Of a stretch of DNA of 64,000 nucleotides, positions 1 to 64,000 are shown piece after piece. The notes beneath the pieces are model-generated. The model saw only the letters and a list, made by a program, of their open reading frames with translations. It did no database searches and was not told the origin of the DNA. Every line of letters starts with the position of its first letter. Position 1 is the first letter of the stretch. This DNA is from an uncultured Actinomycetes bacterium. GTDB taxonomy: Bacteria > Actinomycetota > UBA4738 > JBBDTT01. A program made the translations under genes and the position numbers. The stretch spans positions 384,001 to 448,000 of the forward strand of contig CAVUMN010000004.1 of NCBI GenBank assembly GCA_963742735.1. The letters run 5' to 3'.

Positions 1-306
1 GGCGTCTCCACCAGCGCCAGGACGGGTCTCGGCCTCGCCCTGGCCCGGCACTTCCCGCGGGCCACCGACGTCGTCGTCGGGTGGCGGTTCCGGCGCTCCG
101 GCCGCACCCTCGCGCCGGCCGCCGCACCCCACCGGCCCGCCCTCCAGCCGCGGGAGGTACGGGCAGCGGGCTGACTCCCCCGCATTGGGTTCAATCCGGA
201 CATCTCATGCCTGGAAGAGGCAGGGATCGGGCCGGGAACGACGTATTTGAATGGGCAGGTGCGCCCACCTATGCTCGACCGACCCGCCAAGGAGGCTTGC
301 CCCCCG

Positions 307-1683
307 ATGCGATCCGCCCGCACGGTCTTCCGGACGATCACCCTGCTTCTCGTGCTCACCACGGCCTTCGTCGGGCTTCCCGCCGGTGCGGCCCTGGCGA
401 ATCACGGGTCGAACACGATCGACGCCGACCCCGAGACCCAGTCGAAGGAAGCCAACGCCGAGGGTGAGGCCGGCACCGCCACGATCACGGCGGTCTACTC
501 CTCTCCCCTGATCATCGCGCTCGCGGGACCCAACATCGACTTCGAGATCGAGTCCGGGCCCGGCGACACCGACGGGAACACTCCCCGCTCGCCGGACATG
601 ACCTGCGACATCGGCCCGCTGATCCTCACCACCTGCTCGGTGGACTACACGGCGCCGAGCCGCGGGATCGACATCGTCCGCGTGTGGATCGACCACGACG
701 CCGACGACCAGACCGTGGAATACGACAACGACGAGGGCCTCGACGAGACGATCGTGCCCGGGGCGGCCGAGCCGGACATCACCGACGTGGTCCACGTCAA
801 CTGGACGCAGGGTCCGGCGGTCAAGCTGGACTGCGACGACCGAGCGGGCGACGACACCGAGAAGTACTTCACCTCCGAGAGCCCCACCTACAAGTGCAAG
901 GCCTCCGACGCCGGCAACGTGGGTCTCGAGGGCATCCTGATCGACGGCGAGAACCTCAGCTCCAACGGCGTCAACGATCCCGAGAGCGTCGACGCCGACT
1001 ACGACAACTTCTGCACCACGGGTGGCGACGGCACCTGCACGGCCTCGATACCCACCCAGGGCGACATGGGCACCGCCGACATCTGCTTCTGGACCGACAA
1101 CGACGAGGACAACGTGTACGACCCGCTGGCGGAGAACGAGGACGCGTCCGTCAACCACACCGACGGAGGCGACTGCGACAGCGAGAAGCACGACGAGCCC
1201 GAGAACAGCGACCGCACCGACGTCGTCCGGCCGACGTGGGAGCGGGAGACCGTCGCGCCGGTCAGCGTTCTGGTCCGCCCGAAACGGGGCGTGACCTACC
1301 AGCAGAACGCGATCATGCAGTTCCAGGCCACCGCCACCGACGCCAACTCCAGCGTGGAGCTGGTGCAGTTCGCCCTGCGCAAGTACCTCAAGAGCGGCAA
1401 GTGCGCGAACTGGGACGGCACGAAGTTCGTCACCGGGTCCTGCTCCCTGCGGGTGTGGATCAACGGCAGCTTCGACACCAAGGGGACCACCGACCCTGCG
1501 GACGACGTGTGGAAATACGACCTCCCGAACCGAATGAACCCGAGCACGGCCGGCGGTTACCAGGCCAAGGACTACGTGGTCCTGTCGCGGGCGTGGGACT
1601 CGTCCGGGAACATCGAGTCGGTGTTCACCAACGGACGGAACCGCAACGTGTTCGAGGTCGCGCCCTCCCCGCAGCCGGCGTAA
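307..1683 (+). CDS. Secreted acidic, Asp/Cys-rich protein of unknown function (Ig-like segments likely)
   Basis: GGAGG at 291-295 before ATG 307; signal peptide ending ALA-N; very Asp-rich with paired Cys; GC-rich third codon positions. Confidence 0.7.
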   Translation: MRSARTVFRTITLLLVLTTAFVGLPAGAALANHGSNTIDADPETQSKEANAEGEAGTATITAVYSSPLIIALAGPNIDFEIESGPGDTDGNTPRSPDMTCDIGPLILTTCSVDYTAPSRGIDIVRVWIDHDADDQTVEYDNDEGLDETIVPGAAEPDITDVVHVNWTQGPAVKLDCDDRAGDDTEKYFTSESPTYKCKASDAGNVGLEGILIDGENLSSNGVNDPESVDADYDNFCTTGGDGTCTASIPTQGDMGTADICFWTDNDEDNVYDPLAENEDASVNHTDGGDCDSEKHDEPENSDRTDVVRPTWERETVAPVSVLVRPKRGVTYQQNAIMQFQATATDANSSVELVQFALRKYLKSGKCANWDGTKFVTGSCSLRVWINGSFDTKGTTDPADDVWKYDLPNRMNPSTAGGYQAKDYVVLSRAWDSSGNIESVFTNGRNRNVFEVAPSPQPA

Positions 1684-1686
1684 CCG

Positions 1687-2451
1687 CTAGCCGGATCCCA
1701 CCGGGTCGGTCCTGATCAGCCGCGCCCGCACGATCAGCCGCTCGCGCGCGCTTCCCTCGGGATGGCAGGTCGTGAGGGTCAGGTAGAAGCCGTCGAGCTC
1801 GTCAACCACCGACCAGTCGGCAGGGTGGGTGACGAAGGGGCTTCGCACGACCTCGTACCAGCAGGTCCCCAGCGGCGTCTCCAGCACGATCTCGTCACCG
1901 ATCTCCATCTCGTCGACCCGGGCGAACGGCTTCGAGTAGGTGGTGCGGTGGCCGGCGATGGCCGCGTTCCCGGACTCGCACGGAAGCGCCGTCCCCTGAT
2001 AGTGCCCGGCCCCCGCCCGCAGGGACGAGAGCGTGGTGCCCTCCACGACGATCGCGTCCACCCCCAGGCTCGGAATCTCGATGCGCGTCAGCGCCGAGCC
2101 GGGCTCGATCGAGCGCGTCTCGTAGGCCTGACGGGTCTCCGGCGAGCGGAACTCCGTCGCCAGGCGGTCCTGCTTCCAGTCGGCGTACCAGTTCGTGGCG
2201 AAGGGGAACATGAACATCCCCACCCCGGTCAGGAAGAGCAGGACCGACAGGCCCATGAGCATCCTCCGGGCGACCGGCCGGCGCCGCCAGACGTCGAACA
2301 GCAGGCCCACGACCGAGCCCGCACGGCGCACCGGCCCGGGCGGGCGCTCGTCCGGGACCGAAGGCCGCGGCAGGACCTCGCGGGGGTAGATCGGGTCCTT
2401 CGGAAGCCGCGGCAGGACCGGTTCGTCGTCGGGGAGATCGCCGGTTGACAC
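1687..2451 (-). CDS. Class E sortase
   Basis: N-terminal TM; GAGHY, IAGHRTTY, catalytic TLTTCHP and RLIVRA motifs. Confidence 0.9.
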   Translation of the reverse strand: MSTGDLPDDEPVLPRLPKDPIYPREVLPRPSVPDERPPGPVRRAGSVVGLLFDVWRRRPVARRMLMGLSVLLFLTGVGMFMFPFATNWYADWKQDRLATEFRSPETRQAYETRSIEPGSALTRIEIPSLGVDAIVVEGTTLSSLRAGAGHYQGTALPCESGNAAIAGHRTTYSKPFARVDEMEIGDEIVLETPLGTCWYEVVRSPFVTHPADWSVVDELDGFYLTLTTCHPEGSARERLIVRARLIRTDPVGSG

Positions 2452-2469
2452 CGAGAGGGTTCCTCCGCC

Positions 2470-2515
2470 AATATATCGGTTCGATATATTGAGTCGATAG
2501 ATCGTGTCGATATAG
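2470..2515. promoter_or_regulatory. Probable PadR operator array between the divergent sortase and padR-ino1
   Basis: Perfect inverted repeat AATATATCG-GTT-CGATATATT (2470-2490) continuing as 13-bp-period repeats to 2515; AT-rich island in GC-rich DNA. Confidence 0.7.
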
Positions 2516-2535
2516 GGAACGCGGAAGGGATTCTA

Positions 2536-3153
2536 ATGCTCGAACTCGCGGTGCTGGGCCTCCTGAAGGAGCGCACCATGCACGGCTACCAGCTCAAGAA
2601 GCGGCTGTCCGACACGCTGGGCGCATTCTGGCAGGTGTCGTATGGCTCGCTTTACCCCGCCCTCAAGCGGCTCCAGCGTGAGGGAGCCGTGGAGATGGTC
2701 TTCGCCAAGGAGGAGGTCGGGCGGCGCAAGAACGTGTACCGGGTCACGCCGCAGGGGGAGCAGCTGTTCCAGTCGCTCCTCGAGGAGACGGGCAGCGAGG
2801 CGGGCGAGGACCACAAGTTCCAGATCCGCCTGGCGTTCTTCCGGTACCTGCGCCCCGAGACCCGCATCGGGGTCCTCGAGCGTCGCCGGGCCTACCTGCA
2901 GGGGCGGCTCGCGCAGCTCGAACGCTCGTTCAGCGACTACCGCGAGCGGAGCGACGGCTACACGCTCAGCCTGATGCGCCACGGCGTTGACGCCGTCGAG
3001 CACGACATCAAGTGGCTCGACGGGCTCATCGACGCCGAGCGGCGCAACGCCAAGACGACGCCCACTCGGCGGCCGGCCAGGGGGACGCGTGCCCGCGCGA
3101 CCCGGCCGACCCCCTCCAATCCATCCCCCGTCCCTCAGAAGGAGAACGCGTGA
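2536..3153 (+). CDS. PadR family transcriptional regulator (Rv0047c-like)
   Basis: [29 protein letters not shown] wHTH signature; coupled to ino1 as in other actinobacteria. Confidence 0.9.
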
Positions 3154-4280
3154 TGACTGAGAAGATCCGGCTCGCGATCGTCGGCGTCGGCAACTGCGCC
3201 TCGTCCCTGATGCAGGGGATCGAGTTCTACCGCGGGGTCGACCCGGCCGACGACGTCCCCGGTCTGATGCACGTGAAGCTCGGTCCGTATCACGTCTCCG
3301 ACGTGGAGGTCGTGGCCGCGTTCGACGTGGACGGCAAGAAGGTCGGCCACGACGTGGCCGAGGCGATCTTCACCGAGCCGAACAACACCACGAAGTTCGC
3401 GGACGTCCCGCCGCTGGGGATCGACGTCCTTCGCGGGCCGACGTACGACGGGCTCGGGCACTACTACCGCGAGGTCATCACCGAGTCGGACGAGCCGGCC
3501 GTCGACGTCGCCCAGGCGCTCCGCGACGCCCACGCCGACGTCGTCATCTCCTACCTGCCCGTCGGCAGCGAGGAGGCCACGAAGCACTACGCGCAGGCCG
3601 CGATCCTGGCCGGCGCCGGGTTCGTGAACTGCATGCCGGTGTTCATCGCCTCGCAGACCGAGTGGGCGAAGCGCTTCGCGGACGCCGGCGTGCCGATCGT
3701 GGGCGACGACATCAAGAGCCAGGTCGGGGCCACGATCGTCCACCGGATCCTCGCGAAGCTGTTCGAGGACCGCGGTGTCCAGCTCGACCACACCTCCCAG
3801 CTGAACTTCGGCGGGAACATGGACTTCATGAACATGCTCGAGCGCGAGCGCCTTTCGTCCAAGAAGATCTCCAAGACCCAGTCGGTGCAGTCCCAGCTCC
3901 GCAACGAGCTGTCGAAGGACGACATCCACATCGGCCCCTCCGACTACGTGCCGTGGCTGCAGGACCGCAAGTGGGCGCACATCCGCCTGGAGGGCCGCGA
4001 GTTCGGCAACGTCCCGATGTCCATCGAGCTGAAGCTCGAGGTGTGGGACAGCCCGAACTCGGCCGGCGTCGCCATCGACGCGATCCGCTGCGCGAAGATC
4101 GCCCTCGACCGCGGGCAGGGCGGCCCCCTCATCGGGCCCTCCGCCTACTTCATGAAGTCGCCGCCGGTGCAGTTCTCCGACGAGGGTGCCCGGGAGATGG
4201 TGGAGGAGTTCATCATCGGCAACGGCGCATCCTCGAAGGCCGACTGGACCGCGTTCTTCGACGCCAAGCCCACCAGCTAG
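3153..4280 (+). CDS. ino1: Inositol-3-phosphate synthase
   Basis: [45 protein letters not shown] motifs; TGATG overlap with padR. Confidence 0.97.
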
Positions 4281-4334
4281 GCACTCCCGCCCGAGTCCCG
4301 CCGTACGGGGGCGCCTCCACGTAGGCTGCCCCGC

Positions 4335-5792
4335 GTGACCCGGCCGATCGACCGCGCGAAGCGAGCGTTGAGCTCGGCCGATTTCCGGTTCCTGCTGACG
4401 GGGCGCCTGCTCTCCCAGTTCGCCGACGGGCTGTTCCAGGCCGTGCTGGTCACCCTCATCGTCTTCCTGGCGCCGGAGGAGCAGTCGACGGCCGCCGGCC
4501 TGGCCCGGGCCACCGCGATCCTGGTCGTGCCCTACTCCGTGGTGGGGCCGTTCGCGGGCGTGTTCATCGACCGGTGGTCGCGGCGGGGGATCCTTCGCAC
4601 CACCCCGCTCATCCGCGGGGCCGCGGCTCTGGCCATCCTCCCGCTGGTGGGCGAGAGTTTGGTGCTATACGCGTTCGCCCTGGTGGTGACGTCGCTGAAC
4701 CGCTTCTACCTGGCCACCGCGAGCGCCTCGCTCCCTTCGCTGGTCGAGGAGGACGACCTGCTCGTCGCCAACTCGATGGCCGCCGTGGGAGGCACCGTGA
4801 CGACCTTCCTCGGGTTCGGGATCGGGACGCAGTTCGCCGACGCCATCGGGTCGGACCCGCTGCTGCTCGCCATGGGCGTCCTCTACGCGATCGCGGCGTT
4901 CATGGCCTCGCGGATCCGGACGCCGCTTCGGCCCAAGGGCCTCCGGGAGACGAAGAAGATCAACCTGGCCGGCCACGCCAGAGACCTGGTCGCGGGGCTG
5001 CGCCGCCTCCGGGCCACTCCGCCGGCGCTCGCCTCGATCGTGTCGCTCGCCCTCGACCAGATCATGGTCGGGATCGTCACGGCGCTCTCGCTCGTCGTGT
5101 TCCGTGACCTCTTCGACCAGGGGGTCGCGTCGTACGGGCGGATCGTGGGGGCCGGCGGCGTCGGCATCCTTGTCGGCATCGTCACGGTCGGCGTGCTCGA
5201 GTCACGGATGTCCAAGCCCCGCATCGTCGCGGTCGGGTTCGCCCTGGCCGGGGTGGTGTGCCTGGCGATGGCGCCGTTCGTCACCGGCTTCACGATGCTC
5301 GTCGTCTCGTTCACGCTCGGGCTCACGTTCGCGTACCGGAAGATCCCGGCGGACACGATCGTCCAGGAGTCGGTGCCCGACCGGTACCGCGGCCGGATCT
5401 TCGCCGCGTACGACTTCTGCTACGGGCTGGCGCGCCCGGTCGGGGTGGCCCTCTCGATCCCGCTGATCCCCGCGGAGGCCACGAAGGCGTCCACCGGCGG
5501 CCTCGTCGCGCTGGTCGGGCTCGTCTACCTGCTGTGGACGCCCATCCTGCCGTTCTGGATCCGCCGGCCGCGCCAGGTGACGATGCGCTTCTACTCGGGT
5601 GGGCGGGCCGAGGAGGTCCCTCGGGCGATCGTCGTCGCCGGGGAGGAGGAGCCCGTCGAGGTCGAGGAATCCGTCCTCGAGGAGGTCGACGGCAAGCGGC
5701 GGCGGCGGTATCGGCTGCGCGCCGAGGACGGCAACCTCATCGAGGTGTGGGCGCCGGAGGGCGCCGAAACCTGGACCGTGGACCGGTGGTAG
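4335..5792 (+). CDS. MFS transporter with extra soluble C-terminal domain
   Basis: RLLSQFADGLFQ, GVFIDRWSRR motif A, VPDRYRGRIFA; about 12 hydrophobic segments. Confidence 0.85.
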   Translation: MTRPIDRAKRALSSADFRFLLTGRLLSQFADGLFQAVLVTLIVFLAPEEQSTAAGLARATAILVVPYSVVGPFAGVFIDRWSRRGILRTTPLIRGAAALAILPLVGESLVLYAFALVVTSLNRFYLATASASLPSLVEEDDLLVANSMAAVGGTVTTFLGFGIGTQFADAIGSDPLLLAMGVLYAIAAFMASRIRTPLRPKGLRETKKINLAGHARDLVAGLRRLRATPPALASIVSLALDQIMVGIVTALSLVVFRDLFDQGVASYGRIVGAGGVGILVGIVTVGVLESRMSKPRIVAVGFALAGVVCLAMAPFVTGFTMLVVSFTLGLTFAYRKIPADTIVQESVPDRYRGRIFAAYDFCYGLARPVGVALSIPLIPAEATKASTGGLVALVGLVYLLWTPILPFWIRRPRQVTMRFYSGGRAEEVPRAIVVAGEEEPVEVEESVLEEVDGKRRRRYRLRAEDGNLIEVWAPEGAETWTVDRW

Positions 5793-5833
5793 GTTTGAGT
5801 TTCTGGCACCCCCCGACACCAAGGAGGACCCGC

Positions 5834-6223
5834 ATGCTCAAGGACTGGTTCCGCCCGGAGCGCACCGTGCACGCGCACTGCGACCTGCCGTGCGGCGTGT
5901 ACGACCCGGCCCAGGCGCGCATCGAGGCCGAGTCCGTGAAGGCGATCCAGGAGAAGTACGCGGACGGCGACGACGACTTCAAGACGCGCGCGATCGCCAT
6001 CAAGGAGGAGCGCGCGGACATGGTGAAGCACCACCTGTGGGTGTTGTGGACCGACTACTTCAAGCCCGAGCACCTCGAGAAGTTCCCCGAGCTGCACGAC
6101 ACGTTCTGGAAGGCCACCAAGGAGGCCGGCGCCGCCAAGAAGTCCGTGGACCCGAAGCAGGGCCAGGCGCTCCTGGATCTCATCGCCGAGGTGGACCGCA
6201 TCTTCTGGGAGACCAAGAAGTAG
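5834..6223 (+). CDS. sodN: Nickel superoxide dismutase precursor
   Basis: AAGGAGG RBS; 14-aa leader followed by Ni-hook HCDLPCGVYDPA; KHHLWVLWTDYFKP. Confidence 0.97.
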   Translation: MLKDWFRPERTVHAHCDLPCGVYDPAQARIEAESVKAIQEKYADGDDDFKTRAIAIKEERADMVKHHLWVLWTDYFKPEHLEKFPELHDTFWKATKEAGAAKKSVDPKQGQALLDLIAEVDRIFWETKK

Positions 6224-6234
6224 CGCCCCGCCGG

Positions 6235-6585
6235 CTGGTCCTGCTCTCCCTGGGCGCGCTGGCGCTGTTCGCCGCGTATCGCCGGTATCGCCCGTTCCCC
6301 GTCGTGGTCGAGGGCGGCTCGATGCTGCCGGCGATCCCCCCCGGCGCCTTCCTGGTCGCCACCGAGCGTGGCCGGGTTCGTCCCGGCGCCGTGGTCGTCG
6401 TCGACCGTCACGATCGAGAGATCGTGAAGCGGGTCGACCGCGTCGGCGACGATGGGGTGGTGGTCCTGGGCGACAACCTCGCGCAGAGCACCGACAGCCG
6501 GGCCTTCGGACCGGTCCCCGAAGCCGCCATCCGCGGGGTGGCTCGAGCCGTGTACTGGCCGAGCGCCGCCTGGCGGCTCCTCTAG
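6235..6585 (+). CDS. sodX: Ni-SOD maturation peptidase (S26 family); start uncertain
   Basis: VVVEGGSMLP (Ser), IVKRV (Lys), LGDN..STDSRAFGPV; directly downstream of sodN. Confidence 0.85.
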   Translation: MVLLSLGALALFAAYRRYRPFPVVVEGGSMLPAIPPGAFLVATERGRVRPGAVVVVDRHDREIVKRVDRVGDDGVVVLGDNLAQSTDSRAFGPVPEAAIRGVARAVYWPSAAWRLL

Positions 6586-7154
6586 GGCGAGGCCTGGGGC
6601 AGACGCTCCCCCTTCGCCGAGTGGGCGATGAGGGTCTCCAGGTGGGCCTGCCGCGTGGCCTCTCGCTTCGGGCTGACGACCCACCACGTCGCGACCTTGC
6701 GATAGCCAGGCGGCTGGGCCTCGAAGAAGGCCCAGGCTCGCTTCTTCGCGCGGAACACCGCCTTCTGTTCGTTCGTGAAGTCGATCTTGTCCCGTTCGAA
6801 GGAGTACCGGCGATCGACGTCGACCTCCCGCCGCTCGAAGGCCTCGAGGCCCGCGGACGCCACCTTGCCCCCGGCCCGGAGCCGCTCGAAGCGCTCCAGG
6901 TTCACATCGCTCCAGTACGTCTTCCGGACCCGCGGCGTGAACCGCATCGAGTAGCTGTCCTCGTCGATGCGCCGGCGGACGCCGTCGATCCACCCAAAGC
7001 ACAGGGCCTCCTCGACCGACTCGTCGTACGTGATGCTCGGGCGGCCCGACGCCACCTTGTGGAAGCCCACGACCAGCTCCTTCCTCGTGGCGTGGTTGCG
7101 CTCGAGCCACCGCCGCCACGCTGCTCGTGTTCGGAAGAACTTCGGCTCGGTCAC
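6582..7154 (-). CDS. YdeI/OmpD-associated (bacteriocin-protection) family protein
   Basis: WRRWLERNH, EEALCFGWIDG, FTPR...WS..N motifs; GTG overlaps the upstream stop. Confidence 0.85.
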   Translation of the reverse strand: MTEPKFFRTRAAWRRWLERNHATRKELVVGFHKVASGRPSITYDESVEEALCFGWIDGVRRRIDEDSYSMRFTPRVRKTYWSDVNLERFERLRAGGKVASAGLEAFERREVDVDRRYSFERDKIDFTNEQKAVFRAKKRAWAFFEAQPPGYRKVATWWVVSPKREATRQAHLETLIAHSAKGERLPQASP

Positions 7155-8071
7155 TCGGTCCCGCCGTCGAAGAGCACCACGTCGCAGCAGTCCGCCCATC
7201 TCGCATCGGAGGCCGCTCTCGAGGGCTCGCCGCGGCCCGGATGCAGCGTGGACTTTCCCTTCTTACGCTCCACCAGCCACCAACCCGTCCCGCCGTCGAG
7301 GCGCTCCAGCCAGAAGTGGGTCTCCCAGGAGCTGTACTGAGCCTTGGAGGCGCCCTGCTGAAGAACCGTGATCGCGATCCGCGTCGCCGAGCGCTCCGTC
7401 TCCCACGCCCCGGCCCGGCACCGCCGCTGTGGCGGCGCGTGCTTGCCGCATCGCTGCCAGTACAGCTCCCGACGTAGGACCTCGAAGGGGTCGTTCCGCC
7501 ACGTGTGCTCCGGATCGCCCGCCGCAACCGCCGCGTTCACCCCGTCGATCCGCTCGGGGAGATAGGCGAAGCCGGTGTGCTCTTTGGCCGAGTTGATATC
7601 CCACTCGAGGACCCGGTCGACGCATAGGTCCTCGTCGCCGACCAAGCAGTAGTCCTGGTGGAGCGCGAACGCTTCCTCACGCGAATGCTCCCGCCCAACA
7701 CGTTTGAGCAGGACCCATCCCGTTCGGCCGCACTCGAAGTCCTCCACCGCACGCGCCGCGATGAGGATCCGTGTCTGCGCGCCGGCAATGGTCCGGAACT
7801 CGTCCCACGCCAGCCCCGGCTCACCGACAGCGATCACCTCCCCGAGCAACCCCTCCTCCACAGGCGTGCACGCGTAGCCCGCGTAGAAGTCCTCACCGAG
7901 GAACGCACCGAAGACGCACGAGCCCGTGTCGGAGCACTCACCGGCCGTGGCGACCAGTGCCGATGCGCGAGACGGCGCGGGGTCCGGGCCGTCGGGCGGA
8001 CCGCCGGGCGGACTGCCGGTGCAGGCGGTCAACACCGCGAGGGCGAGCGCAAGCATCCTTTGGCACATCAC
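7151..8071 (-). CDS. Cys-rich lipoprotein, unknown function
   Basis: Lipobox LTAC after hydrophobic leader; many Cys; more A/T-ending codons than its neighbours. Confidence 0.6.
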   Translation of the reverse strand: MMCQRMLALALAVLTACTGSPPGGPPDGPDPAPSRASALVATAGECSDTGSCVFGAFLGEDFYAGYACTPVEEGLLGEVIAVGEPGLAWDEFRTIAGAQTRILIAARAVEDFECGRTGWVLLKRVGREHSREEAFALHQDYCLVGDEDLCVDRVLEWDINSAKEHTGFAYLPERIDGVNAAVAAGDPEHTWRNDPFEVLRRELYWQRCGKHAPPQRRCRAGAWETERSATRIAITVLQQGASKAQYSSWETHFWLERLDGGTGWWLVERKKGKSTLHPGRGEPSRAASDARWADCCDVVLFDGGTE

Positions 8072-8104
8072 GGATAGGACGGTACCGCTTGGGGGGCCGT
8101 TCCC

Positions 8105-9343
8105 TTACTCGGCGAACTCGAGCGAGGCGGGCTCGACGTGGCCGCCCCGCACGGACGGCAGGCGCCACAGGACCAGGGCGACCAGCAGGATCACCGGCAC
8201 CTGCATCAGCAGGGTCGCCGCCCGGGGACCCGCCGCGTCGGCGACCACGCCGTCGAGGATCCCCGCCGGGAACCGCATCCCGAGCGCGCAGAGCGTCCAG
8301 ATCGCCATCACCCGCCCGCGCACGCGGTCCGGGACGCTCTGCTGGATGCCCGTGGTGAACAGCGTGATCGTCGCCAGGCTGCCGACGCCGGCGACGAACA
8401 GCGCGATCAGGCCCACCTCGTAGGCCGGGCTCAGCCCGAAGCCGACCATCCCCAGGGCCATCACGCTCAGGGTCAGCGCGCCCAGACGGATGTTCGCCTC
8501 GGCCCTGCGGAACAGCCGGCCGATGCCGAACGCCGCGGCGATGCTTCCCGCCCCGAACGCGGTGATGAAGATCGGAGCCGCCGCCCCGCTGCGGCCGAAC
8601 TCGTCGACCGCGAACGCCGGCGCCAGCGTGTTCACCGGGTCCAGCGCGATCGCCAGCCCGGCGATGCCGAGCAGCATGCCCCGGACCGCCCGGTCGTCCC
8701 ACGCCGCGCGGAACCCCTCGGCGAGGGTCGAGCGGGTCTCCACCACCGGCGCCGGCCGGGGCCGGATCCGCAGCAGCGCCACGATGAACACCACGAACGT
8801 CAGCGCGTTCAGCGAGAACGCCAGCGTGTAGCTCAGCCCGGCCAGGGCCGCCGCGGCGAGGACCGGCCCGATCACCCGGGCGAGGTTGAACGTGACCGCG
8901 GTGAGCCCGACCGCGGGCCCGAGCTCGCGCGGCTCGACCAGCGAGGGGATCAGCGCATGCATCGTCGGGATCGACAGCGCGTATCCGATTCCCAGCACGA
9001 TCGACGTCGCGTAGATCCAACCCGGCGTGACCATGTCCAGCCCGGTCACGACCGCCAGCACCGCCACCGACCCGAACGACAGCGCCTGGGTCAGGACGAA
9101 GATCCGCCGCCGGTCGAAGCGGTCGGCCAGCGCGCCACCCACCAGCGCCAGGAACAGCACCGGCATGAACATGAGCGCGGTGGTCAGCCCGACCGCGGTG
9201 TTCCGGCCGGTGAGGTCGAACACGAGCACGGCCACCGCCGCGTTCTGGACGTAGGACCCGATCTGCGAGACGGCGTTGCCGATGAAGAACCACCGGAAGT
9301 CGGGGTTCGAGATCGCGGCCCGAGCCGGACCCGGCGGCTTCAG
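8105..9343 (-). CDS. MFS transporter (MFS_3-like); start probably a CTG overlapping the cca stop
   Basis: FRWFFIGNAVSQIG, GGALADRFDRRR, FNLARVIGP, VPDRVRGRVMA. Confidence 0.85.
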   Translation of the reverse strand: MKPPGPARAAISNPDFRWFFIGNAVSQIGSYVQNAAVAVLVFDLTGRNTAVGLTTALMFMPVLFLALVGGALADRFDRRRIFVLTQALSFGSVAVLAVVTGLDMVTPGWIYATSIVLGIGYALSIPTMHALIPSLVEPRELGPAVGLTAVTFNLARVIGPVLAAAALAGLSYTLAFSLNALTFVVFIVALLRIRPRPAPVVETRSTLAEGFRAAWDDRAVRGMLLGIAGLAIALDPVNTLAPAFAVDEFGRSGAAAPIFITAFGAGSIAAAFGIGRLFRRAEANIRLGALTLSVMALGMVGFGLSPAYEVGLIALFVAGVGSLATITLFTTGIQQSVPDRVRGRVMAIWTLCALGMRFPAGILDGVVADAAGPRAATLLMQVPVILLVALVLWRLPSVRGGHVEPASLEFAE

Positions 9344-10749
9344 GGCGTCGGTCCGCGTCCCGCGGCCCACGCGTCCAGGAGGGCGTAGGCCTCGTCCTTG
9401 TCGATGGGGCCGCGATCCATCCGCAGCTCCAGCAGGTGGTCGAGCGCCTCGCCGACGACCGGGCCGGGCGGGACGCCCAGGTGGGACATGACCTCGTTCC
9501 CGTCGAGGGGTGGCCGGATCTTCTTGAGGTTCTCCTCCTCGGCCAGGCGCGCCACCCGCTCCTCGAGCTCGTCCTGCAGGGCGGCCAGCGCGCGGGCCTT
9601 GAACGGGTTCCGCGTGGTGCAGTCCGCCCGCACCAGCTGGTTGAGGGGGTCGAGCAGCTCGCCGGCGTCGCGGACGTAGCGCCGCACCGCGCCGTCGGAC
9701 CACCCCATCGCGTACGTGTGGAAGCGCAGGTGCATCTCCACGAGCTTCACGACGTCGGCGATCTGGCGCTCCGGATAGCGCAGGGCCCGCAGCCGCTCCT
9801 CGGCCATGCGCGCCCCGACCACCTCGTGGTGGTGGAACGACACGCCGTCGTCGGTGAACTGGCGGGTCCGCGGCTTCCCGACGTCGTGGAACAGCGCCGC
9901 CAGGCGGAGGGTCTCGTCCTCCTGCCTGCAGCGCTCGATCACCGCCAGCGTGTGCCGGAACACGTCCTTGTGCTTGTGGATGGGGTCCTGCTCCAGGCGC
10001 AGCGCCGGCAGCTCGGGCAGGAACACCTCGGCCAGTCCGGTGTCGACCACGATCTCCAGCCCGCGCGAGGGCCTCGCGGCGACCAGGAGCTTGTTGAGCT
10101 CGTCGCGGATCCGCTCGGGCGAGACGATGCGCAGGCGCTCGCGCATCTCCTCGATCGCCGCGAGGACCTCCGTGGTGGGGACGGCCTCGATCGAGGACGC
10201 GAACCGCGCCGCGCGAAGCATCCGCAGCGGGTCGTCCTCGAAGGAGACGTGCGGGTCGAGCGGCGTGGCCAGGCGTTTCTCGGCCAGGTCGAGCAGGCCC
10301 CCAAACGGATCGACGAACTCCCCGTCGGGCAGACGGACGGCCATCGCGTTGATGGTGAAGTCGCGCCGCGACAGGTCGGCCTGGAGGTCACCGACGAAGG
10401 AGACCTCCGGGTGGCGGTCGTCTTCCGGGTAAGACTCCTCGCGGAAGGTCGTGATGTGCATCGGATGCTCGCCCTTCGCGGCGTCGACGGTCCCGTACTT
10501 CACCCCGGTCAGGAACTGACGGTCGGCCCAGCCGCGAATGACGCGGACGGTCTCCTCGGGCCGGGCGTCGGTCGCGAAGTCCAGGTCCTCGCTCGGACGC
10601 CCGAGCAGGGCGTCACGGACCCACCCGCCCACCAAGTAGAGCTCGTGGCCGGCGTCGCGGAACCGCTCGCCGAGCTCGGCGGCGACCGGCGTCACGTTCA
10701 GCAGCTCGCCGAGGCGGCGCTGCTGGTCGGGAGAGAGCTGCTGGGCCAT
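9340..10749 (-). CDS. cca: CCA tRNA nucleotidyltransferase with HD domain
   Basis: LVGGWVRD..DLDFAT, DLSRRDFTINAMA, EDDPLRMLRAARF, FHDVGKP. Confidence 0.95.
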   Translation of the reverse strand: MAQQLSPDQQRRLGELLNVTPVAAELGERFRDAGHELYLVGGWVRDALLGRPSEDLDFATDARPEETVRVIRGWADRQFLTGVKYGTVDAAKGEHPMHITTFREESYPEDDRHPEVSFVGDLQADLSRRDFTINAMAVRLPDGEFVDPFGGLLDLAEKRLATPLDPHVSFEDDPLRMLRAARFASSIEAVPTTEVLAAIEEMRERLRIVSPERIRDELNKLLVAARPSRGLEIVVDTGLAEVFLPELPALRLEQDPIHKHKDVFRHTLAVIERCRQEDETLRLAALFHDVGKPRTRQFTDDGVSFHHHEVVGARMAEERLRALRYPERQIADVVKLVEMHLRFHTYAMGWSDGAVRRYVRDAGELLDPLNQLVRADCTTRNPFKARALAALQDELEERVARLAEEENLKKIRPPLDGNEVMSHLGVPPGPVVGEALDHLLELRMDRGPIDKDEAYALLDAWAAGRGPTP

Positions 10750-10767
10750 GGCCCGTTGAGGATAGCG

Positions 10768-11892
10768 TCAGGTAATGGCGACGGGCTCGAGGCCGCGCTT
10801 GCGAAGGCCCTTGATGATCCGGGCGAGGGCGTCGACGGTGTTCGAGCGGTCGCCCCCGCCGTCGTGCAGCAGGATGATCGCCCCCGGCCGCGCGTCACGC
10901 AGGACGCGACCCACCACGGTGTTCACCGGCGGCCGCGTCCAGTCCCGGGAGTCGACCGCCCACAGGACCGTGCGCATGCCCCGCGCCTCGGCCTCGTCCC
11001 TGACGAACTCCGACCAGGAGCCGCCCGGAGGCCGGAACCCGACCGGGGCGATCCCCAGGCGGTTCAGGACGCGCTGCATGCGGTCCATCTCCCCGCGGAT
11101 CTCCTTACGGGGACGGCGCGCGAACGGTCCTCCGATCGGATGCGCGTAGGTGTGGTTCCCGACCGTGTGGCCCTCCCGGATCATGCGTTTCACCAGCCCG
11201 GGATAGCGCTCCACCAGCGTGCCGACGACGAAGAACGTCGCCTTCACCTTGAAGCGCTTCAGGATGTCGAGGATCTTCGGCGTGTAGGTCGGCGACGGGC
11301 CGTCGTCGAACGTCAGCGACACCTCGAGCGGCGCGTTGTACGGCCCCGTGGGCCGGAAGACCGAGGAGACCAGCTTGCCCGAGACCTTTCCCCGGGTGGT
11401 GACCTGCTGCCCCGGGGCCGTGGCCAGGCTGGCCTGCGGGTTGGCGACCCGGCCGCCCGGCACGCGCACGACGTGCTCGACGAGCGACTCCACCCGGTCC
11501 CTCCCGTCGACCACCTCCACCACGTCGCCGTCGCCGAGCACCCGGCCGGGCTCGGCGGCCTCGCCGTTGACCTCCAGGTGGCCCGGGAACCGGCCCGCCT
11601 CGAGCACCACCCGCTCGACGTCGAGGAAGTCGCCGGCGAGCGGCCGGAGGTCCTCGGCGATGCGAACCTCGTCGAGCGTCGTCCCCGGCGTGAGGGACCG
11701 AACGACATCGCCCACCCGGACCTGGATGGGCGACGGCAGGTCGTCGAGCGGCAACGGCAGCGCCACGACGACCGCGGACACGCCGGCCACCGTGAGCCGC
11801 CGGCGCCATCGCACCCACCGGCGCCGGCGCCGGGATGGAGCGCGGCCGGGCCTGCCGTCCTCCAGCAGCTCGGGGCGTGCCTCCGTCTTCAC
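10768..11892 (-). CDS. Membrane-anchored polysaccharide/peptidoglycan deacetylase (NodB domain)
   Basis: LTFDDGP, GNHTYAHP, FRPPGG, DSRDW, IILLHDGGG; Arg-rich stretch plus TM at N-terminus; start estimated. Confidence 0.9.
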   Translation of the reverse strand: MKTEARPELLEDGRPGRAPSRRRRRWVRWRRRLTVAGVSAVVVALPLPLDDLPSPIQVRVGDVVRSLTPGTTLDEVRIAEDLRPLAGDFLDVERVVLEAGRFPGHLEVNGEAAEPGRVLGDGDVVEVVDGRDRVESLVEHVVRVPGGRVANPQASLATAPGQQVTTRGKVSGKLVSSVFRPTGPYNAPLEVSLTFDDGPSPTYTPKILDILKRFKVKATFFVVGTLVERYPGLVKRMIREGHTVGNHTYAHPIGGPFARRPRKEIRGEMDRMQRVLNRLGIAPVGFRPPGGSWSEFVRDEAEARGMRTVLWAVDSRDWTRPPVNTVVGRVLRDARPGAIILLHDGGGDRSNTVDALARIIKGLRKRGLEPVAIT

Positions 11893-11913
11893 CGCCCGAT
11901 TGTAGGTTCGGCC

Positions 11914-11940
11914 GGTTTGTCCGCCGTGGAGGCCGGGTAC
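11914..11940 (+). promoter_or_regulatory. SigB/SigF-type general stress promoter
   Basis: GGTTT-N16-GGGTAC upstream of the KGG gene. Confidence 0.6.
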
Positions 11941-11991
11941 CAAGCCAAAAGGCGTCCCGGCATACCCAACCCCGAGCGAGGAGGGTGATTC

Positions 11992-12183
11992 ATGCCCGGC
12001 CGGAGCAAGATGAGCCGAGCCGAGGCCGGCCGCAAGGGCGGCCTCACCACCAAGCAGCGCCACGGCCCGGAGTTCTTCGAGCGCATCGGGCGCATCGGAG
12101 GCAAGAAGGGCGGCGACACGACCAAGCGCCGCTACGGGATCGAGTTCTACCAGACGATCGGGCGCAAGGGCGGCTCGAAGTAG
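11992..12183 (+). CDS. KGG-repeat general stress protein (GsiB/Em-like)
   Basis: EAGRKGG, IGRIGGKKGG, IGRKGG repeats; RBS GAGGAGGG. Confidence 0.9.
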   Translation: MPGRSKMSRAEAGRKGGLTTKQRHGPEFFERIGRIGGKKGGDTTKRRYGIEFYQTIGRKGGSK

Positions 12184-12231
12184 CCCGGCCCCGCACGGGG
12201 GCCTGGGGAGGCTCGACTAAGCTCCCCCGCG

Positions 12232-12699
12232 ATGCGATCGAGCGTTGACGTGCACAACGCGCTGATCGAGCGCGGCGTCCCCCACGAGCTGGTCCCGATC
12301 CGGGGGCGCATGCGCAAGCCGGATCGGATCGCGGCCGTCTTCGGGCTCGACCCCGCCCAGGTGGGGCGGGTCGTCCTGTACGAGGGCGAGGGCCGCCTGG
12401 TCGCCGCGCTGCTGGCGGCGGCACAGCGGCCCGATCCCAAGCGGGTGGCGGCCGCCGCCGGACTCTCCAGGGCCCGCGAAGTTCGCGCCGCCCGGACCAG
12501 CCAGCTCACGGGGTTCCTGCACGAGGCCCTGCCGCCCGTGGCCCTGCCGGCCGAGGTCGACCTGTTCCTCGACGAGGGCCTTTCGAACGGCGACGTCCTG
12601 TACTTCCCCGGCGGCGAGGCGTCGTCGGTCCTGAAGATCCGCGGCGCCGATCTGGTTCGCGCCACCGGGGCGACCGTGGCGCGGCTCGTCCGCGAGTGA
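12232..12699 (+). CDS. YbaK/aminoacyl-tRNA editing family protein
   Basis: Size and pattern (TGF...ALPPVA...FLDEGL...YFPGG...LKI) fit the YbaK fold; divergent. Confidence 0.65.
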   Translation: MRSSVDVHNALIERGVPHELVPIRGRMRKPDRIAAVFGLDPAQVGRVVLYEGEGRLVAALLAAAQRPDPKRVAAAAGLSRAREVRAARTSQLTGFLHEALPPVALPAEVDLFLDEGLSNGDVLYFPGGEASSVLKIRGADLVRATGATVARLVRE

Positions 12700-13130
12700 A
12701 GACCCGGTTCGCCGTCTCGTCCGGCGGCGTCGTCGTCCGTCCTTCGGGCGAGAGTTGGGAGACGGTCCTCGCATCCCGGCGCACCCGGGGCGGCGAACTC
12801 GTATGGGGCCTCGCCAAGGGCCAGATCGAGCCGGGCGAGTCGACGGAGCAGGCGGCCCTGCGCGAGGTGCAGGAGGAGACCGGGATCGAGGCCAAGCTCC
12901 TGGGCCCGCTCGAGGAAATCTCCTACTGGTTCGTGTGGGAGGGAGAGCGCGTCAAGAAGACCGTGCACTTCTACCTGATGGAGGCCACGGGCGGCGACGC
13001 CTCGCTCCACGACAAGGAGATGGAGGAGGTCCGCTGGTTCCCGATGGACGAGGCGGTCTCCCTGGCGGGCTACGCCAGCGAGCGCAAGGTACTCAAGGTG
13101 GCGAAGGCCGCGATCGAAGCGGCGACCTGA
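12696..13130 (+). CDS. NUDIX hydrolase
   Basis: Nudix box KGQIEPGESTEQAALREVQEETG; conserved position before DUF6049/murJ. Confidence 0.92.
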   Translation: MKTRFAVSSGGVVVRPSGESWETVLASRRTRGGELVWGLAKGQIEPGESTEQAALREVQEETGIEAKLLGPLEEISYWFVWEGERVKKTVHFYLMEATGGDASLHDKEMEEVRWFPMDEAVSLAGYASERKVLKVAKAAIEAAT

Positions 13131-13159
13131 TGGCTCGACGGTAGGATGGCCCACCGGCC

Positions 13160-15211
13160 ATGAGACGGCTCCCGGCGGCCCTCTTCGTCCTGCTCCTGAC
13201 CGTGTCCGCCATCCCGGCGGCCGCCCAGGACGATCCGGCGCCCCCCGTCGAGCTTCGGCTGCTGGAACAGACCGCCTGGAACGGTCCCCAGCGCGGCCAG
13301 CGCGTGCTCACGGTTCGGGTCCGCGCCCAGAACGACGGCGAGGAGGACCTGGGCCGCCTGACGCTGGCCATGACGATCTTCGCCCCGGCGCGCGGCCGCC
13401 TGGAGTACGAGGAGAGCCTGTCGGGAGACGCCACCGCGGAGATCGACACCGACCCGCGTGAGCAGCCCGGCCCGCTCCCCGCGGGAGGGTCCCGCGAGTT
13501 CGAGGTGGTGAAGACGCTCAACGAGCTCATCGATCGCGGTGACACCGCCGTGTACCCGATGAAGCTGGAGCTGCGCTCGGACGACGTCCCCGTCGCGACC
13601 ATCCGCTCCCCCATCGTCTTCGTGGTCCCGGAGGAGGAGGTCGAGCCGCTGCGCGTGTCCACGACGATCGTGCTGGCCGACCGTCTGCACCAGGATCCCG
13701 CGGGCCGGTTCCTCGACCGGTCACTGGAGGCCGCGGTCGGCCCGGACGGATGGCTGGCCGGCGTCGTGAACGCCCTCCGCGACGACGATGACCTGGTGGC
13801 GACACTGGCGATCTCGCCGCTCCTCCTCCGGCAGCTGGCCGAGATGCGCGACGGCTACGAGGTGACGGGCGAGGGTGGCGGGGCGGTCGGCCAGGGAGCC
13901 CGTGGGGCCGCCGACGCGGCTCGCTCCCTCACCGAGCTGTCGGCGCTCGTCGCGCAGGGTGAGCCGGACCTGGCCACGTACCCGTTCGCCGGGCCCTCGC
14001 TTCCGGCCCTGGCGGCGGGCGGGCTGGACCGCGACATCCGCAACCAGCTCCTGCGCGGGGCGGCGCTCGTCGAACGGCTCGTCGGCCGCGCCCCGGACCC
14101 GTCGCTGATCCGGCCCCCCCTCGGCCATCTGGACGGCGAGTCCCTGGGCGAGCTCGAGGCCCTCTCCGAGGGCAAGCGGCCGACGGTGCTGCTCGATTCC
14201 GGGTCCGCCGTCCCTCCCGAGGACGCCGAGGGGCTCGGGTTCAGCCCGGCCGCGTCGGGCCGCGCCCAGGCCGGCGACGTCGAGCTGCCGGCCATCCTGG
14301 CGAGCGCGAGCCTGCAGTCCGTGCTCGAGACGGTTCCCGATGACCCCGTGCTTCGCGCGCAGGCCGCACTCGGCGAGCTCGCGGTGATCCACCAGGAGCG
14401 GCCCGGGGTGCTCCGCGGCGTGGCGGTGGTCCTCGGCGAGAGTCGGCGTCCTCAGGCCGCGTTCGTCCGGGCGTTCCTGGCCGGGCTGCGCTCGGTGCCC
14501 CTCCTGCAGGCGAGGCGCGCCGGCGAGTTCCTCACTGAGCTCCGCACCGACGCCGAGTTCCCGCTGGCCGATCGCTCCTCTCCCCAGTTCACCGCCGACT
14601 ACGAGGCCGACATCCGCCAGACCCGCGATCAGATCGAGCGCTTCCGCTCGGTGTTCCTCGAGGCCGCCGACCTCTCCTCGACGATGGGCGAGCTGGTCCT
14701 GCTCGCGGAGGCCCAGCAGTTCATCCGCGACGAGGAGGCCGGGCGGGGGTTCCTGCGCCGGGTCCAGGGGATCGCCGAGGGACGGTTCGCCAAGATCACG
14801 ACGGTGGGAACGGAGCAGCCCGTCACGCTCGCCTCTCGCAGCGGCCCCGTGCCGGTGAGCATCCGCAACGACGGGGGCGGGACCGCCGCGATCCGGGTGC
14901 ACCTGCTCTCCCCGAGCCTCCGGTTCCAGGGCGGCGACGTTCGCGACATCACCGTGGAACCGGGGGTGACGACCTTCCCGTTCGTCGCCCAGACCCGACG
15001 CGGCGGCCGGTTCCCGGTGCAGCTGGTCCTGTGCCCCCCCGACACCGCGCCGCAGGACTGCGAACCGGGCGACCGGGCGGCGATCTCCGACGCCACGATC
15101 ATCGTGCGCTCGACCGTGTACAACCGCGTGGCGCTCGTCCTGACGATCGGCGCGGCGGTGTTCCTGCTGGCCGGATGGGGAAGGCGGGTGATCCGACGGG
15201 CTCGGACGTGA
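13160..15211 (+). CDS. DUF6049-like secreted/membrane-anchored protein
   Basis: Signal peptide, C-terminal TM and Arg tail; VTLASRSGPVPVSIRN; conserved position before murJ. Confidence 0.7.
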   Translation: MRRLPAALFVLLLTVSAIPAAAQDDPAPPVELRLLEQTAWNGPQRGQRVLTVRVRAQNDGEEDLGRLTLAMTIFAPARGRLEYEESLSGDATAEIDTDPREQPGPLPAGGSREFEVVKTLNELIDRGDTAVYPMKLELRSDDVPVATIRSPIVFVVPEEEVEPLRVSTTIVLADRLHQDPAGRFLDRSLEAAVGPDGWLAGVVNALRDDDDLVATLAISPLLLRQLAEMRDGYEVTGEGGGAVGQGARGAADAARSLTELSALVAQGEPDLATYPFAGPSLPALAAGGLDRDIRNQLLRGAALVERLVGRAPDPSLIRPPLGHLDGESLGELEALSEGKRPTVLLDSGSAVPPEDAEGLGFSPAASGRAQAGDVELPAILASASLQSVLETVPDDPVLRAQAALGELAVIHQERPGVLRGVAVVLGESRRPQAAFVRAFLAGLRSVPLLQARRAGEFLTELRTDAEFPLADRSSPQFTADYEADIRQTRDQIERFRSVFLEAADLSSTMGELVLLAEAQQFIRDEEAGRGFLRRVQGIAEGRFAKITTVGTEQPVTLASRSGPVPVSIRNDGGGTAAIRVHLLSPSLRFQGGDVRDITVEPGVTTFPFVAQTRRGGRFPVQLVLCPPDTAPQDCEPGDRAAISDATIIVRSTVYNRVALVLTIGAAVFLLAGWGRRVIRRART

Positions 15212-16831
15212 CCCCGCCGGAGGACGAGCGGCTCCTCAAGCACACCGCGGTGATGACCGCCGGCACCGCGCTGTCGCGGCTGACCGGGTTCGGCCGGCTG
15301 GCCGCCATGACGTTCGCGCTCGGGGTCGCGGAGAGCCGGCTGGCCGACGCTTACAACGTCGCCAACGTCACCCCGAACATGATCTACGACCTGGTCCTGG
15401 GCGGGGTCATCGCCTCGACGTTCGTGCCGGTGTTCGTGGAGTGGCTGCGAGACCCGCGGCCAGCAGGAGGCCTGGACGATCGCCCGGATCGTCCTCACCC
15501 TCACCGCGACCATCGGCGGGGCCATCACCGTGATCGCGATCCTGGCGGCGCCCTGGATCATCGACCTCTACACCGCGCGGTTCACCGGGTCCGAAGCAGA
15601 GGCCGCCCGCCGCCTGGCCACCTTCTTCCTGCGGTGGTTCCTCCCCCAGATCGTCCTGTACGGGCTCGGGGCGGGGATCATGACCGGCCTGCTGAACGCG
15701 CACCGCCGGTTCGGGGCTCCGATGTTCGCGCCGATCCTCAACAACCTCGTGGTGATCGCGACGTTCCTCACGTTCGCCGCGATCCACGACCGGGCCGTGC
15801 CGACCGCCGATGGGATCTCCACGGCCGAGCGGTACCTGCTGGCGATCGGGACGACCGCCGGGGTGGCCGCGATGACGATCGCGCTGGTGCCGCCGCTCAG
15901 GCGACTCGGGTTCCGGTGGCGGCCGGCCTGGAACTGGCGTCACGAGGCGGTGCGCACGATCGGGCGGCTCGCGTCCTGGCAGCTCCTGTACGTGGCGGTG
16001 AACCAGATCGGGCTGCTGATCGTGATCGTCCTCGCCGGGCGGGAGCAGGGCGGCTACACGGCGTACGCGGCGGCGTTCATCTTCTTCCAGCTCCCCTACG
16101 GGGTCTTCGCCGTCTCGATCATGACCGCGCTGTTGCCGACGCTCTCCAGCCTGTGGGTGGCCGAGGACCGCGCCGAGTTCCGAGGCCAGCTGGCCCAAGG
16201 GCTGCGGGCCACGGCGTTCATCGTGCTGCCGGCGGCCCTCGGCTACCTGGCCCTGTCCCGGCCGATCGTTCGGCTGCTCCTCGAGCACGGCGTCACGACG
16301 GAGGCGTCGACGGCGCTGATCGCGGACGTCCTGGCATTGTTCGCGCTCGGGTTGTTCTCGTTCTCCGCGTTCCAGCTCCTGCTCCGCGGCTTCTACGCGA
16401 TGCAGGACACGCGCACGCCGGCGTTCATCAACGTCTTCGCCGTGGGGATCAACACCGCGGCCAATGTGGTGTTCTTCGACCTGTTCGGCGTCAAGGGCCT
16501 CGCCCTCGGTCACGCCACGGCGTACACGTTCGCGGCGGTCGTCTCCGGCGCGGTGCTGCGCCGGAGGACGGGAGGGATGGAGGGCCGGAGGCTGGCCGAC
16601 GGACTGCTGCGGATCGGCGTGGCGTCCGCCGCGACCGGTGGAGCGGCCTGGCTCGCCGCCAAGGGAATCGGGGCGGTCCTCGGCACCGAGACGTTCCTCG
16701 ATCAGTTGGCGCAGGTCGCCGTGGGCGTCGCGGCGGGACTTATGATCTTCATCGCGCTGGTCGTGTTGCTTCGCGTCGAGGAGTTCGGGCTCGTGAAGCG
16801 CTTCGTGCTCGGGCGGATCCGGAGGTCGTGA
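15208..16831 (+). CDS. murJ: Lipid II flippase MurJ (MviN), interrupted by a +1 frameshift near 15448
   Basis: TALSRLTGFGR, DAYNVAN.TPNMIY in one frame; FLPQI, APILNN, FQLPYGVF, RGFYAMQDTRTP in the +1 frame. Confidence 0.9.
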
Positions 16832-17232
16832 TGGGGTCGCTGCGGTGGTCCGACGAGCGAGGCATCATCGCGTCCTTCTTCATCAAGCTCCTGCTCTTCC
16901 TGGCGATCACGGGCATCGCCGCGGCGGACGGGGCCTCGATCCTGTTCGCCAACCTCCGCTCCAGCGACGCCGCCTCGGCCGGCTCGACCGCGTGCGCGGT
17001 CTCCTTCCAGCGCAACCACACCCAGGAACAGGCGACCCTGGCCGCCCTCGAGGCGGCGAACCAGAAGGGCGAGGGGATCCAGGTCACCGCGGTGACGGTC
17101 AACCCCGACACCGGCGAGTGCACCGTGACGGCCCGGACCACGGCGGAGACGCTGGTGATCGGGAAGATCGGCTTCCTCAAGAAGTACGCGGAGGCCACCT
17201 CGACCGAGGTCGGGAAGCCCTCGACGGTGTGA
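16831..17232 (+). CDS. Tad/Flp-type prepilin-like protein
   Basis: DERG followed by a hydrophobic helix; AADGAS..DAASAG pattern; 133 aa; coupled to murJ stop. Confidence 0.55.
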   Translation: MGSLRWSDERGIIASFFIKLLLFLAITGIAAADGASILFANLRSSDAASAGSTACAVSFQRNHTQEQATLAALEAANQKGEGIQVTAVTVNPDTGECTVTARTTAETLVIGKIGFLKKYAEATSTEVGKPSTV

Positions 17233-18065
17233 CCGTCGCGGTCGTCACCGACAGCGCGGCCGACCTCCCCAACACCCTCGCTCGATCACTGAACGTTCGG
17301 GTCGTCCCCCTGACGGTGAGCTTCGGCGACGCGTCGTTCCTGGACGGGGTGGACCTGACCGCGGAGGCGTTCTGGGCTCGGCTGGAGACCGACCCGGCGT
17401 TTCCCACCACCGCCGCTCCCCCACCGGCCGCGCTCCTCGCCGCCTACCGGGAGGCGGCCGAGGCCGGGGCCGAGGCCGTCGTCTCCGTCCACCTCTCGGG
17501 CGAGCTTTCCCGGACCGTGGAGAGCGCGCGAGCCGCCGCGGCCGACGCCCCCGTCCCCGTCGAGGTCGTCGACTCGCGGGGGGTGTCGCTCGGCGAGGGC
17601 CTGGTGGCGCTGGCCGCCGCGCGCGCCGCCGCCCGGGGCCTGGGGCTGCCCGACGTCTCCCGCGTGGCCGCGAGCGCGCCCGCCCGAACCCGCATGTTCG
17701 CGATGCTCGACGCGGTTGAGTCGGTGGGCCGGGGCGGCCGCTTCGTCACCCCCAATGCGCCGGAGCAGCTCCGGATCCGCCCGGTCCTCACCCTGGTCGA
17801 CGGCCGGCCCGAGCTCCTGTCCCGGGCGCGAACCCGGTCCCGGGCGATCGCGGAGGTCCTGGCGCGGATCGCCGGGCCGGCCGAGGCGGCCGCCGTCATC
17901 CACTCCGGCGCACCGGAGCTCGCCGCGGTCGCGTCGGCCGTGCGGGAGACGACCGGCGCCGAGCCGGTCGAGGCCGTGATCGGCGCGGCGATGGGCGCCC
18001 ACATGGGTCCGCGCGCCCTCGGCGTGGTCGTCATGGAAGGCGAGGGGCCCGAGGGAGCCGAATAG
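17229..18065 (+). CDS. DegV family fatty-acid-binding protein
   Basis: VAVVTDSAADLP, VVPLTV.FG, SVHLSGELS, VVDSR, GAHMGP. Confidence 0.9.
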   Translation: MTVAVVTDSAADLPNTLARSLNVRVVPLTVSFGDASFLDGVDLTAEAFWARLETDPAFPTTAAPPPAALLAAYREAAEAGAEAVVSVHLSGELSRTVESARAAAADAPVPVEVVDSRGVSLGEGLVALAAARAAARGLGLPDVSRVAASAPARTRMFAMLDAVESVGRGGRFVTPNAPEQLRIRPVLTLVDGRPELLSRARTRSRAIAEVLARIAGPAEAAAVIHSGAPELAAVASAVRETTGAEPVEAVIGAAMGAHMGPRALGVVVMEGEGPEGAE

Positions 18066-18075
18066 ACTCGCGCGG

Positions 18076-19584
18076 ATGGACGACAAGCCCCCGGCCCAGC
18101 GGCTGGCCGACCGGTATGTGCTGCGCGAGCGGATCGCCGCCGGGGGCATGGCCTCCGTGTGGCGGGCCGAGGACGAGGTCCTGGCGCGCCCGGTCGCGGT
18201 CAAGATCCTGCACAAGGACCTGGCCAAGAACAAGAACTTCCTCCAGCGGTTCCGCCAGGAGGCGATGTCGGCCGCGCGCCTGTCCCACCCCCGGATCGTC
18301 CGCATCTTCGACACGGGCACCGACGGCCCCCTCACCTTCATCGTGATGGAGCTGTTCGAGGGCGAGGACCTCGCGGAGATCCTGAAGCGCGGTCCGCTGG
18401 ACCCGGACCGCGCGGCGTGGATCGTGTCGTGCGCGCTCGAGGGCCTCGCCCACGCCCACGACCAGGGCCTGGTCCACCGCGACGTGAAGCCCGGGAACAT
18501 CCTGGTGGGCGGGGACGGAGTCGTGAAGGTCACCGACTTCGGCGTCGCGAAGGCGGCGTTCAGTGAGGACCTCACCACCACCGGCAAGGTCCTCGGCACC
18601 GTGCGCTACCTGGCCCCGGAGCAGGTCTCCGGCGGCGAGCTCGACCACCGCTCGGACCTGTACTCGGCCGGCGTGGTTCTGTACGAGTCGCTGACGGGCC
18701 GGCCGCCGTTCGAGGGCGAGACCGACCTGGCCACGGCGACGATGCGCCTGACCCAGGACCCCATGCCGCCGCGGGCGGTCCGGGCCGGCATCTCCCGGGG
18801 TATGGAGAGGGTCACGATGAAAGCCCTGGCCCGCAAGCCCGAGGACCGCTTCGCCTCCGCCGAGGACATGCGGATGGCCATCGGCCGAGCCCTCGGCGAG
18901 AGCACCGGCGAGATCCGGGCCGTCCCCGCCCCCCCGCGCCGCGCGCCGGCTCCGGCTCGGGAGGAGGACCACGGCCCGAGCGAGCCGTCCTTCTTCCGTT
19001 CGTGGGCCCTGATCCCCCTGATCCTGCTCTTCCTGGCGGCGATCGTCGTCGCGATCGGCCTGCTCATCGGCCGCCTGGAGGTCGGCGGCCCACTCGGCAT
19101 CCGCGCGAACCAGGACCCGGGGGCCGAGCTCACGATCCGCTCCGCGGACGACTTCGACCCCCTCGGCAACGACCAGGCCGAGCACGCCGAGGAGGCGCCG
19201 AACGCCGTCGACGGGGACGCCGAGTCCGAGTGGGAGACCGACCGCTACTCCTCCGCCCAGCTCGGTGGACTCAAGGCCGGGGTCGGGCTGCTCGTGCAGC
19301 TCGAGTCCGAGGCCGGGATCGGCCGGCTGGTCGTGCGGTCCGAACTGAGCGGATGGACCTTCCAGGTCTTCGCGGCGGACGGCCTGAGCGCCGCCCCGGT
19401 CGCCGCGGACGCGCGGCCGGACGCCGACGGCGAGCGAGTCTTCACCGTCACCGGTGGCGTCGCGGAGATCGACCTCGAGCCGTTCCGAGCCCGGACCGTC
19501 CTCATCTGGATCACCGGCCTGGCGCCCGACGGCGGGGGCTTCCGGGCGTCGATCACCGAGGTCACCGTGCAGGAGGCCGGGTGA
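18076..19584 (+). CDS. Transmembrane Ser/Thr protein kinase
   Basis: GGMASVW, VAVK, HRDVKPGN, DFG, GTVRYLAPE; TM; extracellular discoidin-like domain (AVDGD..SEWET). Confidence 0.93.
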   Translation: MDDKPPAQRLADRYVLRERIAAGGMASVWRAEDEVLARPVAVKILHKDLAKNKNFLQRFRQEAMSAARLSHPRIVRIFDTGTDGPLTFIVMELFEGEDLAEILKRGPLDPDRAAWIVSCALEGLAHAHDQGLVHRDVKPGNILVGGDGVVKVTDFGVAKAAFSEDLTTTGKVLGTVRYLAPEQVSGGELDHRSDLYSAGVVLYESLTGRPPFEGETDLATATMRLTQDPMPPRAVRAGISRGMERVTMKALARKPEDRFASAEDMRMAIGRALGESTGEIRAVPAPPRRAPAPAREEDHGPSEPSFFRSWALIPLILLFLAAIVVAIGLLIGRLEVGGPLGIRANQDPGAELTIRSADDFDPLGNDQAEHAEEAPNAVDGDAESEWETDRYSSAQLGGLKAGVGLLVQLESEAGIGRLVVRSELSGWTFQVFAADGLSAAPVAADARPDADGERVFTVTGGVAEIDLEPFRARTVLIWITGLAPDGGGFRASITEVTVQEAG

Positions 19585-20156
19585 GCGGGTTCTCCGACGA
19601 GGAGCTCGTCCGCCGGTACCTGGACGGCGACGGCGGGGCGTTCGCCGACCTGGTCCGCCGGCACGAGACCCGCGTCTACAACCTGGCCTTCCGGCTGCTC
19701 GGCAACGCCGAGGACGCCCGCGAGGCCTCGCAGGAGGCCTTCCTGACCTGCGTCCGGAAGCTCCGCGGGTTCCGCGGCGACAGCCAGTTCGGGACGTGGC
19801 TGTACCGGGTGACCTCGAACGCGAGCTACGACCTGCTTCGGCGGCGAAAGCGCACCCCCACGCCGGTGGAGGAGCTCCCCGAGACCGAGACGCTCCACGA
19901 CGAGGCCGAGGGCGCGGCGGGCGCGATCGACGTCCAGCGCGCGCTCACGAAGGTCCCCGAGGAGTTCCGGCTCGTCCTGGTGATGCACGACGTGCAGGGG
20001 ATGCCGTACGAGGACATCGCCGAGGCCGTCGGGGTCCCGGTTGGTACCGTGAAATCCCGGCTGCACCGGGGCCGGGTGGCCCTCGGGCGGCTGCTCGGGG
20101 CTCCCGGGGAACAACCGGGGGGTCGCCGGGCGTCGAAGCGGGTTGAGGACACATGA
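19581..20156 (+). CDS. ECF sigma factor, SigM-like
   Basis: FRGDSQFGTWLYRV, VGVPVGTVKSRLHRGR; conserved position before trxB. Confidence 0.88.
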   Translation: MSGFSDEELVRRYLDGDGGAFADLVRRHETRVYNLAFRLLGNAEDAREASQEAFLTCVRKLRGFRGDSQFGTWLYRVTSNASYDLLRRRKRTPTPVEELPETETLHDEAEGAAGAIDVQRALTKVPEEFRLVLVMHDVQGMPYEDIAEAVGVPVGTVKSRLHRGRVALGRLLGAPGEQPGGRRASKRVEDT

Positions 20157-20902
20157 CCGAACGACACCCAGACGAGCTGCTCGGTCCTTTTGTGGACAAC
20201 GAGCTCGAAGCCGAGGAGCGCCGGCAGGTCCAGGCGCACCTCGACTCCTGCGCGCGCTGCACCGAGGAGGTCTTCCTGGCGAGCCGGGCTCAGACTGCGC
20301 TGGCCGCGCTCGAGGAGCTCCCCGCCCCCCTCGGCCTGGCGACGCCGGCCATCCAGCAGGCCCGGCCCCAGAAGCGCTGGGCCGGGAGGCTCCAGTGGGC
20401 CGCCGGAAGCGCGGCGGCCGCGGCTCTGGTCATCGCCATCGCGATCGTCGTGTGGCGCGGCTCCGACGTCGGACGCAGCGGAGACGCCGCGGCCCCCGCT
20501 GCCGAAAGCGCCACCAACGCCCCGGAGGAGGACGCCGGAGGTGCCCCGGCCCCGAACGCCGCCGATGCCCCCCCCTTCTACGTCGAGACGACCGCCGACT
20601 ACTCCCGGGAGGAGCTGGACTCCCTGGCCCGGGGAGACGACACCGTCGTCCTGGCGGAGGGCAACACCCTGGAGTACTCCGACGACCGGGCGTCCAAGCC
20701 GGTCGACGACGCGCTGGAGTGCGCGGGCGAGGCCGGCCTGCGCGCCGACGAGGGCTCCTCGCTCGACCGCATCGAGGCGGCGAGGTTCGAGGGCACCCGG
20801 GTGTACATCGTGTTCTCCACGGAAGAGAACGGCACCCACAACGTCTGGGTGGTCGACCGCGAGGCGTGCCAGATCCGTTACGTCGCGTCGAGCAGCGGAT
20901 AA
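20153..20902 (+). CDS. Zinc-finger (zf-HC2) anti-sigma factor
   Basis: HLDSCARC motif, single TM, extracellular domain. Confidence 0.88.
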   Translation: MTERHPDELLGPFVDNELEAEERRQVQAHLDSCARCTEEVFLASRAQTALAALEELPAPLGLATPAIQQARPQKRWAGRLQWAAGSAAAAALVIAIAIVVWRGSDVGRSGDAAAPAAESATNAPEEDAGGAPAPNAADAPPFYVETTADYSREELDSLARGDDTVVLAEGNTLEYSDDRASKPVDDALECAGEAGLRADEGSSLDRIEAARFEGTRVYIVFSTEENGTHNVWVVDREACQIRYVASSSG

Positions 20903-20908
20903 CCGGCC

Positions 20909-21634
20909 CTACGGCCGGCGCAGCACCACGAAGTGCGACAGGCCGAACCGCCGAACCGCCGTTCCCTCGGCCCGGTACAGCACCCGCCTCAGCCAGTTGC
21001 CGAACGCGGGGTTGCGGGCCACGATGTTGTCGAACCCCGGATAGACGTAGGTGTGGACGACGACGACCGCGTCCAGGCCCGAGGACAGCTTGCGCATGTC
21101 CCGTTCGGTGTAGGCCTTCGCGTGGGGGACGAGCTTGTTGCGCAGCTTGAGCGGCAGGTAGTTCACGAGCGGGATGTTCCCGAACTTGTACCGCTTGCCC
21201 ATGTAGATGCCGTGGGTCTCGAACGGGTACAGGCGGTTCGGCGCGTAGATCACGACGTGTCCGCCGCGGGAGACCACGCGGAGGCACTCCTGGAGGGTCT
21301 CGCGGTCGTCGCGGACGTGCTCGATCACCTCGTTCAGCAGGATGACGTCGAACGACTCGTCCTTGAACGGCAGGCTCTCCGATACCGCGGCGACCAGGTT
21401 CGGGACCGTCGACTCGCGCAGGCGCTTCTCGGAGATGTCGATGCCCGCGGAGAGCTTGGCGAGCTCCCTGATCCGCTTCACGTACGTCCCGATCCCACAC
21501 CCGACGTCGAGGAAGCGCGTCCCCTCGAGCGGCGCGAACCGTCGGATCAGGTTGAGCCGCCGCTCCTGCCCGAACCGCCAGACGTACGAAGGTTCGCCGA
21601 GCTCGGCAGCTTCCGGAGACGGGTTGTGGACCAC
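20909..21634 (-). CDS. Class I SAM-dependent methyltransferase
   Basis: FLDVGCGIG, LPFKDESFDVIL..EVIEHV; start estimated. Confidence 0.88.
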   Translation of the reverse strand: MVHNPSPEAAELGEPSYVWRFGQERRLNLIRRFAPLEGTRFLDVGCGIGTYVKRIRELAKLSAGIDISEKRLRESTVPNLVAAVSESLPFKDESFDVILLNEVIEHVRDDRETLQECLRVVSRGGHVVIYAPNRLYPFETHGIYMGKRYKFGNIPLVNYLPLKLRNKLVPHAKAYTERDMRKLSSGLDAVVVVHTYVYPGFDNIVARNPAFGNWLRRVLYRAEGTAVRRFGLSHFVVLRRP

Positions 21635-21696
21635 GGCCCGCCATCCTAGTCGAGGGGAATTCCCGCGCCCCTGAGCACGTTCTGGGCTGTGGGACA

Positions 21697-22632
21697 ATGC
21701 CAATCGTGGAGGAACGCAACGTCGTCATCCTGGGGTCGGGCCCGGCGGGCCTGACCGCCGCCCTCTACGCCGCCCGCGCCAACCTGAACCCGCTCGTGCT
21801 CAAGGGGATCGACGCCGGCGGCCAGCTCATGCTGACCACCGAGGTCGAGAACTACCCCGGCTTCCCCGACGCGATCATGGGCCCCGAGCTCATGGAGGCC
21901 ATGGAGAAGCAGGCCGCCCGCTTCGAGGCGGAGCTCCTGCACCAGGCCGCCACCAGGGTCGACTTCTCGAAGGCCCCGTTCGGCATCTGGGCCGGCGACG
22001 AGGAGTGGCGGGCCAAGACCGTGATCATCTCCACCGGCGCCTCGGCGAAGATGCTGGGCATCGAGTCCGAGCGCAAGCTCCTCGGCCACGGCGTCTCCAC
22101 CTGCGCGACGTGCGACGGCTTCTTCTTCCGCGGCCAGGAGCTCGCCGTGATCGGCGGCGGCGACTCGGCCATGGAGGAAGCCATCTTCCTGACCCGGTTC
22201 GCCACGAAGGTCACGATCGTCCACCGCCGCGACACCCTCCGAGCCTCGGCGATCATGATCGACCGCGCCAAGGCCAACGAGAAGATCGACTGGGCGTGGA
22301 ACTCCACCGTCGACGAGGTCCTGGGGGACGGCTCCGTGAGCGGCGTCCGGCTGAAGGACGTGAACACCGGCGACGCCCGCGACCTGGCGGTCAACGGCGT
22401 GTTCGTCGCCATCGGCCACACCCCGAACACCCAGCTCTTCGAGGGGCAGATCGACCTCCACGACAACGGCTACATCAAGGTGACCGAGCCGAGCATGGCC
22501 ACCAACGTCCCCGGCGTGTTCGCCTCGGGGGACTGCGTCGACTTCAGCTACCGGCAGGCGATCACCGCGGCCGGCATGGGGTGCAAGGCCGCGATGGACG
22601 CCGAGCGCTACCTCGAGACGCTCGGGCACTGA
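21697..22632 (+). CDS. trxB: Thioredoxin reductase
   Basis: GSGPAGLTAA, CATCDG, GGGDSAMEE, RQAITAAG. Confidence 0.97.
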   Translation: MPIVEERNVVILGSGPAGLTAALYAARANLNPLVLKGIDAGGQLMLTTEVENYPGFPDAIMGPELMEAMEKQAARFEAELLHQAATRVDFSKAPFGIWAGDEEWRAKTVIISTGASAKMLGIESERKLLGHGVSTCATCDGFFFRGQELAVIGGGDSAMEEAIFLTRFATKVTIVHRRDTLRASAIMIDRAKANEKIDWAWNSTVDEVLGDGSVSGVRLKDVNTGDARDLAVNGVFVAIGHTPNTQLFEGQIDLHDNGYIKVTEPSMATNVPGVFASGDCVDFSYRQAITAAGMGCKAAMDAERYLETLGH

Positions 22633-22633
22633 C

Positions 22634-23335
22634 GTGCGCCGCGTCCTGATCGCGGCCCTCCTGCTCGCGGGGGTCCTCGCTCCCGGCCCATCGGTCCGAT
22701 CCGTGCAGGCCCAGCCCGCGCCGCTGATCCCCGAGCCCGGGTACCACCGCCCGGTCGAGGTGGACGGCAAGGTCTTCCCCGTGGCCCGCTCCAACTTCTT
22801 CGCCCAGACCTACTTCTTCGACGGCTGGCACGACCCGCGGTTCCGCTACATCGACGGGAAGTGGCAGCTGGTCGGTGTCCACGAGGGCATCGACATCGTC
22901 GCCGAGAAGGGGACGCCGCTCCTGGCGTACATGGACGGCGTCATCGAGAACGTCGGCTGGACGTTCTACTCGGGCATGCGGATCGGGCTGCGCGGCGACG
23001 ACGGGAAGTACTACCTGTACTGCCACGTCTCCGAGGTCCTCACCTCGATCGGGCGCCGGGTCTCCGCGGGGGACGTCATCGCCCTCGTCGGGAACAGCGG
23101 CTACGGCGAGGAGTGGACCGAGGACCAGTTCATCCCCCACCTGCACTTCGGGATCCTGACGTCGGACTGGGTAAACCCCTATCCGGAGCTCGTTTCGCTG
23201 TACCGTGCGGCGGTGGACGCCGGTCACGACGGTGAGGCCCGCCTTGCCGAGCTGGCGGCGGCGAACGACGCGAAGGGATGGCACGCGCTGGCGGATGAGC
23301 TGTACACGACGTTCGGAATACCCCTCCCGGCGTGA
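22634..23335 (+). CDS. Secreted M23 family metallopeptidase
   Basis: HEGID and PHLHFG zinc motifs; signal peptide. Confidence 0.88.
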   Translation: MRRVLIAALLLAGVLAPGPSVRSVQAQPAPLIPEPGYHRPVEVDGKVFPVARSNFFAQTYFFDGWHDPRFRYIDGKWQLVGVHEGIDIVAEKGTPLLAYMDGVIENVGWTFYSGMRIGLRGDDGKYYLYCHVSEVLTSIGRRVSAGDVIALVGNSGYGEEWTEDQFIPHLHFGILTSDWVNPYPELVSLYRAAVDAGHDGEARLAELAAANDAKGWHALADELYTTFGIPLPA

Positions 23336-23392
23336 GGGTTGTTCCAAGGAGCGGCGCTCGCCCGCGAGCGCCCGAACAAGGAGAAAACGACG

Positions 23393-23722
23393 ATGAGTGA
23401 AACCGTGGCCCACGTGAACGACGGGGACTTCCAGGCCCAGGTGCTGGACTCGGAGACCCCCGTGCTCGTCGACTTCTGGGCCGATTGGTGCGTCCCGTGT
23501 CACATGGTGTCCCCCGTGGTCGAGGAGATTGCTCGCGAGAAGGGCGACAAGCTCGTGGTCCGCAAGATGAACGTGGACGACAACCCCGACGTCCCCCGGA
23601 AGTACGGCGTGATGAGCATCCCCACGCTGATCGTCTTCCACGGCGGCGAGGAGAAAGCCCGCGTCATCGGCGCCCGCGGGAAGGACCAGATCCTCAAGGA
23701 GATCGAGCCGCACCTGGCCTAG
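23393..23722 (+). CDS. trxA: Thioredoxin
   Basis: VDFWADWCVPC, SIPTL; AAGGAG RBS. Confidence 0.95.
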   Translation: MSETVAHVNDGDFQAQVLDSETPVLVDFWADWCVPCHMVSPVVEEIAREKGDKLVVRKMNVDDNPDVPRKYGVMSIPTLIVFHGGEEKARVIGARGKDQILKEIEPHLA

Positions 23723-23788
23723 CCGACGGGAGCCGCGAGGTTCCCATTCCCCTACCCCTCGCCCGGGGCCACTCCTTAGACTGCCCGC

Positions 23789-24892
23789 GTGAGAGCCATC
23801 CGTACCGGTGACGAGGGCGACGACGTCCGCGACGTCCAGGCGCGCCTGGCGGGCCAGGGCCATCGGACCGAGCCCGACGACGCGGGCCGCTTCGGCCCGA
23901 ACACCGAGGCCGCCGTCCGCACGTTCCAGCAGGCCCGGGGGCTGGTCGTGGATGGGATCGTCGGCGCCGGCACGTGGACCGAGCTGGTCGACGCCGGCTA
24001 CGGCCTGGGCGACCGGACCCTCTACCTGCACTACCCCTACCTGCACGGCGACGACGTCGGCGAGCTCCAGCGGCGCCTGGACGCGCTGGGGTTCGACCCC
24101 GGCCGCCACGACGGGATCTTCGGGGACCGAACCGAGCGGGCCCTGCGCGAGTTCCAGCGCAACGTCGGCCTGCCCGAGGACGGCATCGTCGGCGCCACCA
24201 CCATCCAGGCGTTCGGGCGCCTGAAGACCGGCGTCGAGGGCCCCGGTCGCGCCTCGGTCCGCGAGGCCGAGTCGGTCAGCCGGCTCGAGACCAGCCTGCT
24301 CGGGGCACTGATCGCCATCGACCCCGGCCACGGGCCCGAGGAGCCCGGCGGCGTGGGCCCGACCGGGCTCACCGAGGCCGAGGCCACCCTGGACATCGCC
24401 CGCGAGCTCGAGCGGGAGCTCCGCACCCGCGGCGCCGAGCCCATGCTCCTGCGCGGGGATCGCGACGACCCCTCGATCCGCGACCGGGCCGAGATCGCCA
24501 ACCGGGAGGGCGTCGAGGTCGTGCTCTCGATCCACCTGAACACCAACCGCGGCCCCGGGGCGGAGGGCGCCTCCGTCTACTACTTCGGCCGCGCCGAGTC
24601 GGTGTCGCTCACCGGCCAGCGGCTGGCCGACGTGATCCTGGAGGAGCTGACCGCGCGGATGGGGCTGACCGACGGCCGGACCCATCCCAAGGCGTTCCCC
24701 ATGCTCCGCGAGACCCGCATGCCCGCCGTGCAGATCGAGCCGTGCTTCATCACCAACCCTCGCGAGGAGGCCCTGCTGCGCGAGGAGGCGTTCCGCAAGG
24801 ACATCGCCATCGCCGTGGCCGAGGCCCTGGAGCGGTTCTTCGGCTCGGCCCGGGACCTGGAGCCCGGCGAGCCGGAGGGGCTGGGAGCCTAG
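23789..24892 (+). CDS. CwlM-like N-acetylmuramoyl-L-alanine amidase with two PG-binding domains
   Basis: Two FQ...GL..DGIVG..T repeats; IDPGHG, SIHLN, LRETRMPAVQIEP. Confidence 0.9.
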   Translation: MRAIRTGDEGDDVRDVQARLAGQGHRTEPDDAGRFGPNTEAAVRTFQQARGLVVDGIVGAGTWTELVDAGYGLGDRTLYLHYPYLHGDDVGELQRRLDALGFDPGRHDGIFGDRTERALREFQRNVGLPEDGIVGATTIQAFGRLKTGVEGPGRASVREAESVSRLETSLLGALIAIDPGHGPEEPGGVGPTGLTEAEATLDIARELERELRTRGAEPMLLRGDRDDPSIRDRAEIANREGVEVVLSIHLNTNRGPGAEGASVYYFGRAESVSLTGQRLADVILEELTARMGLTDGRTHPKAFPMLRETRMPAVQIEPCFITNPREEALLREEAFRKDIAIAVAEALERFFGSARDLEPGEPEGLGA

Positions 24893-25476
24893 GCCAGGCC
24901 CGGCTCGGGGACCGCCGCGGGCACGGACACCGACGCGCGGGCCATGGCGGGCTCGGGCGTCACCGTGGCGCGCAAGTCCAGGCGCATGAGGGGGAACCGG
25001 GGGTCCTCACGAACCACGGTGAACCCGTTCGCCGCCAGGAACTCGACCGGCAGGATCCAGCCGCCGGCCCACTCCCGCTCGCCGAGGGCCTCGAGGGCCT
25101 CGTAGCCGCGGTCGACCAGGTCGCGGGCCACCGCGCGGATGAGCGAGGTCCCGTGGCCGCGGTTTCGGCGCTTGCGGACGACGAAGCAGTTCGCCAGGTA
25201 CACGGCCATGCACACCTTGCCCGCCCGGAAGTGCTGGAGGCGGGGGAACAGCGGCGCCGGTCCGTACTGGGCGAAGCCCTCGGAGTCCTCGCCGTCCACG
25301 ACGAGCTTGCCGCACGGCCCCCACTCCAGGAGCGTCGTGGAGAACCACTCCTCCTTCTGGAACCGAGCGTCGGCGCCCTCGACGTCGTCGGCGAGCTCCC
25401 AGAAGCACGACTCGAGGACCTCGGAGGGAAGGCGGGGCAGCACGTCGAGCGTCACGTCGAGGATGCGACGGCTCAC
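24889..25476 (-). CDS. GNAT family acetyltransferase (Rv3916c-like)
   Basis: CFWEL, KEEWFS..LLEWGPCG, RG..ALEA; conserved position. Confidence 0.8.
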   Translation of the reverse strand: MSRRILDVTLDVLPRLPSEVLESCFWELADDVEGADARFQKEEWFSTTLLEWGPCGKLVVDGEDSEGFAQYGPAPLFPRLQHFRAGKVCMAVYLANCFVVRKRRNRGHGTSLIRAVARDLVDRGYEALEALGEREWAGGWILPVEFLAANGFTVVREDPRFPLMRLDLRATVTPEPAMARASVSVPAAVPEPGLA

Positions 25477-25483
25477 GGGGCGC

Positions 25484-25591
25484 TCAGGGGTTCTTCGAGC
25501 GCCGACCGAGGATCAGCGCGACGAACAGGCCGAGGATGGCCCCGAGTGCGAAGGCCTTCGCGCCGCGACGGATCTCCTGGCGATCGGGCAT
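25484..25591 (-). CDS. 35-aa single-pass membrane peptide
   Basis: MPDRQEIRRGAKAFALGAILGLFVALILGRRSKNP; fills the gap ahead of the GNAT gene. Confidence 0.5.
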   Translation of the reverse strand: MPDRQEIRRGAKAFALGAILGLFVALILGRRSKNP

Positions 25592-25667
25592 CCGCCGCCG
25601 AGGGTACGCCGACGCGAGGGTCGCGTCCACCGACGCCCGAGGGCGCGCTGGTACCATCGGCGGTCCC

Positions 25668-26903
25668 ATGGCGGAGTTCGGAATCGACCCGTTCACCGAC
25701 CTCTACGCCGAGCGAGCCAAGGGCATGTCGGCGTCGGCGGTGCGCGCCCTGTTCGCGGTGGCCTCGCGCCCGGAGGTCATCTCGCTGGCGGGCGGCTCTC
25801 CGTACGTGCACGCGCTCCCCCAGGAGCGCGTCCTGGAGGCGGCGCGACGCGCGATCGTCGAGCGGGGTGACGTGGCGCTGCAGTACGGCGGCGGCCAGGG
25901 ACATCTGGGGCTGCGAGAGCAGCTCGTGAAGGTGATGGCCGCGGAGGGCGTCGCCGCCGACCCGGAACACCTGGTGATCACCGAGGGCGCGCAGGAGGCC
26001 CTCGACATCATCGGGAAGATCTTCGTCGACCCCGGCGACACGATCGCCATCGAGGCGCCGGCCTACGTCGGCGGCCTGTCGGCGTTCAGCACGTACCAGC
26101 CCCGCTACCTGCAGATCCCCCTGGACGACGACGGGATGATCGTCGAGGCGCTCGAGGAGGCCCTGATCCGCGGCGAGCGTCCCAAGTTCGTGTACACGGT
26201 GCCGAACTTCCACAACCCGGCCGGTGTGACGCTGTCCTACGAGCGTCGCGTTCGGCTGATCACGCTTTGCCGCGAGGCCGGCATCCCCATCCTCGAGGAC
26301 AACCCGTACGGGATGCTCCGCTTCGACGGCGAGGAGCTGCCCACCCTTCGCTCGATGGATCCGGAGAACGTCATCTACCTGGGGACGGTCTCGAAGGTGT
26401 TCGCGCCCGGTGTGCGCATCGGGTGGATCCTGGGCGGAGAGGGGCTGATCCAGCGCGCGGTGCTGCAGAAGGAGGCGGCCAGCCTGTGCTCGAGCCACCT
26501 CACCCAGCTGATCACCGAGGAGTACTTCGCCCAGGGCGATGACTGGCGCGAGGGCGTCGCCGGGTTCGTCGAGGTGTACCGCTCCCGGCGCGACGCGATG
26601 CTCCGGGCTCTGGAGACGCACTTCCCCGAGGGGTCCACCTGGACCCATCCGAGGGGCGGCTTCTTCGTGTGGGCGACGGTGCCCTCACACATCGACACCA
26701 CCGAGCTGCTGGTCACGGCGGTCGAGCGACTGGTGGCCTACGTGCCGGGCGCGGCGTTCTACCCGGACGGCTCGGGACGCGACAAGATGCGCCTGGCGTT
26801 CTGCCTGGCTCCCGAGGCGGCGATCGAGGAGGGCATCCACCGCCTCGGGGATCTGCTGGCGGAGAAGACCGAGCTCTTCAAGTCGCTCAGCTCACGGGCC
26901 TGA
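25668..26903 (+). CDS. PLP-dependent aminotransferase (class I/II, LysN-like)
   Basis: ISLAGGSP, PNFHNPAG, EDNPYG, GTVSKVFAPGVRIGW. Confidence 0.92.
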   Translation: MAEFGIDPFTDLYAERAKGMSASAVRALFAVASRPEVISLAGGSPYVHALPQERVLEAARRAIVERGDVALQYGGGQGHLGLREQLVKVMAAEGVAADPEHLVITEGAQEALDIIGKIFVDPGDTIAIEAPAYVGGLSAFSTYQPRYLQIPLDDDGMIVEALEEALIRGERPKFVYTVPNFHNPAGVTLSYERRVRLITLCREAGIPILEDNPYGMLRFDGEELPTLRSMDPENVIYLGTVSKVFAPGVRIGWILGGEGLIQRAVLQKEAASLCSSHLTQLITEEYFAQGDDWREGVAGFVEVYRSRRDAMLRALETHFPEGSTWTHPRGGFFVWATVPSHIDTTELLVTAVERLVAYVPGAAFYPDGSGRDKMRLAFCLAPEAAIEEGIHRLGDLLAEKTELFKSLSSRA

Positions 26904-26907
26904 ACGA

Positions 26908-27810
26908 CTAGACCGGCGCTCCCCCGTCCTCGGGGTCGTCCGTCTCCGGCGCCATCCCCGGGCCGGACCCGATGATCTCCGAGACGATCCGCTCCAGGTC
27001 CTCGCGCCCCGAGAACTCCACGATGATCTTGCCCCGGCGCTTCCCCAGCTTGACCAGGACCTTGGTGGCCAGCTGCTCGGACAGGATCTCCTCGACCTCG
27101 GCCACGGCCGGGTCGGTGTCCACGAGCTTCGGCGTGGGGGCGGCGACCGCGGGGTGCTCGGTGTAGGAGCGGACCAGCTCCTCGACCTGGCGCACGGACA
27201 GGCCCTCGGCCGCGGCCCGCAGCGCCAGCGCCGACTGGGACTCGGCGTCGGGCAGTGAAAGCAGCGCACGAGCGTGCCCCGCGCTCAGGCTGCCCTCGGC
27301 GAGCATCCGCTGGATGTCGCCGGGGAGCTGCAGCAGCCGGATCGTGTTCGCGATGTGGGCCCGGGAGTAGCCGAGGCGCTCGGCGAGCGTCTCCTGGCTG
27401 ACGCCCAGGTCCTCCAGGAGCTCCTGGAACGCCGAGGCGAGCTCGAGCGGGGCCAGGTCCTCGCGGTGGATGTTCTCGATGAGGGCCTCGCGGAGGCTCT
27501 CCGTCTCGTCGGACTCGCGGACGACGGCGGGGATCGTGGCCAGGCCGGCCATGCGCGCGGCGCGCAGGCGCCGCTCCCCGGCCACCAGCTCGTAGCCGTC
27601 GGCGCGCTTGCGCACGACGACGGGCTGGAGCACGCCCACCTCCTGGATCGAACGGGCGAGCGCGGCCAGCGCCTCGTCCTCGAACGCCTCACGCGGCTGC
27701 CGTGGGTTCGGCGCGATCGCGTGGACGGGCACCTCGAGCAGGCCGCTCTCCTCGGTCGCGCCGGGGATGAGGGCCGAGAGCCCCTTTCCGAGGCCTCCGC
27801 GCCTGTTCAC
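26908..27810 (-). CDS. parB: Chromosome partitioning protein ParB
   Basis: GLGKGLSALIP, PNPRQPR, LVAGERRLRA, ENIHREDL, GHARALL. Confidence 0.96.
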   Translation of the reverse strand: MNRRGGLGKGLSALIPGATEESGLLEVPVHAIAPNPRQPREAFEDEALAALARSIQEVGVLQPVVVRKRADGYELVAGERRLRAARMAGLATIPAVVRESDETESLREALIENIHREDLAPLELASAFQELLEDLGVSQETLAERLGYSRAHIANTIRLLQLPGDIQRMLAEGSLSAGHARALLSLPDAESQSALALRAAAEGLSVRQVEELVRSYTEHPAVAAPTPKLVDTDPAVAEVEEILSEQLATKVLVKLGKRRGKIIVEFSGREDLERIVSEIIGSGPGMAPETDDPEDGGAPV

Positions 27811-29249
27811 TCCTCGCCTCCTTCCCGCCTCCGGAACAACGGCCGGCGGCGACGTCTCTCCTCATCGGTGGTGGATTCGGTGGACTCCGGCCTCGGCTCG
27901 GCCGCGGGGGACTCGTCGGGCGGTGGAAGCTCCACAGGGGCCGGTGCGGTCGGTTCGACTGGTTCGACCGCTTCTGGCACGCGAGCGGGGGGTGGAGCGG
28001 CGATCGGCACGGGCTCGGGCTCGGCTGCGTCCTCGGTCTCGTCGTCGAGGTCCTCCTCGGGAGCATGCGCCTCCTCCTCGGTCCTGGCCGGCATGATCAC
28101 CGCGGGGAGGTCCTCGTCGCCCACCGGCACCGGGGCCATACCGTCGTCGCGGGGCCGCTGCACGACCTCACGGGCCAGCGCCCGGTAGACCTGCGCGCCC
28201 TTCGAGGTGGGGTCGTACGTGGTGATTGGCTGCCCGTAGCCGGGCGCCTCCGACAACCTGACCGTGCGAGGTATGACCGTATCATACACTCTCGATCCGA
28301 AGTACCTCCGGACCTCCGCGACCACCTGCTCGGCGAGCTTCGTCCGCGAGTCGTACATCGTGAGCACGATCCCGGACAGCCGGAGCTTGGGATTGACGTT
28401 CTGCTGCACCAGGCGGACGTTACGGAGCAGCTGGCCGAGGCCCTCGAGCGCGTAATACTCGCACTGGATCGGCACGATCAGCTCGGTCGCCGCGGTCAGG
28501 GCGTTCACCGTGAGCAGCCCAAGCGACGGTGGGCAGTCCAGGATCACGAAGTCGTAGGCGGCCTTGATCGGGTCCAGGGCCCGGGTCAGGCGGGTCTCCC
28601 GGGAGAACTGGCTGACGAGCTCGATCTCCGCCCCGGCCAGGTCGATCGTGGAGGGTATGGCCGACAGGTTGGGGACCTCGGTGTCCACGACCGCGTCCTC
28701 CGCCGGCACGCCCGCGGTGAGCACCTGATACGTGCTCACCTCCCGGCGGGTGTGGTCGATCCCCATCCCGGTCGACGCGTTGCCTTGGGGATCCAGGTCG
28801 ACCACCAGGACCCGCTGGCCCAGTTCGGCGAGCGCCGCGCCGAGGTTCACCGAGGTCGTGCTCTTGCCCACCCCGCCCTTCTGGTTGGCGACCGCGATCA
28901 CGCGCGAACCCTCGACCATCGGTCGAGGTTCACCGCCCTCGTCTCCCGTCGCCGCGGCCGGTGCGGGTTCCTCCACCACCTGGATGGGCGGGGGCGCGTC
29001 CGGGGGTGGCTCGGGGCGTTCTATCGGTTCAGGAGGCTTGACCGGTTCCGGCGAGTCCGGTGGGGCGGGCTCGGGCTCGATGGGGGGCGTTGGCACCGGC
29101 TCGATCGGGGCCGGCTCGGCGGGAGGCTCGTCCGGGGGCTGCTCCGGCTCGGGCTCGGGGGCGGTCTCCGCCCGGGTGGCCTCGGCCGGGGTCGCCCTCG
29201 GCTCGGGAGGGGGGGTGAAGGCCGTCACGGAGGTGGGTTCGTCAGACAC
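27807..29249 (-). CDS. parA: Chromosome partitioning ATPase ParA with long Pro/Glu-rich extensions
   Basis: ANQKGGVGKSTT, DLDPQGNAS, DCPPSLG, PIQCEYYALEGL, IPRTVRLSEAP; start estimated. Confidence 0.93.
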   Translation of the reverse strand: MSDEPTSVTAFTPPPEPRATPAEATRAETAPEPEPEQPPDEPPAEPAPIEPVPTPPIEPEPAPPDSPEPVKPPEPIERPEPPPDAPPPIQVVEEPAPAAATGDEGGEPRPMVEGSRVIAVANQKGGVGKSTTSVNLGAALAELGQRVLVVDLDPQGNASTGMGIDHTRREVSTYQVLTAGVPAEDAVVDTEVPNLSAIPSTIDLAGAEIELVSQFSRETRLTRALDPIKAAYDFVILDCPPSLGLLTVNALTAATELIVPIQCEYYALEGLGQLLRNVRLVQQNVNPKLRLSGIVLTMYDSRTKLAEQVVAEVRRYFGSRVYDTVIPRTVRLSEAPGYGQPITTYDPTSKGAQVYRALAREVVQRPRDDGMAPVPVGDEDLPAVIMPARTEEEAHAPEEDLDDETEDAAEPEPVPIAAPPPARVPEAVEPVEPTAPAPVELPPPDESPAAEPRPESTESTTDEERRRRRPLFRRREGGEE

Positions 29250-29898
29250 TCCCGGCCATGATAACCAACGGTCCACCACGATCAAGCAGGTCAGGCACCA
29301 CGCGCACCTCGCCGTCCTCTCCCACGAGCGTGCGTGCTACGCCCTCGGGGTCCTCCAGGGAACGGCCGGCGAAAAAGACCAGGCGACCTCCGGGCCTGAG
29401 CAGAGGCTCGGCCAGGCCCCACGTCCTGGCCAGCGGGGCAAACGCTCGGGCGAGCACCAGGTCCGCCCGCACCCCCATCTTCTCCACCCTGGCCCGCTCG
29501 ACGCGGACGTTCAGACCCAGCTCCGAGACCACGAGCTCCAGGAAGGCCGTCCGCCAGTGGCGGGACTCCACCAGCGCGAATGCCGTGTCCGGGCGCACGA
29601 TCGCCAGCGGGATCCCGGGAAGACCGGCCCCGGAGCCGAAGTCGTACGCGATGCGGTCGGTCTCTCGGATTTCGGCGGCGGCCCGCAGCGAGTCCAGCAC
29701 GTGGCGCTCCACGACACGCTCCTTGTCGGAGGTCCCGATGGCGCCGATCTCGATGGCCCGCGTGGAGAGCAGCTCGGCGTACCGGATCAGCTTGTCCGAC
29801 TGGTCTGGAGTGAGCTCGACGCCCAGCTTGGCGGCACCCCGCTCGAGGTCCTGTTTCACGTGAAACGGCTCTGGAGCCGACCCGGTGCCCTGTTTCAC
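29242..29898 (-). CDS. rsmG: 16S rRNA m7G methyltransferase
   Basis: RHVLDSL, DFGSGAGLPGIPLAI, ARAFAPL; start may be 29859. Confidence 0.92.
   Translation of the reverse strand: MKQGTGSAPEPFHVKQDLERGAAKLGVELTPDQSDKLIRYAELLSTRAIEIGAIGTSDKERVVERHVLDSLRAAAEIRETDRIAYDFGSGAGLPGIPLAIVRPDTAFALVESRHWRTAFLELVVSELGLNVRVERARVEKMGVRADLVLARAFAPLARTWGLAEPLLRPGGRLVFFAGRSLEDPEGVARTLVGEDGEVRVVPDLLDRGGPLVIMAGSV
29852..29867. promoter_or_regulatory. parS site 1
   Basis: TGTTTCACGTGAAACG, 15/16 match to the TGTTTCACGTGAAACA consensus. Confidence 0.93.
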
Positions 29899-29906
29899 GT
29901 GAAACG
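29891..29906. promoter_or_regulatory. parS site 2
   Basis: Identical 16-mer, offset 39 bp from site 1. Confidence 0.93.
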
Positions 29907-29910
29907 AACG

Positions 29911-30582
29911 TCAGTCGGGCCGACGGATGACCACGCGGCGGTCGGGATCCTCGCCCTCGGAGATCGTCTCCAGCCCCTCGCCCATCGCCGCGACGGCGTC
30001 GTGCACGATCTTGCGCTCGTAGGCGTTCATCGGCTCCAGCGTCTCCGGCCTTCCGCTGCTGCGAACGCGACCCGCCGCCTGGCGTGCCCGCGAAGAGATC
30101 TGGGAGCGGCGACGCTTCCGGTAGTCCTCGACGTCCACGAGCACCCGGCACCGCTGGCCGGTCTTGCGGGCGACGGCGCCCCGGACCACCTCCTGGAGCG
30201 CCTCGAGCGTGAGCCCGTGCTTGCCGATCAGCAGCCCCATCCCCTCGTCGCTCTCCGCGCCCCACACGTCGACGTACATGATGCCGTCCACGTAGGCAGG
30301 CTCCACGTCGACGTCGAGCTCCATGCGGTCGAACAGGCCGTCCAGGAAGTCCGCGGCAACCTCGGCCTGCTCCTCGAGCTCCTCGGTGGTGAGCTCCTCG
30401 GCCGGCGCGCGCTTCGAGCGCACGCGAACGATCGCCTCCTGGCTCTTCAGGCCGAGGAAACCACCGCGTGGCTCCTGCACGATCTGCACTTCGGCCTGCT
30501 GCTCGGTGATCCCGAGTTCCTCGAGGGCGGCCTCCAGGGCCTCCTCAACGCTTGCGGCGCTTCTTTCGACTTCCTCCGCCAC
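29911..30582 (-). CDS. jag: Jag/EloR RNA-binding protein (Jag_N, KH, R3H)
   Basis: SVEEAL..ALEEL, LLIGKHG.TLEALQ, PMNAYERKIVHD, SEGEDPDRRVVI. Confidence 0.93.
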   Translation of the reverse strand: MAEEVERSAASVEEALEAALEELGITEQQAEVQIVQEPRGGFLGLKSQEAIVRVRSKRAPAEELTTEELEEQAEVAADFLDGLFDRMELDVDVEPAYVDGIMYVDVWGAESDEGMGLLIGKHGLTLEALQEVVRGAVARKTGQRCRVLVDVEDYRKRRRSQISSRARQAAGRVRSSGRPETLEPMNAYERKIVHDAVAAMGEGLETISEGEDPDRRVVIRRPD

Positions 30583-31771
30583 TGCGTCCAGAACCTCCTC
30601 TGCCGGCAGGGTTCGAGCGTCGCTGCGCGGGCTGACCGGCTCCGGGCTTCTTTCCGTTGCCCTTGCCATCGCCCTTTACGACCTCCTTCGCCACCGCGGG
30701 CTTCTTGGAGCCGTCCGCGGCGGCGGCCTTGGCCTTGCTGCGCATCATCACGCGCTGCTGCCCGACCTGCCAAACGTTCGTGGTTACCCAGTACAGGAGC
30801 ACACCGGCGGGGATCGAGAACGAGATGAACCCCAGGAATACCGGCATGATCCTTCCCATCATCTGCATCTGGGGAGTGGTCTGCCCAGACATCTGCTGCA
30901 TCTGCTTCTGCTGATACCAGGTGGTGAAGACCATCCCGCCGATCAGCAGGTAGTAGGGGAACGCCCGGACCGGGCTCCCCGCAGTGTCGGCGCGCGAGCA
31001 CTGGCGGTGCTGCGCGGCCGAGCTCGCCTGGCTCGGCGAGCAGGCCAGCTCCATGCCCAGGAACTTGCTCCCGCGCTCGACGATGTCCTCGTAGAGCCTG
31101 CTGTCCTTCGGGAGATGCCCGGACCCCAGCGGCGACCGGCACACGAAATGATCGTCCTTCACCTCGCTCGTGGCCTCCGTCGGGAGGCACCTGAACATCT
31201 CCGGAGGGGCGGGGATCTCGGTCCCCGACTTCTGGTTCTGCCACCCCTCGACGTCGAATGTCTCATCCGTACCGTTCGAGCACTTGATCTCGTTCGAGCC
31301 CGGCGGCTCCAGCCGGGGGAGCAGGTTCACGTCTGCGTCCCCGGGGCTGGGCAGCCACGGCGCGCACACCGCGGTGTTCGGGATGTCGTCCGCGTTGAAC
31401 TCCACGGGCAGGGCCACGGCCGGCGTGGCGGCCCGGAGCACCGCGTACAGCGCGATGAAGAACGGGAACTGCATCAGCAGGGGCAGGCAACCGCCCAGCG
31501 GGTTGACCTTGTGCTCCTTGTAGACCTTCATCAGCTCCTCGTTGAGCTTCTGACGGTTGCCCTTGTACTTCCGCTGGAGCTCCTTGATGACCGGCTGGAT
31601 CTGCTGCATCTGCGCCATGGAGCGGGTCTGCTTGATCGTCAGCGGCAGCAGCGCGGTCCGGATCAGGATCGTGAGCAGGATGATCGCGATCCCGTATTGT
31701 TTGACGATATCATACAAGAACGCGAGGACCGTCCCGAACGCCCTGAGCAGCTCCCCTACGATCTGCTCCAT
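30545..31771 (-). CDS. yidC: Membrane protein insertase YidC
   Basis: YGIAIILLTILIR..LLPL, NPLGGCLPLLMQFP, PAGVLLYWVT.N. Confidence 0.95.
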   Translation of the reverse strand: MEQIVGELLRAFGTVLAFLYDIVKQYGIAIILLTILIRTALLPLTIKQTRSMAQMQQIQPVIKELQRKYKGNRQKLNEELMKVYKEHKVNPLGGCLPLLMQFPFFIALYAVLRAATPAVALPVEFNADDIPNTAVCAPWLPSPGDADVNLLPRLEPPGSNEIKCSNGTDETFDVEGWQNQKSGTEIPAPPEMFRCLPTEATSEVKDDHFVCRSPLGSGHLPKDSRLYEDIVERGSKFLGMELACSPSQASSAAQHRQCSRADTAGSPVRAFPYYLLIGGMVFTTWYQQKQMQQMSGQTTPQMQMMGRIMPVFLGFISFSIPAGVLLYWVTTNVWQVGQQRVMMRSKAKAAAADGSKKPAVAKEVVKGDGKGNGKKPGAGQPAQRRSNPAGRGGSGRSGGGSRKKRRKR

Positions 31772-32082
31772 CAGGCCGCCGCCCCGGTGCGACGTATGAC
31801 GCTGTCAATCACGGGCCGGCGCTCGCGGGGGGGCGGGACCGGGTCGGGCCCACCGGCGGACAGCGGCGAGCAGCGCGCCACCCGCCAGGCCGACAGCGCG
31901 ACTCCGCGGACCGCCCCGTGGGTCCGGATGGCCTCGGCCGCGTACACCGAGCACGACGGGTGGAAGCGGCACCGCGCCCCGAGCATCGGGCCGAGCGCCC
32001 GGTGGTACAGGCCGAGCACGCCCAGAAGCATGGCTCGCAGCGGCCAGCCCGCGGCGCGGAGGATCGATCGCATCGTCCTCAT
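31771..32082 (-). CDS. yidD: Membrane protein insertion efficiency factor
   Basis: CRFHPSCSVYA.EAI..HG..RG, RVARCSP...GG.DPVP. Confidence 0.93.
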   Translation of the reverse strand: MRTMRSILRAAGWPLRAMLLGVLGLYHRALGPMLGARCRFHPSCSVYAAEAIRTHGAVRGVALSAWRVARCSPLSAGGPDPVPPPRERRPVIDSVIRRTGAAA

Positions 32083-32411
32083 GCGGCCAGCACGCGGGCC
32101 CGCGCGAGCAGGCTCTCGAGTTCCGACGTCACCGCGTGCGCCCTCGCCCCTTCGATCGTTGGCCGCGCCACGAGAACCAGATCGTGGCCGTCGTCGACCC
32201 TCGGAGCGAGCGCCCGCCACGCCTCGCGCAGCAGGCGCCGGGCCCGGTTGCGCTGCACGGCCCCTCCGACCTTTCGGCCGGTGACGAAGCCGGCGCGCGG
32301 GGCCCCCTCTGAGGTCGCCACGTACAGTATCACCAGGTCCCCGCGCAGGGATGTGCCCGCGCTGAGCACGCGCTGGAAGTCGTCACGGCGGCGGAGGACG
32401 GGGGGCTTCAG
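32079..32411 (-). CDS. rnpA: Ribonuclease P protein component; start uncertain
   Basis: DFQRV, RAGFVTGRKVGGAVQRNRARRLLRE (RNR motif). Confidence 0.92.
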   Translation of the reverse strand: MKPPVLRRRDDFQRVLSAGTSLRGDLVILYVATSEGAPRAGFVTGRKVGGAVQRNRARRLLREAWRALAPRVDDGHDLVLVARPTIEGARAHAVTSELESLLARARVLAA

Positions 32412-32415
32412 GAGC

Positions 32416-32550
32416 TCAGGCGGAGAGCCGTTCGCGCCCTTTGGCGCGCCGGCGAGCAAGGATGGCGCGGCCGGCCTTGGTGCGCATCCGGAGCCGGAAC
32501 CCGTGCTTCTTCTTGCGCTTCCTGACGTTGGGCTGGTACGTGCGTTTCAC
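32416..32550 (-). CDS. rpmH: 50S ribosomal protein L34 (not in the ORF track)
   Basis: Manual translation [44 protein letters not shown]; AGGAGG RBS. Confidence 0.97.
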
Positions 32551-32712
32551 GAGCGAGGCCTCCTCAGGCGGTGGAGTATAGGGGCCCCGGCGGGCAACGG
32601 CGCCGGCCGGGTCGTCTCGGGGCCGCCGCCGGCGAGAAAGAGCGTCAAAACCCCTCCGCGCCCTGTCATCGGCGAATACCCCGGTGCTATCATCCGCGCG
32701 CTTCCCGGCGAG

Positions 32713-32777
32713 TTATCCCCAGTTCGCCGCTTCCCCGCGACAGACCCACTCAGTATCCACACCTGTGGAAAGTGCTT

Positions 32778-32785
<8 letters not shown>
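32713..32785. promoter_or_regulatory. DnaA-box cluster upstream of dnaA
   Basis: TTATCCCCA 32713, GTATCCACA 32753, TGTGGAAAG 32764, perfect TGTGGATAA 32777. Confidence 0.85.
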
Positions 32786-34148
<1,363 letters not shown>

Positions 34149-34362
34149 TGGGGAAAACTCTGCGGCTTCGGTGGACGGATGGGCGCAAATCGCGGGGTTC
34201 GTTTACACGCGGTTCACGAACCGGTTTCCTTCCCGTCACTTCCCACAGCACGATTCGTGTCATTCCCCGCCGATACGCTGGGCGAATGAGGCTTATCCAC
34301 CTTTCCCCAGCCCCTACTGCATCTACTGGTTCGTATATCCATGAAGGGTTGGAGGTGTCGTT
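34149..34362. other. oriC with basal unwinding system
   Basis: dnaA-dnaN intergenic; TTATCCACC and CTTTCCCCA boxes (34293-34309), GCCCC, DnaA-trio-like TACTGCATCTACT (34315-34327), TATAT. Confidence 0.85.
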
Positions 34363-35469
34363 GTGAAATTCCGCTGCGATCGTGACGTTCTGGCCGACGC
34401 CCTGCAGACCGTTCAGCGAGGCGTCTCCGCACGCCCCGGCATCCCCGCCCTGACCGGGGTGCTCATGACCGTCGCCGACGGATCCCTCACGCTGTCGACC
34501 ACCGACCTCGAGGTCTCGACCGAGCTGACGGTCGAGGTCCAGGCGATGGAGGACGGCGTCGCCCTGGTGCCGGCCCGCCTGGCCTCGGACATCGTCCGCA
34601 AGCTGGATGCCGCCCCGGTCGAGTTCACGGTCACCGAGCAGCAGGCCACGATCTCCTGCGCCGCCTACGAGGGCCAGATCCGATGCCTGCCGGCCGAGGA
34701 CTTCCCGGCGCGCCGCGAGCCCTCCGGGATCAAGGTCACCGTCACCGCGGCCGAGTTCGCCGAGGCCGTCAAGCAGGTGGCCCGCGCCGCGTCGAAGGAC
34801 GAGGCGCGCCCGATCCTCACCGGCGTGCTGGCCGAGGCCAACCGCGAGGGGATCACGCTCGTCGCCACCGACTCGTACCGGCTGGCCGTCCGCGAGCTCA
34901 CCGCGAAGGGGGAGGGCGAGACGAAGGTGCTCATCCCCGAGCGGGCCATCACCGAGGCCGGCCGGGCTGCGGAGGCCATGGACAAGGGCGAGGTGGAGCT
35001 CCTGCTCGAGGACAGCCAGGCCACGTTCCGGGCCGGGCCCCTCACGCTCACATCGCGGCTCATCGAGGGCGAGTTCCCCTCGTACCGCCAGCTGATCCCC
35101 GAGGGCTACGAGAGCACCCTGAGCGTCAACCGCGTGCAGCTCATGGACGCGGTATCCCGGGTGGGCCTGCTGGCCCGGGAGAACTCGCCCATCCGGATGG
35201 AGTTCAACGCCCTGGGCGTCCGGCTGTCGTCGTCCTCGCCGGACCTCGGCGAGGCGGTCGAGACCGTGCAGGCCGACTACACCGGCGAGGAGGTCACCGT
35301 CGCGTTCAACCCGGGCTACCTGATCGACGGACTGAGCGCGTCCTCCGGCGAGAAGGCCAAGGTCGAGGTGCGCGACGGCCTCAAGCCGGCCCTGGTCAGG
35401 GGGGACACCGAGGGGTTCCTGTACCTGGTCATGCCGGTCCGCCTTCCGGAGCCGGTCCGGACCGCCTGA
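34363..35469 (+). CDS. dnaN: DNA polymerase III beta clamp
   Basis: TDLEV, RPILTGV, ATDSYRLA, SRLIEGEFP, FNPGYL, VMPVR. Confidence 0.97.
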   Translation: MKFRCDRDVLADALQTVQRGVSARPGIPALTGVLMTVADGSLTLSTTDLEVSTELTVEVQAMEDGVALVPARLASDIVRKLDAAPVEFTVTEQQATISCAAYEGQIRCLPAEDFPARREPSGIKVTVTAAEFAEAVKQVARAASKDEARPILTGVLAEANREGITLVATDSYRLAVRELTAKGEGETKVLIPERAITEAGRAAEAMDKGEVELLLEDSQATFRAGPLTLTSRLIEGEFPSYRQLIPEGYESTLSVNRVQLMDAVSRVGLLARENSPIRMEFNALGVRLSSSSPDLGEAVETVQADYTGEEVTVAFNPGYLIDGLSASSGEKAKVEVRDGLKPALVRGDTEGFLYLVMPVRLPEPVRTA

Positions 35470-35486
35470 GGGCGTTCCGGGGTCGC

Positions 35487-36569
35487 GTGCGCCTGGCCTG
35501 GGCGGAGCTCCGCGACTTCCGCAACCACCTCGAGACGCGCGTCGAGCCCCCGGACGGCCTGGTGGTGGCGGCGGGGGAGAACGGCCAGGGAAAGACCAAC
35601 CTGCTCGAGGGCCTGTACTACCTGTTCGCGCTGGAGTCGCCGCGAGCCTCGGCCGACGAGCCCCTGGTCCGCCGCGGCGCCGAGTCGGCGTTCGTCCGGG
35701 GTGAGGTGGTGACCGAGACGGGCCGGCTGCTGATCGAGGTGGAGGTCCGGCCTTCCGGCGCGAACCGCATGCAGCTGAACCGGTCCCCGGTCCGGCGCAA
35801 GCGCGACGTCCGGCGGGTGGCCCGGGCGGTGTTCTTCGGGCCCGACGACATCGCGATCGTCCAGGGCGACCCGGGGGAGCGCCGGCGGTTCATGGACGCC
35901 GCCGTGGTGGCCCTGTGGCCGCCGCGGGAGGCCGCCAGGACGGCCTACGAGAAGGCCCTGCGCCAGCGGAACCGACTGCTGAAGGAGTGGGACCGTCCGG
36001 GCGCCCCCGACTCGCTGGAGGCCTGGGACGACGAGCTGGTGCGGACCGGGGTGGCCCTCCTCCGCGACCGCGGGGAGGCCGTCGGCCGCCTGCAGGACGA
36101 GACCGCCGACACCTACGCCGAGCTGTCCGAAGGCCATGCCCTGGAGGTCCGCTACGAGCCGTCCGTGGAGCCGGGCCCCGACGCCGAGGACCGGTTCCGG
36201 ACCCGGCTGGCGGAGCGACGAGCCGACGAGCTCGCCCGGCGGACCACGCTGGTCGGGCCGCACCGCGACGACCTGGCGCTGTCGGTCCGCGACCTGCGGG
36301 CCCGCGCGTTCGCCTCCCACGGCGAGGCCTGGGCGGGGGCGCTGTGTCTCCGGCTGGCCCTGGGACGGGCCGTCGCCCGCGAGATCGGAGAGCCCCCGGT
36401 GCTGTTTCTGGACGACCCGTTCTCGGGGCTGGACCCGGGCCGCCGCCGGCGGCTGTCAGCCTCGCTGGTGGGCCGGGGCCAGGCCGTGCTGTCGGTACCC
36501 GACCGGGCCCAGGCGCCGGAGGGTGCCGAGGTGTGGACGGTGGAGGGTGGCCGTGTCCAGGCGGCCTGA
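35487..36569 (+). CDS. recF: DNA replication/repair protein RecF
   Basis: LRDFRN, GENGQGKTNLLE, GDPGERRRFMD, GPHRDDL, LFLDD. Confidence 0.95.
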   Translation: MRLAWAELRDFRNHLETRVEPPDGLVVAAGENGQGKTNLLEGLYYLFALESPRASADEPLVRRGAESAFVRGEVVTETGRLLIEVEVRPSGANRMQLNRSPVRRKRDVRRVARAVFFGPDDIAIVQGDPGERRRFMDAAVVALWPPREAARTAYEKALRQRNRLLKEWDRPGAPDSLEAWDDELVRTGVALLRDRGEAVGRLQDETADTYAELSEGHALEVRYEPSVEPGPDAEDRFRTRLAERRADELARRTTLVGPHRDDLALSVRDLRARAFASHGEAWAGALCLRLALGRAVAREIGEPPVLFLDDPFSGLDPGRRRRLSASLVGRGQAVLSVPDRAQAPEGAEVWTVEGGRVQAA

Positions 36570-36915
36570 CCGGCGTCCTCGGAGCGAGGACGTCCACGGG
36601 ATCGGGGAGATCCTCGACGGCCTGCTCGGGGAGAAGGCCATCGCCCGCGGCCTGCCGATCGGACGCCTGGCGGCCGGATGGCCCCAGGTGGTGGGCGAGA
36701 AGCTGGCCGAGGAGACCGCGCCGACGCGCCTGGAACGTGGCGTCCTGGACCTCATCGTGACCACCTCGGCGTGGGGCGCGCAGGTCCGGTTCCTGGCCTC
36801 CGACATCGCCCGGAAGGCCAACGAGCTGCTCGGATCCGAGGCCGTTCGGGAGGTTCGGGTCCGGACCGCCCCCGACCCGGCCCGAAAACCGCAAAATCGC
36901 ACGTCAGAGGCCTGA
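36553..36915 (+). CDS. DciA/DUF721 helicase-loader family protein
   Basis: WPQVVG..LA....P..L..G.L......SAW..Q; recF-gyrB position. Confidence 0.85.
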   Translation: MSRRPDRRPRSEDVHGIGEILDGLLGEKAIARGLPIGRLAAGWPQVVGEKLAEETAPTRLERGVLDLIVTTSAWGAQVRFLASDIARKANELLGSEAVREVRVRTAPDPARKPQNRTSEA

Positions 36916-36963
36916 TTTCGCCCCGGTCGTGTCGGTCCCCGGTGGTATACTTCGTGGTGCTGA

Positions 36964-38966
<2,003 letters not shown>

Positions 38967-38967
<1 letters not shown>

Positions 38968-39236
38968 TGGGATCGTCCGAGGGCGTGGCGAAGGCCGGAC
39001 GAACACCTCTGCAGGCAGTTCACGATGACGACCTCGACGGGCTCCTCCGCGATCTTGGACTCTTGGCGCGCTTCGAGCGCGGCGAGCTCACGTGCAAGTT
39101 CAGCGGCGATCCTGTTGGCCGGCACAACCTCCACTCGTTCTTCCCGGAGTCCGGAGACGTGAAGTTCGTGTGCGACAAGCCGGAGTGCATCGCGGCGGTG
39201 CGGCTCCTCCTCCAGGAGGGGAAGGTGTCGCTGTGA
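38967..39236 (+). CDS. Small hypothetical protein with Cys motifs (89 aa)
   Basis: ATG overlaps gyrB TGA; AVHDDDL..LL..LG, CKFS and CDKPEC; stop overlaps the next start (GTGA). Confidence 0.75.
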
Positions 39237-40363
39237 ACGCCCTCTTGATCGCGTTGGCGAGCTTCTTTGGGGGCTGGGTGCTGCTTTTCGTCCTGATGTT
39301 CCTCTTCCCCGAAAAGGCGCAGCAGTGGGGAGCCATCCTGGCCCGCATCGCCGAGAAGCTTCTCCGGCGGGGTGGGAAGGCGGCGGTGGCCTGGGACATC
39401 CAGGGCCGTGTCAACGCCTTCGGCAAGCGTCTGGCGAAGGAAGCCCCCGAGGTGGCGGAGCTTGGCGTGAAGGTCGAATGGATCGAGGGCGTTGACGATT
39501 CCAAGACGTTCATGCGCAGCAAGCGGCTCGTAGTGCGCATGCGTCGCGCTGACGACCAGGAGAAGAACTTCGTCCATGCGTGCATGGCAGTCCTCACTCA
39601 AGGATTCCTGCCCAAGGCCAAGCGCTACATCTCGCCCTCGCAGCGGGACGCCTTGGACCTCTTCGCAGCGAGGAAGCTCTTCGAGGCCGAGCGCCCGCGG
39701 GTCATCGACTCGTTCTTCGAGGAGTTCTACCAGCGGCGTGCGCTTGAGAACGAAACGGTGATGGAGCTACTCGACCAGTTCTCCATCGTCGACAAGGTCG
39801 GCCTTTTCTTCCCTGTTCTTGCACAGGAGCTGTGCTTCTTGGGGCAAAAGGTGTTCTACGGCCGCAAGAACGAGCAGATCGTGGCGGAGGTCGGCCAGTT
39901 TATCGACTTCCTCGAGCGATACGCCGATCGCAAGGTGGGGGACATGGAGGTCCCCCTCGAGTTCGAGGGACGCTACTGCCGTACGGGGATCACGATCATC
40001 GCCCTGAGGTTCAAGCGCGAGCTCGGGAACATCACCCCGTATGTGCGGCGCCTCGGACAGCTTCTCCAGCGTGGGCTCGAGCACCTCTATTTCGTCGGAT
40101 CCGGTGAGCCGGAGAATCGTCGCTTCATGGAGGCGATCGCGCGCGCGGCCGAGGAGGAGCACGGCCTGGAGATTCACTCCGTGAAGGAGTTTCGGGCGAA
40201 GATCCGTTTTGGTGACCAGCGCCGGGAGGTCTCCAACTACATGATCCTCATGCGCAGCAGCAGGATCGAGCGGCATTTCGACAAGGAGTACGAGCTCGGG
40301 GCATCCGCCGTACGGGTTGGTGCAGAGGCTGCGACAGCCCAGGCGACCCGAGAAGAAGAGTAG
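39233..40363 (+). CDS. Membrane-anchored hypothetical protein (376 aa)
   Basis: N-terminal TM then globular, protein-like composition; ends directly before gyrA ATG. Confidence 0.85.
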   Translation: MNALLIALASFFGGWVLLFVLMFLFPEKAQQWGAILARIAEKLLRRGGKAAVAWDIQGRVNAFGKRLAKEAPEVAELGVKVEWIEGVDDSKTFMRSKRLVVRMRRADDQEKNFVHACMAVLTQGFLPKAKRYISPSQRDALDLFAARKLFEAERPRVIDSFFEEFYQRRALENETVMELLDQFSIVDKVGLFFPVLAQELCFLGQKVFYGRKNEQIVAEVGQFIDFLERYADRKVGDMEVPLEFEGRYCRTGITIIALRFKRELGNITPYVRRLGQLLQRGLEHLYFVGSGEPENRRFMEAIARAAEEEHGLEIHSVKEFRAKIRFGDQRREVSNYMILMRSSRIERHFDKEYELGASAVRVGAEAATAQATREEE

Positions 40364-42805
40364 ATGGCGACCCTGTTCGACCGCGTCGAATCCGTCCTCA
40401 TCGAGGACGAGATCCAGTCGTCGTTCATCGACTACGCGATGTCGGTCATCGTCTCGCGGGCGCTCCCGGACGTACGGGACGGCCTGAAGCCGGTCCACCG
40501 CCGGATCCTCTTCTCGATGATGGAGGGGAACCTCACCCCCGACCGTCCGCGACGCAAGTCCGCCGCCGCGGTGGGCGACGTCATCAAGAAGTACCACCCC
40601 CACGGCGACCAGCCGGTCTACGACGCCATGGTCCGCATGGCCCAGGACTTCTCGCTGCGGTACCCGCTCATCGACCCCCAGGGCAACTGGGGCAACATCG
40701 ATGGCGATCCGGCGGCCGCGCAGCGGTACACGGAGTGCCGGCTGTCTCCGCTCGCCATGGAGCTCCTGCGCGACATCGACAAGGAGACCGTCGACTTCAT
40801 CCCCAACTACGACGGGTACGAGGAGGAGCCGGTCGTCCTGCCGGCTCGGTTCCCGAACCTGCTCGCCAACGGCTCGTCGGGCATCGCGGTCGGCCTGGCC
40901 ACGAACATCCCGCCCCACAACCTTGGGGAGATCATCGACGCCACGGTCGCGGCGATCGACAACCCGAAGATCACGGTCCGCGAGCTCATGAAGTTCGTGA
41001 AGGGCCCGGACTTCCCGACCGCGGGCTACATCATCGGCACCGAGGGGATTCGCGACGCGTACGAGACGGGGCGGGGCTCGATCCGGATGCGGGCCAAGAT
41101 CGAGATCGACGAGAACCGCCAGGGCCGCCAGCAGATCGTCGTCCGCGAGCTGCCCTACATGGTCAACAAGTCCCGTCTCACCGAGAAGATCAAGCTCCTC
41201 TACGACACCGGCAAGATCAAGGACATCGCGTCGCTGGACGACCACTCCAGCCGTTCGGAGATGCGCCTGACGATCGGGCTGAAGCGGGGGGCGAACCCGC
41301 ACGTCGTCCTGAACCAGCTCTACAAGCACACCCAGCTGCAGGACTCGTTCGGCGTGAACATGGTCGCGCTGGTCGACGGCGTCCCGCGGACGCTGAACCT
41401 GGGGCAGGCGATCCTGCATTACATCGACCACCAGATCGAGGTGGTCACCCGCCGCACGAAGTTCGAGCTCCGCAAGGCCGAGGAGCGCGCCCACATCCTC
41501 GAGGGCCTGCTGATCGCCCTCGCCAACATCGACGAGGTCATCAAGATCATCCGCGGGTCCGACGACGCCGACGAGGCGCGCGGCAAGCTGATGAGCCGCT
41601 TCAAGCTTTCCGAGATCCAGGCGAACTACATCCTGGACATGCCGCTGCGCCGCCTGACCAAGCTCGAGCGCTCGAAGATCGAGGAGGAGCACCGGGAGCT
41701 GATGGCGCTGATCAAGCGCCTGAAGTCCCTCCTGAAGGACCCGAAGAAGATCCGGGCCCTGATCAAGGACGAGCTGCTCGACATCCGCGCCCGGTTCGCC
41801 GACGAGCGCCGGACGGAGATCTTGCCCGACGAGGGCGACCTGGACATCGAAGACCTGATCCAGGAGGAGGACGTCGTCATCACGGTGACCCGCGCCGGGT
41901 ACGTGAAGCGGCTCCCCGTCGAGACCTACCGCCGCCAGGGCCGGGGCGGGCGCGGCGTGATCGGGGCGAACCTCAAGGAAGAGGACGTGATCAAGCACGT
42001 CTTCACCACCACCACCCATCACTGGCTGCTGGTGTTCACCAACCGCGGCCGCGTGTACCGCACCAAGGTCCACAACATCCCCGAGGGCTCGCGCACCGGG
42101 CGGGGGCTCTACGTGGCCAACCTGCCGGGCATGGGGTTCTCGGGCGAGGAGCGCATCGCCTCGATCGTCGACCTCAAGGACTACGGCCAGGCCAAGTTCG
42201 CGGTCTTCGCCACCAAGAAGGGCATCGTCAAGAAGACGGTCCTGTCCGAGTACGACTCGCCGCGGACCGGCCTCGCCGCGATCAACCTGCGTGCCGAGGA
42301 CGAGCTGATCGACGTGCGGCTGACCGACGGCAAGGAGGACGTGTTCCTCGTCTCCAGACACGGGCAGGCCATCCGCTTCAAGAGCGTCCAGGCCCGTCCG
42401 ATGGGCCGCGCCACCAGCGGCGTGATCGGCATGCGCCTCGTGGACGACGACGAGGTCATTGCGCTGGCGCTGGAGGGCGAGGGCGAGGAGGTCATCTCGA
42501 TCACCCAGCTCGGCTACGGCAAGCGCACGCCGCTCAAGGACTACCCGGTGAAGGGCCGCGGAACCCGTGGCGTGATCACCGCGAAGCTCACGGACAAGAC
42601 CGGGCTGCTCGCCGGCGCCTTCGTCGGCAACAAGGACCAGGACGTGTTCGTCATCAACGCGACCGGCATCGTCATCCGCATCCTGGCCGGCCAGCTCAGG
42701 CGCACCGGGCGGCCCAGCCAGGGCGTTCGCGTGATGCGGTTGGACGGCGAGGACAAGATCGTGGCCGTCGCCCCCGTTCTCAACGTGGCCGAGGAGGCCG
42801 AGTAG
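40364..42805 (+). CDS. gyrA: DNA gyrase subunit A
   Basis: [22 protein letters not shown], catalytic RYTE, GyrA-box QGRGGRG. Confidence 0.98.
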
Positions 42806-42811
42806 CGGGGC

Positions 42812-43120
42812 ATGCACATGGTGGCCAGCCAGTTCGGCGCCCCGAGCATCCCCGGGCGGGGCGTGGGCATCCTGATCGCGGTCTCCTGCGTCGTGGCCGG
42901 GCTGCTTCTGGCGTTCCTCGGGAGGACGCGACTTCCCGGCTCCGTCGTCGTCCCGCTCCTCGCGGCGTGCGGCGTCGGTTTCGCCGTCGCCGGCATCCTG
43001 TTCGAACCGTTCGAGTGGCAGGTCAACCGCGGTGAGATCATCGCGGCCGTCGTGCTCCTGGCGGCCTTCGCGCCGCTGCACGTTCGTGTCGCGCTTGGGC
43101 CGTTCGGCCGGAGGGCATAA
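42812..43120 (+). CDS. Small membrane protein (3 TM)
   Basis: Three hydrophobic segments; starts 6 nt after the gyrA stop. Confidence 0.6.
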   Translation: MHMVASQFGAPSIPGRGVGILIAVSCVVAGLLLAFLGRTRLPGSVVVPLLAACGVGFAVAGILFEPFEWQVNRGEIIAAVVLLAAFAPLHVRVALGPFGRRA

Positions 43121-43192
43121 GCAGGCGGAGCACGCCGCGACGGAGAATGCTTGCCCCCGGGCCTACCGCGGTTTACAACGAGGGACCTGACA

Positions 43193-43600
43193 ATGGCACG
43201 AACCATGGAGTACGACCCCGCAACCCGAGGCACCTCTCGCGCGGCCGCACGCGGCCGGGTGCGCGTCGTGGTCCGACGGGTCGAGCCCTGGTCGGTGCTC
43301 AAGTTCTCACTGCTCTTCTACTTCTGCATCATGCTGATCTTCCTTTTCGGCACCGTGATCCTGTACTGGGTTCTGGGGGCGATCGGCGTGCTCGACTCGC
43401 TGGCCTCGTTCATCGGCGGCCTGTACGGCGACGACGCCTTCAAGTTCAACGGCGGCTGGATCTTCACGTGGCTGTTCGTGCTGGGGCTCCTCGGGGTGGT
43501 CGCATGGTCGCTCATCAACGTGTGCGTCGCGTTCCTGTACAACCTGGTCTCCGACATCGTCGGGGGCGTGCAGATCACCCTGGACGACCGCAACCGCTAG
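43193..43600 (+). CDS. DUF3566 membrane protein
   Basis: RRVEPWSVLKFS and AFLYNLVSDIVGGVQITL; conserved position after gyrA. Confidence 0.92.
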   Translation: MARTMEYDPATRGTSRAAARGRVRVVVRRVEPWSVLKFSLLFYFCIMLIFLFGTVILYWVLGAIGVLDSLASFIGGLYGDDAFKFNGGWIFTWLFVLGLLGVVAWSLINVCVAFLYNLVSDIVGGVQITLDDRNR

Positions 43601-43640
43601 CCCGCCGGACTCTTGTCGGCGACGGGTTCGACCGAGTAGC

Positions 43641-45332
43641 GTGCCCTCTGTGCGCCGCATCCTCCTGCTGACCCTGCTCGTGGCGAGCGTCCTCGCGATC
43701 CCCTCCGGCGCTCCGGTGGGCGCCGTGGCGACCGTCGAGCCCTTCGGGTTGGGGACCGCGACCGCCGAGGTCGGCGGCGACGGCTCGTGCCCCACGGGGC
43801 ACACCTGCCAGCGGGTGAGGATCGCCTGTCCCGAGGTGGTCGATCGCACGGCGTACGTCGCGTCGGCGACCCCGGCCCCGGCAAGCCCCCGAGGCATGGC
43901 GGTGTTCTTCGCGGGCGGCGACGCCACGTTCTACTGGGCCGGCAACGCCGAGCGGCTCGGGACGCTGAGCCAGATCCGGTCGGAGTACAACGTCCAGACC
44001 GTCCAGGTGCGATGGGAGGGCGGGTGGATGAAGTCCGGGGACGGGATGCCGGCGGGCGCCGCCCGGGCCGGGTGCCGGCCCGCGACGATCGCGAAATGGA
44101 TCCGCGACAACCTCTATCAGCCCCCGGCCGTCCACCCGGGCGTGGGGAGATGCGGGTTCTGCCTGGTGGGCAGCAGCGGGAGCTCCTCGGCGGTGACCTA
44201 CCCCCTCACCCACTACGCGGCGGACGCCTGGCTCGACGGCGTCATCGTCACCGGGGGGCCGGCGCATGCGGCGATCGCCCGCGGATGCCTGACGCGCCGC
44301 GGCGACGAGGGCTACACGTGGGACGCGAACACCGCGGCGTCCATGGACAGCTCGTACGGTTTCGTCGCCGGCGTCAAGGGCCCGTGCGAGCTCCGCGACC
44401 CCACGTGGGAGGACGAGTGGATCCGGGACGCTCTGGATACGAACGGCTCGGACTACCAGTTCGCGACGACGCGGTACCACATCATCATCGGGGACTCGGA
44501 CACGCTGCAGCACTACCACTCCTCGGACTTCGTGGCCCGGGTGGAGGCGGCGGGAACCCCCTTCCTCGGCGTGGACGTCGTGGCCGGGATGAGCCACCTG
44601 CTGACCTCCATCGGGCTCTCTCACGTGAAGTCCGCGGTCGGCGCCGATGGAGATGACCCGATCGTCGCCTGCGCCAACGGCTTCGACGACGACCAGGACG
44701 GGGCCGTCGATACGTCCGACGGGGGGTGCGCCTCGAGCGCCGACGCCAGCGAGCACGGGGCCGCCGCATGCGACGACGGGCTCGACAACGACGGCGACGG
44801 ACGGCGCGACCGGTGGAAGGACCCAGGCTGCGCCTCGGCCGCGGACGGGAACGAGCATGGGTCGCTCGCCTGCGACGACGGGGCCGACAACGACGGCGAC
44901 GGCAAGACCGACTTCCCGGCCGATCTGACCTGCACGAGCCCGTCGGGGACGACCGAGGGCACGACCGGGGGCGGCGTGGTCGTCTCCATGTCGGCCTCCG
45001 CGATCTCCGTCACGGAGCCCGACCCGGGTGGTACGGCCGTCAAGTGCAAGTTCAAGGTCAAGCTCTCGGCCAGCCCCTCGACCGCGATCACGGTCTCGTT
45101 CGCCACCCAGAACGGGACCGCGCTGGCCGGCTCGGACTACACCGCGAAGACGGCCACCGTCTCGTGGGCGGCCGGGACCGCGACGCTCGTGAAGCAGGTG
45201 GCGGTCGTCGTGAAGCCCGACGCGACGACGGAGCCGAATGAGACGTTCTCCGGGGTGCTGTCGAACCCGGCGGCCAACGCGACGCTGGGCACGCCCTCCT
45301 CGACGGTGTGCACCGTCAAGAACGACGACTAG
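43641..45332 (+). CDS. Secreted protein: alpha/beta-hydrolase-like domain, three Cys/Asp repeats, Calx-beta domain
   Basis: Signal peptide; LVGSSGSS elbow-like; AC.(N/D)G.D.D.DG..D x3; T.NGTA.AGSDY and D...EPNETF. Confidence 0.7.
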   Translation: MPSVRRILLLTLLVASVLAIPSGAPVGAVATVEPFGLGTATAEVGGDGSCPTGHTCQRVRIACPEVVDRTAYVASATPAPASPRGMAVFFAGGDATFYWAGNAERLGTLSQIRSEYNVQTVQVRWEGGWMKSGDGMPAGAARAGCRPATIAKWIRDNLYQPPAVHPGVGRCGFCLVGSSGSSSAVTYPLTHYAADAWLDGVIVTGGPAHAAIARGCLTRRGDEGYTWDANTAASMDSSYGFVAGVKGPCELRDPTWEDEWIRDALDTNGSDYQFATTRYHIIIGDSDTLQHYHSSDFVARVEAAGTPFLGVDVVAGMSHLLTSIGLSHVKSAVGADGDDPIVACANGFDDDQDGAVDTSDGGCASSADASEHGAAACDDGLDNDGDGRRDRWKDPGCASAADGNEHGSLACDDGADNDGDGKTDFPADLTCTSPSGTTEGTTGGGVVVSMSASAISVTEPDPGGTAVKCKFKVKLSASPSTAITVSFATQNGTALAGSDYTAKTATVSWAAGTATLVKQVAVVVKPDATTEPNETFSGVLSNPAANATLGTPSSTVCTVKNDD

Positions 45333-45357
45333 CAGCACCGGCTGCTCCCGTGTTTCG

Positions 45358-45387
45358 TTGACACGTTTTCCGGAGCGCGAGTACGCT
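45358..45387 (+). promoter_or_regulatory. Housekeeping sigma promoter for tRNA-Ile
   Basis: TTGACA-N18-TACGCT. Confidence 0.7.
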
Positions 45388-45427
45388 TGGCCGGAGCCGG
45401 GGCCCGCATCACTGTGTGGGCATTCGC

Positions 45428-45501
<74 letters not shown>

Positions 45502-45521
45502 CTCGGGAAAAAGGAGGCAGC

Positions 45522-45674
45522 ATGGGTGAGGAGAAGAAGGGAAAGAAGCGGTTCTTCCTCTTCGCCATGCTCATCGCGGCCGGCGCCGCGCTGGTGACGG
45601 TCTTCAAGCGTCGCCGCGGTGCAGGCATCGAGGAGAGCGAGTGGCAGGAGCTCCCGCCCCCCGAGGGCGGCTAA
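45522..45674 (+). CDS. 50-aa membrane peptide at the DLW-39 position (not in the ORF track)
   Basis: AAGGAGG RBS; MGEEKKGKKRFFLFAMLIAAGAALVTVFKRRRGAGIEESEWQELPPPEGG. Confidence 0.75.
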   Translation: MGEEKKGKKRFFLFAMLIAAGAALVTVFKRRRGAGIEESEWQELPPPEGG

Positions 45675-45695
45675 CGGCTCCGGCAAGGAACTCGC

Positions 45696-45725
45696 GAAGG
45701 GCTCGCCCGGAAGGGCGGGCCCTTC
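45696..45725. terminator. Hairpin between convergent genes
   Basis: GAAGGGCTCGCCC-GGAA-GGGCGGGCCCTTC, 13 bp with one G-U pair. Confidence 0.65.
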
Positions 45726-46485
45726 AGCGTTTCCGGAGGCGCCTGCGGGCCACGTCCAGGGCGTAGGGGGCCACGCCGAGCGGTCCGGCGTGCCGGGCCA
45801 CCATGCGGGCGCGGTTGGCCACCGTGCGCCGCGCGATGGCGCCGAGCGACCACCGCGATCCCGAGGCCGTCCCGCCGGCGTGCTCGGCCCGAGCACGCTT
45901 CGCGACGACCACCCGCCCACCGTCGCGCCACACCCGCCAGCAGAGCTCCTCGTCCTCGACGTACATGAAGAACCGCCTGTCGAACCGCAGGTCGGTGTGC
46001 CCGGGGGCCAGCAGCATCGCCGCGCCCGGCAGCCACGGGACGGCCCGCCACCCGTCGCCGGCGGCTGCCTCCCCGTCCCAGGCCAGCGGCGCGGGGAATC
46101 GGTCCTTGGCGGGCCGGGGCTCATGGTGCTCGTCGAGCAGCACCGGCCCTGCGATCCAGGCGCCGGCGTCCTCCGCGGCGCGCAGGAGCTCCGCCACGGC
46201 GCCCTCGGCCAGGTAGGCGTCCTGGTTCAGGACGAGGGCCGCGACGCCACGGGCCGCCTTCAGTCCCGCGTTCGCCGCCCGGCCGAACCCGACGTTCCGC
46301 GGCATGGCCAGGACCCGCACCCGCGGGTCCAGGTGCGCCCAACGGAGGTCGTTGGCGACCCCCTCGTTGTCGACGACGATCGCCTCGAGGACCTCGGGCT
46401 GGGCCAGCGCCGCGGCCAGGCTCGCCCGAAGCTCGTTCCGCCCCCGGTAGTGGACGATGACCGCGGAGACCGACGGCTCCGTCAC
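45724..46485 (-). CDS. Glycosyltransferase family 2 (WbbL-like)
   Basis: IVVDN, NVGFGRAANAG, LNQDA, FFMYVEDEELC. Confidence 0.9.
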   Translation of the reverse strand: MTEPSVSAVIVHYRGRNELRASLAAALAQPEVLEAIVVDNEGVANDLRWAHLDPRVRVLAMPRNVGFGRAANAGLKAARGVAALVLNQDAYLAEGAVAELLRAAEDAGAWIAGPVLLDEHHEPRPAKDRFPAPLAWDGEAAAGDGWRAVPWLPGAAMLLAPGHTDLRFDRRFFMYVEDEELCWRVWRDGGRVVVAKRARAEHAGGTASGSRWSLGAIARRTVANRARMVARHAGPLGVAPYALDVARRRLRKR

Positions 46486-47381
46486 GAGCCTCGGACTCGC
46501 GGGCGGACCAGCTGAGCCATGCTCGCCCGCGCGTCGCGCGCCCGCTCGCGCAGCCAGATCGCCACGGGGTTCGCGAAGACTCCGTTGCGGCGCCGGATGG
46601 CCCGTAACCGCGCCTCGACCTCCGGGCGCCGCTCGGCGATGCGCGCGTCCATGAGCTCGCCCGCGTACCGGTGGAGATCCACATCGAGCGCGTTGCGCTC
46701 CCGGATGGCCTCCAGGATGGCGGGGTCGAGGTCTCGTTCGCGCGGCCGGTCCTCGCTCACGTTGCGGGTGAGATAGGCGTGCGGGCGCCAGCCGAGCTCA
46801 ATACCCAGCAGGGCTACGAACTCGTCGAAGCGCTCTGTGACGCCGACCACACGCATCGTGCGCAGGTTCGCCTTCGCCTGCTCGAGCTGCCGGGGCGTGA
46901 TCGAGATCGACCCCGCGAGCCCTGCAAGCCGGCGCGTCTGGCCGTTGTCGACTTCCCAATCTCGCGCCTCGGCGACATAGTCGGCGAGGGCCCGCGTGAG
47001 CCCCTGGTGGGCCGTTCGGTGGGCGTACATCGACAGCACCCGGGGCACCGGATCGCGGATCAGCGTGATGTAGTCGGCGGGGAACGGCAGCGCCTCGTGA
47101 AAGCCATACGAGAAGTGTCCGATCAGCAGGCGGAGATGCCCGACCCGATCGGGAGGCAGCTCCCGAACGAGCCGTCGGTACTGCCGCTGAGGGTCGGGTG
47201 TGCCCATCCCCGCGGGCTGCTCCTCCAGACCCTGCATGTAGCGCATGTGGTGTTTCGCCGCCTCTCCCGGCCCGGCGGGTTCCATCCACACCTCATCGCG
47301 GCGGAACCGTCGAGCGAGGAGGCCCCGGAGCGTCGATCCGGCGGTCTTCGGAACGTGAAGGAAGATGACCGCGCGCGTCAC
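46482..47381 (-). CDS. Sulfotransferase (HxPKT type)
   Basis: FLHVPKTAGST 5'-PSB, RDPVPRVLSMY 3'-PB, VGVTERFDE. Confidence 0.9.
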   Translation of the reverse strand: MTRAVIFLHVPKTAGSTLRGLLARRFRRDEVWMEPAGPGEAAKHHMRYMQGLEEQPAGMGTPDPQRQYRRLVRELPPDRVGHLRLLIGHFSYGFHEALPFPADYITLIRDPVPRVLSMYAHRTAHQGLTRALADYVAEARDWEVDNGQTRRLAGLAGSISITPRQLEQAKANLRTMRVVGVTERFDEFVALLGIELGWRPHAYLTRNVSEDRPRERDLDPAILEAIRERNALDVDLHRYAGELMDARIAERRPEVEARLRAIRRRNGVFANPVAIWLRERARDARASMAQLVRPRVRGS

Positions 47382-48328
47382 GTGCGCTCTTTCTCCCGCC
47401 GGAGCCGAACGTCGCGGGGCACCGGTCGCCCCATGAGGCGAGCGCTCAGCGATAGCGCACGGTCGTAGGCCGGGCGCATCCGCCGGTAGACGGCGAGTCG
47501 GCGACGGTACGCCGCCACGTCCCGGTCCGGGTCGATTCCGAGCTCCTCGACTCGCCGGTCGAGAAGCGCATGTGCGATCCGCACGAGCTCCAGGTCGTAC
47601 TCGTTGTGGCGGCGGAGGATGTCCGCCACGTCGTCCGGCAGGTCTTCCACGCGAGGCCGGCCTCGCGACACGTTGTACGGCACGTAGCCGAGTTTGTGCC
47701 AACCGAAGGTTCGGGCCATGGCCAGAACGCTCAGGTCGAATCGTTCGGTCATGCCGACCACCGAGAAATGCTCACGAAGGTTACTCACCGCGCTCTCGAA
47801 CTGTTCTGAGGTGATCGCGGCACCCAGGCTTGCTCCACGCGAGAGGTTTCGGGTCTGGAGGTTGTCCATCGCGGTGTCGCGCTCGGACCGGATGTAGTCC
47901 TCCACGGACATCCTCAGGCCGTGTCGTGTGGCGCGATGGTGGTAACCGGACAGGACTCGGTCCAACGGGTCGCGCAGGATCGTGATGTACGTGGACGGGC
48001 CTGGGACGGCCTCGTGGATACCGAACCGCATATGTCCCAAGACGACCCGAACCCGCGACAGCCGCTCGGGAGGCAGGGCCCGGATCTGCGCCATGTGGAC
48101 GTCCAGGGGCGACTGGCTCACGGCATCGGGCTGACCCCCCTCCATGAGCCAACGCACGTGCGCCTGCCGTCTCTGATCTTCCGCGCCGCCCGGAAGCCTG
48201 GGGTTGTAGGTCGCCCCCGGCTTGTACTGGCGCCAGATCAGCTGTCGCAGCGTGAGCCCGCCGGTCTTCGGGACGTGCACGAAGATGATCGTTGGGTCGT
48301 CTCGGGCAGGTTCGACTCGGGAATCCAC
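47378..48328 (-). CDS. Sulfotransferase (HxPKT type)
   Basis: FVHVPKTGGLT, RDPLDRVLSGY, VGMTERFD. Confidence 0.9.
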   Translation of the reverse strand: MDSRVEPARDDPTIIFVHVPKTGGLTLRQLIWRQYKPGATYNPRLPGGAEDQRRQAHVRWLMEGGQPDAVSQSPLDVHMAQIRALPPERLSRVRVVLGHMRFGIHEAVPGPSTYITILRDPLDRVLSGYHHRATRHGLRMSVEDYIRSERDTAMDNLQTRNLSRGASLGAAITSEQFESAVSNLREHFSVVGMTERFDLSVLAMARTFGWHKLGYVPYNVSRGRPRVEDLPDDVADILRRHNEYDLELVRIAHALLDRRVEELGIDPDRDVAAYRRRLAVYRRMRPAYDRALSLSARLMGRPVPRDVRLRREKERT

Positions 48329-48355
48329 GACGCCTGGATTCTAGGGTCCGCTACC

Positions 48356-49567
48356 ATGCCGTTGGCCGCCGACATGGAACCCCCATTCACGATCGTGTGC
48401 TTCTCCGGAGTCGACTGGAGGTCCCATCGCCAGCGGCCCCACATGCTGATGGAGTCCTTCGCCCGGCGGGGCGCCGACGTCGTCTTCGTCGACAACCTCG
48501 GGACGCGCCTGCCGCGCGTACGCGACGCAGGACGTGTCGCAAGGCGCCTGGCGGGGTGGACGACGCCCTCGCGGATCGAACGGCCCGCGCGAGTCAGCCG
48601 GCCCGCGGACGGTCGGAGAACGGGACAAATCCGTGTCGAGTCGCCCGTGGTGCTCCCGATGCAACAGCTCGGCCCGGTGCGCGCTCTGGGCCGCTCCACG
48701 CTCGTCCGGCGCCTCCGGCGCCGAGTGCGACCAGGTTCTGGACCCCTCGTGGTCTGGACGTACCTGCCGCTCCCGGTCATCGCGGACGCGGCCGCGGCCC
48801 TCGGAGCCGACCTGCTGGTCTACGACTGGTCCGACGACGCCTCTCAGCGCGTCCTCTCCTCGAGTGTGCGACAGCGCCGGCGCCTGGGCCAATGGGAGGA
48901 CGAGATGGTCCGTCGGGCGGACCTCGTGTTCGTCGCATCCGCCGAGCTTCTGCGGTCCCGGGGGTCGGCGAATCCGAACACGCACGTGGTTCCCCACGGA
49001 TCGCCCGGCGAGCACCGCCAGGGCAGGGACGTCGTGATGCCATCACCGTCCGAGCTGGCCGGTCTTGCCCGCCCCCGGATCGGTTTCGTCGGCAGCATCT
49101 CGGCCTGGATCGACCTCCCGCTGATCGAGGGCCTCGCCCGAGCGCGGCCCAAATGGTCGTTCGTTATGGTGGGGCCGGTGAAGACGAGCGTGAGAACCCT
49201 TCGGCGGCTCCCGAACGTCACGCTCATCGGCGAGCGGCCCCACGAGGAAATCCCCGCGTTCCTCGCCGGGTTTGACGTGGCAATCATCCCCTACCGAGTG
49301 ACGCCGGCGATGGCTGCGGCGAGCCCCGTGAAGCTTCGGGAGTACCTCGAGGCGGGTCTCCCGGTGATCTCGGTCGACGTTCCCGAGGTCCACTCCTTCG
49401 CTCCTCGCGTACAAGTGGCATCTGGCATCGAGGGGTTCCTCCGGGAGATCGAGGGCGCCCTCGCGCGGCGGCGGCCCCGGCGACGGATCCCCAAGGGCGA
49501 GTCGTGGGATGAGCGGGCCTCCGAGATGATCGCCCGCATGGACCAGGCGCTGCTCGCCGCTCGATGA
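48356..49567 (+). CDS. GT-B (GT4-like) glycosyltransferase
   Basis: QRPH.L, VYDWSDD, IGFVGSI..W.D, PVKLREYL.AGLPVIS. Confidence 0.87.
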   Translation: MPLAADMEPPFTIVCFSGVDWRSHRQRPHMLMESFARRGADVVFVDNLGTRLPRVRDAGRVARRLAGWTTPSRIERPARVSRPADGRRTGQIRVESPVVLPMQQLGPVRALGRSTLVRRLRRRVRPGSGPLVVWTYLPLPVIADAAAALGADLLVYDWSDDASQRVLSSSVRQRRRLGQWEDEMVRRADLVFVASAELLRSRGSANPNTHVVPHGSPGEHRQGRDVVMPSPSELAGLARPRIGFVGSISAWIDLPLIEGLARARPKWSFVMVGPVKTSVRTLRRLPNVTLIGERPHEEIPAFLAGFDVAIIPYRVTPAMAAASPVKLREYLEAGLPVISVDVPEVHSFAPRVQVASGIEGFLREIEGALARRRPRRRIPKGESWDERASEMIARMDQALLAAR

Positions 49568-50352
49568 GCGACCCCTCCGCCTCCACCCTCCCTGCGAGGG
49601 TCTCCCGAGCTTGGGAAGTCCTCGCGGCCCTCACCATCAGTGAGATCCGTCAGGACCGGGACTTCACGCCCCTCGGCGTCCTGAAGTGGGTCCTCGAGCC
49701 GCTGATCTTCATGGGCGTCTACTTCATCCTGGTGGTCGCCGTCCTCGGTAAGGTCGGAAACAACTTCCTGCTGTTCCTGCTGTGCGCCCTGCTGCCGTAT
49801 CGGTACTTCTCCGGCGTGGCCGGAGGTTCGCTGAGGCTCGTCGGACGGCATTCCTCGATCCTCACGAACCGCTCGTTCCCCCGTAGCGTGCTGCCGCTCG
49901 TGTTGATCGGGACAGAGGGGTTCACGTTCTGCATCTCGCTGGTGTTCCTGGCCCCGGTGATGGCGTACTACCGGATCGGCCCCACCCTGGCGTTCTTGTG
50001 GCTGCCGGTCGTGTTGCTGGTGTTCGGCGTGCTCTGTACCGGAGTGGCGTACCTGGGGACCGTCTTCGGGCTGTACCTCCCCGACTTCCGGAGCCTCGCC
50101 CAGAGCCTGATCCGCGTGTTGTTCTTCATGTCCACGGGCCTCGTCCGCAAGGCGCCGGGGTCGAACCTGCCGGCGCTGCTCGAGGCCAACCCGCTGTCAG
50201 GCGTGTTCGACGCCATCCGCGCCATCGTCATCCAGGGCCGAGCCCCGCAGGCGGGCGATGTGGTCTATCCGCTGGTGGTCGGCGTGGTCATCCTGGCCAT
50301 TGGCCTGACGCTGCACCGGTGGCGCGAGCCGCACTTCGCCAAGGAGGTGTGA
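49564..50352 (+). CDS. ABC-2 polysaccharide exporter permease (Wzm/TagG)
   Basis: LG..KWVLEPL, six TM, NPL motif. Confidence 0.87.
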   Translation: MSDPSASTLPARVSRAWEVLAALTISEIRQDRDFTPLGVLKWVLEPLIFMGVYFILVVAVLGKVGNNFLLFLLCALLPYRYFSGVAGGSLRLVGRHSSILTNRSFPRSVLPLVLIGTEGFTFCISLVFLAPVMAYYRIGPTLAFLWLPVVLLVFGVLCTGVAYLGTVFGLYLPDFRSLAQSLIRVLFFMSTGLVRKAPGSNLPALLEANPLSGVFDAIRAIVIQGRAPQAGDVVYPLVVGVVILAIGLTLHRWREPHFAKEV

Positions 50353-51149
50353 TGGCGAGCGCGATCGCCCTTCGGGACGTGGGGATCCGGTTCAAGGTGC
50401 CCCGCCGAGGCCGCGGAGGTCGAGGTATCCCGCGCCTGCTCGGCCGGAGGCGCTCGAGGTTCTGGGGCATCCGCCACATCAGCTTCGAGGTCGGCCACGG
50501 CGAGGTGGTGGGACTGATCGGTCCCAACGGCTCGGGGAAGTCCACCCTCTTGCGGACGGTGTCGGGGATCTATACACCGAGCGAGGGTCAGGCCATCGTC
50601 GGGGGCCGGGTGGGCCCCCTCCTGTCGGCCGCCGCCGGCCTGGAACCGGGACTGACGGGCTGGGAGAACATCGAGCTTTCGGGGGTCCTGCTCGGCCTGA
50701 CTCGCGCCCAGGCGAAGCAGATCATGCAGCCCGTAGCGGAGTTCGCCGAGATCCTCGAGTTCATGGACGCCCCGGTCAGGGTGTACTCCGCCGGGATGAA
50801 GGCCCGGCTCGGGTTCGCGATCGCGGTGCATACCGACCCGGACATCCTGGCACTGGATGAGGTCATCGCCGTCGGCGATCAGGAGTTCCGCGACCGGAGC
50901 GCGGCCAAGATCCGCGAGTTCATCTCCGCGGGGAAGACGGTCATCGTGACCAGCCACGAGGTCGACAAGATCGCCGACCTGTGCAGCCGGTTCGTGCGGC
51001 TCGAGCGGGGCCGGATGGTCGACGACGGACCTCCAGAGAGGGTCGCCAAGAAATACCTCGATGACCACGGGGGGAGAACCCCGCGGGGCGACCTCCCGCG
51101 AGCCCGCCGGCGCCGGCAGCCGTTGTGGGCCGACGCCGACGACGCCTGA
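50352..51149 (+). CDS. Polysaccharide ABC exporter ATPase (Wzt/TagH)
   Basis: GPNGSGKST, YSAGMKARLGF, LDEVIAVGD. Confidence 0.92.
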   Translation: MASAIALRDVGIRFKVPRRGRGGRGIPRLLGRRRSRFWGIRHISFEVGHGEVVGLIGPNGSGKSTLLRTVSGIYTPSEGQAIVGGRVGPLLSAAAGLEPGLTGWENIELSGVLLGLTRAQAKQIMQPVAEFAEILEFMDAPVRVYSAGMKARLGFAIAVHTDPDILALDEVIAVGDQEFRDRSAAKIREFISAGKTVIVTSHEVDKIADLCSRFVRLERGRMVDDGPPERVAKKYLDDHGGRTPRGDLPRARRRRQPLWADADDA

Positions 51150-51193
51150 GGCCGATCCGTTCGACATTTCGGCAGAAATCAGCGACCGGGTAC

Positions 51194-51222
51194 TTGCCCA
51201 ACCGCGAGCGTTTGCCGATAGT
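51194..51222 (+). promoter_or_regulatory. Putative promoter of the structured RNA
   Basis: TTGCCC-N17-GATAGT; overlaps GCCGATAG (sigma28-like -10). Confidence 0.45.
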
Positions 51223-51228
51223 GCACCC

Positions 51229-51454
51229 ACGAGAGGAAGGAGGTGGTCCTACTTGTCTGATGGCAGTTCGACCCTCGAGGTGACTGGCTGCTGAGTCACC
51301 CCCAGCGGGACCCGAGGCAGACCACCTCCTGAAGGTCCCGCCGCCAAGGGGAAGCTTGGCGGAATCCCAACCAGCTCACCGGCCCCGGAGGTCCCGGAGT
51401 GGTCGACCCGGGCGGCGTTCGCGCCGAGCATCCTCCGGGGTCGCTTCTTTTTTT
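51229..51454 (+). ncRNA. Candidate structured RNA with a sequestered 13-codon ORF; family not recognised
   Basis: At least six stems, an 11-bp long-range pairing and a terminal stem plus T-run in a ~340-bp intergenic gap; ends estimated. Confidence 0.65.
51380..51454 (+). terminator. Branched intrinsic terminator
   Basis: Stem 51380-51391/51432-51443 enclosing two hairpins (one with a TTCG loop), followed by CTTCTTTTTTT. Confidence 0.75.
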
Positions 51455-51490
51455 GCTTCGCTCCGGCCCGGGTGCGATAGGTTCCCCGGC

Positions 51491-51898
51491 GTGAGGCGGA
51501 TCGGCGCGCTCGTGTTGCTGATCGCACTGGTGGGCTGCTCCACGCCCGACCAGAGGGAGTTCTCGCCCCCCGATCGCGTCCGGCTCTCCGACGGAAGCGA
51601 GGGCGTCGACCGCGGCGAGGCCGAGGCGATCGACGGGGCGATCCAGATCCGGATGGTGGAGTTCGCCTTCGAGCCGACCGTGGTGATCGCCCCCGGTGGC
51701 TCGGCCCTGGAGGTCGAGCTCGTCAACGCCGGCCAGAACGTGCACGGGTTCGAGGTGTCCGCACTGGGGATCGACACCACGCTCGCCGAGGGCGCCCGCG
51801 AGACCGTCACCATCGCCGTGCCCGAGAACGGGGCGGTCGTTTTCGAGTGCAAGTTCCACCTGCCGCGCGCGATGCGCGGCGAGATCCGGGCCGGCTGA
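51491..51898 (+). CDS. Cupredoxin-domain lipoprotein
   Basis: Lipobox LVGC; type 1 copper ligands H (VHGF) and C..H....M (CKFHLPRAM). Confidence 0.85.
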   Translation: MRRIGALVLLIALVGCSTPDQREFSPPDRVRLSDGSEGVDRGEAEAIDGAIQIRMVEFAFEPTVVIAPGGSALEVELVNAGQNVHGFEVSALGIDTTLAEGARETVTIAVPENGAVVFECKFHLPRAMRGEIRAG

Positions 51899-51899
51899 G

Positions 51900-52358
51900 T
51901 CAGCCCGCCTGGGCCTGCTCGGCTTTCTTGAGCCCGGCTCGCACCGATTGCGCCACCGGCTTTCCCCGGGTCAGGGCGATCAGGCGGATCGCGAACTTGC
52001 CGAGGAGGCCGATGCCCTCGCGGCTCCAGGTGACGTGGATGCGGCTGCCGCCCTGGTCGCCGGGTGCGATCTCGGCTTGGACGAAGCTGCCGGGCTTCGA
52101 GAAGTTGCTCTCCTTGACGGTCCACTTCACCGTCCCCGGCACCGACCAGTCGTAGCGCTCGATGGCCCAGATCTTCATCCCGGGCGCCTTGGTCCCCTCC
52201 TTGATCTCGGCCCAGGTGTCGCCGACCTCGAGGACCTCGTAGAACTCAGGGGCGATGCCCGGCCAGATCTCCGGCCGGTTGGCGGAGAAATCCAGGAGCA
52301 TCTCCCTGACCTTCTCCGGCGGCAGCGTGGTCTCCACGTCCATCTCGACCTTCGGCAT
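51900..52358 (-). CDS. SRPBCC family protein
   Basis: LLDFS.NRPEIWP, WAIERYDWS.PG.V.W. Confidence 0.75.
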   Translation of the reverse strand: MPKVEMDVETTLPPEKVREMLLDFSANRPEIWPGIAPEFYEVLEVGDTWAEIKEGTKAPGMKIWAIERYDWSVPGTVKWTVKESNFSKPGSFVQAEIAPGDQGGSRIHVTWSREGIGLLGKFAIRLIALTRGKPVAQSVRAGLKKAEQAQAG

Positions 52359-52415
52359 GGGCCGCATTGTTCACCGAGCGCCACGGCGGTAACAAGTGCC
52401 GCCCTACAATCGGGC

Positions 52416-52487
52416 GGGGGTGTAGCTCAGTGGTAGAGCACCTGCTTTGCAAGCAGGGGGTCGCCGGTTCGAATCCGGTCACCTCCA
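52416..52487 (+). tRNA. tRNA-Ala (TGC)
   Basis: Acceptor GGGGGTG/CACCTCC with G3-U70; anticodon arm CCTGC-TTTGCAA-GCAGG; TACAAT -10 at 52405. Confidence 0.96.
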
Positions 52488-52494
52488 CCCGGGC

Positions 52495-52776
52495 CTAGGC
52501 GTCCTCGACCGCCACCACCGGCAGGATGCGGCTGTGCGTGCGTCCCACCATGCCGGCCTTCAGCAAGGCCTCCTCGATGACGTGGCTGCTGGGGGCGTCG
52601 ATCAAGAGGAAGATCTCGTGGGCGGACCGGTTCACCCACCATCCCTGCACGGTCATGCCCGTCTCGGCCGCCGAGTCCTTGAACCCGTCCAGCGCCGGGG
52701 CCAGCGCCTCCTCCTCTGCCTTGCCGCGAAACGCGCAGCTCTCCGGGTTGTGGGTGTTGACCACCATGTGCAGCAT
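52495..52776 (-). CDS. Small ferredoxin-like-fold protein (DUF3303/GYD-like)
   Basis: GGAGGAG RBS; H.PESC, HEIFLLIDAP; 93 aa. Confidence 0.65.
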   Translation of the reverse strand: MLHMVVNTHNPESCAFRGKAEEEALAPALDGFKDSAAETGMTVQGWWVNRSAHEIFLLIDAPSSHVIEEALLKAGMVGRTHSRILPVVAVEDA

Positions 52777-52863
52777 CCGACTCCTCCTTCCGGGACGTCC
52801 GCATCGTAGGGCTGATGCTATCCATCGGGGAGGAGCCGCATCGCGCGGGGTACGTTCTCGGGC

Positions 52864-54273
52864 ATGCCGTGGCTGCGGATCGTCGTGCCGGCCGAGGACC
52901 TCCGCCCCGGCCTGGAGGCCATCCGTCGCGAATCCCACGTCCCCGAGGGGTTCCCGCCGGAGGTGGAGTCCGAGGCACAGGAGGCAGCCGGCCGAGGACC
53001 CGAGGCGTCCGAGCGCGCCGATCGCCGCGACCTGGAGCTGGTCAGCCTTGACCCACCGGGCAGCCGCGACCTCGACCAGGCGTTCCTGGCCGAGCGGTCG
53101 GGTTCCGGGTTCCGGGTGCGCTACGCGATCGCCGACGTCGCCGCGTTCGTGCGCCCGGAGGGAGCCGTGGACCAGGAGGCGTGGCGGCGCGGCCTGACGC
53201 TCTACCTGCCCGACGGACGCGTCCCCCTGCACCCGCCGGCCCTGTCGGAGGGCGCGGCCAGCCTCCTTCCCGGCGCCGAGCGGCCGGCGCTGCTGTGGAC
53301 GATCGACCTGGACGACCGCGCGGAGGTCACTGAATCGCGGCTGGAGCGCGCCGTGGTCCGCAATCGCCGTGCCCTCACCTATCCGGAGGTGCAGGAGGGC
53401 CTCGACGCCGGCCACGCGGACGAGCCGTTGCGCCTGCTCCGGGAGATCGGGCGGCTCCGCCAGGACCGCGAGGCGGAGCGGGGAGGCATCAGCCTGAACC
53501 TGCCGGTGCGCGAGCTGACCCCGACCCCCGGCGGCTATCGGTTCAGCTTCGAGGCGCCGCTGCCCGTCGAGGGCTGGAACGCCCAGATCTCGCTGCTGGC
53601 CGGCCACTGCGCCGCCCGGATCATGACCGACGGCGGCGTGGGCATCCTGCGGACCCTCCCGCCCGTCGCCGAGGGTCAGGTCGAGCGGCTCCGGCGCGTC
53701 GCGCGAGCCCTGGAGATCGACTGGCCGCCCGATGCCACCCTCGGTGACGTCGTGCGCCGAGAGGACGGTGCCACCCAGGACAGCGCCGCGTTCCTGACCC
53801 AGGTGACGCATGCGCTGCGCGGCGCCGACTACCGCGTCGTGGACTCGAACCCGCAGGTGCACGGCGGCCTGGCGATGCTCTACGCGCACGTGACGGCGCC
53901 GCTGCGCCGCCTGGTCGACCGCTACGCGAACGAGGTGGTCCTGGCCCTCTGCGCCGGCGTCGAGCCGCCCGGCTGGGCCGCCGAGCACCTCGACCGGCTG
54001 CCCGAGGCCATGGCCGAGGCCGACCGGCGCTCGGACCGGATCGAGGGCGAGGTGCTCAACCTGGCGGAGGCGGTGGTCCTGGCGCCACATGTCGGCGAGA
54101 CGTTCGCGGCGACCGTGATCGACCGGAGCCGGGAGAAGGCCACCGTGCTGCTGCGCGACCCGCCGGTGGTGGCCCGGATCGCGCCGGAGAGCCTGGAGTT
54201 CGGCCAGGACGTGAACCTGCGGCTCACCGCCGCGGACCCGGTCGAGCGGCGGCTTGCGCTCGAGGTCCTCTAG
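52864..54273 (+). CDS. RNB-domain (RNase II/R family) exoribonuclease
   Basis: LDPPGSRDLDQA, YAIADV, YAHVTAPLRRLVDR. Confidence 0.9.
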   Translation: MPWLRIVVPAEDLRPGLEAIRRESHVPEGFPPEVESEAQEAAGRGPEASERADRRDLELVSLDPPGSRDLDQAFLAERSGSGFRVRYAIADVAAFVRPEGAVDQEAWRRGLTLYLPDGRVPLHPPALSEGAASLLPGAERPALLWTIDLDDRAEVTESRLERAVVRNRRALTYPEVQEGLDAGHADEPLRLLREIGRLRQDREAERGGISLNLPVRELTPTPGGYRFSFEAPLPVEGWNAQISLLAGHCAARIMTDGGVGILRTLPPVAEGQVERLRRVARALEIDWPPDATLGDVVRREDGATQDSAAFLTQVTHALRGADYRVVDSNPQVHGGLAMLYAHVTAPLRRLVDRYANEVVLALCAGVEPPGWAAEHLDRLPEAMAEADRRSDRIEGEVLNLAEAVVLAPHVGETFAATVIDRSREKATVLLRDPPVVARIAPESLEFGQDVNLRLTAADPVERRLALEVL

Positions 54274-54297
54274 GCCAGACGTTCAACGCGGGGAGCG

Positions 54298-56253
54298 TCA
54301 CCGCCGTCTCCCGAAGCGGTCGAGAAGCAACAGGTCCTTGGCGGCGCTCGGGTACCCGTTCGACCACCGCTTGTAGCGGCCCGCGGCGAGCTCGCGCCGG
54401 ACCAGCGGCCAGCGGTGGGGGAGGGATTCCATGCGTCCGCGGGCCCCGAAGTGGGCGGCTTTGTCGGCGAGCTCCGAGAGGATCTCGGGGCCCACCGGGT
54501 GGGCATCGGCCCGTTCGGCAAGCCGGTCGTGCGCGTCGAGCAGCCCGCGGGCGAAGTCGCCGAACGCCTTCCGCTCCTGCTTCGTCATCCGGCGGACCAG
54601 CTGGGCCCGGCGCACGGCGTGGTGGGCCCAGGTCAGACGGTGGGGCTGCACGCCGATCCCCACGTGCTGCTCCGCATGCAGGCGATAGTGGATGGTCGGC
54701 TCTGGACTCATCCGGACGTCGGCGGTCGCGGAGAGCAGCATGCCGATCCACGCATCGTGGATCCAACCCTCGGGGATCGGCAGGATCAGATCGCGCCAGG
54801 ACGCGCGCAAGGCCAGGGTCGCGCCCGTCATCAAGTTTCCGTCGAACAGGATCCGGACCTTGTCGGCCGGATCGGCGGCCGAGTACCGTCGCCACATCCA
54901 TGACGTGATCCCAAGGGCCTCCCACAGCCGCCGCCCCCGGCTGCGGGAATGCTCGTCGATCAGCTCGGCATCGCTGAAGAAGAGGGCCAGCGCCGGTGAC
55001 TCGTCGAACGCCGCCTCGATCCGCTGGAGCCGGTCCGGGAACCACACGTCGTCCTGGTCGCAGAGCGCGATGACGTCGCCGGCGCACGCCGAGATGGCCC
55101 GGCCGAAGTTCCGGCCCGGACCCAGGGGGGCCGGCTCGGGCTCGTGCATTCGCACCGGGAAGCCGGCGGAGGACCCGAACCCGGCGAGGATCTCCGAGGT
55201 GCGGTCGATACTGCCGTCGTCACAGACGACGAGCTCGTCGGGTGGACGGGTCTGGGCCGCGATGCTGTCCAGCTGCTGGGCCAGATAGCGCTCGCCGTTG
55301 AACGTGCACAGTGCCACGGAGATCCGGAGCCGGCGCGGGGATCGCCGCCGGCGTGCGCGATTCGGTGCCGGGCCGCCCACCTCGAACCCCAGCGCTCGGA
55401 CTCGGTCCAGGTCCTCCGCGGGGAACCGGGAGAGATCCATGTAGCGGTGCATCCCGAGCGACACCGGCGCCGACGGCACCGCCGCCAGGCGGTCCAGCTC
55501 CCCGGGTCCGAGGTCCTCGCCGAGGTCCACCAGCAGCCGCTCGATCGTGGGCCGGGGGTGGGTGCACAAGTCGTCGTATCGGGCCACGACGAACCCGTCC
55601 CCGAACAGCCGTCGGCCTTCCTCGACGGCCCGCTCGTTCGCGGCCAGCCAGTAGCGAAGGGCGCGTTCGGGGCTCAGGACGCCGGGATCGATGCCGAACC
55701 GGGGCCCGAACGCGGCGAGGTGTTGCTGGTTCCGGCTGAAGGCCATGTCGAGTCCGTGACGGATCACGTGGACGTAGCGGAGCTGCCCCAGGTGCGCACG
55801 GATCGGCTCCAGCAGGAGATAGGTGGCCGGCTCCTTCCAGCCCCAGGTCTCCGCACCGCGCGGATGACGGCCGCGGGTCACGAGGGAGCGGGCCCGAGCG
55901 AAGGCCCATCGCCCCCGCCCGTCACCGAGGTGGTTGTGTCCGTGCCGAGCCACGTCGCGGGTGGCGCCCGACAGGAAGCGGGCCCGGGCGGGGGAGAGCC
56001 GAAGCCGTCCCTCCATCGCCGCGGCGAACAGCTCGAGGCCCGTGCCCAGCGCGCCGTCGGAGCCCTCCAGGGCGCCGGGAAGCCATCCGGGGCGCACGAA
56101 CAGCAGCGTGAACCACAGGTTGTCGAGCGCCTCGTTCAGGTCCGGACCGAGGTCGACCCCGCGATCGAGGAGGATCTGGGCCACGACCCGGGTCCCGCTC
56201 CCGCCGACGCCCCCGACGGCTACCGGTGGGGGTCCGCCCGCGTCACGGCCCAT
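54298..56253 (-). CDS. Sulfotransferase-GT2 fusion protein (651 aa)
   Basis: GGVGGSGTR, WGWKEP, RHGLDMAFS; then ISVALCTFNGERYL..QLDSI, CDDGS, CDQDDVW, HDAW. Confidence 0.88.
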   Translation of the reverse strand: MGRDAGGPPPVAVGGVGGSGTRVVAQILLDRGVDLGPDLNEALDNLWFTLLFVRPGWLPGALEGSDGALGTGLELFAAAMEGRLRLSPARARFLSGATRDVARHGHNHLGDGRGRWAFARARSLVTRGRHPRGAETWGWKEPATYLLLEPIRAHLGQLRYVHVIRHGLDMAFSRNQQHLAAFGPRFGIDPGVLSPERALRYWLAANERAVEEGRRLFGDGFVVARYDDLCTHPRPTIERLLVDLGEDLGPGELDRLAAVPSAPVSLGMHRYMDLSRFPAEDLDRVRALGFEVGGPAPNRARRRRSPRRLRISVALCTFNGERYLAQQLDSIAAQTRPPDELVVCDDGSIDRTSEILAGFGSSAGFPVRMHEPEPAPLGPGRNFGRAISACAGDVIALCDQDDVWFPDRLQRIEAAFDESPALALFFSDAELIDEHSRSRGRRLWEALGITSWMWRRYSAADPADKVRILFDGNLMTGATLALRASWRDLILPIPEGWIHDAWIGMLLSATADVRMSPEPTIHYRLHAEQHVGIGVQPHRLTWAHHAVRRAQLVRRMTKQERKAFGDFARGLLDAHDRLAERADAHPVGPEILSELADKAAHFGARGRMESLPHRWPLVRRELAAGRYKRWSNGYPSAAKDLLLLDRFGRRR

Positions 56254-57188
56254 CAGGCGGATGGAGGAACGTCCCGCTCGACGGGGTGGCGCTTCCAGTC
56301 GGGGCCGGTTCGGGCCTGCCGGGGCGCGAACCATCGGTACACCGAGTTGCGCCGGCGCAGCCCGGCGAGTTCGCGCTTGACGTCGACGCCGGAGGCGTCG
56401 AGCTGACGGGTGAAGCGCTCCCGAGCGAACTCGAGGAGCTCCAGGTCCAGCTCGTTGCTGCGTTCCAGGATCGAGACGAGATCGGGGGCGAGATCCTCCC
56501 GCCGGGGCCTCGCCCGGCCCTCGTTCTGGCGCCGATAGGCGGGCTTCCGCCAGCCGAACAGTCGGGCGGTCAGCAGGACGGTCTCGTCGAAGCGCTCGGT
56601 GAGCCCCACCACGGAGAAGTGCTCCTCGACGTGGCGTTTGGCGGTTGCCAGCGCCTCGGCGTCCGGCGGCCGGTCCCACGCCCGGAGCCCGGCGATCCGG
56701 CGCACCTGGGCGTTTTGAATGGTGCGGTCGCGCTCGGAACGGATGTACTCCGCCAGGCCGAGCGCGAACCGCTGCCGCACGACGCGGTGCTGGTAGGAGG
56801 ACAACGCCCGGTCGATCGGATCCCGGAGCAGGGTGACGTAGGTGGCCGGGCGCTCGACGGCCTCGTGCAGGCCGAACTCGAAGTGCCCCATGATCGCCCG
56901 CAGCTCGGCCCGCCGCTGCGGAGGGAACTCGCGGAATCGTTGGATCGACCCCCCATGGGGTAGATCGGGCGGCGGCGGCCCGCCGGTCTCGAGGAATCGG
57001 AGGATTGCCTCGCGGCGCTCGGGGCCGCGCCCGGAGACGATCTCGAACCGCTCGCGGCCGTACTCGCGCAGCATGATGTCGCCGAAGGTGAGCCCGCCCG
57101 TCTTCGGGACGTGCATGAACAGCAGGGTGGGCATCGCGTCGTTGCGGACGGCGGCGGTGGGTTGGGCGGATTCGAGTGAAGGGCTCAT
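56253..57188 (-). CDS. Sulfotransferase (HxPKT type)
   Basis: FMHVPKTGGLT, RDPIDRALSSY, VGLTERFDE. Confidence 0.9.
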   Translation of the reverse strand: MSPSLESAQPTAAVRNDAMPTLLFMHVPKTGGLTFGDIMLREYGRERFEIVSGRGPERREAILRFLETGGPPPPDLPHGGSIQRFREFPPQRRAELRAIMGHFEFGLHEAVERPATYVTLLRDPIDRALSSYQHRVVRQRFALGLAEYIRSERDRTIQNAQVRRIAGLRAWDRPPDAEALATAKRHVEEHFSVVGLTERFDETVLLTARLFGWRKPAYRRQNEGRARPRREDLAPDLVSILERSNELDLELLEFARERFTRQLDASGVDVKRELAGLRRRNSVYRWFAPRQARTGPDWKRHPVERDVPPSA

Positions 57189-57360
57189 AGCGCGCTGGGG
57201 ATCTCGACTGGCGTGCCCGGTGCACGCGCTCGGCAGCAGATTCTAGCGGCCGGCCGGCGGGGCGAACCGGTGGGTCCAGCGGCCCGCGCTCCCCGGCCCC
57301 GACCGTAGAGGTCACGGGTCCCATGCAGGAATCGGAGGCCCCGTCCGCCAACGAGTAGGG

Positions 57361-60028
57361 ATGAACGCTCGACGAACCCGCACCGGCGCGGCCCTCGTGC
57401 TGCTCGCCGCCACGATCCTGTCCACCCCGGCCCGGGCCCAGGAGGCCCAGGAGCCCGTGCCCGAGGTCGCCGACCTCGTCGAATCCGTGAGCATCATCCC
57501 GCCCGGCCAGGACGGCACGATGGATCTGCTGGAGTTCGCCGGCTTCACGGCGACCGAGGCAACGCCCGAGCACTACGCGGACCAGCTCGAGCAGTACGCC
57601 GGCCTGGTCGACGACGACGACGTGACGCCGGCCGACCTGGAGACCCACTACCACCCGCAGCAGTTCGGGCCCGAGGAGGTCGTCAGCGAGTACTCCCCGC
57701 GCGAGGGCGTGACCGTCTACCGCGACGCGCTCGGCGTCCCGCACATCTACGGGGAGACCACCGACGACGTCGAGTTCGCCCTGGGCTACGTCACCGGTGA
57801 GGACCGCCTGTGGCAGGCCGACGTGTTCCGTCACGCCGCCCTCGGCACGCTGGCCAGCTTCGCCGGAGCGAGCTACGTGGAGATGGACAAGGCCACCCGC
57901 CTGGACGGCTACACCGAGGCCGAGCTCCAGGAGATGATCGACGCGTTCCCGAAGGTGTTCCCGAAGAACGGCCTCGGCCGGTCGATCGTGGACGGCCTCG
58001 AGGCGTACTCCGAGGGGATGAACGCGTACATCGACGAGGTCTCGTTCGATCCCACCCGCCTGCCCGCCGAGTACGTGGCCACGGGGAACACGCCGGCGCC
58101 GTGGCGGCCGATCGACTCCGCCGCGCTGGGCGTGCTGCAGCTCCGGGTATTCGGCGAGACGGCCGGCTTCGAGTTCCGCAACGCCACCCTGTACCGCGAG
58201 CTCGTCCAGAAGCACGGGCAGAAGCTCGGCTGGAAGATCTTCGGCGACCTCCGCCGGAAGAACGACCCGTCGGCCTACACCTCGATCCAGCCCGAGGACG
58301 GGCGGTGGCCCTCCCAGGTGCTCCCCGCGTACGACCCGAAGGCGATCGCCATCCCCGACGAGCCCGAGGCGGCCGAGGGCGCCGCCGAGGCCGCCCGCGT
58401 GGCCCTCAACGACGGCCTGCGCCGCATCGGGTTCCCGCAACTCGGCACGCTCGCCTCGAACGCGTTGCTCGTCTCCGGCAGGCGCTCCACCAGCGGGCAC
58501 CCCCTGGAGATCGGCGCGCCCCAGGTGGGGTACTCGGTGCCCCAGTTCTTCATGGACGTCGACGTTCACGGGGGTACGGCGGACCGCCGCCTGGACTTCC
58601 GGGGCGCGGCCGTTCCCGGCGCGTCGCTGCTGGCCGCCGTGGGCCGCGGCATCGACTACGCCTGGTCGCTGACCACCGGCGTCTCCGACGCGGTCGACAT
58701 CCGGGCCGAGCTGCTGTGCGAGCCGGGAGGCGAGAAGCCGACGGTCGACTCGAAGCACTACGTCTTCAAGGGCAAGTGCGTGGCCATGGAGTCACGCGAC
58801 GAGACCATCGACTGGAACCTCCCGCCCGCGAACCTGGCCGACCCCACCACGGCCGAGCTGCCGGGCTCGGAGACGATCACGATCGACCGCACCGGCCACG
58901 GCCCGGTGTTCTTCCGCGGGACGGTGGACGACAAGCCGGTCGCCTGGGTGCGCCAGCGGCAGTTCTGGAAGCGCGAGCTCGAGTCGTTCGGCGCCTTCGC
59001 CGGATGGAACTCCTCCAGCGAGACGAAGTCGGTCGCCGACTTCTTCCGGGCGGCCGACCGGATGACGGTCTCGTTCAACGTCTTCTACGCCGACTCCCGG
59101 AACATCGGCTACTACCACATCGGTGAGTACCCGCTGCGGGCCCGGGGCGTCGACCCCCGCCTGCCGTCGTGGGGCACCGGGAAGTGGGAGTGGCAGGGCG
59201 TGCTGCCGTTCAAGAAGAACCCGCACGTGATCAACCCGAAGCAGGGGTGGCTGGTGAACTGGAACAACAAGCCGGCCGCGGGATGGAACAACGGCGACGA
59301 CACCTACTGGGGCGACGTCCACCGCGTTCGCCTGCTCGCGGCGAACATGCGCGAACGCCTGGCCGGCTCGAAGAAGATCGACCGGGCCGACCTGGTCGAC
59401 GTGATCCGCGACGCCGCCACCCGCGACATGGACGCGTTCCGACTGGCGCCGCTGCTCCTTGCGGCGGTCGATGCGGGCGCCACGGGGCCGGACGCGGCTC
59501 GTCTGGACGCGGCGGCCGGGATCGTGAAGGCCTGGTATGACGCAGGGCCAGCACCGGGCCGACCAGGACCACGACGACCTGGACGACAACGGGCCGGCCA
59601 CGGCGATCTTCGACGCGTGGTTCGACGCCCTCGTCCACGCGGTGTTCGATGACGAGCTCGGTGACACCATCGGCCTCGCCGGCGTGCCGATCAGCGACCG
59701 CCCCGAGTTCAACAACGGCTCGTCGTACTTCGCCGACTTCGGGAACTACCTGTGGAACGTGCTGGGCAGGCGCCCCGTGGCCCGCGCGTACTGCGACGAC
59801 ATGGCCACCCCGACTCGAGAGGGGTGCACCAAGATGATCCTGGGGGCGCTCACCACGGCTCTGGACGCCCTGACGACGGCCCAGGAGACCGACGTCATGG
59901 CCGACTGGACCCGCCCGGCGGACATGATCCGGTTCGAGGGGCAGGGCGCGGGCAGCGTGCCGGCCATCCCGTGGCAGAACCGGGGGACCTACAACCACGT
60001 CGCGGAGATCACCGGCCGGCGTCCGTAG
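57361..60028 (+). CDS. Secreted penicillin acylase (Ntn hydrolase S45), +1 frameshift near 59545
   Basis: RDALGVPHIYG, EDRLWQ, nucleophile SNALLVSG, NWNNKP; C-terminal WQNRGTYN in the +1 frame. Confidence 0.85.
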
Positions 60029-60069
60029 CGCGCGGGAACGACTCCCGGAGGGCGCGGTAGGCTGCCTTC

Positions 60070-60537
60070 GTGCGGCTTGCCGGCACGACGCTCGAGCGGA
60101 ACGCGCCGATCCCGCAGTTCCGCGTGGCCGAGTCCCTCTCGGACCGGGAGTTCACGCCGTGGGACGTGAAGGGCCGGCGTGCGCTGGTCCTGGCCTTCCT
60201 GCACGACGACTGCGCGGAGTGCGCCGCCTTCGCCGAGGAGGTCGCCGCCCGCGACGACCAGTTCCAGGCCGCGGACGCGACGGTGTACGCGGTGGCGCCC
60301 GCGCCGGTCGGCGCCGTGCCCACCCTGCTCGACCCGGACGGCGAGGTGGCGCGGACCTATCTGGGGGATGACGGCCTGGTGCCGACGGTGGTCCTCGCCG
60401 ACCGATACGGCGCCGCGTGGGCGGCGTACCCGGGCTTCGCCCACGACCTGCCGACGGTGGGAGAGCTGGCGGCGACCGCCTGGCACATGGCCCTGCAGTG
60501 CGCGGACTGCGCCGTGCCGGTGTGGCCCGACGAGTAA
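60070..60537 (+). CDS. AhpC/TSA thioredoxin-like protein
   Basis: LVLAFLH..CAEC, LLDPDG.VA, VLADRYG; C-terminal CADC. Confidence 0.7.
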   Translation: MRLAGTTLERNAPIPQFRVAESLSDREFTPWDVKGRRALVLAFLHDDCAECAAFAEEVAARDDQFQAADATVYAVAPAPVGAVPTLLDPDGEVARTYLGDDGLVPTVVLADRYGAAWAAYPGFAHDLPTVGELAATAWHMALQCADCAVPVWPDE

Positions 60538-60549
60538 ACGGGAGGGGAC

Positions 60550-60951
60550 ATGGACGCGAGCAAGCTGAAGGACATCCCGTTGTTCGCGGGCCTGTCGGAC
60601 CACGACCGCACCACCGTCGCGCGGTGGGCGGACGAGGTGGACGTCACCGAGGGCAAGCATCTGGTGGACCAGGGGCGATTCGCCTACGAGTTCTTCGTGA
60701 TCCTCGAGGGCACCGCGGACGTGACCCAGGACGGCCGGCACCTGACCGACCTCGGACCGGGGGACGTCTTCGGGGAGGTCGGCCTGCTGGGCGACCACGT
60801 GCGCTCGGCGAGCGTGGTGGCCACCTCGCCCATGCGGGTGGTGGTCATGCTCGACCGAGACTTCAAGGCCATGGAACGAGATCTGCCTGAGGTGGCCGGA
60901 CGGGTCCGCGCGATCTGCCAGGACCGCACCCGAGACGCCCTGACCGAGTGA
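60550..60951 (+). CDS. Cyclic-nucleotide-binding domain protein
   Basis: LKDIPLFAGLS, LGPGDVFGEVGLL, RSASVVA. Confidence 0.9.
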   Translation: MDASKLKDIPLFAGLSDHDRTTVARWADEVDVTEGKHLVDQGRFAYEFFVILEGTADVTQDGRHLTDLGPGDVFGEVGLLGDHVRSASVVATSPMRVVVMLDRDFKAMERDLPEVAGRVRAICQDRTRDALTE

Positions 60952-60977
60952 GCCGGCCGGGGGGAAGGAATCCGGCG

Positions 60978-61003
60978 TAGAATAGGTTACCGACCGGTAG
61001 GTA
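60978..61003 (+). promoter_or_regulatory. -10 element with adjacent palindromic operator
   Basis: TAGAAT (60978) then near-palindrome TACCGACCGGTAGGTA (60988-61003). Confidence 0.6.
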
Positions 61004-61038
61004 TGGACCACCGGAGCGTGCTCAGGAAGGAGACCCGC

Positions 61039-62208
61039 ATGCGTGAGGCCCTGATCGTCGAGGCCGTCCGTTCACCGATGGGCAAGAAGAACGGGAAGCT
61101 CTCCGACTCCCACCCCGTGGACCTGCTGGCGGACGTGCTGAAGGCCGCCGTCGAGCGGACGGGCATCGACCCGGCGCAGGTCGAGGACAACATCACCGGC
61201 TGCGTCATGCAGACCGGGGAGCAGGGCCTGAACATCGGCCGCAACGCGTGGCTGGCGGCGGGACTGCCCGAGGAGGTCCCGGCCACCACCGTGGACCGCC
61301 AGTGCGGCTCGAGCCAGCAAGCCGCGCACTTCGCGGCCCAGGGTGTGATCGCCGGCGCGTACGACCTGGTCATCGCGTCGGGCGTCGAGAACATGTCCCG
61401 GGTGCCCATGGGCATCACCGCCCAGCAGGGCCCGGGGTTCCCGTTCCCCCCGTCCCTGATGGACCGTTACGACGGCGGCCTGGTTCCGCAGGGGATCAGC
61501 GCCGAGATCATCGCCGAGCGGTGGGGCCTGACCCGCGAGGAGCTGGACCGCTTCGCCGCGCGCAGCCACACCCTGGCCGGCGCCGCGACGAAGGAGGGCC
61601 GGTTCGCCAAGGAGATCCACCCCATCAAGGTCCAGACCGAGGAAGGCCTGGTGGAGTTCGACTACGACGAGGGGATCCGCGAGCCGAACCTGGAGAAGAT
61701 GGCGCAGCTGAAGCCGGCCTTCAAGGAGGACGGCGTGGTCACGGCCGCCAACTCGAGCCAGATCACCGACGGCGCCGCGGCCCTGGTCATCGCCAGCCGG
61801 GAGACGGCCGAGAAGCTCGGCCTGACCCCGCGCGCCCGGTTCCACACGTTCGCGCTGGCCGGGGTGGACCCGATCACCATGCTCACCGGCGTGATCCCGT
61901 CCACGCAGAAGGCGCTGGGCCGGGCGGGGATGAAGCTCGAGGACATCGACCGGGTGGAGATCAACGAGGCCTTCGCCACGGTGGTCCTGGCCTGGAAGAA
62001 GGAGCTCGAGATCCCCGACGACTGGTTCGAGGAGCACGTGAACGTGAACGGCGGGGCGATCGCCGTCGGCCATCCCCTCGGGGCGAGCGGTGCCCGGTTG
62101 ATGACCTCCCTCCTGCACGAGCTGGAGCGCTCGGGTGGCACGTACGGCCTCCAGACGATGTGCGAGGGCGGCGGCATGGCCAACGCCACGATCATCGAGC
62201 GTCTGTAG
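61039..62208 (+). CDS. Thiolase (acetyl-CoA C-acyltransferase)
   Basis: DRQCGSS, NEAFA, GHPLGASG, MCEGGG. Confidence 0.96.
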   Translation: MREALIVEAVRSPMGKKNGKLSDSHPVDLLADVLKAAVERTGIDPAQVEDNITGCVMQTGEQGLNIGRNAWLAAGLPEEVPATTVDRQCGSSQQAAHFAAQGVIAGAYDLVIASGVENMSRVPMGITAQQGPGFPFPPSLMDRYDGGLVPQGISAEIIAERWGLTREELDRFAARSHTLAGAATKEGRFAKEIHPIKVQTEEGLVEFDYDEGIREPNLEKMAQLKPAFKEDGVVTAANSSQITDGAAALVIASRETAEKLGLTPRARFHTFALAGVDPITMLTGVIPSTQKALGRAGMKLEDIDRVEINEAFATVVLAWKKELEIPDDWFEEHVNVNGGAIAVGHPLGASGARLMTSLLHELERSGGTYGLQTMCEGGGMANATIIERL

Positions 62209-62266
62209 CGCTCGCACCCGCACCCGCACCCGCAACCACGGGCCGCGGAGCGTGTAGCGTCGAGCC

Positions 62267-62641
62267 ATGGCGCGCGCGAAGCGAAGCCTCGTCGGCAGGC
62301 TGGTTTCGCTCGTCCTCCTTGGCGGCGGCCTGTATGCCGTGTGGTTCGTCCTGACCTACACCTCCGGCCGGTCGCTGGGCCTGCGACTCGCCGTCGCGAC
62401 GCTGCTCGGCATGACGATCTTCCTGATGGGGCGGCGGGTCCTGGCCGGGTTCAGCGTGCCGGCCCCGGAGGCTCGCCTGGAGGAGCCCGAGGAGGTCGAG
62501 GAGCTCGAGGTCTACTTCGTGTGCGGCGAATGCGGAACGGAATACAAGGTCACGAAGCTCGGGGAGCTCTCGGTCCCGCGGCACTGTGGTGAGCCGATGC
62601 AGGTGGTCCGCCGGCCCGTCCAGGACGCGACCCTGAACTAG
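62267..62641 (+). CDS. Membrane protein with C-terminal zinc ribbon
   Basis: Two TM; CGECG...PRHCGEPM. Confidence 0.75.
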   Translation: MARAKRSLVGRLVSLVLLGGGLYAVWFVLTYTSGRSLGLRLAVATLLGMTIFLMGRRVLAGFSVPAPEARLEEPEEVEELEVYFVCGECGTEYKVTKLGELSVPRHCGEPMQVVRRPVQDATLN

Positions 62642-62892
62642 CCCTCGGCGATCTCCTCCGCCTTGGCCTTGAGGGTCTTGAAGTCCTTGCGCGGCCCCCG
62701 CGAGTCGTCGATCAGGCCGTCGGTCCGGTTGAAGCCCCACCCGGAGAAGACGACGCCGACCCTGGAGTAGACGCGCTTCAGCTGGGGCTCTCCGCAGGCC
62801 GGGCATGCGTCGGGTGGGACCGCCTGGCCCATCGGCTGGACCTCCTCGGTCCGTTCGCCGCACGCGCGACAGGCGTACTCGTAGACCGGCAT
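62638..62892 (-). CDS. FmdB family zinc-ribbon protein
   Basis: MPVYEYACRACG, CPACG, VVFSGWGF..TD. Confidence 0.88.
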   Translation of the reverse strand: MPVYEYACRACGERTEEVQPMGQAVPPDACPACGEPQLKRVYSRVGVVFSGWGFNRTDGLIDDSRGPRKDFKTLKAKAEEIAEG

Positions 62893-62904
62893 CTCCCCAA
62901 CAGT

Positions 62905-63783
62905 ATGCTCGCCGCCGTGGCGTTCGTGACCGCTCCCGACGGCCTTCGCCTCGCCTACGACGACGACGGGCGGGGGCCGGCCCTGGTGCTGCTTCCCGGG
63001 TCGCTGGGCGACCGGGCCCAGTGGCGAGCGGCCGGCTACCTGGACGCGTTCCGCTCGATCGCGCGGGTGATCTCCGTGGATCCCCTTGGCCGCGGGGAGT
63101 GCGACGCGCCGCACGACGACGCCGCCTACGGGATCGAGCGCCACGCCGGGGACGTGCTGGCGGTGCTCGACGCCCTGGGCATCGAACGGGCGACCGTGTG
63201 GGGGCACTCCTTCGGCGGGCGCGTCGGGTTCGAGCTTGCCGCGCGCCATCCGGATCGGGTCGTGGCGCTGATCGCGACCGGCGCCAGCGGCCACGGCCTG
63301 AGCGCGTTCAGCCGGGCCCTCGCCGAGTCGTCCGAGGCGCTCCTGCAGCTCGGCCTGCCCGCCGCCGTCGAGCGGTACGCGCAGGCGGTGGACGTCCCCG
63401 ACTGGATGCGGGAGAACTGGGCGCGGGGCGACGCGGAGGCCCTCGCGGCCTCCCTGCGGGCCAACGCCCGCTACGGCGGGGCGGACGACGCCTTCGCCTC
63501 GTTGGCGGTGCCGGTCCTGCTGCTGGTGGGGGAGGCCGACCCGGTGCTCGCCCAGGCCCGGGAGACCGCCGAGCGCGTCCCACGCTGCGTCCTGGTGGAG
63601 CTCGAGGGCCTCGACCACGTCAGCTCGTTCACCCGGAGCGACATCGCGGTCGCCCTCGCGCTCGAGTTCCTGCGCGACCTGTGGGGCTTCGCGAGCCCCC
63701 CGGGTCCGGGCGCCCCACGGTGGGGCCCCCGGAACGGTTTCCCCAGGTGGGGACAACCCTGTGGAGAAATGACAGGAGTGTAG
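62905..63783 (+). CDS. Alpha/beta hydrolase
   Basis: GHSFGG nucleophile elbow, VGEAD, LDH. Confidence 0.88.
   Translation: MLAAVAFVTAPDGLRLAYDDDGRGPALVLLPGSLGDRAQWRAAGYLDAFRSIARVISVDPLGRGECDAPHDDAAYGIERHAGDVLAVLDALGIERATVWGHSFGGRVGFELAARHPDRVVALIATGASGHGLSAFSRALAESSEALLQLGLPAAVERYAQAVDVPDWMRENWARGDAEALAASLRANARYGGADDAFASLAVPVLLLVGEADPVLAQARETAERVPRCVLVELEGLDHVSSFTRSDIAVALALEFLRDLWGFASPPGPGAPRWGPRNGFPRWGQPCGEMTGV
63737..63768. promoter_or_regulatory. Remote DnaA-box-like cluster
   Basis: GTTTCCCCA, TGGGGACAA, TGTGGAGAA within 32 bp. Confidence 0.55.
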
Positions 63784-63794
63784 TTACGCGGGTG

Positions 63795-64000
63795 TCAGCG
63801 CCACTGGGTGGCGGCGCCGAAGCCCACCGCGATCAGGCCCAGACCGCCCCACAGCAGGTACTGCTTGCTGCCCGCGACGTCGCCGCCGCCGGGAAGCAGG
63901 CCGTAGTAGGCCAGGATCACGTACACGCCGCCGAACAGCAGGCCGAGGATCACCGCGCCGTACCACTTCGGGGACGGCTTCGGCTTCTTCTTGGGGGGCG
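63795..64000 (-). CDS. crgA: Cell division protein CrgA (5' truncated by the window edge)
   Basis: Manual translation ..KPSPKWYGAVILGLLFGG..GLIAVGFGAATQWR*. Confidence 0.85.
   Translation of the reverse strand, partial: PPKKKPKPSPKWYGAVILGLLFGGVYVILAYYGLLPGGGDVAGSKQYLLWGGLGLIAVGFGAATQWR

What the first reader, a model, noticed from the sequence alone, without database searches (positions are those of the whole stretch)
51194..51454. Stand-alone structured RNA with a pseudoknot-locked ribosome binding site and 13-codon ORF
Seen: putative promoter TTGCCC-N17-GATAGT; perfect SD AAGGAGGT, then TTG ORF 51253-51294 (MSDGSSTLEVTGC). AGGAGGTGGTC (51238-51248) is exactly complementary to GACCACCTCCT (51320-51330), which sits in the loop of stem CGGGACC/GGTCCCG (51306-51312/51334-51340), giving a pseudoknot or a mutually exclusive switch. 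Further stems: GGTGACT/AGTCACC over the stop codon, CCGCCAAG/CTTGGCGG, and a three-way terminator with a UUCG hairpin and T-run. The loop strand is one base from the 16S 3' tail GATCACCTCCT. It did not match my recollection of tmRNA, RNase P, SRP, 6C or common riboswitches. Inference: a novel sRNA/peptide system, such as a type I TA-like mRNA, an anti-SD mimic or ribosome-binding RNA, or an attenuator for the downstream cupredoxin (the peptide ends in Cys).
Basis: partly seen in the sequence, partly recalled or inferred. Interest (0 to 1): 0.8.

Follow-up and report, generated by a model that had tools for sequence, protein, structure and literature searches.

The report
Known actinobacterial sRNA with mini-ORF
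This is a diverged copy of a small RNA family already catalogued in actinobacteria (Ms_IGR-5); its function is still unknown, but its very long ribosome-binding site, tiny reading frame and folded shape are conserved widely enough to suggest that ribosomes read it.

Summary
The element is not new. A permissive Rfam scan gives a full-length match to RF02471, Ms_IGR-5 ("Actinobacteria sRNA"), at 51229-51449: 43.7 bits (cut-off 45), E 9.5e-9.

It is single-copy. The Rfam model finds it in 50 of 151 sampled genomes of the phylum, and my own model R1 finds it in 72 of 151.

Comparison of homologues shows five points:
- A 16-nt complement of the genome's own 16S 3' tail lies near the predicted 5' end.
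- Five helices carry compensatory changes.
- A long-range pseudoknot (51268-73 with 51401-06) covaries.
- A 12-15 codon ORF has its stop at a fixed place in 43 of 43 homologues. It has no in-frame stops, against 35 in the other two frames.

The downstream cupredoxin link exists only in the window's own genus, 2 of 43 loci.

Most likely this is a stand-alone, ribosome-engaged RNA whose own anti-SD loop competes with the ribosome. Its cellular role is unknown.

The parts
51194..51222 (+). Promoter-like site: TTGCCC, 17 nt, GATAGT. It ends 6 nt before A51229.
   Evidence: Read. The generic scan did not call it (0 sites). Of 40 unique upstream regions of homologues, 31 have an NANNNT hexamer ending 5-9 nt before the conserved first A, and 23 of these also have a TTG-type -35.
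51229..51449 (+). The RNA gene: a member of the Ms_IGR-5 family (RF02471), about 221 nt.
   Evidence: model positions 1-184 of 184, 43.7 bits, E 9.5e-9; my model R1 scores it 150.7 bits; single copy in the genome; an RNA-library contig is identical over 51235-51379.
51230..51277 (+). Helix P1: CGAG 51230-33 pairs with CUCG 51274-77. It closes the 5' hairpin that holds the SD and the start codon.
   Evidence: Three of its 4 pairs show changes on both sides (for example GC 22, AU 14, GU 3, UA 1), and 98.7% of cells are paired.
51234..51249 (+). Extended Shine-Dalgarno AGGAAGGAGGUGGUCC. It is complementary to the genome's own 16S 3' tail over 16 nt, two of them G.U pairs.
   Evidence: The 16S end was read. 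The computed duplex spans 15 pairs, -25.5 kcal/mol; my tail slice was one base off. The core is invariant in 40 of 40 aligned homologues, and the bases 5' of it vary almost only A<->G.
51253..51294 (+). Mini-ORF of 13 codons, TTG to TGA (MSDGSSTLEVTGC).
   Evidence: the stop lies exactly 5 codons after the GAG of GAGGTG in 43 of 43 homologues (TAG, TGA or TAA). An in-frame start-like codon lies 7-14 nt after GGAGG; 0 in-frame stops against 35 in the other two frames, in 34 unique sequences. NTG codons are 34 in frame and 3 out of frame.
51268..51406 (+). Long-range pseudoknot: UCGACC 51268-73 (ORF codons 6-7) pairs with GGUCGA 51401-06, in the loop of hairpin 51393-97/51408-12.
   Evidence: -8.8 kcal/mol, 6 bp; 60 of 62 homologues were analysed and all give 4-7 bp; cognate pairs average -8.37 and non-cognate -6.25 kcal/mol; 0 of 5000 permutations do as well. 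The rival local helix P2 (GGUC 51245-48 with GACC 51270-73) shows no such signal (786 of 5000).
51279..51380 (+). Helix P3: GGUGACUGG 51279-87 pairs with CCAG(C)UCACC 51371-80, with C51375 bulged. It encloses the variable middle domain.
   Evidence: 9 pairs, 91.7% of cells paired. Column 59/173 shows AU 21, GC 14, GU 3. More variants are visible.
51306..51340 (+). Hairpin whose 21-nt loop carries the anti-SD mimic GACCACCUCCU (51320-30).
   Evidence: Read; the duplex with the SD is -24.0 kcal/mol and 1 of 200 shuffles does as well. A comparable element is found in 21 of 43 homologues at <=10 of 200 shuffles. None is clear in the loci scoring highest against Rfam (L017-L020, L022-L024).
51341..51370 (+). 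Hairpin CCGCCAAG/CUUGGCGG (51341-48/51355-62), followed by the conserved unpaired block GAAUCCCAA (51362-70).
   Evidence: Read and folded. The GAAUCC block is conserved. The 3' strand of the hairpin overlaps the short helix P4 seen in other lineages, so the local fold here is ambiguous.
51384..51454 (+). 3' domain. Stem 51384-92/51432-40 encloses hairpin 51393-51412 (the pseudoknot loop) and a UUCG hairpin at 51413-26, followed by a U-run at 51448-54. Probably an intrinsic terminator.
   Evidence: The hairpin helix is 91.0% paired, with 3 of 4 pairs changed on both sides. The simple terminator scan did not list it.

Best explanation
The element is this genome's single copy of the Ms_IGR-5 (Rfam RF02471) small-RNA family. 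It is an independently transcribed RNA of about 220 nt, not a leader of the neighbouring gene.

Shown here:
- It is homologous to the family.
- A 16-nt complement of the organism's own 16S 3' tail lies about 5 nt from the predicted 5' end.
- A conserved fold exists (helices P1, P3, P4 and a hairpin in the 3' domain) with compensatory changes.
- A covarying pseudoknot joins the middle of the mini-ORF to a loop in the 3' domain.
- A 12-15 codon frame is kept open and ends at a fixed stop across the family.

Inferred, mechanism:
- The 30S subunit binds the extended SD and translates the mini-ORF.
- The ORF runs through the 3' strand of P1, the pseudoknot strand and the 5' strands of P3 and P4. 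Each round of translation therefore unfolds the RNA.
- In this lineage an added hairpin loop that mimics the 16S tail pairs with the SD. Its duplex energy is about that of the SD with the real tail, so the RNA is self-inhibited and ribosome binding has to compete with it.
- The N-terminal half of the peptide is not conserved. The act of translation, or ribosome occupancy, is therefore more likely to matter than the peptide itself.

What the RNA does for the cell is not known.
For: Identity:
- RF02471, model positions 1-184, 43.7 bits, E 9.5e-9.
- 50 of 151 phylum genomes match, 19 of them over the cut-off. There is one hit per genome except one genome, and scores run continuously from 186 to 22 bits.
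- one model (R1) scores the window at 150.7 bits and the top Rfam hits at 117-127 bits.

Fold:
- 24 pairs, 91.8% of cells paired against 82.5% in shuffles.
- 103 cells changed on both sides against 31.9 in shuffles; 0 of 500 shuffles reach this.
- Slid controls pair at 32-43%.

Pseudoknot: (0 of 5000 permutations do as well).

SD and 16S:
- the 16S tail.
- SD with the 16S tail is -25.5 kcal/mol; SD with the internal loop is -22.9.
- -24.0 kcal/mol, matched by 1 of 200 shuffles. The congener L004 keeps 11 pairs, with one A-U to G-C change.

ORF.

Stand-alone gene:
- a promoter-like site at a fixed distance.
- no conserved neighbour. The cupredoxin follows in 2 of 43 loci and a YgfZ-like gene lies upstream in 10 of 43.

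Expression:
- a soil RNA-library contig is identical over 51235-51379, with no cover of the flanks.
- From passages of papers: PMC8079986 reports the family RNA-seq-validated in S. lividans. PMC8780764 reports it as an sRNA transcription unit in S. avermitilis. PMC4974804 reports ribosome footprints in M. abscessus and M. smegmatis.
Against: - The Rfam score is 1.3 bits under the curated cut-off, and the gathering-threshold scan lists nothing here.
- 15 of 43 homologues have CTG and 2 have ATA where the others have TTG, ATG or GTG. One of the ATA cases, L007, reaches the frame only through ATA and has an out-of-frame TTG. Translation may therefore be weak or absent in some lineages.
- The conserved C-terminal codons coincide with helix strands, so coding and structural constraint cannot be separated there.
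- The paper reporting ribosome footprints says many classical non-coding RNAs show them too.
- The anti-SD loop is clear in only 21 of 43 homologues and is unclear in the Rfam-typical members. It cannot be the family's core mechanism.
- The SD is invariant, so SD pairing cannot be tested by covariation.
- Contigs cannot prove transcription, ends or strand. One DNA run also holds only the conserved stretch, with a different flank.
- Homologues are related, so the shuffle and permutation counts overstate independence.
- No experiment on function was found.
Confidence: 0.55

Rival explanations
1. It is simply a small mRNA. The 13-residue peptide is the effector, and the RNA structure only tunes its translation and stability.
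For: The frame is open, the stop is fixed and an in-frame start-like codon is present across the family. The SD is strong. The peptide's C-terminal half carries a T/S-x-E-V motif in most members.
Against: Codons 2-6 vary freely between lineages: SDGSS, HEQLE, PDSDA, SDLW, YEYR, SIDS, NSNH. The conserved codons are exactly those lying in P1, P3 and the pseudoknot strand, whose partners covary. About 130 nt of conserved structure lie 3' of the stop. Weak start codons (TTG, CTG) predominate.
Confidence: 0.15
2. It is a purely non-coding, base-pairing or protein-binding sRNA. The SD-like tract and the conserved loops (GAAUCC block, UGGUC loop) bind targets, and the ORF is a by-product of structural constraints and is not translated.
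For: The family was catalogued as an sRNA. 17 of 43 members lack a canonical start codon. Ribosome footprints are not specific. Unpaired blocks are strongly conserved.
Against: There are 0 in-frame stops against 35 out-of-frame stops in the variable part, which is AT-richer and not structurally constrained. NTG codons are 34 in frame and 3 out. The stop triplet is always TAG, TGA or TAA in 43 of 43. The distance from SD to GAG varies from 31 to 36 nt, yet the frame is kept.
Confidence: 0.17
3. It is a cis-acting leader or attenuator that controls read-through into the downstream cupredoxin gene (51491-51898).
For: It lies on the same strand, 42 nt upstream of a Cupredoxin_1 ORF (E 4.8e-12). 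The peptide ends in Cys.
Against: A cupredoxin follows in only 2 of 43 loci, both in the window's genus. In the second it lies about 900 nt further on. Elsewhere the downstream genes differ and are often convergent: LmeA, a THAP4-like heme-binding protein, DNA ligase. The final Cys is not conserved; it is R, G, S or T elsewhere. I found no alternative antiterminator pairing by inspection.
Confidence: 0.03
4. It is a type I toxin-antitoxin-like mRNA whose SD is locked by long-range pairing.
For: It has a small ORF, and the SD is sequestered by an internal complementary strand.
Against: The peptide is 13 residues, hydrophilic and has no membrane-spanning stretch. The element is single-copy and conserved across the phylum at many different loci. 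No antisense partner is evident. The Rfam scan shows no toxin or antitoxin RNA match.
Confidence: 0.02

Closest known systems
Ms_IGR-5 (Rfam RF02471, 'Actinobacteria sRNA Ms_IGR-5'). By recall and the reference list seen, it was first reported in Mycobacterium smegmatis by Hfq co-immunoprecipitation (Li et al., RNA 19:74). I could not read that paper.
   Same: It gives a full-length match to the covariance model. It shares the same conserved blocks: the ACxxG-AGAAAGGAGGUGGUCC 5' end, GAGGUGRCUG, GAAUCC...CAGxYCACC, and a terminal hairpin. It is single-copy and lies in the same phylum.
   Different: It scores 1.3 bits below the curated cut-off. The middle domain is longer (54 nt against 30 nt of insert in the Rfam alignment) and carries a 16S-tail mimic that the high-scoring members lack. 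The first helix in the Rfam structure line (GGUGGU with GCUGCC) shows no covariation in my alignment. P1, P3 and the pseudoknot, which are absent from that structure line, do covary.
SD-sequestering translational control elements: RNA thermometers such as ROSE and fourU, and translational riboswitch expression platforms (established knowledge, recalled).
   Same: An internal pyrimidine-rich strand pairs with the SD and must be displaced before the 30S can bind.
   Different: There is no downstream full-length gene, and the controlled frame is a 13-codon ORF inside the RNA itself. No ligand pocket or temperature logic is evident. The anti-SD strand is an 11-nt copy of the 16S tail held in a hairpin loop, giving pseudoknot geometry.
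Dual-function sRNAs with a small ORF: SgrS/SgrT, RNAIII/hld, SR1/SR1P (recalled).
   Same: A stand-alone small RNA with its own promoter and terminator carries both a conserved structure and a short ORF.
   Different: The ORF here is shorter, overlaps the conserved helices, and its N-terminal half is not conserved. No base-pairing target is known.
Leader-peptide attenuators and type I toxin mRNAs such as hok and tisB (recalled).
   Same: A short ORF's translation would remodel downstream pairing, and long-range pairing hides the SD.
   Different: There is no conserved downstream operon, no regulatory codon run, and the peptide is not hydrophobic.

Membership tests
Rfam RF02471 Ms_IGR-5 | Significant, full-length match to the family's covariance model. 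| tested here: met
   model positions 1-184 of 184, E 9.5e-9, the only hit in the region below E 1.
Rfam RF02471 Ms_IGR-5 | Score at or above the curators' gathering cut-off (45 bits). | tested here: inconclusive
   The score is 43.7 bits and the gathering scan lists nothing here. The 1.3-bit shortfall goes with a 24-nt longer insert. Same-order relatives score 22-42 bits, and scores rise continuously to 186 bits in other families of the phylum.
Rfam RF02471 Ms_IGR-5 | Homology to accepted members, shown by shared blocks and by one model that covers both. | tested here: met
   Alignment A1. Model R1 scores the window at 150.7 bits and loci that exceed the Rfam cut-off (L017-L019) at 117-127 bits.
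Rfam RF02471 Ms_IGR-5 | The secondary structure of the Rfam model. | tested here: inconclusive
   The terminal hairpin and the stem after the stop codon are matched. The first helix of the model is 87.5% compatible but has no covariation, with 500 of 500 shuffles as good.
Rfam RF02471 Ms_IGR-5 | An independently expressed small RNA. | tested here: inconclusive
   A promoter-like site lies at a fixed distance in 31 of 40 homologues, and a terminator hairpin is present. An RNA-library contig covers 51235-51379 only, but contigs cannot prove a transcript. Expression of family members elsewhere is reported in papers.
Type I toxin-antitoxin mRNA | A small hydrophobic, membrane-active peptide and a cis or trans antisense RNA. 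| tested here: not met
   The peptide MSDGSSTLEVTGC is hydrophilic and its N-terminal half varies. No toxin or antitoxin RNA family was matched. An antisense transcript was not testable.
Leader or attenuator of the downstream gene | A conserved association with the regulated gene. | tested here: not met
   A cupredoxin follows in 2 of 43 loci. No neighbour is shared across lineages.
Bacterial SECIS (UGA read as selenocysteine) | An in-frame UGA conserved as UGA, with a hairpin just downstream and a conserved extension of the frame. | tested here: not met
   The same position is TAG or TAA in most homologues.
tmRNA, RNase P, SRP, 6C, raiA and riboswitches in Rfam 15 | A match to the family's covariance model. 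| tested here: not met
   (E up to 10, 421 nt): the only hits besides RF02471 are four weak ones with E between 1.2 and 8.4, to unrelated families.

The most novel reading that the evidence does not exclude
The Ms_IGR-5 family may be a widespread class of ribosome-sensing RNAs that is not restricted to actinobacteria.

- A maximal SD, complementary to the whole single-stranded 16S tail, recruits 30S subunits to a dispensable mini-ORF.
- Translating that ORF melts P1, P3 and a long-range pseudoknot. The RNA's fold, and so whatever its conserved loops bind, would then report the cell's free-ribosome or initiation capacity.
- In several lineages, including this one, a built-in copy of the 16S tail sets the threshold.
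- Homologues with the same 5' block, P1, P3, GAAUCC block and mini-ORF occur in contigs labelled Sumerlaeia/BRC1 (52-65 bits) and Pyrinomonadaceae (27-37 bits).
Probability: 0.2. Interest if true: 0.75.

Novelty: new member of a known kind. Interest (0 to 1): 0.45.

Why it matters
As a discovery the finding falls away, because the RNA belongs to a catalogued family. The family itself has no assigned function in anything I could find.

The comparison made here points to several features that make it a good candidate for an RNA that works with, or reports on, the ribosome:
- a complement of the whole 16S tail near the predicted 5' end;
- a mini-ORF kept open across the family;
- a covarying pseudoknot that ties the ORF to the 3' domain;
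- a 16S-tail mimic that recurs in several lineages;
- likely members outside Actinomycetota.

These features give concrete mutations to test in culturable, harmless carriers such as Streptomyces and Mycolicibacterium smegmatis.

Tried and rejected
1. Known families. The Rfam gathering scan of the whole window gave only two tRNAs. The permissive scan gave RF02471 plus four weak hits with E between 1.2 and 8.4 (mir-662, Sphinx_1, CC2171, HgcE), which I rejected as chance.

2. Selenocysteine read-through of the TGA. Rejected, because the stop is TAG or TAA in most homologues.

3. It is present here and in the congener but not conserved. The long-range helix P3 uses the same 5' strand and does covary.

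4. The first helix of the Rfam model (SD 3' part with RCUGNC). It is compatible but shows no covariation. It is neither supported nor excluded.

5. The local helix P2 (GGUCC with GGACC). It is thermodynamically possible but has no cognate-specific signal (786 of 5000 permutations). The pseudoknot is preferred.

6. Synteny as a clue to function.
- All-against-all comparison of flanking ORFs in 43 loci and in 120 named loci gave only lineage-specific blocks.
- The neighbours found were a YgfZ-like GCV_T protein, LmeA, a THAP4-like heme-binding protein, NAD-dependent DNA ligase, an amidohydrolase, a short-chain dehydrogenase and an acyl-CoA dehydrogenase. No common theme emerged.
- The stop-to-stop ORFs of these GC-rich loci include many spurious frames.

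7. Literature.
- 'Ms_IGR-5' gave 3 papers. I read passages of all three and one section of PMC4974804.
- 'RF02471' gave 1 paper.
- Guessed M. tuberculosis sRNA names gave 2 papers about another locus, ncRv0810c. These are not relevant.
- A broader search on anti-SD, sRNA and sORF terms found nothing on this RNA (listing only).
- The original description (Li et al.) is not held.
- Supplementary tables that may list coordinates or conditions (Additional file 2 of PMC4974804, Table S1 of PMC4109619) were not seen.

8. The extended SD is not unique. A 13-nt version of the SD pattern occurs 9 times in the genome, and one of these is the 16S gene itself.

9. Sequencing runs.
- Of 24 runs listed, 20 hold part of the stretch, none holds half of its sampled words, and 2 are RNA runs.
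- I laid 4 of them. The raw-read DNA run X21 laid nothing.
- The shared contig end near 51379-51381 in X19 and X20, next to what I recall as Illumina adapter letters, is noted. I do not interpret it as an RNA end.

Unpublished genomes.
- The tallies include G031, G041, G057, G085, G152, G006 and G117.
- The n=43 counts include three loci from such genomes (L007, L034, L043).
- These loci were left out of alignments A1 and A2 and. L055 (G006) was never used.

Rows dropped.
- skipped L061 and L072 (loop not aligned).
- skipped L012 (truncated).
- collapsed identical sequences.
Full report
OBSERVATION. I read 50700-52100. Every feature in the finding is present.
- TTGCCC (51194-99), 17 nt, GATAGT (51217-22).
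- AAGGAGGT at 51237-44.
- A TTG...TGA frame at 51253-51294 encoding MSDGSSTLEVTGC.
- AGGAGGTGGTC (51238-48) is exactly complementary to GACCACCTCCT (51320-30), which lies in the 21-nt loop of the stem 51306-12/51334-40.
- The hairpins GGTGACT/AGTCACC (51279-85/51294-300) and CCGCCAAG/CTTGGCGG (51341-48/51355-62).
- A branched 3' hairpin (stem 51384-92/51432-40) with a UUCG hairpin, followed by a T-run (51448-54).

The genome's own 16S gene ends in GGATCACCTCCTTTCT. The loop strand is therefore one base from the 16S tail, as claimed.

The single-sequence statistics are modest. The fold has z = -2.30, and 5 of 200 shuffles do as well. The generic promoter and terminator scan called nothing on the + strand here.

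IDENTITY. The gathering-threshold Rfam scan of the window lists only two tRNAs. A permissive scan of 51100-51520 gives a full-length match (model positions 1-184 of 184) to RF02471, Ms_IGR-5, 'Actinobacteria sRNA', at 51229-51449. The score is 43.7 bits against a cut-off of 45, with E 9.5e-9.

The stretch is single-copy in the genome. With the Rfam model:
- 15 of 41 relatives match at E<=0.01, none over the cut-off.
- 50 of 151 genomes sampled across the phylum match, 19 of them over the cut-off. There is one hit per genome except one genome with two. Scores run without a gap from 186 bits down to 22.

I built a model, R1, from 40 of these sequences. It scores the window at 150.7 bits and the best Rfam hits at 117-127 bits. 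It finds one copy in 72 of 151 genomes, in an all-or-none pattern by family: for example 10/10, 10/10, 9/10 against 0/10, 0/9, 0/7.

This is a diverged member of a known family.

WHAT THE FAMILY LOOKS LIKE.

(a) The 5' end.
- The conserved block starts with an invariant A (51229).
- In 31 of 40 unique upstream regions an NANNNT hexamer ends 5-9 nt before it, and 23 of these also have a TTG-type -35.
- The RNA therefore probably starts at or next to 51229.

(b) The extended SD.
- Bases 51234-49 (AGGAAGGAGGUGGUCC) can pair with the whole 16S tail over 16 nt, two of them G.U pairs.
- The core is invariant in 40 of 40 aligned homologues. The bases 5' of it vary almost only between A and G, which keeps pairing with the U-rich tail.
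- The computed duplex with the tail is -25.5 kcal/mol. My slice was one base off and counted 15 pairs.
- Such long SDs are rare in this genome but not unique. A 13-nt version occurs 9 times, one of them the 16S gene itself.

(c) The helices.
- RNAalifold and a pair count on A1 support P1 (51230-33/51274-77), P3 (51279-87/51371-80), a short P4, and a hairpin in the 3' domain (51393-97/51408-12).
- 91.8% of cells pair, against 82.5% in shuffles.
- 103 cells changed on both sides, against 31.9 in shuffles.
- 0 of 500 shuffles reach any of the measures, and slid controls pair at 32-43%.
- The first helix in the Rfam structure line shows no covariation.

(d) The pseudoknot.
- The strand just 5' of P1's 3' side (51268-73, UCGACC) pairs with the loop of the 3'-domain hairpin (51401-06, GGUCGA).
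- Across the family the two sides change together: CGACC/GGUCG, AGACC/GGUCU, UGGAC/GUCCA, CCGGAC/GUCCGG, CGGAU/AUCCG, GUGACC/GGUCAC.
- In 60 of 62 published homologues analysed the pairing is 4-7 bp.
- Cognate pairs average -8.37 kcal/mol against -6.25 for non-cognate, and 0 of 5000 permutations do as well.
- The alternative local helix with the SD-adjacent GGUCC shows no such signal: -7.32 against -7.18, 786 of 5000.
- GGUCC-like strands thus occur twice, next to the SD and in the 3' loop, and can compete for one partner.

(e) The mini-ORF.
- In 43 of 43 homologues a stop (TAG, TGA or TAA) lies exactly five codons after the GAG of the invariant GAGGUG.
- An in-frame start-like codon lies 7-14 nt after GGAGG: TTG 18, CTG 15, ATG 4, GTG 4, ATA 2.
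- In the variable, structurally free part of 34 unique published sequences there are 0 in-frame stops, against 35 in the other two frames.
- NTG codons at the right spacing are 34 in frame and 3 out, although the SD-to-GAG distance varies from 31 to 36 nt.
- The N-terminal half of the peptide is not conserved. The conserved C-terminal codons are exactly those lying in P1, the pseudoknot strand and P3.

(f) The anti-SD loop.
- Its duplex with the SD is -24.0 kcal/mol in the window, matched by 1 of 200 shuffles.
- 21 of 43 homologues have a comparable element at <=10 of 200 shuffles. It always lies in the variable domain enclosed by P3/P4.
- The loci that score highest against Rfam have none.
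- The congener L004 keeps 11 pairs with one A-U to G-C change.
- The full 11-bp pairing uses GGUC, which the weak local helix P2 would also need. It is compatible with the pseudoknot.

CONTEXT.
- The downstream ORF (51491-51898) is a Cupredoxin_1 protein. A cupredoxin follows the RNA in only 2 of 43 loci, both in the window's genus.
- Other lineages have a divergent YgfZ-like gene upstream in 10 of 43 loci. Their downstream genes are convergent or unrelated: LmeA, a THAP4-like heme-binding protein, DNA ligase, an amidohydrolase and dehydrogenases.
- There is no conserved cis target.

EXPRESSION.
- In a soil RNA library (X19) a 155-nt contig is identical to 51235-51379, and nothing covers the flanks 50900-51209 or 51396-51800.
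- A second RNA run (X20) holds a relative over 51261-51381.
- A DNA run (X1) holds 51210-51429 identically but with a different upstream flank.
- Contigs cannot prove transcription or ends.
- From passages of papers: the family member is RNA-seq-validated in S. lividans (PMC8079986). It is a stand-alone sRNA transcription unit in S. avermitilis (PMC8780764). It shows ribosome footprints in M. abscessus and M. smegmatis, though the authors note that many non-coding RNAs do too (PMC4974804).

BEYOND THE PHYLUM.
- Most records are labelled Acidimicrobiia, Solirubrobacterales, Actinomycetota, Streptomyces, Nocardia, Gordonia or Mycolicibacterium.
- Several are labelled Pyrinomonadaceae/Acidobacteriota, Sumerlaeia/BRC1, Planctomycetota and others.
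- I gave 28 of the 120 loci, those with non-actinobacterial or unclassified labels, to R1.
- R1 scores the Sumerlaeia/BRC1 loci at 52-65 bits, two 'uncultured bacterium' loci at 87-95 bits, and the Pyrinomonadaceae/Acidobacteria loci at 27-37 bits.
- These loci were pre-selected by the pattern, so the scores are not independent evidence.
- By eye they also carry features that were not in the pattern: P1, P3, the AAUCC...CAGUCCACC block, a promoter-like site, a terminator and an ATG mini-ORF.
- Single contigs labelled Nitrospinaceae or Armatimonadetes may be binning errors.
- The Planctomycetota loci score 12-22 bits, and their ORF reads the shared motif in another frame. I do not count them as members.

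MECHANISM.

Shown: homology, the fold, the pseudoknot, the 16S complementarity, and selection for an open frame with a fixed stop.

Inferred:
- The 30S subunit binds the maximal SD and the mini-ORF is translated.
- The ORF runs through P1's 3' strand, the pseudoknot strand and the 5' strands of P3 and P4. Translation must therefore unfold the RNA.
- In this lineage the 16S-tail mimic competes with the ribosome for the SD at about equal duplex energy: -22.9 against -25.5 kcal/mol.
- The variable N-terminal half, and the predominance of weak start codons, argue that ribosome occupancy matters more than the peptide.

I hold this reading at about 0.55 overall. Identity is about 0.9. The ribosome-coupled switch is about 0.4. 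The rivals are a functional micropeptide (0.15), a purely non-coding sRNA (0.17), a cupredoxin leader (0.03) and a type I toxin (0.02).

VERDICT. This is a new, diverged member of a known family whose function is unknown. Interest is moderate: the finding is not new, but the family's ribosome-directed anatomy deserves an experiment. Claims that include unpublished genomes, and the rows I dropped, are listed under Tried and rejected.

Noticed in passing
L144, L107, L085, L091 (records labelled Planctomycetota or Brocadiia; positions): These four loci share GAAAGGAGGTG(A/G)TCCAGTG. A 12-16 codon GTG-started ORF follows and reads the AGGTGGC motif in a different frame (…R/L-R-W…). It ends in or beside a strong local hairpin, in the loop in at least L144. 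R1 scores are only 12-22 bits. This may be a separate family built on the same 'maximal SD plus mini-ORF' plan.
   Followed up: partly
L083, L090, L105, L109, L118, L120, L123, L135 (Pyrinomonadaceae/Acidobacteriota) and L110, L137, L150, L159 (Sumerlaeia/BRC1): These are likely members of the family outside Actinomycetota. Each has an ATG mini-ORF and, in the acidobacterial set, a perfect 16S complement, GGAAAGGAGGTGATCC. The acidobacterial set has a large insertion in the middle domain and no obvious pseudoknot loop.
   Followed up: partly
G060 (contigs C126 and C17): This is the only sampled genome with two matches to the family: 145 and 138 bits with R1. Its contamination is given as 2%.
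   Followed up: no
window 45428-45501 and 52416-52487: Two tRNA genes on the + strand, at 72.2 and 75.8 bits. The second lies about 1 kb downstream of the RNA.
   Followed up: no
own genome: C1:167335, C3:271095, C3:685684, C4:118271, C4:775146, C4:932025, C4:1238610: Seven further sites carry a 13-nt extended SD of the same type, RRGGAGGTGRTCC. The reversed-pattern control found 2. The genes they precede were not examined.
   Followed up: no
window 51210-51429 in run X1: A DNA contig from a soil run is identical over these 220 nt, but upstream of 51210 it continues into 208 nt unlike the window. The RNA gene seems better conserved than its surroundings between strains.
   Followed up: no
window 51182-51205, minus strand: The simple scan lists a terminator-like hairpin on the minus strand that overlaps the promoter-like region. 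No minus-strand gene ends there, so it is probably a chance match.
   Followed up: no
window 51379-51381: Both RNA-library contigs (X19, and X20 from a relative) end here, at the 3' end of helix P3. In X20 the following letters look like sequencing adapter, by recall. This could hint at a processed form of about 150 nt, or it could be a library artefact.
   Followed up: no
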